A stretch of 63,992 nucleotides of DNA, the filler included, from Basidiobolus ranarum (lineage: Eukaryota): NCBI GenBank assembly GCA_040143965.1. It is 10 parts of 10 records of this genome, joined end to end, with 100 filler letters (N's around TTAATTAATTAA, not from the genome) between each part and the next. Parts side by side here need not be neighbours in the genome. Positions count along the whole stretch, not along the records: positions 19,406 to 25,760 come from JASJQH010001337.1; 9 more parts are not named here. The stretch is one strand, 5' to 3'. The position numbers and the translations under genes are program-made. A model generated the notes under the pieces. The model did no database searches and had not been told where the DNA came from. It was given only the letters and a program-made list of their open reading frames with translations. Below are positions 1 through 63,992 of this stretch, piece by piece. Every line of letters starts with the position of its first letter. Within the stretch, counting starts at the first letter, position 1.

Positions 1-313
1 GGAGAATTAGAGGAATTGGTGGTTTTCACTTATTAATTTATTGAGTAGAAAGTTGACATTCATAGTTTTGTTAAGATGTAAACAAACTAGCATGTAGAAT
101 ATGTTAAGGAAGGTCCCAGGAAGATGTGTGCAAAGTTTGGGGCTTCTAGTACAAGTTTGAAAAATCTATATATCTGAGAACTTCTAAGTTGGTAAGAATA
201 TTCTAAGTAAATTTTGATTGAGAATACTTGATAATATCTTAGTGAGTTATAAGATAACTAAGTACTAGGTTATATATGACTATATAGGTGCTTAGGCAAT
301 GCTAATTTCAACA
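1..313 (+). mobile_element. LTR-like repeat family A (about 350 bp, TGTTAA...TTCAACA), 5' end cut by window start
   Basis: Near-identical to 60720-61020 and 58027-58191. Ends in GCTAATTTCAACA. TG...CA termini inferred from the other copies. Essentially no CpG. Confidence 0.85.
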
Positions 314-329
314 CCAAGTACTTTAACAA

Positions 330-437
330 ATACTCCTATTTAGAATATAGGGGATTTTAATATGTTGCTTTTTGTTTCTGATATATGTTTGATAACTAAA
401 GTTAACTAATATGTTGAGTAAATATTGATTATCCTAA
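330..437 (-). mobile_element. Fragment of copia LTR family C (5' part)
   Basis: Reverse complement matches 58934-59045 (GATAATTAATC...CATATATCAGAAACA...CTATATTCTAAATAGGA). Confidence 0.6.
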
Positions 438-519
438 AGAATACAAGCCATTGGTTTTGTGATTGTCCTCTAATGGTTGTGTATCAGCTTGATTTTATTT
501 TTGTTGGGGCAATTTATTA

Positions 520-720
520 AACATGAAATGGATGTTAAATAGCTTTGTGAATGGTAAGCTTGCTGAGGCAACCTATATAGACTAGCCAGATGGACTTGTA
601 GACCCAGAAAACCTAAAAAAGTTTGCAGACTTTGGAAAACACTCCATGACTTAAAGCAATCTCCACAAGCATGGAATCATTAGATACTTTTTTGAAAACA
701 CCCAAATTCCACAATAGTAA
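520..720 (+). mobile_element. Ty1/copia reverse transcriptase (RVT_2) remnant
   Basis: Broken frames read HEMDVK..FVNGKL.E..YI.*PDG..DPE...VCRLWKTLH.LKQSPQAWN, the copia RT signature, with stops and frameshifts. Confidence 0.8.
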
Positions 721-779
721 TGTTGACTATAGTAACTAAAGTTGACTAAGATGTTGAATAAAGATTAATTATCTAACAG

Positions 780-1072
780 TTGTCTTACATTTCACCAAGA
801 TATTATTCATTATTTTCAATTGGAATTTAAATAGAATATTCTTAATGACTTAGGAGCTCTGAGATATAGAGAAATTTCAAACTTGTGCTAGAAGCCCAAA
901 ACTTTGCTCACATGTTACTGTGACCTTTCTTAGCACATTCAATATGTTAGTTTGCTAATACCATGAGTAAACTGAAAATATCAACTTTCAACTAAATGGA
1001 TCAATAATTGAAAACTACCAATTTCTCTCATTCTCCAAACCACTTTCAACAGGCTCTCAAATACTTTGACCC
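780..1072 (-). mobile_element. LTR-like repeat family A, diverged inverted copy
   Basis: ATTCTCCAAACCACTTTCAACAGGCTCTCAAATACTTTGAC is the reverse complement of the family A 5' end. Confidence 0.75.
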
Positions 1073-1155
1073 AATCCAATTTTTCAGAGGAGCTAAAAGT
1101 TCCAGAAATTTGAGATGTAGACATTCCAGAGAGTGCAAGCTTTGGGCTCATAGCT

Positions 1156-1485
1156 AGTTAAAGTATTTTGGGAGTTTGTTAGAAGTGGCTTGGGCAACTA
1201 GAAGAACTGGTGGTTTTAACTTGTTGATTCATTGAGTAGAGAGATTTGACATCTATAGTTTTGACATGAGGTAAACAAACAAATGTGTTGAATGTGTCAA
1301 GAAAAGGCCCCCAAATTATGTGGGCATAGTTTGGGGCTTCTGGCACAACTTTGAAAAACTCATATAACCAAGAACTACCAAGTTGGTAAAAATATTCTAA
1401 GTTAATTTCTCTTGAGAATAATGAGTGAAATCTTAGTGAAATATAGAATGACTAAATAGGTGTTTAGACTATGTAAATTTCAACA
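1156..1485 (+). mobile_element. LTR-like repeat family A, diverged full-length copy
   Basis: Runs from AGTTAAAGTATT to AAATTTCAACA and is colinear with 60685-61020. Confidence 0.75.
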
Positions 1486-2155
1486 GAAAATGATAAGTAT
1501 ATATACATTACCAAAATCAAACTCTCATGCTAACATATTTGCTACTGACATTGTATTATGTGGCATCTTTCTTGGATATTGTACCAGATCAGGACCAATA
1601 ATAGTACAAGTCCAAATTCTTTCATTTCCATATTGCAATTTGTTAACTATATGATTATTCATCCTAAAATATGTAGTTTCTTTGGGGAATTTGACATTGT
1701 TGTCACTACAGATAGAATTACTATTTAGGTGATTAATTTGGATTTTAGAACAGTGAGTATATTGGATATTTCATGTCAGTTAATATCCAACTTCAAGGGG
1801 GAATATTTTTATTACAATGGTAACATTAAGTATAGCTAGTATACACATTACCAATTGAAGATTTTTTTGTAATTGACCGAAATGAAATGAAGAACAAAAA
1901 AGTCAACAAATAATATACAGGGAATCGTGGGAGGAGAAGAAGGGTTGGGATGAATCTAAGCATCTACTAAGCAAAAATCTATGAAGGTATATCAAAATGA
2001 AGGCAAATGACAATGCAAGGAATTGGGGAATTATTAAAAGAGAACAATGCGTGACGGGGGATGATAATAGGAATGGAATGGAATGGGATGGGTGGGGATG
2101 GGGATGGAAGTTGATATCGTACGTATTCAATGTTGTTGCTCTGAGCTAATTAATA

Positions 2156-3112
2156 TTAGTTCGATCGAACATCTCGATTACACCCTTGCCACCCAGAATT
2201 CAGTTGCATTAGCGTCATAACAGCATCCATAGGGTAATCTGGTGCACACGATGCTGATTCACTTTTGAGAGGAGTTGGTCCAGCATTCTTCGCTAGCGCA
2301 GGAGCACTGAGAGAGGGATTAGTCGGGGAATGGGTGGTGGGATTGGGGGAAATCGCATACTTGAATGCGGCCGCATTATTGGGGAGTGGCAATATGGGGC
2401 CCATCAAAGAAATCCCATTCAAGGTGGAAGTGTTGGTAACATTAGGCAAGTTGGGGCTGTGGTTACCAGCCATATGACCATTCATATTGATCAGTCTCAT
2501 CGGATTCATGCCATTGCCTGGAAAAGACAATGGGATGGAGATAGGCACTCCCATGTTGCTGTACTGAGAAGGATTGATATATCCATGGCCTGGAGAATCA
2601 TGCATATGCACTAACCCTGTCAGAGGGGCAGAAGGGAGAGACACTTGACCGTTCATCATGATATGATTACTATCAAGGGTGGATGTCCCAGATACCATAA
2701 GCTTACGGCGTTCCTTCTCTTTACGCTTCTGCTGACGCTTCTTGAACTCTTCTTCAACCCAACGGGTTTTATGGTCACTAGGTCCGGGGCCGAATAACTT
2801 GTTCGCGCGCTTGTTGACACGACAGCGAAGATCATTATCTTTGTCTTTAGGATAAACGAGAAAATAGGTATCTAGTTAGATCTTATGCTCGAGGAAAATA
2901 AGAGTAGCGAGAAAAGAGGTCGGTCTCTATAGTTGAATGGGAAACTTACTCCTCTCTTCGTTCTGCTGTCTCCATTTTTTCTTCCGTTCACGGTTTTCGG
3001 CTCGCATCTTTTCAAGCAAAGCTTCGTCCATTACCTTGGATACCTTTGCATCATTGCAACTGTTAGGCGATGCGGGTGAGTTTTCTTCAACCTTGACCTG
3101 GATAGGGGTCAT
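2156..3112 (-). CDS. DUF3020-family fungal protein (about 283 aa; exons 3112-2950 and 2844-2156)
   Basis: The GT-AG intron 2949-2845 joins two ORFs to give RAENRERKKKWRQQNEERNKDNDLRCRVNKRANKLFG, the DUF3020 signature. Low-complexity N/P/M-rich C-terminus. Confidence 0.85.
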
Positions 3113-3921
3113 ATCCTAAACCTAATAACCCTGTGACTGTCCCCCTCTAAAGTAAAGAGGAAAAGAAAAGGAAAAGAGACGGTCCTTTAGTGACTGTCGG
3201 GTAGTTTTGTTGTCGGAACTCAGGCTTGATGAAAAAAAATGGTGGTTCCAATTGTGCTGGATTTCATTTGATAGTACATATCAAATTAACAGTAAACCTG
3301 GGCAATAACCGATTCCCAAAAGTAACATGTTCTTTTAATTTGTGATGCCATTATTTCCATTCAACCAATTATACTCGATGAAGTGTTTCTTTCATGCCTT
3401 CTTATTTGATAAAAAAATAACGAAAATTTTGTTTGCAATCATTACTAATTATAGACTTATCGTTAAATAATGGTAATTAGTAGATTCAATAGGGTGTGCT
3501 GTACCAATGGTTGGCTCAATATTATCGATATTCATGTAGGTCATACCAAATTATTCGAGTTCCACCATGACCTTCTTTTCCTCTGAATAAACCACCATGA
3601 ATATATTCCCTTAAAAGCCCTATATTTCACTACTGCAGTCAAGCCTATTTAGCAGCACTTGATTGGATGGCCAACTCCAGATCAGTAGCTGAAAATCCAC
3701 TCGATGGATAGGAGCATTGAAGGATGATTTTAGGGTGGCTTATTGCATTTATTTACGCCCATTATTTCATGGTTGCCTGCTCTAGATTTTAAAACCAAGC
3801 TATATGTGTAGATACAGAACGAAGTGACTTTACTACAACCATATTCTAAACAAGCATGTGTTCTCTATATTATATCTTACATTAGTAGAAGGAAGTAGGT
3901 GTGGTTGTACAAGGTATGCGG

Positions 3922-4191
3922 TTAAAACCAGGAGTCAGTCTCAGCGTCATCTTTGATGAAGAAGTTGTAGTATTTTTCATATTCCTCCCAGAATTCTGCC
4001 TGTTCAATATCTTCATCACAGTCTTCTTGGCAACTGTAGTGATTACTTTCGAAAATTTCACTCAAACTTTCCTGCTCCAAGCTTTCGGTTTGAACAGTCA
4101 AGTCTTGTAATACGGTTATTGGTCTTGACATGCTTAAGGCAACGAAACAAGTGAAAACAGTCAAGAAGAAGTATCTCTTAGCAAAGTGCAT
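3922..4191 (-). CDS. Small secreted acidic protein (89 aa), unknown function
   Basis: ATG start, signal-peptide-like N-terminus (MHFAKRYFFLTVFTCFVALSMS-RP), highly acidic mature part. Confidence 0.55.
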   Translation of the reverse strand: MHFAKRYFFLTVFTCFVALSMSRPITVLQDLTVQTESLEQESLSEIFESNHYSCQEDCDEDIEQAEFWEEYEKYYNFFIKDDAETDSWF

Positions 4192-4875
4192 GATAGAAAT
4201 ATTTAGATATGTCCAATGAAACAGGGGAAAAACTATACAATAATGCTTCTAAGAGGCGGTTCTCGTTGAGAGGGTCAGAAGACATGGTGCTATTAAATAG
4301 AGCAATAACTCCTATTACAAACTCCTACCTACTGCTGTAGAGTGAGGGGATGAGGAGAGAAAGGAACTATTTCGGTGGGTTAAGGCAAAGGCAACAGGTT
4401 GGGGAAGTATAGAAGCAGGGTGGCTTGCTTCAACAGTTTCCCCTGCCTACCCTTTGATACCTCAAATATCTAGGGGTTCTCTGAGCTTATATATCCAACA
4501 TATTCACATGCAGGTTATGAATAGACCAGCATTTACTTGGTGTCCATTAGACTGTGCTTAGTGGAATGTACCAAAATCCAAATTTGATGACGTGACCAGT
4601 TTAGATGGCATTGTACATGTCATGATTGGACCTTATGTGCCCATTCGAATTAGATGTCACAACTAGTGTTTCTTTCTTATAATTGGAAAATCGATGATGA
4701 GTCGAGGTCGGATCCTCAAGTGGATCCCGATCAAAACAATCACTGAACGCAAAAAAAAACGACGAAAACATGTTCCAAGTATAAACAATGAACAATCTTA
4801 GAAAAGTATTGCAGCCACTACTTTCAGAACTCACCCTTCTAACACTGCTAACCTTCTGGCTTTAACCTTAACACT

Positions 4876-5610
4876 ATGAGAGAAATCGTACATCTTCAAA
4901 CTGGTCAGTGTGGTAACCAAATCGGTAACAAGTTCTGGGAGACTATCTCCTCTGAACATGGTATTGACGGTACTGGTAGCTACGAAGGTGACAATGACTT
5001 GCAACTTGAGAAAATCAACGTTTACTATAACGAAGCTGGTTCCGGCAAGTATGTTCCCCGTGCAGTGTTGGTTGATTTAGAACCTGGAACCATGGATACC
5101 ACCCGTGCCAGTGGTATTGGTGCTCTTTTCCGCCCCGATAACTTCATTTACGGTCAAAGTGGTGCTGGTAACAATTGGGCCAAGGGTCATTACACCGAAG
5201 GTGCTGAGCTTGTTGACAGTGTTATGGATGTTGTTCGTAAGGAAGCTGAAAACTGCGACTGTCTTCAAGGTTTCCAGATCACTCACTCCCTTGGTGGTGG
5301 TACTGGTTCCGGTATGGGAACTCTTCTCATCTCCAAGATCCGCGAAGAATACCCTGATCGTATGATGTGCACCTACTCTGTTATGCCTTCCCCCAAGGTT
5401 TCTGACACTGTTGTTGAACCTTATAACGCTACCCTCTCCGTTCATCAACTTGTTGAAAACTCTGACCTCACTTTCTGTATCGATAACGAAGCTCTTTACG
5501 ATATTTGCTTCCGTACCTTGAAACTCACAAACCCCACCTATGGTGATCTTAACCATTTGGTTTCACCTAATATGCATAAACTGTCATGCAGAATTCTGTC
5601 AAATGCATGA
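4876..5610 (+). pseudogene. TUB2: Beta-tubulin, intronless, homology ends at codon 230 (3'-truncated)
   Basis: [26 protein letters not shown] and YGDLNHLVS are present. After 5565 the frame reads unrelated [14 protein letters not shown] instead of the conserved AxMSGxTT..RFPGQLN. Confidence 0.8.
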
Positions 5611-5939
5611 TATAAGGTAAAACTTTTGGTACTAGACTTGAGTGCTATTGCCAAACTCTGAAACATGTCTGACAGACTAGTCAGAGCTATTGCTATGATA
5701 TCCTGATTAATAGCATTTATGCCAAAGCATTTGAATTCATCCATGAAATTATGGCTTTGTTTAGTAGTGACATTAGCCCTAACAAAAAATAAAATAAATA
5801 CAATCTAAATTGAATCCACCCTTCTGGTTCACAAAGCCATCAGAGGACCATCACAGTATTGGCAGGTTGCATTCTGATGGTGAGATGGTTGCTTCTTGAT
5901 GGTATTATGACAGTAGTCATACATGGTAAAATATTAATT

Positions 5940-6150
5940 CTGATATTTGGCATGCATTGTTTAATTTCTGGCAATTTTTGTGAAAACTAATTTTCAAATG
6001 ACAAAATACTTGGTTTACTGCTATAGGAATTCAATTTGATATGCATGCCTTTATTTAGCTACTTTGGGTTTTGTATTCTAGCCATAATGAGAATCAAAAA
6101 GTACATGAATCTTGTTGGGCTTAGTCTCTACATATGCACATACTTGACTG
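5940..6150. repeat. Interspersed CpG-depleted repeat (family D)
   Basis: Inverted homology to 7448-7660 on another contig (TTAGTCTCTACATATGCA vs TGCATATGTAGAGACTAA). Confidence 0.65.
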
Positions 6151-6374
6151 TGTTGAAATTGGCTTTGTCTAAATATCTATATAGTCACAGATAGCTTAGT
6201 ACTTAGTTATCTTATAACTGACTAAGATGTTATCCATTATTCTCAATTGGTATTTACTGAGAATATTTTTACCAACTTGGAAGTTCTCAGATATATAGAT
6301 TTTTTAAACTTGTGCTGGAAGCCCCAAACTTTGCACACATGTTCTTGGGACCTTCCTTAACACATTCTACATGT
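6151..6374 (-). mobile_element. LTR-like repeat family A, inverted, cut by contig end
   Basis: Begins TGTTGAAATT (reverse complement of the family A 3' end) and is colinear with 1-313. Confidence 0.8.
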
Positions 6375-6474
6375 NNNNNNNNNNNNNNNNNNNNNNNNNN
6401 NNNNNNNNNNNNNNNNNNTTAATTAATTAANNNNNNNNNNNNNNNNNNNNNNNNNNNNNNNNNNNNNNNNNNNN
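6375..6474. other. Artificial contig linker N44-TTAATTAATTAA-N44 (also 12845-12944, 19306-19405, 25761-25860, 32202-32301, 38637-38736, 45069-45168, 51499-51598, 57927-58026)
   Basis: Identical 100-bp spacers with stops in all six frames. Intervening contigs are 6370, 6361, 6355, 6341, 6335, 6332, 6330 and 6328 bp, i.e. size-sorted. Confidence 0.98.
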
Positions 6475-6737
6475 TGACAAATTAGCATTCAAGGGATAAT
6501 TGTGTAAAATTTGAGATATATTTTTTGCACATGTGTAGATCCATAGTTCTCTGAGATTGTAGCCAATCATGTGCAACTATTTTGCAAGATCTTGAAATTT
6601 CACTCCTGAAACTAAAAAATTGATTAAAATCAAGTCTAACTTGATGATTTTATGACATTAAGTAAACAGTCAATCCCAAATGGATTAAAATTTTGATGGT
6701 TTTCCTACAATAACAATCCTTAAATTTCTGTCAGGGA
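6475..6737. repeat. Interspersed repeat family B (possible LTR)
   Basis: Inverted match to 63033-63295, whose copy ends AATTTGTCA. CpG-free. Confidence 0.75.
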
Positions 6738-7447
6738 GCAATAGTGCCAGATTGTGCTCTATATATCATATTGGATACAGTTTTCTAAAATTTATGCATC
6801 ACAATTTGGCATCATCTGGCACCCTCTGTCATGATTAATTTCAATCACAACTTATTTGATATATTGAGCCCAGGTCTGATAAATCCTGGCCCAATAGAAC
6901 AAGTATGCTAATCTGATTAACAATGTATTAGCAAAATCAGTGATGGATGTAATGCAATGGGTTCAGCAGACTCCAGAGAATATTAACCTTCAAACAAAGG
7001 GCTCTTTCCACTGTGATCATGGGTTTTCACATTGTTTGAGCACAATAACAGCAACAAAACCCAATCCATGGACTCAGAGTAAGTACCTCTATGATTGGAC
7101 TAATTTTTGTGTGATAATTTGACGGTCTTTCTAGTAAAGCTGCCAGACAGACTTCTTTGTGAGATATATCAGGACATGCAATATTATGGTTACAGCCATG
7201 TGGTAAGCTATTAAAGAATGACACTGCTTCTTGTGACAGGAAATATGTTGATTGCAAGTAAGGGATATTTTGGCTGAATTCTTTATAGATATTTGCCAAA
7301 ATCCCAGAGATTATTCTCATTCTCAATGATGACAAGAGTTAGATATTTGCAAAGTGTCAGTGCTATTCTAAATTCCAGATGTATAGCAACTTTTCCCCCA
7401 TTATTTTGCTGGCAAAGCATATTGATGTTGTTGAGTTATGTCCTATT

Positions 7448-7660
7448 GGTCAAGTATATGCATATGTAGAGACTAAACACAACAAGATTCTTGTATATCC
7501 GATTCTCATTATGGCTGGAATAAAAAGCCTAAATATCTAAATAATAGCTGGCATATTAATTCAAGTTCCTATAGCACAAAACCCAGTAACTTGCCATTTG
7601 AAAATTGGTTTTTTCCAAAAATTGTAGGAAAATTGAATAATGCATTCTAAAAACTAAGGA
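7448..7660. repeat. Interspersed repeat family D
   Basis: Inverted homology to 5940-6150. Confidence 0.65.
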
Positions 7661-7789
7661 ACAATATAAATATTAATAGTATGCCAAGAATGTTTGATAG
7701 ATTTGAAGAACATAAAATAGATTGAACTTGGAAATGTAGTTATCATAAATGATGAGCATGTCCATATCTGCTCATTCTTTGACTACCAA

Positions 7790-8170
7790 CAGGAATTCTC
7801 AAGCAAGATATATATTAATTTTGGAGCCTTTCAACAATTTGTAAATGGAAAATGTTGTTTTGTGGATTAAGAAGATATCCTAATTAGCTAGGTTTTTGCA
7901 AGAGATGACCATGCATTGTAAGACATTCAAATGAGAACAATTCAAGTTAACATAACTGGTGCTTCAGAAGAGAGAGTATGGCTTTTAATGATGATATATA
8001 TGTTCCAGATAATGCCAATAACTTAATTTCTGTTGGTATGGCCACCTCAGAAGGACTAAAGTTAAGTTTTGGTAGATTTGGTTGCATCATCATTGATCAA
8101 AATGGTAATTATTTTCTTTGTGAGAAAAGAGTCAGAACTTATACAAACTTGTGTATACTTCAAGTGGTTT
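7790..8170 (+). mobile_element. Ty1/copia protease/pol beta-barrel remnant
   Basis: Colinear with 58640-58930. Includes YVPDNANNLISVG (copia VLYVP..NLLSV motif). Confidence 0.7.
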
Positions 8171-8179
8171 AAATCACAT

Positions 8180-8535
8180 TTACTTGGGAGCCTGCTGGAA
8201 GTGGCTTTAGGAACTAGAGAAATTAGTAATATTCACTTATTGATTTACTGAGAAAAAGGTTGATCTTTATAGTTTTCTCAAGGTGTGAACAAACTTACCT
8301 GTAGAATGTGTCAAAGTATTTTGGGAGCATATTGGATATGATTTGGAGAATTAGAGAAATTGTTGGTTATTACTTACTGATTTACTAAGCTGAAAGTTGA
8401 CATTTATAGTTTTATAAAGATGTAAGCAAACTAACATGTAGAATGTGTCAAGAAAGAGCCCAGGAATATGTGTGCAAAGTTTGGGGCTTCTAGCACAAGT
8501 TTGAAGCATCTACATATCTGACAACTTTTAAGTTA
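8180..8535 (+). mobile_element. Two nested or tandem partial copies of LTR-like repeat family A
   Basis: First copy GGGAGCCTGCTGGAAGTGG... from about 8180; second start TGTCAAAGTATT at 8309. Confidence 0.7.
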
Positions 8536-10250
8536 AAAGCCACTATAACTTGGTAGAAAGCCATATATATATATATGCTTTCTTCTGTTTTTATCATAAT
8601 TTGTACTTATGTGCTTATTTTGTGATTCAATTCCTAAAGATTAATTTTCCATCATTTGCGATATTGAGTGAAGAGGGAGATTTTCATCTCGGTTTATAAT
8701 TCCTAAAAATGAAGCATAATAACTTGATGAATACCAAATCGAATGTTTTCCTTGTTTTATACTTCAGTCACCATATAATAGAAGAGTGAGGCTTACCATC
8801 AGCTCTATCGTATACATAAATAAATTCCCTTATTACCTATATCTCTTGACTCCTGCAGTTTACGCGTCGAATAATTTTTATTTCTTTATTCGATATGCGG
8901 GTAAATTCTTAGCATGTTGAGGTTAATCGTATCCATCACTTCACACGAATTGCCATCCTATGTTCAGTGTAACTCTCCACATAATATGAGGTGAAGATGT
9001 GGACAGGCCGAAGGAAAAAGGGAATACAAACGAATTGGTATTTTATACTCATGACCACAGAGCAACGTTGTAAAAATCTACTTAAAAGTCAATACGTGTG
9101 TTCCTGACGCTGCTGGTTAAAACAAATCACATCTGCCCAATTTCGATCAGTTTGACCAAATACTGCATCTATAAAACTAGCGGGCGAGTTTAAGAAGTAT
9201 CGGATTCCAATAGGAGTAGAGCTATAATTTTCGGTTCTACTTATGTGATCTGACATGAGCTAGACTAAATCAGAAATGTGATCGAGTGAAGTAGAACATC
9301 TTTTCTTTTTATAGTAATCCTATACAAGTACTTTGAGATTCATCTGACTCACAGTAAACATAGTAGATCTATGATTATTTTAGTAACATCTCTTGGCATG
9401 AAAATTACCGACTTGTATTGATATTAAGGTATTTCACTAATATTACTCACGCCACTAAAGCCACTCTAATTGGAAAGAATGCGCCTGTCTTGCAATTATC
9501 CTGCTAACTTTCCTAAATGTAAGTTTCTGAATGCCAAAGTTTCGTCCTTTATTGATAAATAAAGCAAAAGCTCTACGTGGATTCCTAGTATTTTTGGCCC
9601 ATCAATTCTACTAGGCTTTGTGTTGTGGTATGTCGAGCAACGGCATCCCTATAAGCAATATAGCCCTTCTTCCTTAATGGTCCTGAACAGCTTTATCTTA
9701 TCGATAACCACGTCCGAGTAGTTGCTATCCCTCTTTTTGACATGACAATCTTCCCAACCTTGAGTAGAATGGGATGTCACCTTCATTCTATCCCACATAT
9801 TACCGTTCTATCGTTACTACTCTAGTCTTTTATCTCGTTATTTATCTTCACTTTCAAGTACATAGTACTGGGCACTATAGTTTCGCCCACTTCAGTGATT
9901 TGCTTGCACAACAAGATCCAGTTAAAAATATCTGCATCTGGTTGCAAAGCATTCTAATCATTCACTATATGAATATTCAGTAAACGATCGTAAAATTGAT
10001 ATATACATATATATAGCAAGTTTTATCCGGTCGTACTGTCTATATTAAGATTTTAGGTATATTTAGATATAGTAAATTTCCCAAATCTGATGATCAGATA
10101 ATAATCGGTATTGGACTTTCCGCTTCCCGGTTGTATATATATATGCAATAGTATTTAAAATTGACATCATTTTCAATTCCAAGATTCAAATACACATCTT
10201 TGAGCGGGAGATTTACTACCTTAATTATCTTATATAGTATTATATGAATT

Positions 10251-10374
10251 GGTCAGCCTCTTCGAGACCTCTGACGCGTCTTAAATTGGAATGATACATA
10301 GAAGAGTAGTTTGTCCCCTGCACAAGGATGACACGTAAAGTGTAGAGTGGACACCTCTCCAGAGGGTATTTTTT
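10251..10374 (+). ncRNA. U6 snRNA-like gene (divergent variant or pseudogene)
   Basis: 10283-10335 matches the conserved U6 core at 47/53 nt, including CCCCTGCACAAGGATGACACG. Has a 5' stem-loop (GTCAG...CTGAC), upstream TATA-like tract (10231-10244) and T6 terminator (10369-10374). Confidence 0.85.
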
Positions 10375-11110
10375 ATGGTTTCTTGACGTGTTGCTTGCCC
10401 TCTTAGCTAGATAAAAGACTCAACTATCGAACACATTTCGCAAGATCGGAAAGACACAAGTATTGTCTACAATGCAATAGTGATTCAATCTTAACTAGCT
10501 TAAAATATCTTGAATCTAGTTACAATCTGAATAACAGTTTGGTTAAATCCGAATTAGCATCAGATATATCTATTTTACTGTGTACGTGCCTATATATATA
10601 TGCTATTATATAAAACATCAGATAGTAAAGCAGAAATATCACCTAACGCATTAGATAGTCCTATTTTATTAAAAAGTGGGGAAGGTTTGCAGGATTTGCT
10701 TGGTAACAAAGCAGTATTGCTAAAATGACCATACATATTAGGAGAACATATAACCTATTAAATATCAAATAAGGATACTTGGTAGAATGGATTTTGTTTT
10801 TCATCGGTGGTGGGTGCTTTTGGTTTATCTGACATCGAACTCCGTCTACGTAACTAGAATATTCCTCATTCTTTACGAAGTTCTAATCTGATCAAATTAA
10901 CGCAAATCACCTGACTACAACGAGTGTCTAGCTACCCAAGCTTATCACTATTATGGGATTTACCCGGGATTTACTCATATGATACAACTGTCGATAATGG
11001 CCAGTTGAGCAAATGGTTATGGTGTGTATCGGAGGGGTGTGTATCAGTTTTCTTATCATTATGAATATAGCCAAACGTTTTAACTATCTTTATAGTCAGA
11101 AAACTACAAT

Positions 11111-11217
11111 TTAACCATCAGAAGAGTAAGCATCTCTACTACCCAACTTAACTATCAGAAGAGTAGACATCCTTACTACCCAACTTAGCCATCAGAAGAG
11201 CATATATTCCTACTACC
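11111..11217. repeat. 37-bp tandem repeat, about 2.9 copies
   Basis: Units TTAACCATCAGAAGAGTAAGCATCTCTACTACCCAAC / TTAACTATCAGAAGAGTAGACATCCTTACTACCCAAC / TTAGCCATCAGAAGAGCATATATTCCTACTACC. Confidence 0.85.
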
Positions 11218-11863
11218 AGGTGAATACATGTTTCAAGATCTTGTGTTATGAGGTTGTTCTAATTCTGGTAGGGCCTTTGTCAAAGTTCTGATACTAGTAA
11301 GGTCTTTATCCGAATTCTAATTCATCAAGAGACTAGGAACGTCTGGAATTCTAATATGATGAAGTGGAACCAATGAGTGCCATCAGCATCATTGAATGGG
11401 ATTAATAGTAGGCAAAGTGGAAAGGATAAAAATTACTACTTTCTGTAGCATTAAATATCTGCCATAATGACTACAAATACCTTCACTAATCTTGATATCT
11501 CAGCAGAAGCCTCCCCTGCTATGGGAATATTCTATATATATTCGAATAGCCAACAGTGCCACCAAGTTCCCTTTGATGTCGTAAGTAACTACTGGCATAT
11601 TAGTAGCCATTTAGTGAAAGGTGGTTGTTAAATGCTGTGAATGGATGATGAGTCTGTAAGAGTTCAATCTAAATCGTCTTATCATGACTAAAAAAGGAAA
11701 AAAGTGGACCGCACCGATATGAAAGTGCCACCTTTGCCTAGGCAATTGTTATCAATTGGAAGAATATAAGATGATAACGCTTTCTACTATGGCTATAAAT
11801 AATGCTTTTGCTCCGAGTTTCACCATTCACCTCACTGCTTTTGAAAGCCCATTGCTGATAGCC

Positions 11864-12844
11864 ATGTCTACTTGTGAGAATGCCAATGATAAGGCAACTT
11901 GGAGTGTGAAAAAGAGAATCTGGGATTCCCTTTGCTCACCAGGACGACAGTATGCCGTTCGAGCCGCTGCTCCAACCCAATCAGTAGTTATTGGCAAGTC
12001 AGAAGCTTCTGTTTTCGGGGAGTATTTGCCTGAAAGTATGACCATTTGCGAGAGCAAAAAAACTAAATCGATGGGTTCTCGCTTCTTTGACTCTTTCACA
12101 AGTTTTGCTGGATCACGATTCACCTTTGTGTCCACACTAGCTGTCTTACTTGGATGGGCTATAGCCGGTATTGTACTAGGAGCTCCGGCAAATTGGCAGA
12201 TTGCCATTCAGGATGGTGGCTCTATCCAATGTTATATCTCAGACTCACTCTTGATGCGTCAACAACATAATCAATGCAATAAGCTACTAACAATTATCGC
12301 CCAGCTACGTTCCAGAAATATAACATACAAAAGAATACTGCGCAATCCGCAAATAGTTCAGAAGATTCATGATTTGAAGATAAATCTTCAGAATCTTCAA
12401 ACACTGGAGGACAACATTGACGACGCAGTAAAATTACCTTTAGAAAACTGGTTTGACAAACTCTGCAATTGGGTCTCTCTTCTCGTTGGTTCCATCTATT
12501 CTATTGTGTTCTACTGGGTGGGTATATTCGTATGGATTGGTACAGGTCCCTCACTTCAATGGAGTAACATGTGGCAGCTCTATATTAACACTGCCTCGGC
12601 CATTCAACTCACTTTCTGTTCCATGTTCCTACAACACACCCGACGCATACATATGGAGTACTTCGAAAAGTGCCTCACTTCAGTTATGGAAGCTGACCGT
12701 GAGCTAGAAACTCTATTACGCCAGACAACCGGAGACAGCGAGCTCAATCCTATGATTGAGATTCAACCACTTAAGATTGGATCTGGTGTAAGAGCCATCG
12801 ATTACTACGCGGACCTCGTTGGCTCTGGAGTCGGTGCATTCATT
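11864..12844 (+). CDS. FET4: Low-affinity iron/zinc permease (Fet4 family), 3' partial
   Basis: Repeated Iron_permease units: FD..TSFAGS, WQIAIQDGGSIQCYISDSLLMRQQ, WQLYINTA, AIDYYADLVGS. Likely ATG at 11864. Runs into the linker. Confidence 0.85.
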
Positions 12845-13458
12845 NNNNNNNNNNNNNNNNNNNNNNNNNNNNNNNNNNNNNNNNNNNNTTAATTAATTAA
12901 NNNNNNNNNNNNNNNNNNNNNNNNNNNNNNNNNNNNNNNNNNNNAATAGCTTAAATCAACGTGTTGAAGGAATTGGCAGAACACTTACCTCAACAAAAAT
13001 AGGTATTCGTCACAACAAAAACGCCTTAATCGGACTAAGTAGGGCAGCAGCTGGACTCAATCGACAAGTAGCCTCCTTGGAAGATAGAATAGATGGATTA
13101 GAGACTGATCAGGATGATGAACATAGCAGTGGAGGATTTGGTTCTACTCGTTCACGTTATCGTAATAAGCATTCGGGGGCGTACTGAAGAGAATCTAATA
13201 GAGTTCATATCATATGTTGACGTTTCGAAGATTTTATTTTTAGCTTCATATTATTACACTAACAACATTCTTTCGGCTTTGCTTCTGTGCTATTTGATTC
13301 TTATAAACTCGATGGAGAATAAAAGACTGAGCATCTATTTGGATGGGCGTACAATAATTCTTCGGTTAGAGAGTGACTTCCTTTATCAATTATGCTTGCC
13401 ATTGAATTATTTTGGAATGTTTACTTTGTATGCAATCGGAAATATTGTCAGATGGGAT

Positions 13459-14450
13459 TCAATGGGATGGGGATTGGGTTGGTTTGTACTCTAATGAATT
13501 CCACGGATCCACTATATTAGAAGTTAGATTTGCCTGTGTTGGATAATCTGTTCTTGCATCCGTTTCAAAAAATTCTGCAGGTGCTCTAACGACGTTATTA
13601 CGGTTACGAACTTTCTCTGTGTTACGGAACTGTTCCACAGTCAGTTTCGATGAGACAATCCCTAGCACAAACCATTCCATTAATTTTGGTATGATGGTAA
13701 AGCAAACGCGGATATGAATTGTGACTTACATGATACAGCAAACAGGGTAGGCGATCGGGTACCTAGTACACTTGTAATGGTTAGGGTAACTATTAAAACA
13801 CTTGATGTTGAGGTGAAGATGGAGAATAACGTTCCATCCTTCAAGAGCGTGATGAACAGGTCGGATTTGTTAAACTTGTAGGAGTGGTATATGTTTCTCA
13901 AGAAACAAAGAGTAAGATAGAAATTGAGAATGTTATCAGATATAATTAGTAAGATGATCGAAAGACTCTCGACTTGTACTGAGCATGACTTCAGTGCGGG
14001 CGCTTCTTCGTATAGACGTAGAACTGCATTGTCCGATACTCTGATTGTAACCAGATTCCATATTGAACAGGCGAAGCTCAACGTCAACATCCCAACCCCC
14101 GGCAATAGAACCGATCTCGCCCGATTGTTGCAATAGTACGCTTTCAGAAGTAGAATCACCTCAATACAAACGAAGGAAAACATGTACAGACAAGCAGAAG
14201 TATAGATCCTGAAATGGCACATGAAGTCCAGAGTGAAATCCAATACTACATTAATCAATGTACAAAAGGCACCCATGCTAGCTTGAGCAAGGCATAACAA
14301 GTAAATCGACTGGCGATTACGTCGATATAGACATATGGAGTGATAGAGGTTGCTCAAGAAAACCACCATCGTCATAGCTACTAGTGAAGTACTAATTTTC
14401 TGGTAGAGGATCTCATCTCGCTCTCCTTTGGTGGTCATTGAATGTTCCAT
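13459..14450 (-). CDS. Orphan 7-TM GPCR-like membrane protein (exons 14450-13730 and 13661-13459)
   Basis: Seven hydrophobic segments. The GT-AG intron 13729-13662 restores TM7 (LFAVS-W-IVSSKLT). Cys at the top of TM3 and in ECL2. Confidence 0.7.
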
Positions 14451-15309
14451 TAGCTTAAATGGCAATAGGATAGGTCCGTGATAAATCCCCAGTACAGACC
14501 AGAGATTATATACCAATGGCGAGATGCGCGATTGACAACGGGCTAAATAAATCGATAGAAATGGCTTGACGAACTTGCATATTCAAAGGTAAAAGTCCCG
14601 ATTTTCATGGTATAAGCCTAATTTACATTAGTGCCGTCCATATTACCGGGCATAATGCATAACCTTGGCAAGTAAAATTATCAAAAATACCAGGTTTCTA
14701 GAGTTTCCCTATGCCGTCATTATATTCCAAAATAACATGCTTTAATTCTTGTTTGAACAAAAGTGAATTGAAAACGCTATGCTAACAACTGAATACCCAT
14801 GCAGCTCTCGTTACCAACGCCAATACAAAGTTTAGGGGCAATCCTTAAGCCATATATATCAACAGACGACTCACAACACTCCCACCTCCCCCAAGACATT
14901 GGGTGATACAGACGTATCCAAGCATTGTCCTCGAGTTAATTTAAGCTTAAATTGGATTTGCGCTCCTAAACCGGCACGTTTATTCTATTCTGTTCAACCT
15001 TGATTCAGTTTTCTAGAGTAATCATGTGTTGCTATATCTCTAAAACGGCGCCGTTTGTGAATTCATGCGATTCCAGCAGAATGTTTTCAATATTTGTACG
15101 TGTGCTGCTCGAAAGGGCCGAAAATCATTAGGGTTTCACAACAGTGTGATGGAGTGCGAGGACTTTAACATCAATGAATAAATGAGTGTTGTTTTATGTG
15201 TGGTTTTGAAATAGAATGGGTCAATATTTTGTAGAGGTTGAATAGGGGAGGCATGCAAACTTGAGATATTTACAATCATCATGGTTGGGTTAAATACAGG
15301 TAAAGCACG

Positions 15310-17160
15310 TTAATTCGATCTTTTCTGCTGGTCAATCCTTCGTTTGATATCGGTGTGTTCCAATGCTAACCATTCATCTACCTCACGAACAAGATCGTTC
15401 ATTTTGGCAAGCTTCAATTGCGTTTGCAAAGTACTAATGGTTTTCATTGATGGTCGAGTTTTCATTTCTTTAGTGAGAACCCTAGTGGCTTCCGAATACT
15501 GGCCAAAACTACAGAGAGCGTGCAAGTATGAACCGTATACATTATCATCTATTGGGTATTTCTGATTCATTTCCTTCCAAGTAGTCTGGAGGTCTTCAAG
15601 ACTCGAATTGTACCTTATTGAGTCCAGCAGAACTGATATGTGAGGGGAGACCAAAGAAACATGGGATTTACATGCTGAGATTGCTTCCCATAGCTCGCGC
15701 ACTTTTAGATGGTTCCCAAGTCGACTGTAAGAATCCATCAAAATCGTATACATAGGCAGGTCTGGCTCAATATTACGCTTACGCATTTGCTCGTAAAATT
15801 CCAATCCTTTTTGAACTTGTCCATTTTTGATATATCCATCCATCATTAGATTGTAGATCTCAAGGTTGTATTCTAAACCAAGGTTTGGGATCGACTTGAA
15901 TAGATCTTCGGCTTCTGGTAACTTCCCTGAAAGTTTATATGCCTTAATGAGAGCCCCTACGACCGGAATATCCGGTTGGACTTTACAAGAAATCATATCG
16001 TCATAAATCTGACGTGCTCCTTCTGGATCAAAGCATTCAGCATGTGCATTTATTAGCTTCGTGAACAAAGACTTGGTCGGTATGATATCGGTTTGCTTCA
16101 TTTCCTTATAGCAGGACATGGCTTTCTCCAAGTTCAAGTCGTCCAGCAAAGCAGAAATAAACGTGGTCCAAGTGAAGAGATTTGGTTGAATGCCATTAGC
16201 CAGCATTTGAAAGAATACTTCTTCAGCCATATTCAAACGCTTACGCTTTACGAATGCCTGTAAAAGAGTTGTGTAAGTAATTACATTGGGACTCACTCCT
16301 CGCTCTAGCATTGTCCGATAAAGCTGGGTCGCTTTCCGTAGGTTGCCATGTTTGGAATAAGCGTGAATTAAAGTGGAGTAAGTGAAAACATCCGGGAAAA
16401 CATTGGCTTTGATCATCTCTTTAAAAAACTCTTCAACTTTGTCCAGTTTTCTCACTTTGGCATTCGCGTCAATTAAGCTATTATAAATCTTTAGATCGGG
16501 CGTGAACCCTTCGGATAGCATCTCATCATAGATTCGGTTTAAGTAATCCAAATCTTTATGTATCTTACACACCTTGAGTAATATATTGTAGGTCTTGATA
16601 TCTCTTGGTATATCGTGTTCTCTCATAAATTCTAGCATACTGTAAGCTTCTCGAGGTCCTTGTTTTCGTAAGGTATTGATAATCAAGTTGCAAGCGAATG
16701 TGTCAGGCTTCAAGTTTTTCTCCAACATATCTTCCAACACCAACCGAACCTTTTCGTAAGGTTCACACAACCCCAACACGGATAATACTGGGGTAAATTC
16801 TTGGAGAGTATAAAACTCTGCTTTCACACGACTAATGGAGGCGAGGATTTCTTGACATTTAGAGAGGTCAGGCTCTATCCCGCTAACACTTTTGTTAAAA
16901 GTACGAAGTAGTTTCGGCCATAGTTTCGAAGGCATATTTTCTTCCTCTCCAGCTTCTACTATCGTTTTGAATAGCTCCCACGTCTCAGCATTGTCATTCT
17001 TGTTCAAACTCCAAGTTAAACGATCTACTAAACTCACTTGACGTGGAAGTGAAATCCCTTTTTTGGTTGCGAAAAGACGTTTGGTATCAAATGAATTTTT
17101 GTAAGGGAATCTTAGAGGTAACTGTCTGGCTACCTTGAAACTTTGGACAAAACCAAACAT
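15310..17160 (-). CDS. Pentatricopeptide repeat (P-type PPR) protein, probably mitochondrial, 616 aa
   Basis: Tandem 35-aa repeats (PDVFTYSTLIHAYSKHG, PNVITYTTLLQAF, PDLPMYTILMDSY). Basic, acid-poor N-terminal presequence. Confidence 0.92.
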   Translation of the reverse strand: MFGFVQSFKVARQLPLRFPYKNSFDTKRLFATKKGISLPRQVSLVDRLTWSLNKNDNAETWELFKTIVEAGEEENMPSKLWPKLLRTFNKSVSGIEPDLSKCQEILASISRVKAEFYTLQEFTPVLSVLGLCEPYEKVRLVLEDMLEKNLKPDTFACNLIINTLRKQGPREAYSMLEFMREHDIPRDIKTYNILLKVCKIHKDLDYLNRIYDEMLSEGFTPDLKIYNSLIDANAKVRKLDKVEEFFKEMIKANVFPDVFTYSTLIHAYSKHGNLRKATQLYRTMLERGVSPNVITYTTLLQAFVKRKRLNMAEEVFFQMLANGIQPNLFTWTTFISALLDDLNLEKAMSCYKEMKQTDIIPTKSLFTKLINAHAECFDPEGARQIYDDMISCKVQPDIPVVGALIKAYKLSGKLPEAEDLFKSIPNLGLEYNLEIYNLMMDGYIKNGQVQKGLEFYEQMRKRNIEPDLPMYTILMDSYSRLGNHLKVRELWEAISACKSHVSLVSPHISVLLDSIRYNSSLEDLQTTWKEMNQKYPIDDNVYGSYLHALCSFGQYSEATRVLTKEMKTRPSMKTISTLQTQLKLAKMNDLVREVDEWLALEHTDIKRRIDQQKRSN

Positions 17161-17733
17161 GGCAAGGACTGATTAGGTAGTATAAAAAACCAAGATATAG
17201 TGGGCAGATATCAAGGACAGTGAAATATTGATAGCCACCAAATTTTTGAAAGTATTACACCCTAAAAGAAAAGAAAATTTTTGATATATATTTGCAAACC
17301 GAAATATACGAGCTTATGTAATAATTTTCTCTTCGATGTTTACTGTGAATACACATATAACAAAAAATGGAGTCAGAACATGGAGATTTTATTGAAACTC
17401 CTAGTCACGGTCCATTGGTCTTCTTGGGGCTTGATAGCTATCTCTCTGGCAGTATGTCCATTAGATATATTACCATTGATTTTTCTATTAGCCTTGATTA
17501 TTTATTCAGACCATTTGTATACTACAAGATTGGAATGCAACGAAAGTATTAGAAAAAGAATAAACAGCCAACTCAAAACTCTTTTCTATCTAGGAACCAT
17601 TGATTGTGTGTGGCTAACGTGTGTCGTGGCATTTTCTTCTGATAACTTGGTGGTAATGAGAAATATATAATAGATTACATAGGTGTATTTTGATAGATAT
17701 CTACTCCGACAAATTTGAAACGTATTAATAAAA

Positions 17734-19305
17734 TTACAAGAAATTCACACGTGCTTCATTGTGACCATCTCTATTTAATCCGGGCTTTACTGACTGTACC
17801 AAACCCTCCTTTGACGATGTTACTGCTTGGTTCAGAGAGCGATCGTTTTCTGACGTTACATCAGAAGGCTTATGTTCAATGTTGGCAAGTTTGACTAATC
17901 CAGCCAAGGTTTGTTCATAACTATCTAGTAAAAACACATCTAGCTTAGGGCTGATGGTTAAATTCTTCGTGCAACCTTCCTCCTCTGCTATACAATCTCG
18001 AGAAGAAATGTTCCACTCAATAGTTCTAGTTCTAGGCACTTCGAGAATCGGCGCAAGTCGTGAGCTATCTTGGACAATCAAAGGATCAAGTCCTATTTTC
18101 ATATGCTCGTCAAATAATTGTGCGACACGAACAAGTTCCTTTACTGCCGATTCCATAGAATTTACGTCCTCTTCATGAGAATCATTTACTGGCTCAGCTG
18201 CAATACGAACGATTTGCATACCACGTCTAAATTTTCTCTTCTTTTTGGCAGTGCGAAGCTCAACTCTGCCAATATGCTGAGACCAGTTTTCGATGACAAT
18301 CGATACCAAATATGTCATTGTACCAACTCCTAAGAACACATACACAATGAATATCGGTGCTCCGACTGGGCTTATGGGTATAACATCGCCATAACCTAGA
18401 ACATACTTGGGGTGTGAGAAAGGAAAATAATTGATAATTCAACATGAACTGTGAAATTACGAACCGATAGTTGTAAAAGCTACAAAGCAAAAATAAAGTG
18501 CTTTTATGTAACTCCAGCCTTCTGTTATACAAAAAATGGCAGCTCCTAGAATCCTAAAATACGCATGTGTCGCTTAGTTGAATTGTTTTTGATGAACCAT
18601 CGAGTATCATACTTACCAAAATAGAACTGCTGAACAAGTTGCGAAAAATAACTGCTTCTTCATTTCATTCTCTTTCTCCTCAATTAACTTTCTACCGAGA
18701 TCATCCCAGGTTTGATATCTTTTTAAAGATAAAATAGTTGTTTCGGCATTAATACCTAGATTTTGCGTTTGTAGAATATCCTCTCTTCCTCTCTCCAGAC
18801 TCTTCGCAAACTTCATTAAAGATTTGTAGTGAATCATTTCAGATACGGAGACGTTGATCCCGGCAAACATAAATCCCATTGCCATAATTCCAAGTGTAGC
18901 ATAAAAAAAAATGAAGATTCTGCCACTCAATGTTTTTGGTACATATGAACCAAATCCGATAGTAGCCAAAGTTTCTGTTATAGCACGGTTAATTAGTTAA
19001 AAAGTAAATGGTTTTTCTTTTTTAAATTTTGTTTCCTACCTAAACAAAAGAAGAGGGCAGATGTGTAAGGCCAACCTTCAATCAAACTATACACAATTGA
19101 TCCCAGACCAGCCCAACAAGCGGCAACCATAATGACTACAATCAAGATACGTGCGCGGTGACTTAGACCACACCCTGAAAGCAAAAATAATATGTAAAAA
19201 TCACGCCCACGTGAAGTATAAATGAATCAGGGGAAACTACTGCTCTTACCACACTTCTCATAATCCTCAGTACGCTTCAAATCGTAAACAAATATTCCAA
19301 AGACG
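17734..19305 (-). CDS. TOK1: Two-pore-domain K+ channel, TOK1-like, 5' partial, multi-exon
   Basis: Two selectivity filters, ATIGFG and TTIG|YGD (split by an intron), plus a G.GLS.R.RIL linker motif. Several GT-AG introns. Confidence 0.8.
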
Positions 19306-20780
19306 NNNNNNNNNNNNNNNNNNNNNNNNNNNNNNNNNNNNNNNNNNNNTTAATTAATTAANNNNNNNNNNNNNNNNNNNNNNNNNNNNNNNNNNNNNNN
19401 NNNNNAATCAATTCGAAATGCAAAAGAGTATTGATGGATATTTTAATCGCTTCACCTAGCTTGTTAAAAAATCTTGAAGAGGAGCAATATTACTACTTTC
19501 ATTTTCCTATGGACATTTATATTGAGGGTAGCTATCTTGACTTTTACTTGGATCTTCTAAAAGATAATCATGAGAGTTGACAATGTCCGGAATAAACTTT
19601 AGCGAGGCTTCACCTATGATCCTAGATCCCAAGACATGAACTTTCTCTGTTGTATATGTGGTTTTCTTCACAAATAAACTCCCTAGAATGATAGGTAGTT
19701 ACTCGTTCCAAATACGAAGTTTTGTCCGCAAATGTATTTCCTCCATTGCAACTATTATTTCTTTACTCTTGAAGAGAATCCACCAAGTTATCCAAAAACT
19801 TCACCAAACAGGACCTCAAGAGAACTATTCACGCAGTTCCGAAGAGCGGGCATATTAACAACTATGAATATGACTAGATATTGTTGATTTCAAATAGGTG
19901 CTCTTGTACAAACCACCACTTTTTTTTGACGACTAGATGGCTACTTTTATTATTTTCAGTGTCAATCAGCCGCTGAAACCATACGTACATCATCCTAATC
20001 TATGTTTTTGATAGTATCAGGCTAGTTGACATATGGCTGAGATTCAACCACTGAGTCTCTGTTTCGACTTACTGAATGAAGTATACGTGATCTCGTACTT
20101 CATTATGGAGTTCGCTTATCTTGACTCGTCACCTGATATTCCAATGGAATATATTTCTTAACCAAATAAATAGGTAAACTTGTATAATAATCAGCAGTGA
20201 CATAGCCGCAGTCAGATGACATATTTCACGCTGTCAAGGTTTACAATAAACGTGCGTAGGAGTAGCACAATACAATCCAAACCAATAACCCTAACCCTAA
20301 TCCTGGCCCCACCAAGTAGCATTCAAAGGTATCTGATTCTCAGAATGGTGGATCGAGTAACTCTAACAGAGAGGGCGCAGTCTATATGCGCTTAAACTTT
20401 GTTAGCGTGGTGTCTTTTCCCAGCCAATAACCACATTGCTTACACAAATAAGTGATGGGAAAGCGACATATACAATGGGATTTAATATTCGATTGTCTGG
20501 TTCCAAGTTGAGCCTGATTGAGCTTGTTTCAACAATTTAACTTTTTTGCCCTTCAATGATGACACAACTCTACTATTTGTTTCTGTTGATCTGTTACCTA
20601 GGGAGATGGGTTTTGGGTGCGCATTCAATCTATCAATACGTTGCTCATTGGGTCATACCACTGTGATACACAGCCAATGACTATGTAGGCTTATGGAGGG
20701 AGTTTGCGGATAAATAGTGGGGAGTAAACTTAAGTGAGGGCGTTTGAAATACCTTTTACTTTTTCGTCGACTCGGAGTAT

Positions 20781-22154
20781 ATGAGGGATGTAAAATCCTT
20801 GATCGTTTATATTGTAATAGCAGTTTGGTCTTTACAGTCGCTGGTCACATCAGCATTGTACTGGTGTCGGCGAGAGAAAGACTGTATTAAGTATCGATCA
20901 CCTGGATTTACAATTGTAGCTGTTTTCACCGCGTACATCCTGGTGTGCATCAGCGTACTTCCGTGGGCGGATGATGGTTTAATACCATGCTTTATTCGCC
21001 TTTGGATAACGAGCTTAGCTTACCCTGTCATGTATTTGTCAGCAACCGCTCGAGCGCTTCGATTGCTGTGCTTCTACCGTATAAGTGAAGCGAAGCTAGC
21101 CACACAAAATTCATTTGCTGTCACTAACTCCCCAACAACCACACTAACACATACCTCCAAAAAACCTTCTAGCCAACTCTCAGTCATTGAACTGAGTGGC
21201 GTAAACCTACCATCTCAATCACCCAGCCCACTGTATCATGAAACCTTGGCTAATAACTGGTACTATCGAAACCGCCGCCTCTTTTCTGTGGTTTTCTACA
21301 CGCAAATATGTTGTGCTATTGTATTTATTCACATTGTAGTTTTAATTGTTATTCAATGCTACACGACCAAGTTCTCCATTCATCCAGTAATGGCAAGCAG
21401 TAACTGCACTGTGGGCTGGGAGTGGCTTCCTCACAGACTGTACATAGTGGTCTATGCAGTAGCTGTCAGCCCGTTCATACTTTTCAAACTGCGGGGTATT
21501 CACGATGCTTATGGAATTCGAGAGGAGCTGATAGCCTTGACAATCATCAACAGTGTCTTCGATCTAGTTTTCCTCATTTTGTTCACACTGAATGCTTTTG
21601 GTGACATTGATCCTGACTTCTACGGACTTCTCTTCATCATTGTCCCCATCTCTCTTATCCACTGCTTCTTGATCATTCGACCACTCTGCGAATCCTATGG
21701 GTTCTTTTTCTCTAGATTCCGAATCAAACGGAATAGCTTACACAAGAGCTTGCAGTTCACCCCTGAATGCTTCGAAAAAATTCTTCGTGATTCGTTGTTG
21801 TTGGAGCAGTTTAAATCTTTCGCTGCAAAGGACTTCACAGTTGAGAACGTTCTTTTCTACGAGAGGTGTCAGGCAATATCACGACATGAAACTGATTCAG
21901 TGAAGATAGAACAAGAGCTCCACGAGACATATACCACCTTTATCGAGCCCAACGCTGAGCTTATGGTCAATTTGGATTGGGATACGTTTTCGAAGATCAA
22001 GGCGGATGTCAGCGTTGAGAAATTCTATCCCGACATGTTCAACGAGGCACAGGCCGAAATCAAAGATTTGATGTTCTGCAACACGTTCCCCAGATTTCTC
22101 GAATACATCAAGTGCAACAAATCTCATTGGGTGACCGACTCTTGCATGGCATAA
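20781..22154 (+). CDS. 7-TM protein with C-terminal RGS domain (GprK/AtRGS1-like architecture), 457 aa
   Basis: IKYRSP, PCFIRLW and DAYGIREEL motifs in the TM part. RGS box FKSFAAKDFTVENVLFY...FIEPNAELMVNL...NTFPRFL. Confidence 0.9.
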   Translation: MRDVKSLIVYIVIAVWSLQSLVTSALYWCRREKDCIKYRSPGFTIVAVFTAYILVCISVLPWADDGLIPCFIRLWITSLAYPVMYLSATARALRLLCFYRISEAKLATQNSFAVTNSPTTTLTHTSKKPSSQLSVIELSGVNLPSQSPSPLYHETLANNWYYRNRRLFSVVFYTQICCAIVFIHIVVLIVIQCYTTKFSIHPVMASSNCTVGWEWLPHRLYIVVYAVAVSPFILFKLRGIHDAYGIREELIALTIINSVFDLVFLILFTLNAFGDIDPDFYGLLFIIVPISLIHCFLIIRPLCESYGFFFSRFRIKRNSLHKSLQFTPECFEKILRDSLLLEQFKSFAAKDFTVENVLFYERCQAISRHETDSVKIEQELHETYTTFIEPNAELMVNLDWDTFSKIKADVSVEKFYPDMFNEAQAEIKDLMFCNTFPRFLEYIKCNKSHWVTDSCMA

Positions 22155-23378
22155 TAGATGATCGGGGGCTTATATACCATTTCCGTCCCATTCCTAACTG
22201 TCAGTCCTCTTCCCCACTCAGAGGATGTATATCAACTAGAATCACCGCTGCATCACGCCACACCGCTCTGTACTGCACCACACCCAGCCATTTTGACATT
22301 TTGTTACTGTTTATTACTTTCATGTGTTTATTTTTCTAGATATTTCTCAATACACTTATTTAACCCTACCCGTACCCGCACTCACACCGCATGAACCTGC
22401 ATTAGCTCACACTACAAGAGAATAAATCATTTGCACCTCTGAAACGCTAGATCACAAGCATTATGCAACGTGACCTAACTAGAAGTCAGTCTTAGGAACA
22501 TAATGGTATACAAATCACTCAGAAGTTACCAAATTTACGAGATCTATGTCAGGTGGAGATCCATTCGATCCATGGCATGGCGTCCCATCCCATCGCATCC
22601 AAACCTGGCCTATTCCTTTGTAATGACATGACACATCCAAGACGGTTTCATAAACACTCGACCAACATTGGTGGATACGCTCTATGTCACAGTAAGTGGA
22701 GCCTCAGATCACAAATGGTGGATTGGAATGATCGTTATAATAGCGATAGATATATATGATGGCTCGAATTCTATCCCTCTGGATTTTTCATCTGGATTCG
22801 TATCCTTGGATCATAAGGTAACTTGAGTGGCCTTGATATTACTTGGATGGCCTGGAACTATTTCCATTCTATGTCGAGAACATGGTAATTGTCTTGCATA
22901 TTCGCTAGATTGTAGCTTGAAATTCATAGATTAGGTTGTGTAGTCATGCCCATTGTGTACGTCATCAGATAGTCTACTTCTGCTTAGGTAATTGCCACAT
23001 TGCTTGAGTAAGTTACTCAACCTTGTTTGCTACTCGTAAAAAGTAGAGAAAAGGCGACAACTCGAAATACAGGAAAATTCAAAGTAGTATTCTAAACAAT
23101 TGGTCCGCTCCACTCATATCTGTTGGAAAACATACTGGATAGAGTGATGGATTATGACATACCAGATGACATTGAATCCTTCATAGCCGATACCAATTTC
23201 ATCAGCTTTTCACAACACTCACTGTGTATTGCTTGGAACAAGTAAGGAACCGAGTGGGATCAATCTAATCTGATTGGTGGATACTTGATTTGTTTTTCAA
23301 TTGAACGATATGATTTTAACAACGATTTAGTCAACTTAAACCATTCACTTACGCCCAGTTAAAGTGGGCCAGTTTTCA

Positions 23379-24842
23379 ATGTCTTGGCACTTCTATCGAC
23401 AAGAGATTGTAGAGTTACTTTGTTCTGGCTTCACCCTCATTCCCAACCAAGTATCCGATATTATAGAGTTGACTAAACCACGTGATGTCTTAAGGTATGG
23501 TGAGTTTCAAGGTTCTATTGATAAGTTAGTTCGCTTAACCGAACTTTCTAAAGAAGAAACGAAGCAAAAACTTGAATCCATGGTAGGGCCAATATTTGAT
23601 TTCTAATCCCCCTGAAGAAAGAATACTTCCTTAACTAATACCTTCCTTCAGTTTCAAACTGGTCATTATGAGTTGGTTCAAAGTAAAAGCTTATTCAGTT
23701 TTCGAATCCAAACCAAGTTCTTAATTTCCAATACCTTATCCCAATGCTTCCCTGACGTATCGAAATTCAACCAAGTCAAGGGAGCCGTTTCAAAGCGAGT
23801 GGGTATCTTGGTCAGTGATACGGAGAATTGGAGAGGTGAAACCTTAGGAAATTTTGTAAGAGAAAGTCATAAGTTTGTGGGTTGTAAAGTGTTTACTTTA
23901 ACAAAGTATGTAGGGAATATTTCGAAAGAATTATTTCCCAACCTAGAACTTGACAAAGAAAAGTTACGAATTGGTACCGAAGGTACTAAACTTGGTATTG
24001 AATTGGCTACACTTTGGAAGTGTGAGGAGAAGTTGGATTTAATCATTTATATTGGAGAGGATCATTTAAAACAACACGTGGCTAAACTTCAACAATTATT
24101 ATTGGAAATAAGTGAAAATTGTCCCGACATTCTTCACCTTCCTTATGGCCCCCTTACTAAGCCCACTCTCAGTAAAGAAGAGATCCTTCACGCTTCACAA
24201 CTTGAAATGCAGGAATTGATGAAAGAAAGTGAAAATAGATATGAAGATTTGTTGAACAGTACTATAACCATCAATGAGTCGGAAGACATATGTCTACTCC
24301 ATTGGATCAGTCAAGTTTTATCCCAAACCAATTGGGTTGTTCAATTACTTCAAATAAGAAGACAAAAGTCCAGTAAATTTAGTTATGAACGAATGCTTGA
24401 TGCCAAGGGACATTCAGGAGTATATCTTCAATACACCCATGCCAGAATTACCGGGTACACATTCCAAGAGAGTGATAACTTTTAAACTGAACCAAAGCTA
24501 ACTTTTCTTCAATTTCATAGTATTGAGCGTAAATCTGACATTCAACTTAATTCTAATTGTGATTTGGGAACTCTTGTTGAACCAGAAGTTCGTCAATTAA
24601 TTTGGTTACTAGCCACATTCTCTTGGCATTTGGAACAATCTTACACTACATTGGAACCATGTATCTTAATTCATTACTTATTTCAACTCAGTATTGCCAT
24701 CTCTAATGGACTCTCCGTATTACGAGTGAAAGATAAGAATCCTTTGGTATCTGAACCACGTTGGATGCTTTTCTGGTGTTCTAGAGAGATTCTTCGTTTA
24801 GGATTCCAATTATTAGGTTTAACTCCATTAGATAAAATGTGA
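23379..24842 (+). CDS. Arginyl-tRNA synthetase-like protein with degenerate catalytic domain (442 aa; exons 23379-23582, 23652-24454, 24521-24842)
   Basis: Two in-frame GT-AG introns. ArgRS anticodon-domain motifs FSYERML..GHSGVYLQYTHAR, LEPCILIHYLF.L and GFQLLGLTPLDKM. N-terminal YGEFQ. No HIGH motif. Confidence 0.8.
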
Positions 24843-25876
24843 GGATTTCTTATTTCTTACTACTAATTTCTATTATCAATCATGATGATAGTAATCCTTA
24901 CATTTCTTTTTACTCTCAAATCTCTAGTTTGATATCGTAACAATGATATATCTTTTGTGTGTAATCTTTTCTTTTGTTTATCATTCTGTTAATGAATCTA
25001 TAGAATTCCGATGTTTCCAACTTCATTCTTATGATTGAATTTGTATCCATTTTTCTTCAATGTTTAATACTTTTGCATAGTTAATAGATTTCACCACTTG
25101 AGATATTTGGTGTTACATGTATCACCAAGTTCACTAATTACTAGGCTATTTATTACTCATACATACTCTTGCTTGCATTGACAATAACCAATTCTGAAGC
25201 TTTCAATGCTTTAGATGTGGATCTGCTTCAGAAATATGTTTAAAATTGGTTGTAAGAATTTGGGATGGATTGAAAGTGTTGAGGATGATCAGAAAAAATA
25301 TTTCATATGAACTAGTAGTTTGATTTTACCAAGTCTGAGATGAAGAAGAGTGACAATAGGGATGTGCTCCTAGGAAATTCCAGTGGTTGGGATTAAAGTT
25401 TAGGGAACTTTGTCCAAGTAGTAACTCATGAAATTGGCATAGTCCAAAATCCTTGATTGAGATATATTGCTTAGTATCTAGTTATTCCATAATCCACTAA
25501 GATAGAACTCACTATTCTTATTTAGAATTTACTTGCTCCTTGGCAAAATATTCACCAAAATCTGTTGCTGCTGTTTGGTAATATTATTTGGCTCTGGGTC
25601 TCAGTTTATATTTGGCTATAGATCAATTGGAACTGCCCTTAACATTGAATACCTTTTTGATGCAGTTAGTTTTGTTGAAGTTTATTGTCTTTATCATATA
25701 TGTTATCCCTATCTTTATACACCTAACTATTTCATATATCACATATTAGTTAGTCAACATNNNNNNNNNNNNNNNNNNNNNNNNNNNNNNNNNNNNNNNN
25801 NNNNTTAATTAATTAANNNNNNNNNNNNNNNNNNNNNNNNNNNNNNNNNNNNNNNNNNNNTACTACAGTAAGTTAC

Positions 25877-27692
25877 CAGGTGGGAAGTCTTCTGTAGCTA
25901 TGCCGCGTCTCTTCCAAGTGGGAAGAGCTTCTTCTCTAGTGGCTAATCTGAATTCGTTGTTAGAGCTGAGGAGTTTCTTAACAACATCTTCATTCTCCTC
26001 TTGGTGAATGGAACAAGTAGAATAAGACACCCTTTTGACAGCTGGGACTATTAATTAAATCAATGTAAGCTTCATAGTCACTTTTGTTTGCACGATGATC
26101 CTTAGACTTACATTTGAATGCATGTAACATTACTGATACTTGAAACTCTGCCAAGCTTTGTAAGCGCTCTAGCTGTATCGAGTCAGATTCTTCAACGTTA
26201 TCGTTTTCTATGTAAATATTACACGGTTAATGATCTTCATTACAATGATAGTTGAGAAAATATTTCAAGGACGAATCGTACCTGGAGCAAAAGAATCTAC
26301 CAGATGATCTAGACGACTGATGATACCAGAACCAGAACATGATGGATCAAGAAGAATATACTCCACCTAGTTAAAGAAAAAGGATAAATAGCTTGCAAGT
26401 GGACGTTATCGAAAGTGCTTCTCTACCTTGCTAAACTTCTCATCATTCGGATCCAGATCCAGGAAGCTAGTGTGGCATGCCTCGATAACTACCAGATGTA
26501 CATAAATGTCTTAATATAGACCAAACAATAAGTATTGTAGATGATTTGATATTTACTTTTGCAACCAGCCTTTCCAGTTAGCTTTACTAATGTTCCCAAG
26601 CGGCGCTTGTCCTGATCGATAGCCCAAATTTTACCATTGTTTCCCATGATACAAGCCATATGGCTGGTTTTGTTACCAGGTGCAGCACAACCATCGATTG
26701 CAAAACTACCAGGAGGTGGATTTAAAATATGTGCGGGAAAGCAGGATGCTTTATCCTGATGAGCAACGTAAATTATTATATTCACCAAATTTTATATGGA
26801 AGGAATACTTACTTGGAGAATGATTTCTCCAGAAAGATACATAGGATCAGCATGCAAATCAGTAGTTGGTGGAAGAACTAGAAGTTCAGGAAGATGATAA
26901 TCCCGACGAACTGTCTTTGGTCTATTCCACGAAATGATTAGAGATATTCAAAAACATTCAATGAGATGAGTTCTAATTACTTTAGGTCTTTAGGATCTTC
27001 CACAGGATCCTCCAGCTTGAATCCCTGCTTCACGAAGTGAGCAATTGCTTTCTTGACTGTAGTTTTTAGTACGTTTACTCGTACATAACGTGGAATCAAC
27101 GCTAATAGTAGAAGTCCAATTTAATACAATAAGCAAAAATGATTGAAACAAGTGTAACCTCACCTGCATCACGAGCAGCTTTAGGCACCAGTTCTTCGTT
27201 ATTTTTGACACCTGACTTTATCTTTAGCTTAACTAATTCAGAGCTGAGTCGTGACTTATGTCGTAAGACTGCTTGCTTATAGGGCCCATCTGATGCCTGT
27301 ATCCCGCGTTTTGTGAACAAAAGATCGTGAACAAGCAACATTGCTAGTGTTTTTGGGAGCTTTAGAAAGAATTGGTAAGAACTTATCCTTCGACAATTTA
27401 GCCTCGAAATTTCCCTACCTTTTTTTCAAGTTTCAATATATCTGCTTTCTCAAGAATATGGTTTAATGCATCTCTATCTATAAAACGAATTAGCAAATGT
27501 AAATGAGTCTATATCGACAAAATAAATCTTAAGCCTCAATGTTAACTCAAACTTACATTTCAGTGTTTCGCATACTAAGGCGTACATTTTGCGTTTGTCA
27601 GTTACTTCGTCACCCAATGTTAGTGACTTAATCGAACCCTCATGACGAGTTAAACGCTCAAGAATGTCAGCAGCCTGCTTATAAAAGTTCAT
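25877..27692 (-). CDS. RCM1: 25S/28S rRNA m5C methyltransferase NSUN5/Rcm1, multi-exon, 3' partial
   Basis: MNFYKQAA..L, IPRYVRVN, IILQ|DKASCFPA, CAAPGNKT, ILLDPSCSGSG, VSYSTCSIH.EENE. All introns checked are GT-AG. Confidence 0.93.
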
Positions 27693-28333
27693 TTTCAAGA
27701 TCTATCTCAAGAAAGTTGTTGCAGTTGAGTCTTCCAATAGTAGATATATACCATCCACCTTCAAACGTACTTCCTACTACAATATCTTTCCCAGTTTTCT
27801 AGCATAGTTTCTACTCAATCTTTTTTTCATTTCCTTGATACGATGGATTGGTAAATTTATTCTATTAATCTATGGTATTTTGAATTAAATTTGGGTTTTT
27901 TTAAATTTACAAAACTGATTTAGCATACAATATTAGACACCCTTTTTTTCGCCAGTTAGCTTGTATATTTCAAGAGTTTAGTTTTTGGAATATTTTAAAT
28001 TAGTCTGTTCAAATTCTAGCTGAATAAATGTTTATTAGAAATAGGATGTCTTCCCAGAGGCCTCTTTACTCCATTTCCTGTTATCATCAGCCTAGGAGCC
28101 TTCTTCGACTACGAATTTTTGAGTGTTTCATAGGAGTTAATAATGAGATGAATTAATGTTTCAGTTATGCTGCATTTGTGCCTGTTAACCTTAGTTAATT
28201 TAGAAGTGGGTATGTGTTTGGCGTCGAAGGAAGCCAAAGCATAAATAAATGAAAAAGCAATCGAATTGGTTGATCACTGTTAAATTTCGTAGGTATGATT
28301 CTATAAGGAACGGCATTATGGTTGCGAAATTGT

Positions 28334-28543
28334 TCACTGGTTTACTTGATCACGTTCCAAACTGATGGTGGGCGATCTTTTCACCTCTATCATTTGCTCC
28401 TCTTCTGCATACATTTGCATTCGATCCGAAGCTGGACAAGGTAATATCGTTGGTGCAGCGACAGTGAACACTGAACCAGCAGCTACCGAAAAGAATAGGT
28501 ACGACGTGATACGTTGTCGTTGGGCATAAGATAGGGTCCTCAT
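28334..28543 (-). CDS. COA2: Cytochrome c oxidase assembly factor 2-like (69 aa)
   Basis: Short protein with R..ITSYLFFS, a hydrophobic segment and LPCPA, as in yeast Coa2. Confidence 0.75.
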   Translation of the reverse strand: MRTLSYAQRQRITSYLFFSVAAGSVFTVAAPTILPCPASDRMQMYAEEEQMIEVKRSPTISLERDQVNQ

Positions 28544-31024
28544 ATTGCGCTTTAAACTTGTAAGCCGTATCCTTTTTTTTTCTTTGGTGGTTAAATCTCT
28601 TCTAAGTCAAAGCTTGTCACGTCTTAAAGTAGTCCAGGGAAAAAGGAGAGTGCAGCAACCCCGAAATAAAAAACTAAAGGCAACCTTCGGGGCATTTGTG
28701 ACTGTGATCCCTTGGCTGTTCATCCCAAACTAACTGTTTTCCAATTTATTGGGGCTTCATGATACTATTTTGAATTTCCTGGGGCTATTGCTCAACAAAA
28801 TTCCCTCATTCTGGACCATCACTTATTTACTCGAAATTTTCATCACTCCTCATATTTTAACGAGACGTGTCGAGTATAAGACTGCGTAAGACTGGTCAGT
28901 GAACGTAAAATTGTTAAATATTTGAATTACCAGAGTACGACAAACTTTTCTACACTAGTAAATATAAATATTGCATTAAAAAAGCTCGGTAAGTTGCAAC
29001 CTGCTTTCAGAATAGGTGAAGCTGATTATTGTCAATAAACAGAACACTGTCCAATAATGGAAGCGCTGTCGAATCTAGGTAGTTTTTCTCTTGGGCAATC
29101 CTTCTATAACTGCATCCTGGTAGTACTATGATCCCATGCAAATCCTATAAGCTCCGGATTCACCTGACTTGTAGTTTGAAATAAACAAACAATTGGTAAT
29201 CTCAATGTGCCACATATATTTGTTTTGGTATGCTTGATGGGGTTGAATTGTCTGTTGTAGTATGTGAATACAGGCTCTACCTCCAAATATCATGGGCATT
29301 AATATCATTACAGGAAACCAATGAGTGTTGGGAAAAACGTGCTTATTGTATACAAGAAAATGACTACTCGGCTAAAATGCAGACATATTCAAATGGAATG
29401 TTCGTTCGAATGAAACAACTTGTCCGCTGGAAATACAGGTTCTCAAGCAGCCTTCAACACTGCATCTAAAATACATAATTTGACTTGGGTGACACAACTG
29501 CCATGTATTGATTATTCTATGATCCAGATCAACTAATTAGTCAACATTTAGCGGACTCCTTATGTGCATAGAGTATATGTGATTCAAAACCACCCAACGA
29601 TATCGAACAGGTATGTTTCAAAACACGGTGAAGAGCCAGTTTGAACAACACGTTCAGCATCCACATTAATATAGCCCAAGTAGAGCCTTCATTGACTCTT
29701 TTTCTTCTCCTTAGGCTTGTTATAAACAAATCAGCTTATGACTCGGACAGAAATTTGAAATCCTCTCAAGTCTATCAAGTACATTTGATAATCAGTTTTG
29801 GACCAGAGATGTGTGAACACTCCGCAGTTAGTTGAAGTCCAAGATTCTTGCTCGCACTCTGGTCTATACTTCATAAACTCCCGGAAATGCGTATGCTTGG
29901 ACTGTTGCCAGGGAATTACTTGCTACGTACACCTACCTGAGTAGTAACCAGCTATCGCATTCCATTCACGTGACTGAGTATTGAAAGTGGCAATACCCAG
30001 AGATGGGACCGTATAAAATGGTGTACTATTTAGGAGTTCTAGGTGGGTTGAACAAGATCCAATTGATATGTTAAGTTTTCAATCAAGTAAGGATTTATCA
30101 GCAAACTTGTTCTAGTGACACTAATCTATCTCGTCACTTTCATGTTAAGTATTGTAGTTTTTACTCATTTGTGACACTGATGAGCTCCTAGTATGTTACC
30201 CAAATCTCCAACTGAGATATTTTCGAGCGCATCATAGATGGGATTATACGTGAGGTAATAAGCCTCAAACGGCAATTTACGCCGAATGCATGGTGCTCCA
30301 TTGTCAAGGTTAACTTTTCAGTACTTTGTCACTGAGATATTGTATTGTAAGCCGAAATGAGCATGCTATGTGTTGAAACCATGAGGCTGATCTGAGTAAG
30401 GGATCATCCCAGACTGGTCAGTCGCCAAACCCATTCTTCCTGTGATTAGTGCACAAAATAAGCATCTGCTTTCACAGATCCTAAGGGGATCACGTAGAGG
30501 TTTGTAGCAGGAGTTGAATAGTCTAGATCTGTTAAAGTAGTCCTTAAACAAAGGTCACCATGGCAAGTTGTTTGGCTTTAGTCTCGTATTTTATATTCGC
30601 AGCAAGCAGGTTAGATACAGCCTCGTGTCTGAGAAGGGTTCTAGAAGAACAAATATCGCTGCGGATGTGACGCTGCTAATCATTATAATTTGGTCAGATA
30701 TTTATACACATCGTATATTGTGTTCATCCTTAAAGAGTAGTCATCTCCGTTTTAGTCATTTATTATTAATAACAAGATAAACTGTTTCAGATCACCAAGT
30801 TTCAACAGTTTGGATGAGCTACATGAACGACTGGGCTGAGGATAGGGAATTTATGTTGAGTCAGGTATGTTTATACTAATATAACTTGCCCTGCATTAAA
30901 ATCAATTTTATTCATCTAAATAGACCCTCAATATTCCCTGCCACATAGTTTTCAGGCCCCAACCCTTTTTCCTCTCATATTTGGAATTTCTAGAACCGTA
31001 TATAATCCTGAGGTAGGATGGCCA

Positions 31025-31927
31025 ATGGATCGTAGCCGTGTCTTCATTCTAACCATGAAGGCATCCCAGCTCATGTTCACTTCTGCTTTTAGCTACCGCT
31101 CTTCTGCTTCTACCACTTCATCTTCCCTTCTATCTTGGCCTTATTATCCCTATATGGACCGTAGCTTTCCCCATCCCCCCTCTTTTTCTCTTCCATGTCA
31201 ATACCCGGTGTCGAAACAGTCATCATATGCCTCTGAGAAAAACTCGTTCAATCATAATACATCCTTCATAACAAGTGAAGAGGTCGTGAAGCTTGATATC
31301 AACGGATTAGCACAGTTCTGTGCGGATATGGTATGCTCAATATGGCATTTTAATTCTGGCCTTCTCGAAATACCCGCAGATCCTGCTTTTCAAGGTTTTT
31401 GCTGTCGAGTGCTCTCATCCACTCAAGTGCCAATACCCGTGGTACTACTTGCCTTGATTTACATCCAGCGATTTAAAGGTTCCAGCCCTTCTACCAAAGG
31501 AGCAGATAGCTCCGAAGGTCGGTTATTTGTCGTTTCACTCATGCTGGCCAATAAATATTTAGATGACAACGCCTACACCAACCGTACATGGTCAGAAGTC
31601 ACTGGAATCCCTCTTCAAGAAATCAACATTATGGAGAAGGAGTTTCTAACTGTTCTCTCGTTCAATCTTAACGTAACTAATCGAGAGTTGAAAGGATGGT
31701 CTAAGTCGCTGAAGGATCATCTTAATTATCAAGGGGCCTTGCTAAGATCTGCAGCTAGTACTGAAGGCTCAGCCATATCCTCTTACAACTATAATCATGG
31801 TGGTGATTTTTACTGGTCGTATTGGCATCCCTTCATGGCCAATATCAATCACTCCTACCCCTTTTTCCCTAGTCTTTCATTCTGTAAGTATACCTTTCCG
31901 TTCACCCATTGTCCAATGCCATCCTAA
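31025..31927 (+). CDS. PHO80/PCL-family cyclin-like protein (start may be the ATG at 31055)
   Basis: Cyclin box: VLSSTQVPIPVVLLALIYIQR, LMLANKYLDDNAYTNRTWSEVTGIP..EINIMEKEFL..LSFNL. Confidence 0.88.
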   Translation: MDRSRVFILTMKASQLMFTSAFSYRSSASTTSSSLLSWPYYPYMDRSFPHPPSFSLPCQYPVSKQSSYASEKNSFNHNTSFITSEEVVKLDINGLAQFCADMVCSIWHFNSGLLEIPADPAFQGFCCRVLSSTQVPIPVVLLALIYIQRFKGSSPSTKGADSSEGRLFVVSLMLANKYLDDNAYTNRTWSEVTGIPLQEINIMEKEFLTVLSFNLNVTNRELKGWSKSLKDHLNYQGALLRSAASTEGSAISSYNYNHGGDFYWSYWHPFMANINHSYPFFPSLSFCKYTFPFTHCPMPS

Positions 31928-32320
31928 AGCCCTCCATATACCTGTGACTTTTTATAACGCCCTTTTCTTCACATACTACTTATTTTACTTTAATGACCGT
32001 ATCTATCTCTTCGATGGTACTTACACTCGGGCCTGCCTTTTTCATTCAAACCTATTCGAGTTCGTTTTTGGCTTTATCAATCGTTTGTTAGATTTTTTAG
32101 CTTTGCGCTTTATTTTGATTTAACCGTTTTCTTTTTTCGAATATTTCTCCATCGCATAACTCCCCACCCCCCCACTATATTAAAACTCCACACTTCATTG
32201 CNNNNNNNNNNNNNNNNNNNNNNNNNNNNNNNNNNNNNNNNNNNNTTAATTAATTAANNNNNNNNNNNNNNNNNNNNNNNNNNNNNNNNNNNNNNNNNNN
32301 NCTATTTAGTTGAGGGAGAG

Positions 32321-32538
32321 TGTTTAAATTAGCATTGCCTAAGCACCTATATAGTCATAGGTAGCTTAGTGTCTAATTATCCTGTATTTCACCAAGATAT
32401 CATCTATTATTCTCAATTGGAATTTACCTGGAATATTGACACCAACTTGGAAGCTCTCAGATATATAGATTTTCAAACTTGTGCCAGAAACCCCAAACTT
32501 TGCACACATGTTCCTGGGGCCTTCCATAACACATTCTC
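32321..32538 (-). mobile_element. LTR-like repeat family A, inverted partial
   Basis: TGTTTAAATTAGCATTGCCTAAGCACCTATATAGTCAT is the reverse complement of the family A 3' end. Confidence 0.8.
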
Positions 32539-33106
32539 TCTGTTTTCTGAATGGTAAAGTATTTTACCAATTGAGTTTGATGTTTTCAATTAAGATGAAT
32601 CAATGAGCAATATCTAAATTTCAACATTAAGTCAGGTATTTAATAACTCTTTGGATGTGGTTATCAATATATGACAAGTTAGTTTGCATCAATTTTATTT
32701 TGCTTCTTAAGTATGGAAGTTATTGATCATCTGCTCTTCCTGGAATAGTAAAATAATAGATATGTACTGATAGGATTTTAACCAATTTTATTGAAATTAT
32801 GAGAAGTGTTTAGTAATGTTAAATAAACTTACTTTTTAAATAGCTATAAAATGCCAAACTAATTTCAAACTTAAGATACTCTATAATCAGAATGAAATAT
32901 ATTGAAAGAGGTGTAAATTGATTCATGACATTATCCATCCATAAAAATTAAGTAACTGATTATTACAAAGTATAAAATACAAATATAAGTGGCATAATTC
33001 ATTGAATAAAAAATAAGATAATTTGTTTTGAAAGCATACATTTATATTATTGAAGTCAATATTTATTTTATTAAAATACAATATTATTATTACATTAAAG
33101 TTTTGT

Positions 33107-36100
33107 TTAAATTAACCCTTTCATCTTCACTTCCAGTAGGATTTTTTGTGCTAATTTCATCAACCTTTCAAAGTCATAATCCACATATTTTCCCCAGCAG
33201 GCACCTCGACACCTACATCAGTATGAGGGAAGATGAATAACCAATGATGAAAGATAGAAGATCTCATAGAAATTTTGACAATGACTTACCATTGGGTTGT
33301 GGTGAACTGAGGACTAGGTATAGCATGGAAAATTCTTGTCACCGCACGTGCTACAAAAGTCAAAAGATGTTTAGTATAGAGTGGGAAACATACACTGGTT
33401 GAATATAATTACCAGATGTGATGAACTCCGAGTGTTGCTCAATGAAGCTTTGTAGTTGCTGTTCGATATTGTTGTTATTGTCTGCCAAATCAGCTATCAA
33501 ATCCTGGATTGTCTTGGGAGGGACGTAAGAAGGATGACTATCTTGATTTTGAATCAATTGAGTAGACTCAGTGAAATATTGGCCGATCGATTTTTGTAAC
33601 ACCTCCGAATGTTTCTCTCGAAGGATTTCCATTCTCTCCCCCGTCTCGTCAACTGTCGCATATGAAGCTTTCAAACTGTCTTGAGATACAATGCTGTTCA
33701 TGATATGGTAAACCTACAAGGAATGGAATTAGCCGGGAGCCTATATGAATACAAATAACGTCGGAATCAACTTACTTGATCAACCTGCATGAGTTTGGTG
33801 AACTCCTGGAACTTGGACCTAGAAAACAAGCTAGACTTCAGAGAGTCAATGAACTCATCATCCACATCCTCCTTGAATGGGAACCGCAGTAGTTCCAAAT
33901 AGAATGAAGGCTCGATAAGCTCAAAGTATCCTTCTTTACGGTGTTGCAAGCGGTATAGCTGTCCACGCAGATCCTGGAAAGACATGTCCAACATTTCACA
34001 TATCTGAATCACGATATTAGTTAGTTAATATCATCATAATCAAGGTGAAGAGAGTGATTTACTTTAATTGGTTCGAACATGTAAGAAGTGCGAGTTTTTT
34101 TGGCTTGTTTGATGATGGTTTCGAGAAATGGAAACTCCTGGAATATCTTCTCGGATGGAGGCTTGTAAAATCCAAGATTACATTTCGCATATGTGGCTGA
34201 TGAATCAAGCTCGTTAGTCAATTGCTCTTTGCTGAAACTGGATGGAAAAAGTCTCGTTCACTTACATGGCAACATGCGTAGCGGAGGGTCGGGAAGCATA
34301 TTAAGATAACTCAATAAAGTCTCGAGTACCTCACGCTTCACATCAAGCTCAGTCTCTAGCCCATCCATAGACAGACAAAGTTGTTGTGGTTTTGACAGTG
34401 TCCATCCCTTTGCCATCTCGCTAGACTCTGTTTTACTGCTTGCTGTCTTCAAAGAGTTCGGAAATACTTTGAACAGCAGTCGTCGAATGGATATCTCATC
34501 TACACTGTCGCTGTAGGCCAAGCTACGTAACTTCATAAAATCCTCTTGATCTACAAACATATGGCAGTAGGAAGGCAGCCCATCTCTGCCTGATCTTCCG
34601 ATTTCCTGAATGAGAAGGTCACTAACTAACTGCTTACTGGACAAGAAAAGAATGAATTTCACATACCTGCACGTAATTCTCCATACTTTTTGGTAGATTA
34701 AAATGGATAACACTACGCACGTCCAACTTGTTTAATCCCAAGCCAAAAGCAATAGTCGCTACCAAAATCCTTAATTTTCCAGCCATAAAATTGGATTGAG
34801 TGTTCTTTCTTTGGCTGGCGGGCTTTCCGGCATGGTAGCTGTCGGCTTGGAAATTTCGAACTCTTAGCTGCGACGCCAGCAGATCCGCTTGGTTCTGGAG
34901 TAGTTGGGAAATGAGTGGATCGTTCATAAACATGTAGTTGAGGGAACATCAATGGTTTACCTGTCGCATAACATATATAATGATCGAGTTCAGGCTACGG
35001 AATGGCTCCGAATTTAGCAAATTGATCAAAGCGACCTCTCTGTAGCGGCGTAGAACACATTAGACAAAAGGAAAGTTAAGAGGGAAACAGAGTATACACA
35101 CCTATTTTTCTCTACACTGACCGACAGTTTTAGATTGTTTCTCACTAAAGGCCCTGATATGACGCCTGACTCAGTATCAATCTCCAACATTTCACAAATC
35201 GATGATCTAGTGGAATATGTAGCAGTTCCGGTCATGGCTAGCAAGCAAGGTACTTTCAGTTTCTCCTTCAAGATGGAGTTCACCTTCAGGTAGGATGGTC
35301 TGAAAAGTAGTAAGTAAAACCATTGAGAAAATCGAATGAAGGATCAGGACTCGTTACCTAAAGTTATGTGACCATTCGGACAAACAATGAGCCTCATCTA
35401 CGCAAGCAAGGAGGATTCTTGGGAATCTTTCGGATTTGAGAAGATTTTGAAAATTCTCACTTTGGAGCTTCTCGGGCGAGATGAACAAGATTCTGATTTG
35501 ATTTCCAAGAATACGGTTGATGATTTTCTTTTGATCCGACTATTGAAGAAAACGGCATATTAGTATTGATTGATCACAGAAAATCATTTAATTGCGTAAA
35601 AGCGATACCGATTCTTGCGCACTAGTGAGGCATGCACCGGGAAGCTCTGGGGGCAGGCAGCGAACTTGATCCTGCATCAAGGAAATCATCGGAGATATAA
35701 CCAAAGTAATTGAAGGTCTCGCTACTTGAGATAGCACGTATGCAGGGATTTGATAGCACAGTGATTTTCCGGAGCCTAGGATTTGTTAGCACAATGTTAG
35801 ACAGCGCGCGCTAACAGGAAAAGGCTAGGCACAAATTACCTGTTGACGAAATCAAGAGAGTTGATTGACAATCGAGAGTCCGACGAATCGTCTCCAGTTG
35901 AGCTGCAATTTACGAATCAACATAGGCAATAATCCACAAGTATGTGGCTGGTTAAAAGAAAGTACCCTCTCGGAAAGTTTCAAATCCCCAAATACTTTTC
36001 AGGATTTGCTGCACGTTTACATGCACATCTTTCGGACTCGGAGTGTCCTCGGTTTTTAAGAAGTTGGAATCCACTTGACAAGTACTACAATAAAACCACG

Positions 36101-37789
36101 TTAACTAAAAATGCACGGGATGGGTTCAAACAGCTACAAAAATGGTATACGTCGCATCGACAGAGCTGGCAAAATAGTTTGACGGATCATTGTCCACAAT
36201 TTCGATTTCGAAATCATCATCGCTGGGAGTAGCTTGAGCACTGGATTTGATCGTCTCCGTGTCTAACTCTACTTTCAAAGCTTCATTATATGGATTGTCG
36301 ATATCGCAAGTTTGAGTATTGGAGGATTTCGGGGCTTTGGGCCTAGGCTTAGATGAAGCGGAATTCTTGGGGAATTTCCTGAGTGGGAATTAGTTGTTGT
36401 TCATAGAAGTAAGGGAGCATAATAGACTTACTTTTTGGGTGTACGAGATTTACTGGATTTACTCTTATATTTACGACGCAAATTCGACCGCACAAAATTC
36501 TCACTCACCAAATTGTATTTAGCCTGAACGCTGGGCTTTTTTCGTGGCTTCTTGACCGCCTCTTGGACAACGTTTAGTTCTCCAAGACTTGGGGAATCAT
36601 CCGCGAGTGACTCTGGAAGCGCTTGCTCCTCGCGGGCGTCATCTGAAAGCTCGTTAGCCATCTCCTCCCGGAACTCATCAGTCTGTGAGAAGCTCAATAG
36701 AGAATCAAACGTGATGGATGTGGTTCGCCTGAATAACTTCGTAGCACTCGTTGGGTAGTTTGTGGGGAGTATGGACTCATCATCGGTGCTATCGGCTTCT
36801 TCATCTGACCGCGCAGAGTAACTGTCATACCTACTATATATGTCATAATTATCAGCATGAATGCATTTGTTTAGTGGACATTATTGAAGACTTGATACCT
36901 CAGCTTGCTACTGAGCATTCCTTTGATGTGATCCAAGTTTCCGTATCCGGAATCCTCTTTATTTTCAATTGGAACTTTGGGTGAGTTTTGTGATGTAAAA
37001 GATGGATTTCGGAAAGAAGCAAAAAGCGTTCCGCGATGGTGAGATTCTTCAGTGTCACTCTCTTCTATATCTGAATGCTGATTTCTCGTAACAACCTCCA
37101 CTTGTTTATCCAGTGAATGATCGAATACACTCGGAGCATCATTTTTGACCGGCGCTGTATTTCTGCTTTCTGTCTCTGAAAAGTTCGAGTGTTGCATTGG
37201 AAAGAGAGTACTAGCGGTGGTGGTAATGTGCGTTGTGGTAGCATCCATTTTTGACACATTATTTCTCTGCAATTTGCTTTTGGAACTTTCAAATAGATCT
37301 CTTTGGTCAAATATCTTACGCTTACGAGAGTTTTGGCCAGTCTCAACAGTCGGAGGGATCTTCTGCGTGTGCTTAAGCATCGCCGCATCTGTTACAAAAG
37401 CAATGGGTTGAAAACTGGGATGATTGACTTTCTTGGCCTCATTCAGCTTGGTGAGTTCTGAAGTGGATGTTGAGTTATTCATAGGAGTATTTTCTTTATC
37501 AGAAACGGTATCTTGTCCCTTCTGTTCTCTATCTAAAGCTTTCTTTAACTTTCTATACATGGAGTATTTTTTAGCTGAACCGAGGTAGCATGGAGGAAAT
37601 GGCAATGAAATAGTTTAGCTGATGCTGGTCTTACATTAGTGGAATGAACCGAAACAAGTTACCTATATCGGGTTCTTTTTTCACGTCTGAGCTCTCTGGA
37701 GAACGATTCCATTTCGAAAAGAACTCCTTTTCCCAAGTTTTAAGCTCTACCTTTAAGTTTAGTACATCGTTTCGTGTAATAGAGGTCAT
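33107..37789 (-). CDS. RECQL4: RECQL4-type ATP-dependent DNA helicase with N-terminal Sld2/Drc1-like domain, multi-exon
   Basis: N-term LKTWEKEF...DV...[25 protein letters not shown]; helicase motifs [55 protein letters not shown]-term [13 protein letters not shown]...WGKY. Junctions checked are in-frame GT-AG. Confidence 0.88.
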
Positions 37790-38482
37790 GGTTCCTGTCT
37801 ACAAGCAAGAATCCTTGTCAGAAGTGTGGATATTTTACTTTTTTCCTCCGTCTACTTTATCTGCTACCAATAGATTACTTATCTACTCGGCAGATTGTTA
37901 TGGTCCTTCGATTTCTGGGGTGGATGTTATATAGAATTAGTAGGAAACCGTAAACAAATGAATGCTATACAGATGTGGAAGTCAACAATGGGAATTGCGC
38001 CACTTGAATTTCTTATCCTTCATTTGGAGAGGAATTTAATGTTAGTTGAGTTATTGGGATTTAAAAGTAAAGGAAATCAATTCGATTCAATTTGAATAAA
38101 CTTTATTTTATATTATGGCAATTCTACTGGATGGTCACTTTTGATTTGATATACTCATAAAATTCAAAGATTTTCAAACTGGCATAAAGTTTCCCTACTT
38201 CAGTCCTAAATTCTTGGTTATTTAAACGGAATATGTACTTGTCTGAAATATATTTATGCTACATAGATGTATCGGCAAACTGTTGAATTATGCAAAACTT
38301 CATTTCGTCATTCTTTATGTTGAAATAGTTTGCTTAGTAGTGTATGGTTTCCATTAGGTAAGATTAGTGTTAAATTCCTTGATGTTGGTCATTGTACACT
38401 TGTGATATATATTAATTGATGTGAAATATCACATGTAAGCTTGCTAATACCCAAGGAGCAATGCGCATACCATTAATGAAAG

Positions 38483-38636
38483 TGTTAAAGTATTTGGGAG
38501 CCTGTTGGAAGTGGTTTGGGGAAGCAGAGAAATTGGTGGTTTTCACTTGTTGATTTACTAAGTTGAAGGTTGACATTTATACTTTTGTCAAGATGTAAAC
38601 AAACCAACGTGTAGAATATGTTGAGGAAGGTCCCAG
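38483..38636 (+). mobile_element. LTR-like repeat family A, 5' part, cut by contig end
   Basis: Starts TGTTAAAGTATTTGGGAGCCTGTTGGAAGTGG. Confidence 0.85.
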
Positions 38637-38736
38637 NNNNNNNNNNNNNNNNNNNNNNNNNNNNNNNNNNNNNNNNNNNNTTAATTAATTAANNNNNNNN
38701 NNNNNNNNNNNNNNNNNNNNNNNNNNNNNNNNNNNN

Positions 38737-38817
38737 CTTACTCCAGCAGCGTTCAAAAAGATAGCCAACCTTAAGGATGGTAGAGTAAAGGTTACCTGGA
38801 AACAAGTCAGTTGTTAG
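38737..38817 (+). CDS. 3' end of a second expansin-like DPBB gene (paralog of 42714-43151), cut by contig start
   Basis: Encodes LTPAAFKKIANLKDGRVKVTWKQVSC*, identical in protein to 43071-43151 with only synonymous differences. Confidence 0.85.
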   Translation, partial: LTPAAFKKIANLKDGRVKVTWKQVSC

Positions 38818-40421
38818 AGAAATGTTAAGATTCGAAATTCTCATTAGTAAGCTAAAAGCATAAAATATTGAGTTATAAAGTGCAATTCTGGAATATTTTA
38901 ACTATACATTGATTTGGGTGTGCCTACATTTTATCAATAGATTCTATTCTTTAAAATAAATGGACAATACCAGTAGTCGCTTCCACAGTATTGCACCAGT
39001 ACAAACTAATGAATGAAGAAAGACAACTTCAGGTAATACTAGTTCAGGAAATTAAGGTTACATCAGTTGAAGTTAAGAATACCCAGGACCTGGATAACTC
39101 TGACTACATGGCAATTTTAAACACTGGTTATTCGATTCGATGAATGCCTAATGAACAAGCATTCTGAAGATATTTCCAGGTAAATTTACTCAGCTCATGA
39201 AGCTGATATGATATCAGGAAGTTAAGGCTTCATGCATGGTACCCAAACCTTCGGAATAATAGCTATCCAGAGTTCAATTATTAGCTACCCAACAAGTGGG
39301 AATTTTTAGGAGAGCTTCTTGGCCTATAACCCCAACAAACTGGATGCTCATCAACTAACTTAATAACCGTTCAATCCTGAACGTACATTAAAATTCGGAT
39401 TTATGTTCAAGTGTGAATGGTATAAGAAACGTTTCCCAATATATATATATATATATGTAGCGCACGAGTTCATAAATACCATCCAATCCTCTTCACTACT
39501 GAGTTCTCTAACCAGTATTTAATTGCAGTTGTTAAGCAAGTGCTAATATCGAATTTCTCGTAGTGTTTCTCACTTGAATGTATACACTAACCTTGATGGA
39601 GATACGATATGAAACAGACATATTTAGTGTCTAATAAGTAATAATCGAGAAACACTTCTGACCTTACACATTTGAAATTTAGGATTCAAATAAATCATCC
39701 CGATTGCTGCTTATTGGCTGTATAGAAGCATGCTAGTCAGACTAACCAGATAAGGATTTTATTTGAGAATAATATGTATCTTCACAAAGTACTAATAATA
39801 AGGAGATAAGTAACCAAGCACTGATTGCATTTTCGGATATTATGGACAACTAAAGATAGACTATGCATGCGAGAGAGTTGGATGTTCAAGATCCACAGAG
39901 AAACTAAACAAATCTGTAGTAGCTCAGTGACTTGTGAGTGGGTTATAGGAACCAAAAAATATTCCACCAGCGCTCAGTGAATAGGCATATATTACCGCGT
40001 AAAGTAAGATCAGGAGCCGTATTAGTTAAGACAATGTTATTATCATCATTTAACTACACCTTCATGGGGTAGTTTCAAATCAATTTGAAATTCTTACCAT
40101 TATAGGATGACTTGGAATACTCCCTGTCGCCAATAATCTTTAGGAGCTCTTGCCTGCCTTTGTGTGCATAAAATAAGGGATAATGTATTCACTCGATCTA
40201 TACTCATCATTGTAGCCTCGTATGTGTCATGTTGACAGGAGACACAACCAGACCGCTACAAAAAAATCTATATATATCCCACCAAAGCAACTGTTTCTCA
40301 TCAATCTTTCTGTACCAATTGCAACCTGCGTTGGTGATTCTGATCATTTCAAGGTACATAGGTGCTACTGGATATGATTATATTTCAAGCTTCATAAACT
40401 AATTTGATTACAAATTTCAGT

Positions 40422-40919
40422 ATGTTGCGCTTTATTCTGCCTTTCTTTCTGTTAATAAGCCTGGTTAGCGCTCAGGTTTCAGTGAACGTTGCCGTACCAA
40501 ATGGTGTATATAGTATTGTGCGTCCTCAAAGCCAGCTCATTACAGCACAAGAAGGTAGCCCAACTAGTCCAGCTTCCCTGTTACCTCCGACTGGCAATCC
40601 AGGCGAACAAGAATTCGAAATTAGTAGAAATTTGGATGGCACAGTGAGTATTCAAAATATCAGGTCTAGACTCTACCTTAGTAGCAAGAACGTAGTCAAT
40701 TCTCTCATTACCTTGGAAACGCAACCAAAGAGTTGGATTCTGAGTCCAGGGATTGGACCATCCAACTATGTTATCCGGCTTCCAGGTGGGCCAGTTGATG
40801 GGCAAATCTTAGTTATTGATATTTCACTTTTAAGGATTTTCCCACCAAGACTTGCACTTCGACCATTCAGTCCAGAGAATGTGCAACGTCAACAATTTAG
40901 GTTTGAACGTCACGAATAG
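40422..40919 (+). CDS. Secreted beta-trefoil (ricin-B/mycospin-like) protein, 165 aa
   Basis: Signal peptide. GVYSI, Q.FEI...DGTVSIQNIRSRLYL, W.L and QQFRF repeats typical of beta-trefoils. Probable 5'-UTR intron 40354-40420. Confidence 0.7.
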   Translation: MLRFILPFFLLISLVSAQVSVNVAVPNGVYSIVRPQSQLITAQEGSPTSPASLLPPTGNPGEQEFEISRNLDGTVSIQNIRSRLYLSSKNVVNSLITLETQPKSWILSPGIGPSNYVIRLPGGPVDGQILVIDISLLRIFPPRLALRPFSPENVQRQQFRFERHE

Positions 40920-42713
40920 AGTCATTTGGTATACCTAGAAATTTAAGAATCACACATGTTGTTCCTGGTGTAGAAGCAATTGTGAAATAAATGCTGTATG
41001 ATTTACCAACGATGTTACTAGAATCGCGGCTTGTTGTTGCATCAATCCTCTAGCACTCTTTGAACAGATACTAAAAAAATGATATCAACGATATAAATTT
41101 TGTCACCCTTCAAAAGTGGTAGTTACCCTCTGATATGTCAAGAAAAGGTAGATGGTAGCGGCGGTGATTTACCTTGATTGGAATCTGAATGATATTATGG
41201 TAAAGATATGGTGGTATAGACATGATAATCATAGTCTAAGTTCCGTAAGTATTTAAGTTTCACGGAACTCATAATCCTTTTCTGCCATTAATATTGATTT
41301 ACCCATATACCCAGTTTTGTATTTGTTACTTCTTTCTTTGGCTATGTAACCATCTAATATAGATGGTACTTCCATAAATTAGCTACTCCCACACGGCGCT
41401 GGAAAACAGACCTTCAACTTCCTCATTGATATTCAACTAAGCATTATAAAGTTACTCACTAAACATTCTTGTTGCTTGTATCTTTATTTCACTTACACAA
41501 ACCGCTTTGTACTCAATCTCAACGATTTTTGAATAGAGAAGATACATACATATTGGTTGCCACTCCGATCATCCCGCTATTGAGTCGCTTCATAACAACC
41601 AGTCACGTTTTTGGGAACAATTCCATTCTTCCAATGAGTTAAGTAACTATGCCACATACAAGCTCTAGATTCTGCTGGTTCTGTATGAGGCAATCGATTC
41701 ATTAATAGATTGTACCGATTTGTTATCGCCCCGGGATGAGTATCGTGGACACTGAAATAGAAAGAGCAGTGGCAAACCAGACTGCTCAAGTTCAAAGCGC
41801 ATTCGTACTCCACATTTCGACAATTTAGGTAGTGACCAGAGCAATGGTGAAAGAACTTCTGCTTCACAACCACAGTGAACACAAGTAAGGAACTACTGCT
41901 ACTTATTTTCTATAGAAAGTTCGTTCGTTCATTCAACCAGGTTGTCCAAATTTCTGATCGGCGAGAGAATCGCCACTTTCCAATATGGCCGTTTGTTATT
42001 TCCTTAAATAGCTAATTTTGAGATGGCGTTTTCTATTACTACCACAAGTATCTTTTTTGCGATTCCTTATCACTAATCAATAACAATTGGTCAAACTTGG
42101 ATTTTAAGTTTACCGAGCTATATCCCAATTTCTGGAATACTTGATGAATCCGGATTCAATCAGTATTTTTTGTGGTTGGTATGATTTCTCATACAATCCA
42201 GTAGTGGAGAACTTGTTTAATACCTCAACTGAGAGTCGAGTGGTTTTAAGCTTCACACTCTTCATACAATAGTTAAAGAAATCATTTCTCTTTTTTATTC
42301 GGAATGCAATAATAATACTGCCAAGTTACACCTAAGTATACTTACTGTAATTGAAGTGGTCTGGCTATGTTATTGTGCATGCGATGAGAAAAATATCAAG
42401 TATTTGATTTACTTTCATTAAAAATAGAAAAGTCGTAGGCATGAGTCGCAGATTATTATAGTAGTTGGTTCAACACTACCTTATCATAAACATCGGAACT
42501 TGTAATGGAATGGTGGAGACGGGTTTTGACTCTAGAAGAAGTGAGAAGGCTCCACGACATGAGAACCGCGAGAGTATTCTTTGGTCAGCTTACGTTAAGA
42601 TTCATGGTAAACGGATTCGAATAGAGGGCAACGAACTGTATAAAAGGTGCATATTTCATTTGTGAGTAAGCAGTATCTCGAGATTCCAGTTACTTTCTGC
42701 TTAACAAACTAGA

Positions 42714-43151
42714 ATGTTCAAATCAGCCATTACTCTTTCTCTCTGCCTCCTATCTGCTCAAACTATTCTTGGAGCTCAATTTGCAGGATACGCTGACCTT
42801 CACCAGAAGTCATCTCTGAGCAAGCGTGACTATAGTGGAGATGGTACTTACTTCACTCCTGATCGGGATGCGTGCTCGAAGCGAGGCGATACCTCCAGTG
42901 AGAACGATATGATTGCTGCCCTTAGTAAGTATCAATTTGGCCAAGGCCCCGGTCAAGACACTGAGGAAGCAGCAATGTGCGGCAAATGCGTCAAGGTTAC
43001 AGGACCCAAGGGATCAGTTGTTGTTCGCATCCGCGACTTATGTGGCTCTTGCCGTAGTGGAGACATTGACCTTACTCCAGCAGCGTTCAAAAAGATAGCC
43101 AATCTTAAGGATGGTAGAGTAAAAGTTACCTGGAAGCAAGTGAGTTGTTAG
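42714..43151 (+). CDS. Secreted RlpA-like double-psi beta-barrel (expansin/loosenin-like) protein, 145 aa
   Basis: Signal peptide, KR propeptide site, SGDGTYF..AC, IAALS, CGKCVKVTGPKGSVVVRI.D.C..C..GDIDLTPAAF. TATAAAA at about 42639. Confidence 0.9.
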   Translation: MFKSAITLSLCLLSAQTILGAQFAGYADLHQKSSLSKRDYSGDGTYFTPDRDACSKRGDTSSENDMIAALSKYQFGQGPGQDTEEAAMCGKCVKVTGPKGSVVVRIRDLCGSCRSGDIDLTPAAFKKIANLKDGRVKVTWKQVSC

Positions 43152-45168
43152 GGAAGTGTTACTAGTAGAAGTTCTTATTAGTAGGCTAAAGACACAAAAT
43201 ATTGAATTTACATGTGAAACTCCAGAACATTTTGACTCTATACATTGGTTTGGATCTGATCAAATTTATCAATAAATTCAACTCTTAATTAAATGAATGA
43301 CCAACATCAATAGTCACTTCTACAAACCGAATAAGGTAGCGCTAGCTTAAGAATACCCGTGACCCTGATTCAACTCCAAGTGTATTGTAATTCTAAACAT
43401 CGGCTACCTCATTCAATTTGATGAATTAATAATATACGAGCACTCTAAGCAAATATCATATTTTAGATCATAGATACATATCATTACAGCAAGTTTTAAG
43501 TGAACTAAGAGAAAATAGGAAAACAAAAATTTAGCTATCAGGAGGTAAAGGATAAAAGGAGTTAACACAACTTGTTTTGACATAGATCTTGCGTCAGCGA
43601 TTTAGAAAATAGTACAGAATTTTGTGACCATAAAGAATATGCAATCTTCAAATCTTATGGTGTAAAGGAGCCCGCTACTTTTGTTGTTTTATATTTAGAC
43701 ATAAGCTCAAACACTTTAAAAATACTTGATAGCTAACTTAGTCGTAGTGGCTACTGATAATCCCTCACATTATCTCACTTTACTATTAACATGGATAGTA
43801 TGTTACTACTCCAAAGAGAGACTACCTTTCAATCTATGCTTGGACATTGCAGCATTCACTACCCCCTCCCAAGTTTCATCTAGCAATAGCATCTTTGATT
43901 GCATAGTTGAAAATGCTGTTACTTGGTTTTGAAGTTGACTCCACTAATGAATAGTAGTCTAACGTATTAAGTTTGAGTGAAATGTATATTGAGGGATGTA
44001 TATCAAGAAAAAGAAACAAACTATTCTGAAAAGTGATCTACTACTTCAGCAAACTTAGTCTGATATGACAAAGATGCCTAAGAGTTTCTATGAGGAATAG
44101 ATATATGCAATACCAATATTTCCACAGGATTCTCACACAAGTTCGCAATTACTGCCTATTGACTATTGAGGAACATACTAGATAGGCTAACTAGATTAGG
44201 ATACTAACGACATTATTTGACCCTTATTGCTTCAGTCTCTACTCTTAATCTGCCACTCAGCTTGGAAATATGTAATGAGACATCCATGGTGCAAGTGAGA
44301 AGATATATAGAAATTGATAGTAGCTCATTGTATGAGTGGTCTGTGAGCAACTTATAGGATAATATCACCAGCGTCCAGTGAAAAAACTTATTAGATCAAG
44401 AGTCGCGCTGGTTAAGACAATGTTTCTATCTCCATTTAACTTTAGACTTAATGTAAAAGCTTAAATCCAGATGAATTACTCAAGTTATTTAGAAACACAC
44501 TTTGTTGCTTGAAACGTTCACTATTACCAAGTGTCTTGAAGAATTTTCGATTATCAATTGTCTTCTTGTGTGTGCATAAAATATGCGATATTGATCCATG
44601 CTCTACTTCATACCTTGATGAGTATCATGTATAAAGAAGATCCGATCAAATAGTTATAAGGATATATATATAGACTGATTCTCATTATTCTCACTGTTTC
44701 GATCGTAGCCTGCAGAGATGATTCTTACAATGGCAAGGTCCATAGGTGCTACTGTATATGATTACATTCTAGCTTCTTAACTTCATTGGAAACTTCAGCA
44801 ATACTTTATAGTACATCATGGCTTCATATATCCCAACCGGTTTACAAATTAAAAGTGGGAGAATGTTACTCATGGAATTATAAAGCAATAGGCTTAAGTT
44901 ACCAATTCAAAGTTAGAGCTCTAGGTCATTAACACTTGGTCGATATTGTTAGTGGCCGACGCATTGATCACTAATATACAATATATACTAACATATATAA
45001 ACTATTGATTCCAAGGAGAATCCAATATTTCTCCTGATGTTATATTATCAGTAATCAACGCCATAAACNNNNNNNNNNNNNNNNNNNNNNNNNNNNNNNN
45101 NNNNNNNNNNNNTTAATTAATTAANNNNNNNNNNNNNNNNNNNNNNNNNNNNNNNNNNNNNNNNNNNN

Positions 45169-47069
45169 TGCTTGACGTTACGTAAGCCCATAGTACTTCT
45201 ATCACGAACCATGCTAGAGGAACGACCAGCAACACTTTGACTGGCATCACGGGTGGAGCTTGTGGCACGAGATTCAGATCTGGATCTCTTTCTGGTTTGA
45301 CTTCTGGAACGAACTTCCGAGGCATCAATACCCATACTAGTCAAGTGCTCTTGCATGTCACTAACTGTAGAGGATCTAGCATGTGTCTTGGCAGGTAGAA
45401 CAGGTCTGTTTCTAACTCTCTTGTGACGACTAGTTAAAGTCATGATATGTCTCTTCTCCTTGATGGCACCAGCAGCCTCCTTGATGGCCTCATCTTCAGA
45501 GTTAAGCATCTCCTCATCAGAGTTATAGAAACCTTCAGCTTCTAAGCGCTCTTCTTCACGCTCCAAAGCATCAAGTTTCTCAGCAATATCTGGATCGACG
45601 AAGTCAGCAACGTTCTTACCATCCAAAATTTCAGGAATGGTATCGTATTTCCATTCGTCATTGGCCAAATCGTAGACCTTCTTGAGGTCAACGTTGTAAA
45701 CACCAGCACCACCATTTTCAGCTTCGATATCTCTTTCGAGCTTTCTACGGTTAGGATCGTTGATGTCGAACTTAGCCTTATTACGAGCACCTTCAGGGAT
45801 GTTGACAGGTCTGCTGATATCATCTCTTTGAGCAGGCTTAGTAAGATGAAGTTTGTTGAGGACATCGTTAATCTTTTGTCCCTTCATCTTCATCTCGACA
45901 CGAGAGGAAAGCAACTTGTCGCAGGAAGCATTTCTAACATCCATGACACCTTCTTCAGTATAACAACTGGTTTGAACCATGGTAACACCATCGCTGTTGA
46001 TAATTTCTTGAAGCAAAGCTTGATCAGATTCCTTCAAATCCTCAGGACGGCAAATATCGATCTTGTTGACCACAAGAACGGTAGGCTTGTTAGCAAACAA
46101 AGGCTTGATGTTGTGATAAAGCTTGCATTGATCAGCAACACTGTAACCACACTGTTCAGATAAATCCATGAAGAACAAGATACAAGCGCGAAGATGAGCA
46201 AGAGCGGTGATAGACTGCATTTCGATGGTGTTCATCTCCTCAAGGGGATGATCTAAGATACCAGGGGTATCAATCACTTGCCAGCGAAGATATTTATAAT
46301 CCATGTGACCAACAAAGAGAGACTTGGTGGTGAAAGCATAGGGTTGAACATCAACATCAGCTCTTGAAATCTTGTTCAAGAAACTGGATTTTCCGACGTT
46401 AGGATAACCGCAGATTACCAAAGTACGAGTGTTGGGATCAATGGAGGGAAGACGGGACAAATGTTGACGAACTTGTTCCAAATAAGCCAAACTGTCCTTT
46501 TGACGCTTCATAATAGTACCCATTCTAAAAGAAACAAGCACAGCGTTAACTATTGAATCATCAAAAATGATTCAGAAAGAATTACATACCGACCAAGGGC
46601 GGCTCTCTTCAATTGTTTACATCTATAGAGGGAATCACCGAACTTCAAAAGACGGACATAATCCTTAGCAACTGCACTAATTAAGTGACGAGCAGTATTG
46701 ATTTGGCCCAAGGCAAGTTTGTAGTGATCTTTGTCGTACAAAACGTTCATAAGATCGGCGTAGAAAGGATGAATGTTCTAGAGTGGATAAAAATGAAGGA
46801 ATATCGATCAGATACCATACAAACATATGATAAGGCGAATAAAGGCTTACATCAAGCATTGGGAAATCATCCAGCATCAACTTCAACTTCTCTTCAAAAC
46901 TGTCCTGAGTGAATTTAACCTTTCTCATGTAGAAAGTACGAATTCTACCAATACTGTAGTTCTTGTGAACAACAGTGGCAGTTTTACGTTGAGTCTTGCT
47001 CAGCACAATGTCCAAGAACTCGTCAGCATTTGGGACGACCTGGATTTTTTTGAAATTATAAAGAGACAT
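45169..47069 (-). CDS. NOG1: Nucleolar GTP-binding protein 1, two 5' introns, 3' end cut by contig end
   Basis: [55 protein letters not shown] motif [10 protein letters not shown]. Confidence 0.97.
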
Positions 47070-47574
47070 GTTTACTCCACTCTAATTGAAAGAATATAGT
47101 GGTATGGTTTAAGAAGAGGAGCAGGAACAGAGAATGGGCAGAATAGACGCTGTTGAGTCCAGAGCAGGTATAAACTATACGCAGAGATGAATGATATGTG
47201 GTCCGTTTGGATATCCCCTCATCGAGAAAAAAAAATAAAAAAAAATGAAATGAATTCAGTGAGAAAAAAAATCTCTAACTTGCTTGTTAAACCAGAAAAA
47301 AAATGATTAATGTTTCACCAATCAAGTGACTGCCTTCTAGCATCACCTCGACTGTAGGTAACTGCGTAACTAAAGTTAAATATCTTTTCCAAAGTCACAG
47401 TGGCCAGAGTTTATCTGATAAATAGCACATTAAAAATTGGTGGCGTAAAATATTACATGATGCTATATTCACATAAGATAGTGGATCGGTCCAAAACATA
47501 ATGGAACAGCAGATGAAGTGGTGAAGTAAACATGATACATAGTTAATATACATAAAGTGCTGAATGATATCCTT

Positions 47575-48307
47575 TCAAATCTCCATCATTTCCGAGGAAA
47601 TTAGGTTCACTTTCTCCGCTTCATCTGAGGAGCTTGCACTGGAGCTTACACTTGGAGGGTCATTCTAATTATTTAGCATAAGTATAGTTATCAAAACAAA
47701 GTTTGTACAGTTCCTTACCTCCTCATCTTCGTACTCTTGTATGGGCGGAAGCCAATGCGGGGGCCGATACAGTAATAGCGAGTGTACGCGTGTAAGCCTT
47801 CAGGAGCTAGTTAGTACCAAGTTTCTCGATACAGATTTAACTATACAAACTATACCCTTTCAGTTTTGTTGAAGAAAGAAACGTACTAGGAGCTATGTTC
47901 AGAACCTCAGGGAAAGCAGATTGTAAGCCAAAACTTAAATTCTTAAATGTAACTTTCTGGAGAGATTCAATATCTAGCCCTGTCACATCCTGTTGTGACT
48001 CCTCAATAATTTGTGCAGTTTTGTTACTTGAAAGTGCATCAAATTTGGATCTATCGGCAACTACATTTTAGTGGTAATTTCAATGAGCAAAGAGCAATAG
48101 AAATTTGTAGTCAGAAAACTCAAGATTCGTGCAATGTATATTCGTAATATAAACGCATAGAAAATACGAAATCTTAGTTCGAGTAAATAAAATAATACCT
48201 ACCGACTTCTTTAAGTACATCCCTACGTAAAGATAGAGCGGCGAATCTCGTCGACATGAACTCAGATATGTACCGCTTGGTCGCTGGTAATGAACATAAT
48301 TCGACAT
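47575..48307 (-). CDS. Hypothetical multi-exon protein (about 160 aa)
   Basis: A chain of in-frame GT-AG exons can be built (…KKSV|VADRSKF…KLK|GLTRVHSLLLYRPPHWLPPIQEYEDEE|NDPPSV…MEI*). No family recognised. Confidence 0.4.
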
Positions 48308-48813
48308 CCAAGGTGTCTGAAGAGCGTTTGTTACTCATTATCAACCGTGAAAACTTGAGGACTGTGGGGGGTATTCAAAGGAGTTACCAATTTTGAGTAA
48401 GGATTTGGTTTCTAATTGATCCGAACCGTCTCATGAAATCACCATACACAATGGATAACGCACGTGATTAATGCTATTAACTTCAGAATAAACAAGTAGC
48501 ATTTGACCAATGATCTTCAAATCCAAGCATAGAGAACAAACAGTCTAAAGTAAAAGCGCGGTTAGTAAGAGATTTTGGCAATGTTGGCTTAAAGTTCGAG
48601 TTAAGCTTTGAACCGAGCATTTCAAATTCATATTCATGCTAACCCAATGATAAATTTCATGGTTAGCCTGTTGTCCTAATTTTATTGGCTCCGACACTGC
48701 AATCTCCAGTCCACTTAGCTAACTCTCATCAATCCATCAATACCGTATATAACTGTTTTGAGCAGAGCAACGTGATTTTTAACGCCCTTTGTTCACCTTC
48801 CTCTACTATTATC

Positions 48814-49085
48814 ATGGATCAGTTTAATTCCTTACTTGAGGAGCCAAAGCAATTCGCCAAGGAGTGCATCCAATTGTTGAACAAATGCACAAAGCCTGAT
48901 GAGAGAGGTTAGTATACGCCGAAGTCAGTTGAATCACCTTGAGACACCATACTAAACAATTATCTTCAGAATTCCTGAAAATCACCCAAGCCGTAGCCAT
49001 CGGCTTTTTACTAATGGGCTTTATTGGTTATTTCGTCAAGCTAGTTCATATTCCCATCAACAACATCATCGTTGGAGGAGCCTAA
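48814..49085 (+). CDS. SSS1: Sec61 gamma subunit (intron 48908-48969)
   Basis: F.K....[44 protein letters not shown]. Confidence 0.96.
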
Positions 49086-49412
49086 GCAATCACCGGCTTT
49101 CATTATATAGTGCGCGGTATATTTAATACTTCACGTATGGATTAGTCCTTTCTTTGCTTTCCACAACTGTACGTTTATTCTCTCTAAATTTCTGTAATAA
49201 AATCAAGAACAGTTCACAAACCATTACTCGCTTTACTTAACTAAATTAGCTATTAATATGCTCTCGATAACTCTGAGAAATCAATGCATTTATACAACTG
49301 AAAGCAAGACCAACTGGTGGGATAATCAAGCGATTAAGCTGGTCATTTTGCGTTTGCATTTACCATAAATCATGGATCCTTATGTAGATCATTAAATTGG
49401 GGGGTTTTTTTT

Positions 49413-49423
49413 TGAAAAATTTT
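49413..49423 (+). promoter_or_regulatory. RRPE-like motif TGAAAAATTTT upstream of CBF5
   Basis: Exact match to the yeast rRNA-processing element consensus about 170 bp upstream of the ATG. The region is AT-rich, so a chance match is possible. Confidence 0.35.
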
Positions 49424-49586
49424 GTAGATAACCAATAATCACTATATTCTTTTTTTCTTTTTTCACGTCTCGATTTTTTTTTTATTCCTACCTGATTGTA
49501 TAGCTTGTCTAGCACATTGTGGTATTCTCTTTTGTTCAACAAAGGGAACACTGTCGTATTTCTTTTGTGCTTATCTTTAGTTAGCC

Positions 49587-51166
49587 ATGTCCCCCAAAAA
49601 GACTGATCAAACCGTAGCCGAGAAGCAACAGCAAGGTGACTTCCTTATTAAGCCCACCAACACTGTTCCTGCTCTCGATACCTCCAAGTGGCCATTGTTG
49701 TTGAAGGTATTGTCGCTATCTTTATTAATATGAATTTCCGAGTGCTAAATCATCTTCATCTATTCTAATTGACTGATCTAGAACTACGACAAACTCAACG
49801 TCAGAACTGGTCACTATACTCCTATCCCTAATGGTTGCTCTCCTTTGAAGCGTGAATTACGCGAGTACATCAGGTAACTACTTTGTTTCATATTTTTCTT
49901 CAAGATCTCTGGCTAACGCATATATATAGATATGGTGTTATCAATCTTGATAAGCCAGCCAACCCTTCTTCCCACGAAGTTGTTGCTTGGATTAGAAGAA
50001 TTCTTCGTTGTGACAAGACTGGTCACAGTGGTACTCTCGATCCTAAGGTTACCGGTTGTTTGATTGTTTGCATTGACAGAGCTACCCGTTTGGTCAAGTC
50101 TCAACAAGGTGCTGGTAAAGAGTACGTTTGCGTTCTTCGTCTTCACGATGCTGTCGATGATGAGAAGAAGGTTACTCAAGCCATTGAGACCTTAACTGGT
50201 TCTCTATTCCAAAGACCTCCTCTTATATCTGCTGTCAAGCGTCAATTACGTATTCGTACCGTTTACGAGTCCAAGCTTTTCGAGTTTGATAACGACAGAC
50301 ATTTGGGTGTCTTCTGGGCCAGTTGCGAAGCTGGTACTTACATGAGAACCTTGTGTGTCCATCTTGGTTTACTCCTTGGTGTTGGTGGTCATATGCAAGA
50401 ACTTCGTCGTGTTCGTTCCGGTGCTCTCTCAGAAAACGAGGGTATGGTTACCATGCACGATGTCTTGGATGCCCAATGGGTATATGACAACACTAAAGAT
50501 GAGACCTATCTCCGTCGTGTGATCCGTCCTCTTGAAATGCTTCTTGTCTCATACAAGCGTATTGTCATCAAGGACAGTGCTGTCAACGCTATCTGCTATG
50601 GTGCCAAGGTTATGGTTCCTGGTTTACTTCGTTATGAATCTGGTATTGAGGTCGGAGAGGAAGTCGTTCTTATGACCACCAAGGGTGAGGCTATTGCCTT
50701 AGGTATTGCCATGATGACTACCGCTGTTATGGCTACTTGCGATCACGGTGTTGTTGCCAAGATCAAGAGAGTTGTCATGGAGCGTGATACTTATCCTCGC
50801 AAGTGGGGATTAGGTCCTAAGGCTCTTGAGAAGAAGAAGATGATCAAGGAGGGTAAACTCGATAAATATGGTCGTGCTAACGAACAAACTCCTAGCTCAT
50901 GGAAGGGCTCCTATGTCGACTATAATGACAGTGAAGCCGCCGCTGCCGCTACTCCCTCCACCCCTGCTGCTCCTATTACCCCTGTCGCTCAAAAGACTAT
51001 TGTAGAGGAGATGAAGGTTGAGACCCCTGTTGAAGAGCCTAAGAAGAGAAAGGCCGAAAGCAGTGATTCTGAAGAGGAAAAGAAGGAGAAGAAGAAGGAA
51101 AAGAAGGAGAAAAAGGACAAGAAAGAGAAGAAGGAGAAGAAATCTAAGAAGTCCAAGTCTGAGTAA
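49587..51166 (+). CDS. CBF5: H/ACA pseudouridine synthase Cbf5/dyskerin (introns about 49707-49781 and 49874-49929)
   Basis: [39 protein letters not shown] domain, KKE-rich tail. Confidence 0.98.
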
Positions 51167-51837
51167 AGCTTGATCTTTTTTTGGTGATTAATATATAGCG
51201 TAACATCTTATATATCACTTGGCGCTTCAAATTCACTACCTTTCTTTGTCTGTTCATTCTATATTCTTTGATTCTTTTCTATAGGAATTACTTGTTTTCA
51301 ATCTTAAGTCCATACACATGTACCCGCCTTTTGTTTGTACTCACAGCTCTTTACTTTAAGACAGCTGCTTATTATGTAAATCTCGAAAGTTGATAGAGGT
51401 CGGCCAGAGTTTTCACACTTCTTTTCTTGATCGGAAAACCATGTATTGCCACCATACTCAGAAAAGATCGAAAAATAAAACTTTAGAATTATATTATTNN
51501 NNNNNNNNNNNNNNNNNNNNNNNNNNNNNNNNNNNNNNNNNNTTAATTAATTAANNNNNNNNNNNNNNNNNNNNNNNNNNNNNNNNNNNNNNNNNNNNAT
51601 TCTTGTTTTCAAATGAAAGCCAAATATTTCCTTATCAGTCTATGGCTGGTAGTTTAGTGTATATCATGGCTGGAACATGTCCAGATATTGTATGGGACGG
51701 CTCTTGCCCTGAAAGAACTTTATTTATTCCATAACACCAATCTGCTTGATCCTCTCTATATACAAACCGTACTTAAAACGAAGCGTGATAAAGAGTTAAC
51801 CCAGAAGATTATTGATTTCATTGGGGACTCATAACAG

Positions 51838-52656
51838 ATGTTAAAGGCACGAAAACTATCAACTGAAGAGAAACAGACACGCGGTGATAACAATCATTAC
51901 CAATCCACCACCAAAGGTTCTATAAAACGTAAACTGTCGAGTTTGTTTCTAAGTGGCCACCATAAAAACTCCTCTTTTGATGTGGATGAGGAACTTTCGG
52001 CGGTACCCCGTACAAACCTCGTGGGCTCAAGTACCTCCAAAAAAATAAGTCTCAAAATCAAATCTCTCAGTCGGTTTCTTGTCTTCTCGCTTTATCAAAA
52101 GAAACCTAGAGATGTTTCGAGTCTGATATCTGAAAGTAGTACTTTCTCTGAGCCCTCAGTCAATAGTTCAATTCCCCAAAGTAGAAAGCCCGGTTACTCT
52201 AAGCAAACTGTAAGTCGACGCAAGTTCAAGACCAACAAAGCGTCTCAGGTCCGATACTCAGCACCTGCCACGAAGGCATCTGAGCCTCCTCTAATTCAAC
52301 AAACACATCACACATACAACGTCAGCCTAAGAAAACTAAACAAGATTGAACGTAGACCACTTGTTCAAGTGCTATTGATTCATCAAACTATGTCGAAAAC
52401 TAGAGTTAATTTACAACTAAAGGGATTGCACTCGCCGAACAACATACGTAGCAATAAAAACAATATTTTTCGAAAACTTGGCCATGCTTCAACCATCACC
52501 GGACCTCCCTCCACCCCTCGTTCTTTGAGTCCCAAAAATAGGTGTCAAAGTTTATCCGCTATCGCAAATCACGATGACAATGTTCCTCTTGGTTTGCTAC
52601 AAAAAGAGTTGTTGCAATATAATCACCTCACGACCAAGATGGTGACTGTAGGATAA
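51838..52656 (+). CDS. Hypothetical basic, Ser/Lys-rich protein (272 aa)
   Basis: Long ATG-initiated ORF with LRKL...RRPLVQVLLI and DDNVPLG motifs. No family confidently recognised. Confidence 0.6.
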   Translation: MLKARKLSTEEKQTRGDNNHYQSTTKGSIKRKLSSLFLSGHHKNSSFDVDEELSAVPRTNLVGSSTSKKISLKIKSLSRFLVFSLYQKKPRDVSSLISESSTFSEPSVNSSIPQSRKPGYSKQTVSRRKFKTNKASQVRYSAPATKASEPPLIQQTHHTYNVSLRKLNKIERRPLVQVLLIHQTMSKTRVNLQLKGLHSPNNIRSNKNNIFRKLGHASTITGPPSTPRSLSPKNRCQSLSAIANHDDNVPLGLLQKELLQYNHLTTKMVTVG

Positions 52657-53065
52657 AGATTCAACTTTCGCTCAAGCCTTGTCTACCATCTGTATATTTC
52701 GGAAACTTTCTAGCATCAAAACGGCTCATTTAGGCTCACATTACCTCGCACACTAAAAACAAGTGCATTGTAAGCCTCTATCGAGATTTTCAAACAACCT
52801 TGATTTAACATGGCATTGCGTGTACATACACACACTAGGATCAACATTCAAAATAAAGTTAATCTTCTATTCATTTGGTGTTACTATCGTTTATAAGATC
52901 TCGTAAAATAGACTATCAGAGTCCTCAGTTAGCGGCGGTAAATATGTGAACCATGCATTCTACAATTTGAGCTTTTTTCAAATCTCGCTCACTGCTACTT
53001 CACGACCTTTCGAAGATTTAGTTACGGAAATCGTCAAAAATGTCTACATTTATTGATGAACTATT

Positions 53066-54232
53066 TCACATGTTTCTTCGCAATTTAGCTATTAGATTTC
53101 GCTTCCAAACAAGATACTCGCGATAATCCTGTGTTTCTCTGAAGTAAGTATCGTTGGCCTAGACAAATAGCAGCGTTAATAGGTGTACCTGGGTTATGGG
53201 ATACAAATCAATAGAACACATCTAAGTCAGATACTTTACCATTGCTGTAACAGCATTTAGAGGCTCAAACACGGTTTTTTCCGCCGAGGCGCTTGTTGTG
53301 ATTGGATTTTTCAATGTTGCTAGCTTAACAGCGACAAGTCGGAGTTGTTTCAGTGGTTTAGGTCGCTCTTTGGTAGGGATACTGACACAATTCACAGGTT
53401 TACTCTCTTGGATATTAATATTACTTGGAGGGATATCGTTCTCTTTCTTCGTTTTCTTCTTTTTGGGAACTACATTTTCTGGTCTATTACTAGGCATGAA
53501 ATCATCAGAGCCTCCTTCGTCATAACTATTATCAGATTCTAATGAGTTAATTCCTCTTTTTGTATTTTGAAGTTTCATTTGAGAGAAAAAGTTTAACGTT
53601 TCTCCTGCGAAATCGTTAAAATGTTCTGTCACTTGTTTGAATTCAAAATTGGTAGCGCAAACTTCATCCATAACCTTTTGTTTATCAATCTGATATCCGA
53701 ACTGAGTAGCTGTAAGATAAAATCCGGCCCCGACAAATACCGGGCTGGTAACTGCTTCTGGCTCATCGTAACTAGTCTTCATATCGTCCAGAAGTGCGTG
53801 TATTTCATGATATATACAACCACACTTGAACTCCTCTGTAAAGTAGCTTATCAACACTTCAGCGTCTTGGTGTAACACGTAACGAGACTCGCTCAATTTC
53901 TTTAAGTATGTTTTCTCATCCAGGTTGTTTAACTCAAGTGCTGTAGACCGATCAAAATCCTCGTCGAGACTTTGATGACAAATGAGTAAAATAAAAATCA
54001 ATAATCAATCGTGAAGTTAGGCTTTAGTTGTGGGGAAAAGAGATCATTTGTACCTTTGGCAAGCTAGCTCAATAAAAGCTAGCTTATAGTAGAACATCAG
54101 CGAACTTAGCATCCTATTTCCAAGCTTTTCAGTGGCGCGAGTCTTAAATTTGTTCGCCTTGGCACTTATATTCACATTATAATCCAATTCAAGTTGTTTA
54201 ACCAGTTGCTCTATGTCCATATTGTCAGCCAT
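53066..54232 (-). CDS. ORC6: Origin recognition complex subunit 6 (3 exons)
   Basis: TFIIB-like N-terminus (AFIELAC|.LDEDFDR..A), PVFVGAGFY, and the C-terminal ORC6 motif DYREYLVWKR after splicing. Confidence 0.8.
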
Positions 54233-54736
54233 ACTCAACTGCAGTGTACAAATGAATGCTGTATGAAGGATGGAATTTATAAAATGTGTATTTAATAAAT
54301 TTGATCTGTTAGTCAACATACAAAGCATCCAATTAGATTTGAACATTCAGCTTAGCCTCAGAAAATTAGTTGCAATGGATTTTACCTTGTTGATTGATGT
54401 CTGATATGTTCGAATACACGGGAATATACAATCAAGGATACCATCTATCCAATCAGTAATTAACATCTACAGGGTCACAACAAGGTATCAAGATGCGATT
54501 TCTCCTTTTCTTTTGCAGCAAAATGTTGCTTGGGCCCTCCCTACATTACTCTCTGAACTAATCAATGCATTAAATCGTTGCCGGGAAAGTAAAAAAAACT
54601 TCATACTGCTTTGTGCGATTTACCTCGGTGATTTCCTCACTATTTTAGTATACGTAAAGGAAGTGAGTTGAAGAAACTAATAGAGATACGAAATATCATT
54701 TTCAATAAGTAGATAGATTTTATTTACCAAGTGTTT

Positions 54737-56716
54737 TCAACTTGGTTTATTGAAGTGATTCTCCAGGCTGGTTAACCTTTTTTTCAAACTTTTGCCAACG
54801 TGATTTCCTCTCAGTATTAGATGAGTTTCAAGTGTTTTCCTGATTGATTGGAGTCTTCCTGTAATAGGAAGGGAACCACAGGTTTGTGGATTTAATAAAG
54901 TATGAAATACGTACTGCCATAGTTCGACTTGCCAATATCTTTTGAAAGGAAGAATCGGTTGATAAACCTTTTGTGAGTGGTCTTTGTTATGAAGGACTGT
55001 TTGTGTGACTTCTAGATACTTTCCATGTAACATAGTGTGAATGACATTTGCTAGTCCATAGTAATCAATTTGGTAAGTCCAAACCCTTCTTTGTCGTATT
55101 TCTGGGCAATCATAGATATTTCCATTGTGACGAGACAAAAATCCGCTGTTGTTAGGGAATAAGGACAAATCAATTGCTCTGCCGAAATCTATTATTTTCA
55201 ACCCTTTAGCGTGCCAACCCTGCTCTCCTTCAGGGGCGTAACTTTCGTCCCAGTGGTCGACCTTTTCCATTCGAAGTAGTATGTTATCAACTTTGAGATC
55301 CGAATGCAAAATTTGTGCGTTGTGAAGCCCTTCAATGATTTTTAAAATCTCTACTGCAAAAAACATGACTGTTATCTCGTCCATGAGCTTCCCTTGAACT
55401 TTATGGTAGTTGACGACATCTAAGAGGGTTCCTTGAGTAGAGCACTCCATGAGAAGATAACTCATATCCTGGTAATAGTATAAGGCATAGGGCTTTACGA
55501 TCATTTTCGATAACTTAGAGCAAAGACGCTGATGAAGTTGGTTCAATATGTGGAATTCCCAAGCATCAGCTGGAGTTTGAACTTTCATAGCTGAGTAAAA
55601 GGCCTCCATTTGCACCTGATTAACCAATTCTGGTGTAGAGTCCAAACTCTGTACAAGATAAACTTTCCCAAAGCCACCTTCTCCTAGTTTTTTCTGAACA
55701 ATGAAAGAGCTATTTCCCAAAAATAGTAGGGATCTTTTAACTGATTTAGAAATACTTTTTCGGCCAGGTTTCGTTGTGTTTTGCAGAAGTTTGGAATGAC
55801 CTTTAGCATGTTCTCGTAAATTGAAGAAGCCCGGATATTGTGATAGAAGAGTCGAAATATTTTCTAGAAATTGAGCTACCAGCTTTGAGTTATGTGGATC
55901 GCAAATTTCCGCGTACTCAGGTTCACAGGCTTGATATTTTGAGGGATGTCCCTTTGTTTCTTCTAACTTCGTCTCCACCGATTTATCCTTTTTGAGGGGA
56001 ATGTTTTCTGTAGATAGATGTTGGGTCTCATAACTTGGAAGCTTGGTAACTGACTGAGATAGCAACTCTGTTACCGGATGAGTACTCTCAGTATTCCTAT
56101 TTAAACAATACCTCGTCAGAGTAGAACGGATTTCCTCGAAACACTTTTCCTCGACATCATAAGCCCGTCGAATTGCTACAACCAATTTAATCTTGGTTTT
56201 TTTAGGGTAGTCGCATTTAGTAACGGGTAGCGATCTATATTTCCTCCACAATTGATCTAATGGTTTAGCCTTTTGATTGATGCCCAGCAGGTATATCTCC
56301 TTTGCTTTATCAATCCTAAACAGCAACATTCAATGAGAATCAGAAAGACATATTTGTTGGTGGTGAACCAAGAGTTACCTTCCCCTTTCCAGCCAACATC
56401 TAGCGTATTCCTCGTAAAATGCTGCCAACCCCCTTCCAATTTGCAACACCTCCATCTTTCTAAATACATTTAAGGGAGAAGATGAATTACGTGATCTTAG
56501 TAGCCAAATATTCAAGTAGCGTGAATCGTTGATATATTTCTTGTCATCAGAAAAAAGTTTGGTGATTTTCTTCAACAAGGGTTTCAAGGATTCTGGTGAA
56601 TCGATTGTTAATAGAAAATCCAAACTCTCCAGATAAACTCCCAAAGGATCTTCCGAGTCATTGCAGGTATCCTCGGTTGAAACGTTTATAAATTTTGTTG
56701 TTTGTGTTGTCTCCAT
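54737..56716 (-). CDS. BUB1: Spindle checkpoint kinase Bub1 (Mad3/Bub1 TPR, GLEBS-like motif, kinase; one intron about 56378-56316)
   Basis: EDPLG.Y, Y.ND.RYL.IW, IG...A.FYEEYA, GI...AKP, EKCFEEIR; kinase GEGGFGKV, WEFHIL, HSDLKVDN, IIDFGRAID, WTYQIDYYG, FKRYWQ. Confidence 0.92.
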
Positions 56717-58026
56717 CAACCTTTACCGTCAGGAATCCGGTGGATACGATTTCTTTGAAAGAGCATTATTTATATGTTGATCCTTGTAGCTCCAAGATCT
56801 AAATGGAATACTATCAAGTACCTTTCTATGTCGCATCAATATACCTTTCTCTTTCAGCTGAACGGCGCTCTGAGCCTATAACGGAGATTGATGAGCGAAA
56901 TTTTGTCATGCCAATATCAAACCATCCAATGACTTACTCAATAAGCTGCTGGCGAACTGTCAACATTGTGAGCTTGACATCCCATTAGTAGATTGATACT
57001 TGGATCCAACAACCAGCCCCACTTTACAAGTGGAGTAATAAAGAGTAATTAGAAAGATCGCCCTCTGATAGTGGCCCATATTATCGTCGACTAGTCCGGT
57101 CCATCACAGCCAAAAACAATGCCTTCACATAGGATTAGGAGCTAGCCACTTTACTGCGACTGCGTTGATCAATCCTAAAATATAAGGAGAAGGAAGGTTC
57201 ATCGGCATATGTCTATGGTAATTATATTCCAATACTCAAGTGAAACTTAACAGGGGGACCATCTCTACTAACACCTGACCTTTCTAGACTTGTTATTAAA
57301 TTCTGAGATCCCGAGGTACTTCACCTGATACTCAACCCCGTTTATCCACTCAGGAATGATGAGGTTTTACCTTGGATTCATATAGCCTTTCAGGACATAG
57401 TCCACATCCATAAATAGGTAACGGCAGCATGCCAGGTTTGGTACCTTGATCTACAACAATAAACAGTCGTTCTAAAATGGGTTGAACAAATGGAACCCTC
57501 AACACCTCACATTCATAATTGATCTCTACTCTTCCTCATGGCCACCTAGTTCATCTCCATGTATTCAATTTAAGATTGCAAGTTACTCCACTTACGTGGC
57601 AACAACTATTCCACTGGGTGAATTTTAGATTGCTTTATGTGTAAAATATGATCACTTTGTTTCTTTTGAGAAAGAACCACAATTCTTGAATATTGTATAA
57701 TATCATGGGTGGGTATCAGACTACATTCTATCGTCGTGAAGTCCTGGTGAGCTTGAAAACCCAACATTTATTAACGGGTATATAATAACATGACTGACAA
57801 GGATATATATGTATAATATGAACAAGGTGACTCTTTTCAATGGGGGTTTTGTTGGCAAGGAAAACCTAGTTTCTATGTATGCATGAGATATATGGGTGAA
57901 GGGAGTCTGTAGCGCTTTGGACATTTNNNNNNNNNNNNNNNNNNNNNNNNNNNNNNNNNNNNNNNNNNNNTTAATTAATTAANNNNNNNNNNNNNNNNNN
58001 NNNNNNNNNNNNNNNNNNNNNNNNNN

Positions 58027-58191
58027 GCACAAGTTTGAAAAATCTATATATCTGAGAACTTCTAAGTTGGTAAAAATATTCTAAGTAAATTCCGATTGAG
58101 AATAATTGATAATATCTTGGTGAGTGATAAGATAACTAAGTACCAAGCTATATATGACTATATAGATGCTTAGGCAATGCTAATTTCAACA
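58027..58191 (+). mobile_element. LTR-like repeat family A, 3' part
   Basis: Ends GCTAATTTCAACA. Near-identical to 150-313. Confidence 0.85.
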
Positions 58192-58933
58192 GAGAAGACA
58201 TTAAATTACTGATTGATAGAGTCACTATTTTAGTGGATGAAACAGAATGCATTGGAGTACCTACTACTGATCATGATATCATAGTTACAGTCCTGAATAG
58301 CCTGCCACATAGGTTTCAGAGCCTAGTAATGGCTCTAGAATCAAGAACTGAAAATTTGACCTCAAATCATATACTTGGCAGACTTCTGGATCAAGATTTA
58401 TGCATAATGGGATCCAACCAATGGGATGAAGAAAATGCTTGAACAGGCTATGGGAAACCTTCCTATAAAGGTCAAAAGCACTTTAAGAAGAAAAGTAACA
58501 CATACTGTGATTACTGTGAATGAACTGACATTTAAGAAAAGATTGTTTTAAAAGAATTGCAAAAGAAGAAAATATACTAATCTGGAAATGTGGTTGCAGC
58601 AGAAGATCATTTGTCCTGATCTGTTCTATCTATAACTACCAACAAGGATTCTCAGATGTGGTATATTGTTTCTGGAGCCTCCCAACATTTCACAAATGAA
58701 AACATTGGTTTGTGGATTATGAAGAAATCCCAATTAGAAAGGTTTTCATGGGAGATGACCGCACATTGGATGCTATTTGAATGGGAACAATTCAGGTCAA
58801 TTTAACTGGAGCTTCTGAAGAGAAAGTGCATACTTTTAAAGATGTATGGCATGTTCCAGATATTGCCAAGAATTTAGTATTTATATACAATGCTATCTCA
58901 GAAGAGCTAAAATTCAATTTTGATAAGTCAAGA
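58192..58933 (+). mobile_element. Decayed Ty1/copia gag-protease segment
   Basis: VLNSLP..F.SLV.ALE (gag UBN2), broken CCHC knuckle, WYI.SGASQHFT, V..GD...L, DVWHVP.IAKNL. Confidence 0.85.
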
Positions 58934-60684
58934 TGTGCAGGATAATTAATCATTATTCAACATCATAGTTAACTTTACTTATGATACATATATCAGAAAC
59001 AGAAGGCAATGTATTTAGAGCACCTATATTCTAAATAGGAATATCTTTATATCTACATATCAAGTATGTCTCATTACCCCCACCTATCTATTATATTTTA
59101 TTACACAAACTTCTCAATATCTCAAACAATTCATTTACTTTTCTATTATATAAGTCACCATATACTGTTAAGAATAAAGTAACTGAAACACACTATTGTA
59201 AGTTGCTTCTAATACCCAAAGTCTACCCCCATTATGTCAAGATCCTCCAACATGGTAGCAGCAAGTGAATAGAGTCTTCTTCCCAAAAGGAGATTACTAA
59301 TATTCTAAAAATCAATGGGGAAGATTCCCATGAATGGAAATTGAAGATGCAACTTGTGCTTGAAGGGAAACATGTCTGGGAAGTAGTTCAACCAGATGAA
59401 GAAGAAGAAACTTCTGAAGAAGAAAGTACTTATTCTGACACTGAAACAAAGAAGCCAACACATAAAGAAGCCAGGGTAACCTTCAAAGAAAAAGGCAGAA
59501 TGGCATATAGGGAAATATGTCTAAGACTGGGATCATAATAACTTATGCTAGTCAGAGATGTTGACTCTACCAAGAATACATAGGAAATCCTAGTGGAACA
59601 TTACAAGCAAACAGGGCTTGCTCACTTGATGATGCTACAAAGAAATTTCTTAAACTCTTGTATGTCTGAGGATTCAGATATTATGACATATGTAAATGGT
59701 ATCAAGAAACTTGCCCCGCAACTGGAATCAGTAAATTATGAAGTACCTGAAATGAATATAATTCTCACCATAATCAATGGTCTCCCTGAATCATATTCAG
59801 GCCTTATACTCACTTTGGAAGCAATTGGGGATAAGCTTACTTAGCATTATCTTATCACTCATCTATGTCAAGAAGAATTTAAAAGGAAAGACAAAACTCA
59901 GCTTGCAGATGAAACAAAAACTATACAAGCATTTTTTCTCAAAATACCCAACCAGAAAGGAGTGCTGTGAAATATTACAAATGTGGAAAACTGGGACATA
60001 TAGCATGTTATTGCAGATCAAAGAAGAAATGGGTTTCAAAGAAAAAGGAAGCATGTTACACCACTAAAAGAGGGAATGAACACTATGTACTTATGGCAAC
60101 CTCTAAATCAGGAAATGACTCTGCTGATTTATAGATACTAGATTCTGGTGCAAGTGATCATAACTGTCACAATAGAAACATGATGCATGACTATATGGAA
60201 ATAGAACCTCTGGACATCATGTTAGCTGGAAGAAACAAACCAGTTGCATATGGAATGGGAAAGGTCACACTCAACTTACAAATAAGTTAAACCAAAAGTA
60301 TAATGGTAACCTTGGAAGATGTCTTATATATTCCAACTGTTACAACAAATCTGCTTTCAATTGGAGCAATTGAAAAGAAACATTATGATGTCAAGTTCAG
60401 CCAAGGAAAAGCAACCATATACAAATCAAAGGACTTGATAGTAGCAACTGGAACAAGAATTGGAAATCTATATCACCTGGATACTGCACTAATAACTGAG
60501 ACTGTCTCTAACTTTGCAACAGTTACTTCTGGAAACTTGATGACTTGGCATCAGCACTTGGGTCATCTAAGCTAGAATAGTGTGAAACTATTATATAAAA
60601 GTAGCCTATGTACTGGAATGGATCTTAAGCCCTCAGATATTACTCAATGTGAAAGCTATATTGAAGGGAAAATCACCAGAAAAC
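58934..60684 (+). mobile_element. Ty1/copia element (family C): 5' LTR 58934-59252, PBS, decayed gag-protease-GAG-pre-integrase
   Basis: LTR TGT...CAACA immediately followed by PBS TGGTAGCAG (59253; complementary to an initiator tRNA-Met 3' end). WKLKM..VL....VWEVV, C..C.K.GH, ILDSGASDH, VLYIP...NLLSI, WHQHLGH. Confidence 0.9.
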
Positions 60685-61020
60685 TGTTAAAGTATTTGGA
60701 AGCCTGTTGGAAGTGGTTTGGAGAATTAGAGGAATTGGTGGTATTCACTTATTGATTTATTGAGTAGAAAGTTAACATTTATAGTTTTGTCACAATGTAA
60801 GCAAACTAACGTGTAGAATATGTTAAGGAAGGTCCCAGGAACATGTGTGCAAAGTTTGGGGCTTCTAGCACAAGTTTGAAAAATCTATATATCTGAGAAC
60901 TTCTAAGTTGATAAAAATATTCTAAGTAAATTCCAATTGAGACTAATTAATAATATCTTAGTGAATTATAAGCTAACTAAGTACTAAGCTATATATGACT
61001 ATATAGGTGCTTAGGCAATG
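60685..61020 (+). mobile_element. LTR-like repeat family A, nearly full length (last about 12 bp missing)
   Basis: Starts TGTTAAAGTATT and interrupts the family C copia element. Confidence 0.88.
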
Positions 61021-61741
61021 AAGATGCCAAGGTACACATTTACTCTGCTTACTCATTGTAAATCCTTATATTAACTAGTAGTGTTAGGTGATCCTCAAAA
61101 ATGGAGAGACGTACTCAAGTGATCATATTGTGAGTGCCATTCCATCCATCAAGCTCTCTTCATTACTGCCTAAATCCATTCCTACTCTGAACAAAACTGT
61201 TGGCACCAACATTGGTGTGGTGAACCTGTTGTTCTCTGGTAAGGATGTCCTGCCAATTCAAGGCTTTGGATACTTGGTCCCTCCCATTGAGAAGGAACCT
61301 GTTCTTGGGGTTGTGTTTGACTCCTCCAATTTACCTGAGCAAGACCATGGTAAAGACATTACTAGAATCACTGCTATGATGGGAGGTCACAGATTCCAGG
61401 AATTATTTGGAGAACTAGAGACTGCCAGTAAAGAACAGATACTTGAAATGACCAAATCCACTATTTCTAGACAGTTAGGAATCCAGAAAGAGCCTATTGA
61501 GCCTCAAGTTTCAGTTCTCCCTGAATGTATTCCTCAGTACTTGGTTGGTCATCAAGAGAGACTTGTCAAAACCAATTCTGACTTGAAGAAGCTCTATCCA
61601 GATGAACTTAGTGTGACAGGTGCCTCTTACTTGGGAGTTTCTGTCAATGACTGTGTTGCCTCTTCCTACAAACTTGTCAATTCACTTGTTGCTTCCAAAT
61701 TTAAGGGTATCACTGGCTTAGAGAAAACCAGTAGATACTAA
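61021..61741 (+). pseudogene. HEM14: Protoporphyrinogen oxidase 3' fragment (tiny exon remnant, intron 61032-61087, last exon)
   Basis: GFGYLVP, LGVVFDS, TRITAMMGG, CIPQYLVGH, TGASYLGVSVNDCV. The N-terminal FAD-binding half is absent and replaced by the LTR. Confidence 0.75.
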
Positions 61742-61849
61742 TCAGGTATTTTGTTTATATTTAGTTCTCATGAATCAATTTAATAAACAATCAATTTAGT
61801 AAACAATCCATGGATTATGCCATTATCATATCTAAATACTCATATAAAT

Positions 61850-62002
61850 TTAGTGTGTCACATTTTCTTCCATTCAATATTGATGTAAGCAAATCCATTA
61901 AAGGTCTGGTTAATATGTCAGCTATCATACTTTTTGTTGAACAATAAGTTAAATCAATATACTTACTTTCAATAGACTCCCTAATAGAGTGATGCTTAAT
62001 AT
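61850..62002 (-). mobile_element. Ty1/copia RNase H remnant
   Basis: HHSIRE.I....IDL.YCST..MIADILTRPL (copia ADxxTK motif). Confidence 0.8.
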
Positions 62003-62370
62003 TGTTGCAGTATTTAGGGAGTTGTTGGAAGTGATTAGGAGAACAAGCTGAATTGGTGGCTTTCACTTATACATTTAGTGAGTGGAAGATTAACCTTAGA
62101 GTCTTGTTGCATGGCAAAGAATGGATGCAAAAAGTGGTAAGGAAGGTTCTTGGCAAAAGTAAAGCCTGGGGCCTCTAGAAAAAGTATGAGAATCTCCATA
62201 GTTGGGAACTTCTAAGTTGGTAAAAATATTTCAATTAAATTCCAATTGAGAATAGTAGTGATATCCTATTGAAATGTGAAACTGCCATTACAGTATTTTT
62301 AGAGCCTGTTGGAAGTGGTTTGGAGAGCTAGAGAAACTGGTGGTTTTCACTTTTTGACTTATTGAGTACC
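62003..62370 (+). mobile_element. Two diverged or partial family A LTR-like copies
   Basis: TGTTGCAGTATTTAGGGAGTTGTTGGAAGTG from 62003, and AGAGCCTGTTGGAAGTGGTTTGGAG at 62301. Confidence 0.65.
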
Positions 62371-62389
62371 AAGCTTGCACTCTCTGTAA

Positions 62390-62730
62390 TGTCTGCTTCT
62401 CAAATTTATGGAACTTTTCCCTCTTGTGAAAAATTGGATGCAACCAATAATTAAGTTTTGAAAATTAAGATGATAATGCTGCTACAAGAAAAAGGACTTT
62501 GGGACACTGTTGTAGAAGAAGAAAACTATGCAAAACTATCTGAAACCAAAGTTTTACTCCTGGTTAAAAAAGAACTAAGTGCCTTTAACTCAATTTGTCT
62601 TATTGTTAAAAACAAGTTGCTAATTTAATGTTCAAGAGCTATAACTGCAAAGAAGATATGGAAAGCCTTGGAAGACACCTACCAAGCAAGTTCTGCCACC
62701 AATAAGATGTTTCTAAGAAGACAATTCTAT
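62390..62730 (+). mobile_element. Ty1/copia gag N-terminal remnant
   Basis: EKLD..N..KIKM.MLLQEKGLWD.V and S.TNKMFLRRQFY, with stops. Confidence 0.75.
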
Positions 62731-63032
62731 TGGGAAAATATGGGCTGTTTGGAGGGACTTTAGAAAAGTGGAGTTGTGAATAGCTTTGTGAGATAATTAT
62801 TTATTGTCCAGAAATAAAGTATTTATACTTTTTGGTGGAAATACAGAAAACTAACACTGGGGTTGTGTTCAGAACATCTGTGGGAGTAAAATGAGCTATC
62901 TTTGGGGCAATTTGGATGAGTTTGAAATTTCCAATTTGGAATTGCTAATTGTCACGTTATTCACATATATATATAATACATGTTCCAATCTTCAGCTAAG
63001 TGATATTTGACTAAGTAATGTTAACTAACTTA

Positions 63033-63295
63033 TCCCTAACAGATATTTGAGGATTGTTATTGTAGGAAAACCATCACAATTTTAATCCATTTGGGGTTGA
63101 CCAGTTACCTACCATATATAATTGTCAAGTAAGATTTGATTTTAATCAATTTTTTCAGTTTCAGGAGTGAAATTTTAAGATCTTGCAAAATAGTTGCAAA
63201 TGATTGGCTAAAATCTCAGAGAACTATGGATCAACACATGTGCAAAACACATAACTCAAATTTTACACAATTACCACTGGAATGTTAATTTGTCA
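63033..63295. repeat. Interspersed repeat family B
   Basis: Inverted match to 6475-6737. Confidence 0.75.
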
Positions 63296-63992
63296 CCTTT
63301 GAAATCCCTAGTCTCTTTGATATATTCTCCTGGATATTTTTTTAGAGTTCTCCATACCCAAGGTTTAGCTCATACACAACACAAGTTTGTGTCAATATTG
63401 CCATCAAAGCCCACCATTGTATTAACATTGCCGAATCAACATTCTTCCAGCTATCTGGTGGATACCTGCCAATATTGTGCCACTATGTATTAAGTTCTTC
63501 CAAGATATCTGCACGGTCAATGCCAGAGTGAATGTCAAGTTGAATGTTCTTCTTCTGAAGCCACTTTCTTCATACTTGCACTGCATTTTTCCCTTAATAC
63601 TTTTGAAAATACTCCTCAAGCACTTTGACTATTTTTGTAAATCCTTGTAGTGTGACACTACTGAGGGTGCTTTGTGGTGTTTGTGCGGCTTTTTGCTTGC
63701 CTTTACCTTTGGGACTAATTTCAACACTTTGAAAAGTACCAGTTGAGGTTGGAGAGCCAGCAGTTTTATTTGCAGGTGTTTTAGCTTGTTGAGAGGTGCC
63801 AGGTGTTGGATAAACTTCCAAATTTAGCACTCATCCAACTGGTGTACCCGGTTCCATGGTGAAATTAAGCTTTTTTGCCAGTATATCTGACTCTGGAATT
63901 GCAGATCTTTGTAATGGTGTGAAGAATTCAGTAAGTGGGACAGTAGAGCCTAAACTCACTGGCTCCTTTGCTTTTCCCTTGGGTTTACTAAC

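Follow-up and report, generated by a model that had tools for sequence, protein, structure and literature searches.

A U6-derived gene unit with altered ACAGAGA box and AGC triad in Basidiobolus ranarum, probably a paralog under relaxed constraint or a pseudogene

The ACAGAGA box and the AGC triad of U6 snRNA are among the most conserved RNA elements of eukaryotes, and a U6-like gene in which both are altered raises the question of whether it serves the spliceosome or is a side-lined copy. Such a sequence lies at positions 10231-10374, plus strand, of a 63,992-nucleotide stretch of Basidiobolus ranarum DNA, the whole of which was analyzed here and is referred to as the window. A first-pass annotation had described it as a divergent U6 unit with altered box and triad, a description borne out by the sequence itself and by the Rfam U6 model RF00026, which matched 10252-10362 (+) at 50.7 bits (E 8.8e-10, model positions 1-105). 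With the gathering score of this model set at 44 bits, the match is full length and above threshold, a property that the copy shares with canonical U6 together with the 5' stem-loop, the 3' strand GGAUGACACG, a terminator-like T run and an internal stem-loop (ISL) that has both a bulge and a pentaloop. The U6-core string quoted in the annotation is present at 10283-10335; the RF00026 alignment places no indels in this core, and a degenerate pattern of the U6 core, its box set to T at the changed position, hit the window once and 100 shuffles not at all. When Rfam models were run with permissive filters, no other family was detected in the 64-kb window at the gathering score or at E values up to 1, U2 and U4 included at the latter limit, and ARAGORN detected no tRNA genes there. 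U6atac (RF00619) was rejected as the identity of this RNA, as the annotation had also held, with U6 outranking the other models of clan CL00009 there and being the only one reported after clan competition. The box of the window copy also differs from the U6atac box. What the two have in common is membership of the same clan and a U6-like RNA with a 3' stem-loop, which is described as characteristic of U6atac in passages of PMC11347168. The locus is a genuine U6-derived gene unit.

The unit sits in an ORF-poor stretch of about 4 kb, with a beta-tubulin gene (4852-5610 and onward, Pfam Tubulin) on one side in the window and, on the other, a gene (11756-12844) that encodes a low-affinity iron permease domain. 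There was no sign that it lies inside a repeat, the local repeats being short AT-rich motifs only. Among these surroundings, the motif TATATATATATGC(A/T) occurs three times in the intergenic region (8566-8579, 10134-10161 and 10591-10618), with the U6-like gene flanked by one copy about 100 nt upstream and another about 220 nt downstream. A 37-nt unit is repeated three times in tandem at 11107-11217, between the U6-like and iron-permease genes, with 78-84% identity to its first copy. Farther along the window, a 620-amino-acid intron-free frame on the minus strand (15310-17172) encodes a pentatricopeptide-repeat protein (PPR_2, E 7e-71), and a Cbf5/dyskerin gene at 49587-51166 is interrupted close to its 5' end by two short introns, whose 5' splice sites read GTATTG and GTAACT. 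The DNA is fungal: the Cbf5 frame at 49856-51166 was 99% identical by tblastn to a database protein named Basidiobolus ranarum, the next-best matches, from Mortierellomycotina and Zoopagomycota, having 83-86% identity. Paired 44-base N blocks recur about every 6.4 kb (6375-6474, 12845-12944, 19306-19405, and so on to 57927-58026; 18 blocks, 792 N) and break up a number of reading frames, the iron permease and Nog1-like ORFs among them; their appearance suggests intentional masking rather than assembly gaps.

The signals that flank the U6 match resemble those of an RNA polymerase III (Pol III) gene. A TATATA tract at 10231-10236 (+), a candidate Pol III TATA element, begins 21 nt upstream of where the U6 alignment starts, and a Pol III terminator-like run of six Ts (T6) lies at 10369-10374 (+), so that both the TATA-like tract and the T6 terminator named in the annotation are present. 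TATAWA at -35 to -15 is expected at 6.5% of local AT-rich intergenic positions, and T6 within 15 nt downstream at 0.8% of local intergenic positions. T6 is also the sole T run of at least four in 10201-10500. The TATA element of U6 genes is usually found at about -30, and the tract of the window copy is thus closer, at -21. No B-box with up to two mismatches was found on the plus strand at 10375-11955; window-wide, such matches numbered 78 against 79 expected, and the nearest one falls inside the 5' stem-loop (10259-10269) and is uninformative. Marks of retroposition were not seen at the locus, neither a poly-A tail nor a target-site duplication being read in the sequence. Taken together, the flanking signals indicate that DNA-level copying took in a whole gene-like unit rather than a piece of one. 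The CpG content adds nothing to this. CpGs had been said to be retained here, unlike in decayed repeats, yet 4 are present in the unit where 6.3 would be expected, and the resulting ratio, 0.63, is also that of the whole window; the argument from CpG retention is therefore without weight.

The predicted RNA, 123 nt to the end of T6, retains the U6 outline in its folds. A 5' stem-loop GUCAG...CUGAC with a 5-bp stem, at 10252-10275 (+), is placed by the Rfam alignment and folds at -5.8 kcal/mol (z -1.1). The ISL, UGUC-C-CCU-GCACA-AGG-AU-GACA at 10312-10333 (+), when folded alone adopts ((((.(((.....)))..)))) at -5.8 kcal/mol with UGUC/GACA fully paired, the predicted fold having the bulged U and pentaloop of a functional U6 (z -0.76). 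The earlier statements that the ISL still folds and that the change at 10314 closes a G/A mismatch as U-A both agree with this fold. A hairpin at 10354-10365 (+), CCUC-UCCA-GAGG, lies outside the conserved U6 model and distinguishes the window copy from canonical U6; it folds, as does the 5' hairpin, in line with the annotation (z +0.37). None of the 5' hairpin, ISL and 3' hairpin folded better than dinucleotide shuffles (z -1.1, -0.8 and +0.4, respectively), and neither did the whole 123-nt RNA (z -0.11). None of this is surprising for a U6, and for the ISL it is to be expected of a helix this short.

The core is where the copy departs from U6. Compared to the consensus line of RF00026, the core at 10283-10335 carries seven differences, all read on the plus strand: C>U at 10292; G>U at 10299, by which the canonical ACAGAGA box (10296-10302) becomes ACAUAGA; U>G at 10306, by which canonical GAUU becomes GAGU in the segment of U2/U6 helix Ia and U4/U6 stem I; C>U at 10310, by which the canonical AGC triad (10308-10310) becomes AGU; A>U at 10311; G>U at 10314; and G>A at 10322, by which the loop GCGCA becomes GCACA. 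Six differences had been counted before, and the change at 10322 is the one added. In the Rfam alignment and in the comparison with canonical cores described below, GAGUAGUU at 10304-10311 (+) replaces GAUUAGCA. Not all of these changes carry the same meaning. A GCACA loop occurs in some fungal U6 RNAs, and yeast U6 likewise departs from the consensus around the stretch 10311-10314; on this basis, the truly fixed positions that are changed are 10299, 10306, 10310 and perhaps 10292. The earlier claim that the 3' 21 nt are perfect accordingly stands if GCACA is accepted as a normal loop, and otherwise shrinks to 13 nt. Neither the ACAGAGA box nor the AGC triad of a functional U6 is found, the copy reading ACAUAGA at 10296-10302 and AGU at 10308-10310, and two defining features of a working U6 are therefore missing. 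In the established pairing schemes, the G at 10306 lies opposite an A in both partners, that of the GAUC segment in U2 and one within stem I in U4. The U>G change at this position should weaken pairing, as it would break a central pair in both the U2 and the U4 helices unless U2 and U4 co-vary. The pairing roles of the 10304-10311 segment are covered in part by passages of PMC6294511.

Could the altered bases simply be assembly or sequencing errors in a canonical U6 gene? Seven substitutions and zero indels in 31 nt of ordinary composition would be an unusual error pattern, and neighboring genes read cleanly, with the Cbf5 frame almost identical to its database counterpart; we regard such an artefact as extremely unlikely.

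The annotation had taken the clustering of the changes as an argument for a specialised paralog. In simulations with uniform placement, six changes within 23 of 53 nt gave p = 0.039 and seven changes within 31 of 53 nt gave p = 0.10, and this clustering is suggestive at most because the span was chosen after data inspection. The argument is thus a weak one.

For comparison with canonical U6, a degenerate core pattern with the box fixed and the other changed positions free was run on genome_contigs, where it gave 12 matches in 11 loci. All 12 matches read GATTAGCATGG and GCGCA at the free positions and all 12 have the AGC triad, whereas the window copy differs from them at five free positions. 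The loci are eukaryotic contigs binned into prokaryotic MAGs. Two of them (L007 and L015) lie on one contig of a MAG labelled Woeseiaceae, and eight (L005, L007, L008, L010, L011, L012, L014 and L015) are small-RNA clusters with U1, U2, U4, U5, U6, 5S rRNA, SRP RNA, U3 and tRNAs; the presence of such clusters in prokaryotic MAG contigs is eukaryotic bin contamination. RF00026 scored 13 canonical-core U6 matches in 11 loci, none of these fungal, at 93.1-117.9 bits. The window U6 stands 42-67 bits below these 13 genes, a gap measured against a non-fungal calibration set. Since lower scores may be usual for U6 genes of fungi, lineage divergence in the 5' and 3' parts may account for some of this gap. 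No match to the canonical core pattern was found in viral_contigs, and the ACAUAGA-type core pattern had no match in either genome_contigs or viral_contigs.

In metagenome_contigs, ACAUAGA-type U6 was found at four loci (L001-L004), a count that stands without a canonical count there as denominator. All four pass RF00026 at 68.4-77.4 bits. L002 (5489-5590, -) and L004 (3830-3931, +) also read AGU, and thereby combine the box G>U and AGC>AGU changes just as the window copy does, while L003 (2125-2226, +) has a GCCCA loop. Over 3.1 kb, L002 and L004 show no difference, and L003 represents this locus in a relative. A comparison of L002 with L003 gave 3 differences in 102 sites of the U6 part and 27 in 2874 aligned sites of the flanks; the U6 part thus diverges faster than its flanks and is not conserved above background. 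L002, L003 and L004 have no T run and an altered 5' stem, and L001 is a U6 core only, within unrelated AT-rich sequence. From these features, the four loci look like pseudogenes. Because L002 and L004 also carry AGU, the ACAUAGA and AGU pair arises in copies whose rate of change is not below that of the sequence around them. The window copy, in contrast to L001-L004, keeps the terminator, the 5' stem-loop and the TATA-like tract.

Probes drawn from the window copy itself gave no relatives. The 28-nt lineage-specific 3' half of its U6 had no match in genome_contigs or viral_contigs, and a spurious 41-amino-acid minus-strand ORF across the U6, used as a paralog probe, yielded no candidate. A 59-amino-acid minus-strand frame searched against 1.84 billion representatives had one match (P0121), a 1186-amino-acid repetitive protein; as it matches only the part of the frame that comes from the U6 3' tail and downstream flank, it was dismissed as a chance match.

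On this evidence, we favor a paralog under relaxed constraint or a pseudogene, standing beside canonical copies elsewhere in the genome, and put the probability of this reading at roughly 65%. In its support are the low RF00026 score, the non-canonical free positions, the mispairing at 10306, the pseudogene-like character of L001-L004, the multi-copy nature of fungal U6, the marginal clustering and the ordinary CpG content. Passages of PMC5855946 quote Canzler 2016 for up to 20 U6 copies, with a mean of 2.3, in 145 fungal genomes, and give more than 900 copies for human U6, most of them pseudogenes; like such U6 pseudogenes and variants, the window copy has point changes at otherwise fixed positions. 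Against relaxed constraint stand the intact unit, with its T6 (0.8% by chance), TATATA (6.5%), paired ISL and a core free of indels, the possibility that two of the changes are tolerable singly, and the location of every change in the core's 5' half (p about 0.04).

A rival explanation, which we consider unlikely, is an expressed and selected U6 paralog with a re-tuned core, transcribed by Pol III, bound by Lsm proteins and acting in some spliceosomes or as a decoy. In such a paralog, the U of ACAUAGA could pair with A at intron position +3, and the stem I/helix I segment could pair with matching U2 and U4 variants or shift activation kinetics. In favor of this explanation, the gene-like architecture is intact and no change falls outside the core's 5' half (p 0.039-0.10). 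Some tolerance is also on record: according to passages of PMC5855946, the yeast U6-G50U mutant is a growing strain with altered U28 pseudouridylation, which implies that yeast can grow with precisely the box change of the window copy, and according to passages of PMC6294511, splicing in vitro can proceed without the pairing of U6-C61 to U2, U6 with an abasic C61 still supporting 31% splicing. Growth of G50U and the dispensable pairing of C61 together suggest that, taken one by one, two of the three striking substitutions may be tolerated. For the third, passages of PMC5855946 and PMC6294511 contained no report on a change equivalent to 10306, and among the literature matches listed for ACAUAGA none was related. 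An expressed human U6 variant with nine substitutions, one deletion and an internal promoter (Tichelaar et al., cited in passages of PMC5855946) provides a precedent, for it too is a diverged paralog of U6 that has remained a transcription unit, as the window copy appears to have done; for the human variant expression has been shown, and for the window copy it is putative. Both cbf5 introns have A at +3, with which the U at 10299 could pair. To our knowledge, A at this position is the norm in all eukaryotes, so its presence in the cbf5 introns does not discriminate. The 5' splice-site hexamers exceeded expectation by 1.33x for GTAAGT, 1.18x for GTGAGT and 1.16x for GTATGT, with no striking signal. 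Opposed to an expressed, selected paralog are the U>G change at 10306, which would break pairing with canonical U2 and U4, the occurrence of the ACAUAGA and AGU pair in sequences that evolve no slower than their flanks, and the low RF00026 score.

A more specific proposal is that of a second expressed major-type U6 in which the ACAUAGA box, the helix I/stem I segment and the AGU triad have co-evolved with variant U2 and U4. We hold this to be quite improbable; if true, the fungus whose repertoire of minor introns is the richest would have a separate subtype of spliceosome, or else a U6 decoy with a regulatory role. Passages from two articles, PMC11347168 among them, describe a minor spliceosome and an unusual splicing repertoire in Basidiobolus. 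In those of PMC11347168, only a U4atac candidate, a divergent one, is reported for it, and the supplementary tables of that article list snRNA gene calls for Basidiobolus meristosporus that may be relevant to U6 copy number; passages from the Basidiobolus snRNA literature contained no description of a Basidiobolus U6. The unusual repertoire leaves room for an expressed variant and has no direct bearing on this locus.

That the variant is the main or only U6 of the organism, so that Basidiobolus would splice with an altered catalytic core, appears highly improbable. The unit is complete and is the sole U6 in the 64-kb window, yet the window is a tiny fraction of the genome, and the absence of a second U6 copy from it therefore means nothing. 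The free positions are invariant in 12 of 12 sampled canonical-core sequences, and the AGC triad is called invariant in the review literature, as seen in passages of PMC5855946, among them the title of Hilliker and Staley 2004, cited there. With the ACAGAGA box, helix Ia and the triad all hit at once, U2, U4 and possibly Prp8 would further have had to co-evolve.

The preferred reading, a relaxed paralog or pseudogene, can be put as follows. In a Basidiobolus-like fungus, a U6 snRNA gene would have been duplicated at the DNA level to give this locus, which kept the outline of a Pol III gene, with its TATA-like upstream tract, 5' stem-loop, ISL and T6. The duplicate would also have gained substitutions at fixed positions, namely G>U in the ACAGAGA box, U>G in helix Ia/stem I and C>U in the AGC triad. 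It would now be a pseudogene, or at most a weakly transcribed variant, and not the catalytic U6 of the cell, splicing presumably being performed by canonical U6 copies elsewhere in the genome. We infer both the existence of these canonical copies and the disuse of the variant; the term paralog rests on base rates, because no canonical U6 from the same genome was seen. The first-pass annotation had offered a young pseudogene or a specialised paralog: the U6-derived unit at the base of both stands, whereas its two arguments for a specialised paralog, clustering and CpG retention, proved weak.

The locus is a further case of variant U6 copies or U6 pseudogenes, and its interest is modest unless the variant is shared, conserved or expressed. 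If the copy is a decaying or side-lined duplicate, it would be what snRNA gene duplication ordinarily leaves behind in a large fungal genome rich in duplicates, and a warning that U6 matches passing Rfam are not all functional genes. If, on the other hand, it is functional with both box and triad altered, it would bear directly on how far the catalytic core of the spliceosome can vary.

Follow-up and report, generated by a model that had tools for sequence, protein, structure and literature searches.

The window that we analysed, a stretch of 63,992 nucleotides from Basidiobolus ranarum (assembly GCA_040143965.1) made of ten parts joined end to end, carries on its forward strand a gene for a protein related to arginyl-tRNA synthetase (ArgRS), with a predicted size of 51 kDa (Table 1). 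A preliminary description of this DNA had proposed an open reading frame of three exons and 442 aa. When we scanned all GT..AG combinations near the proposed junctions, exactly one stop-free model was found, the same three-exon, 442-aa gene, and its product matches an orthologue from Basidiobolus meristosporus without gaps. The start codon at 23379 is preceded in frame by a stop, with no other ATG in between. The NCBI model of the gene (K7432_013466, here P0001) has 375 aa and starts at Met68, without exon 1; its identity to our exon 2 is 100%. The part that includes exon 1 (residues 1-120) is 50-57% identical to the B. meristosporus protein, also with no gaps. A tblastn search of the window with two canonical fungal ArgRS returned no further match besides this gene, and no tRNA genes were found within the 64 kb. 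We also considered mitochondrial targeting and judged it unlikely by a weak heuristic, the balance of charged residues at the N-terminus: the first 30 residues hold one Lys/Arg against four Asp/Glu, while two canonical fungal enzymes have four and one, respectively.

Table 1. Exons, introns and protein-level features of the ArgRS-like gene, in window coordinates.
Feature	Position	Strand	Description
Exon 1	23379..23582	+	Codons 1-68 (MSWHFYRQ...LESM); N-terminal domain, first part, resembling ArgRS Add1 in fold
Intron 1	23583..23651	+	69 nt, GTAGGG...CAG; in-frame stop if retained
Exon 2	23652..24454	+	Codons 69-335 plus 2 nt of codon 336; remaining N-terminal domain, degenerate Rossmann-fold core, start of the DALR domain
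HIGH-site remnant	23814..23840	+	Residues 123-131 (SDTENWRGE), from alignments to canonical ArgRS
Insertion-domain junction	23904..23972	+	Residues 153-175 (KYVGNISKELFPNLELDKEKLRI), from alignment to canonical ArgRS
MSTRKG (KMSKS-equivalent) loop position	24135..24176	+	Residues 230-243 (HLPYGPLTKPTLSK); motif absent
Pfam DALR_1	24426..24839	+	Residues 327-442, split by intron 2; E 1.6e-16 on P0001
Intron 2	24455..24520	+	66 nt, GTACAC...TAG, phase 2; CTAAC branch-like motif; in-frame stop
Exon 3	24521..24842	+	Last base of codon 336 to codon 442, plus stop
Stop codon	24840-24842	+	TGA; protein ends GLTPLDKM

Lost catalytic motifs and a retained DALR domain

The preliminary description held that the protein derives from ArgRS and has lost its catalytic motifs, HIGH among them. 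In the alignment with canonical ArgRS, the HIGH region of the B. ranarum protein reads SDTE--------NWRGETLGN, and the loss proved to be a deletion of eight residues (IAKPFHxG) that takes the first His with it. The last His of the motif is replaced by Asn127, Trp128 stands at the position of the following Leu, and Arg129 alone is retained from the canonical GHLRS; the HIGH segment of the yeast enzyme is an insert relative to the profile of the degenerate family described below. The insertion after the NYLGD-like KYVGN, recorded as mostly missing, is a domain of about 135-150 residues in canonical enzymes; here only 18 residues separate the NYLGDWG and DGxxxYxTRD columns, as opposed to 133-161 in most full-length canonical rows. 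At the KMSKS-equivalent loop, the canonical FGxxxGMSTRKGxxV pairs with YGPLTKPTLSKEEI, and against the yeast structure 1bs2, where the aligned segment is HVNFGMVQGMSTRKG, the B. ranarum loop reads YGPLTKPTLSK; the conserved Arg column of MSTRKG is occupied by S242 and the conserved Gly column by a gap, so that the reported replacement of the GMSTRKG loop stands. Columns conserved at the arginine/ATP site, in SSPN, YxTRD and Gln (xxQ..HF), are changed as well (N to E126, Y to K181, R to I184, D to E185 and Q to L207), and of these we take the YxTRD and Gln columns to be the ones that bind arginine. A missing exon that supplies HIGH would have been another explanation. On the gene model, the changes at HIGH, the insertion and MSTRKG all lie within exon 2, which is uninterrupted, so that an overlooked exon could not supply what is lost.

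Across 41 canonical ArgRS, 72 columns are conserved at 85% or more; the catalytic core holds 53 of these and the C-terminal part the other 19. The B. ranarum protein retains only 7 of the 53 core columns (canonical median 51, minimum 24) and all 19 of the C-terminal ones (canonical median 17), the latter counted by column conservation. The positions of LQYxHAR and R416 are invariant or nearly so across 59 aligned sequences. This split bears out the account of an ArgRS-derived protein without catalytic motifs and with a preserved DALR domain. DALR_1 is the sole Pfam domain recognized in the protein; its match covers the whole profile (positions 1-117 of 117) and is found with exon 3 alone (E 4.8e-12). 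Neither the N-terminal (Arg_tRNA_synt_N) nor the catalytic (tRNA-synt_1d) Pfam domain was matched at E<=1 with the exons, P0001 or the B. meristosporus orthologue (P0002). Therefore, the N-terminal ArgRS remnant that had been claimed holds at the level of fold and profile only. The charge of the protein is divided too: it is mildly acidic as a whole (pI 6.3), with a core remnant of pI 5.3, and the part with the DALR domain alone is basic (residues 301-442, pI 9.1).

Heavy divergence with an intact frame had been read as a sign of selection. Our 442-aa model and B. meristosporus K493DRAFT_313935 (P0002, also 442 aa) can be aligned over their full length without gaps, at 58.6% identity. In a neutral simulation, which included substitutions only, 3 of 2000 runs kept the reading frame intact when 0.1 substitutions per site had accumulated; at 0.2-0.5, none of 2000 did so. 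A frame free of indels at 41% amino-acid divergence, together with this simulation, argues for selection. Judging from the sequences, we consider it very likely that the protein does not aminoacylate tRNA and is under purifying selection.

Related proteins in early-diverging fungi

Among 151 rows examined, 20 lack both the HIGH and the MSTRK motifs. The named members come from Chytridiomycota, Mortierellomycota, Absidia (Mucorales), Calcarisporiella, Conidiobolus and Basidiobolus. The B. ranarum gene appears to belong to this undescribed family of degenerate ArgRS-like proteins, which is spread across early-diverging fungi: it lacks HIGH and MSTRK, keeps the DALR domain, carries both tryptophans of an ARWxLFW motif and groups with the other members in trees. 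The first of these tryptophans, W417, is found in 15 of the 20 family rows and 2 of the 41 canonical ones, the second, W421, in 17 of 20 and 8 of 41; a family-specific PT motif also differs from the canonical enzymes. In the tree from all columns, the degenerate proteins form one group (SH-aLRT 97), as they do in two trees from the C-terminal part alone (93 in one; UFBoot 97, SH-aLRT 75 and 98% of 200 bootstrap trees in the other). In the best trees, the family lies next to five canonical ArgRS rows of fungal type, three of them from named fungi, and apart from animal RARS2 (SH-aLRT 96; 97/86). With Basidiobolus as the sole degenerate representative, the position beside fungal ArgRS is weak (SH-aLRT 56).

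The members have not decayed to the same extent. Among those near full length, the near-complete loss of the insertion is common to B. ranarum and B. meristosporus only; Calcarisporiella keeps 64 residues, and the Zopfochytrium row (397 aa) has 17, in a model that may be incomplete. Of 19 family members searched with Pfam, five still match tRNA-synt_1d and two Arg_tRNA_synt_N. A homologue search with the family alignment, limited to 8000 scored candidates, gave mostly bacterial ArgRS, with no DALRD3 and no canonical ArgRS from Basidiobolus; canonical ArgRS genes are expected in B. ranarum on grounds of essentiality. Full-text searches of the literature gave no account of such a fungal family; a paper by Igloi (2020, Gene Reports), reportedly a survey of eukaryotic ArgRS genes, might mention one. 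The preliminary description did not include the wider family.

The AlphaFold2 model of the orthologue P0002, which is 59% identical to the B. ranarum protein, is of high confidence (pLDDT 91.1, pTM 0.90). Searched against the PDB with Foldseek, this model returned aminoacyl-tRNA synthetase structures alone, the best being yeast ArgRS with tRNA-Arg and arginine (1f7u_A, query TM 0.84, E 5e-21), to which it aligns along its whole length. The profile of the degenerate family matches residues 35-607 of yeast ArgRS (E 5.6e-74). The nearest catalytic relatives are ArgRS of Mucoromycota and Neoconidiobolus and the animal mitochondrial ArgRS, in keeping with the yeast/RARS2-type C-terminus recognized at the outset. 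The B. ranarum protein would share with yeast cytoplasmic ArgRS (PDB 1bs2/1f7u) and RARS2 its predicted fold, and it has in common with them the 19 DALR columns and the C-terminal ending G(L/I)xPxxxM. It differs from them in the absence of HIGH, the MSTRK loop and the insertion domain, in its changed arginine-pocket positions and in its length, 442 aa compared with about 560-620 for fungal and mitochondrial-type ArgRS. Of the features that define a class Ia ArgRS (EC 6.1.1.19), it has the DALR domain and, as predicted, the fold, but not the HIGH and MSTRKG motifs, the Pfam catalytic domain or the active-site columns. At the positions of the yeast D-loop contacts N106, F109 and Q111, mapped by eye, both Basidiobolus proteins have Ser, Leu and Ser, so the N-terminal domain need not contact tRNA as it does in yeast ArgRS. 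These three residues are described as dispensable in yeast (PMC8318970).

Possible roles of the protein

Vertebrate DALRD3 is, to our knowledge, the only ArgRS-derived pseudoenzyme with a known role. On balance, we lean towards explaining the B. ranarum protein as a non-catalytic paralogue of fungal (mitochondrial-type) ArgRS, kept by selection as a tRNA-Arg specificity subunit. Gone from it are the active site for ATP and arginine, with HIGH, the MSTRK loop and the YxTRD and Gln positions of the arginine pocket, and the insertion domain adjoining that site; the predicted ArgRS scaffold has been kept, and the DALR anticodon-binding domain is unaltered. It would bind tRNA-Arg through the anticodon stem-loop, not charge it, and present it to another activity. 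That it binds tRNA-Arg at all we hold to be somewhat probable, and a non-aminoacylating tRNA-Arg-binding adaptor is the likeliest role. Two known systems suggest, by analogy, that the most plausible partner would be an enzyme that modifies the anticodon loop, although a function as adaptor for a tRNA-modifying enzyme specifically is a tentative suggestion. In the first system, DALRD3 acts with METTL2 in the formation of m3C32 on tRNA-Arg (PMC7237682). In the second, SerRS is the tRNA-Ser specificity factor for Trm140/METTL6 (PMC7237682; 10.1101/2023.12.05.570192). SerRS, a protein of aminoacyl-tRNA synthetase fold, lends tRNA identity to an m3C32 methyltransferase, as the B. ranarum protein would in our proposal, with the difference that SerRS is a working class II enzyme and the B. 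ranarum protein would be a dedicated inactive class I paralogue. Points against the proposal are the acidity of the protein outside the DALR part, the changed D-loop contact positions and a report that m3C on tRNA-Arg is undetected in yeast or plants (PMC7237682). Inactive ArgRS paralogues conserved across five or more fungal phyla raise the question of whether a dead synthetase serving as a reader of tRNA identity is a recurrent or an ancient solution. They also raise the question of whether early-diverging fungi have tRNA-Arg-specific modifications that yeast models lack, and the family offers tractable organisms for both.

Under the ancient alternative, the protein and animal DALRD3 would be true orthologues; DALRD3 is itself presumably derived from ArgRS (PMC7237682). 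A single ArgRS duplication before the split of fungi and animals would then have given rise to a non-catalytic tRNA-Arg adaptor, with survivors in vertebrates, early-diverging fungi and possibly arthropods. As in DALRD3, the C-terminal DALR domain follows a region without recognizable synthetase motifs, and among ESM-Atlas clusters DALRD3 is the nearest that is not catalytic. With catalytic-domain clusters excluded, the three top clusters by ESM-Atlas features are chordate DALRD3 (0.92-0.93, 176-182 of 256 features), which we treat as a lead only; an arthropod cluster of 447 aa with DALR_1 only scores 0.92. For residues 1-300 alone, the nearest clusters are again DALRD3 (DALR_N), with scores of 0.86-0.87 that fall under the lead threshold. 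Moreover, the AU test did not reject a topology that groups all 34 canonical eukaryotic ArgRS without the degenerate family (p 0.25). Nevertheless, the best trees, which contain no DALRD3 sequence, favour an origin beside fungal-type ArgRS and apart from RARS2, not decisively, and the fungal protein is predicted still to have the full ArgRS fold, unlike DALRD3. At the sequence level, phmmer and Pfam gave no link to the N-terminal region of DALRD3. In the phmmer search with P0002 against 1.84 billion representatives, residues 1-125 lay outside the best stretch of all 149 non-Basidiobolus matches listed. The DALR_N domain was found in none of 19 family members, nor in P0001 or P0002, a weak point since the local Pfam copy may predate PF26758. 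In PDB searches with P0002 and the family profile, no chain resembling DALRD3 was matched. In addition, the description of DALRD3 cited above reports homologues from vertebrates only (PMC7237682). We regard orthology to DALRD3 as unlikely. The independent origin that had been suggested is tentative: the family sits next to fungal ArgRS in the best tree (97/86), but the AU test does not reject an older origin and that tree contains no DALRD3. There is a small chance that the fungal family, the arthropod DALR-only proteins and vertebrate DALRD3 make up one ancient opisthokont lineage of non-catalytic tRNA-Arg adaptors, with the adaptor-guided modification lost in Dikarya. If that were true, DALRD3 would be no vertebrate invention, and adaptor-guided modification of the tRNA-Arg anticodon loop (m3C32 or another mark) would be expected in early-diverging fungi.

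It is less likely again that the protein is a non-catalytic scaffold or regulator without a tRNA function, for example one that links proteins to each other or regulates canonical ArgRS or arginine signalling. The DALR domain would then be conserved for its structure or for binding to proteins. Other proteins that resemble aminoacyl-tRNA synthetases, such as HisZ, are pseudoenzymes with non-tRNA roles, the protein is acidic overall, and the family-specific W417, W421 and PT motif hint at a new interface. However, the retention of every C-terminal column of working ArgRS, LQYxHAR and R416 included, is the pattern predicted by a kept ancestral RNA-binding role, and the loss of the arginine-pocket positions argues against arginine sensing.

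It is very improbable that the gene has no function, whether as a duplicate in decay or as an artefact of gene modelling: its divergence is heavy, its catalytic motifs are gone and the two gene models disagree at the 5′ end, but the frame of 442 codons is unbroken and its splice sites are canonical, the orthologue aligns gap-free and has a confidently predicted fold, no neutral run kept the reading frame at the relevant divergence, and relatives exist in several fungal phyla. Finally, we give hardly any credence to the idea that the protein still works as an arginyl-tRNA synthetase through some unconventional active site; the KMSKS motif of ArgRS is degenerate to begin with (PMC8318970), but here HIGH is physically deleted, 46 of the 53 core columns are not retained, the insertion domain is gone and tRNA-synt_1d is unmatched at E<=1. 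Databases list members of the family under the names "Arginyl-tRNA synthetase" or "arginine--tRNA ligase", which would speak for an active enzyme. For the degenerate proteins this label is very probably wrong, and mislabelled entries of this kind could distort counts of aminoacyl-tRNA synthetase genes.

Gene model and loss of the catalytic elements

The preliminary description had proposed a three-exon ORF of 442 aa. To examine it we combined all GT..AG pairs near the proposed junctions, and a single stop-free model was obtained, with three exons, 442 codons, introns of 69 and 66 nt that each contain in-frame stops, and a start at 23379 that is the earliest in-frame ATG downstream of a stop. 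A database search with exon 2 retrieved P0001, the B. ranarum protein K7432_013466, which is 100% identical to the window gene product yet only 375 aa long, with a deposited start at Met68, the final codon of exon 1 (23580-23582). The same search found P0002, the 442-aa B. meristosporus protein K493DRAFT_313935. In a global alignment with the spliced model, P0002 shows 58.6% identity and 0 gaps; exon 1 is covered, with 50-57% identity across residues 1-120, and the 67 N-terminal residues missing from the deposited model are conserved. The three-exon model is thus confirmed and is better supported than the deposited NCBI one.

Exons of the ArgRS-like gene and other features of the window
Feature	Positions	Strand	Evidence
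Exon 1	23379-23582	+	GT..AG scan
Exon 2	23652-24454	+	GT..AG scan
Exon 3	24521-24842	+	GT..AG scan; stop TGA 24840-24842
PPR protein	15313-17172	-	long ORF, Pfam PPR repeats
Two-pore-type potassium-channel fragments	17737-18996	-	Pfam Ion_trans_2 (potassium-channel pore)
7TM-RGS protein	20748-22151	+	Pfam 7tm_3 and RGS
Cyclin	30920-31924	+	Pfam cyclin domains

No tRNA genes were found in the window, and nothing suggests a functional cluster around the gene or an evident link to the flanking ORFs. Between 6375 and 58026 the window also carries paired 44-base N runs about every 6,430 bases (18 runs, 792 N), whose regular spacing points to masking rather than assembly gaps; the gene is untouched by them.

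The only Pfam match of the protein is DALR_1 at residues 327-442 (E 4.8e-12 with exon 3 alone, 1.6e-16 with P0001), and the ArgRS catalytic and N-terminal domains both went undetected at E≤1. MAFFT alignments, one with 17 relatives and one with all 150 listed phmmer matches, placed the canonical HIGH segment against 'SDTE--------NWRGETLGN', 'NYLGDWG' against 'KYVGN', 'DGxxxYxTRDxA' against 'TEGTKLGIELA' and 'FGxxxGMSTRKG' against 'YGPLTKPTLSK', and KYVGN is followed by 18 residues where canonical ArgRS have about 135-150. The same loop replacement is seen against yeast ArgRS 1bs2, the top phmmer match among PDB sequences (E 5e-19, query residues 190-442 only). Of the alignment columns conserved at 85% or more in 41 canonical ArgRS, 72 in total, the window protein keeps 7/53 of the catalytic core (canonical median 51, minimum 24) and 19/19 of the C-terminal columns (canonical median 17), and P0002 keeps 12/53 and 17/19. 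As every deletion sits within the uninterrupted exon 2, and tblastn with two canonical fungal ArgRS queries found no further ArgRS-like piece in the 64-kb window, missing exons cannot supply the lost motifs.

An AlphaFold2 model of P0002, the 59%-identical orthologue, built from a 59-sequence alignment, reached a mean pLDDT of 91.1 and a pTM of 0.90. Foldseek ranked 1f7u_A, the yeast ArgRS-tRNA-Arg-arginine complex, first among PDB structures (query TM 0.84, E 5e-21), with other ArgRS structures next. The protein has thus lost its insertion domain along with the elements of the active site, whereas it keeps the scaffold of ArgRS and all conserved columns of the DALR domain; the preliminary description had likewise held the catalytic motifs to be lost and the DALR domain to be well preserved. 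When the CDS was evolved by random substitutions only (2000 runs per level), the frame stayed open in 3/2000 runs at 0.1 substitutions per site and in 0/2000 at 0.2-0.5, where mean amino-acid identity was 65-37%. Neutral decay thus fits poorly with a 442-codon frame that has stayed intact and free of indels in both species at 59% identity, and the earlier proposal of a selected, inactive ArgRS paralogue is supported.

A degenerate family in early-diverging fungi

When 1.84 billion representatives were searched with P0002 by phmmer, 965 matches reached E≤0.001, of which the best 150 were examined. Among these, only the Basidiobolus entry matches the whole query, and the best stretches of the other 149 start at or after query residue 126. 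The leading catalytic matches listed are the ArgRS of Choanephora, Bifiguratus and Neoconidiobolus and animal mitochondrial ArgRS, in agreement with the derivation of fungal ArgRS from a mitochondrial gene reported in the available text of PMC8318970. Neither HxGH nor MSTRK is present in at least 20 of the 151 rows, the Basidiobolus pair among them. Besides that pair they comprise Calcarisporiella thermophila, Absidia cylindrospora, a Conidiobolus coronatus cluster, five chytrids (Blyttiomyces, Zopfochytrium, Powellomyces, Polychytrium, Nowakowskiella) and ten Mortierellomycota; most carry the label 'Arginyl-tRNA synthetase' or 'hypothetical'. The profile A1, made from 19 members, aligns with yeast ArgRS residues 35-607 (E 5.6e-74), with the yeast HIGH segment as an insert; Pfam detects DALR_1 in 19/19, the catalytic domain in 5/19 and the N-terminal domain in 2/19. 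Most members keep a segment of insertion length, and among near-full-length ones it is almost absent only in the two Basidiobolus proteins (Calcarisporiella retains 64 residues).

In trees with canonical ArgRS, from which DALRD3 was absent, the 20 degenerate rows formed one group on 571 well-filled columns (SH-aLRT 97, quick search), adjoining five fungal-type canonical ArgRS (SH-aLRT 96). Restricting the analysis to 250 C-terminal columns, to exclude those of the trait itself, gave a support of 93 in a quick search and, in a careful one, UFBoot 97/SH-aLRT 75, with the group kept in 98% of 200 bootstrap trees and joined to the five fungal-type rows at 97/86; several members are long branches flagged by the program. 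Chytrids cluster together within the group, as do Mortierellomycota, the pattern expected of vertical descent. The sequence trees thus give good support to one origin for the family. They favour a fungus-specific origin without establishing it: Basidiobolus as lone representative falls beside fungal ArgRS at SH-aLRT 56 only, and a tree that keeps the family outside all 34 canonical eukaryotic rows was not rejected by an AU test (delta lnL 14.3, p 0.25).

The protein is of an already known kind, an aaRS-derived pseudoenzyme like DALRD3; what is new here is its family context across early-diverging fungi. Full-text searches of the accessible literature gave no account of a non-catalytic ArgRS family in fungi.

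Proposed role and relation to DALRD3

The window protein would be unable to activate arginine or charge tRNA, and probably retains docking on the tRNA-Arg anticodon stem-loop, in which such ArgRS recognise C35 as the chief identity element according to the accessible parts of PMC4742068 and PMC8318970. It may read tRNA-Arg specifically on behalf of a second activity, for which an enzyme modifying the anticodon loop is the likeliest candidate. With a pI of 9.1 the DALR part is basic, the whole protein is slightly acidic (pI 6.3), and its acidic N-terminus is unlike a mitochondrial presequence. By-eye mapping places S/L/S in both Basidiobolus proteins at the yeast D-loop contacts N106/F109/Q111; since these are reported as dispensable in yeast in the available text of PMC8318970, no firm conclusion can be drawn for the N-terminal domain.

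A functional analogy with DALRD3 is plausible. The interpretation in the preliminary description is supported in part; the adaptor role and the independent origin from DALRD3 that it put forward may hold. As described in the accessible portion of PMC7237682, DALRD3 combines a C-terminal DALR domain with an N-terminal part in which no motifs are recognisable, binds METTL2, directs m3C32 formation on tRNA-Arg-CCU/UCU, and possibly arose from an ArgRS duplicate. Orthology is another matter, and we consider it unlikely. With catalytic-domain clusters left out, chordate DALRD3 clusters, which carry Pfam DALR_1 and PF26758 DALR_N, are nearest by features in the ESM Atlas (0.92-0.93; 176-182/256 features), and residues 1-300 alone score 0.86-0.87 against them, a lead only. 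By structure, the nearest Atlas clusters are bacterial ArgRS (TM 0.89). PDB sequence, profile and Foldseek searches returned no DALRD3-like chain, and no family member matches DALR_N in the local Pfam copy, which may lack PF26758.

A 447-aa arthropod Atlas cluster, 'GL16554', carries DALR_1 only (feature score 0.92) and suggests that DALR-only ArgRS-like proteins occur in invertebrates, in contrast with the statement in the consulted text of PMC7237682 that DALRD3 homologues are found in vertebrates only.

Other divergent ArgRS-like proteins

P0109 and P0171 (569/589 aa) group weakly with a spider mitochondrial ArgRS, lack an MSTRK loop, show HIGH in degenerate form ('SSPKLGKPLDMGSFRS'), keep 27/53 core and 16/19 C-terminal columns, and may represent a distinct RARS2 paralogue degenerating on the animal side. 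P0055 (Lunasporangiospora selenospora, 1595 aa) has a degenerate ArgRS-like unit in roughly its first 600 residues, which may reflect either a genuine fusion or the merging of gene models. P0069 (Pelomyxa schiedti, 637 aa), a protein of uncertain activity annotated as arginyl-tRNA synthetase, reads 'FDTCN' at the HIGH position and 'SFRTRAG' at the MSTRK loop, and keeps 40/53 core columns.
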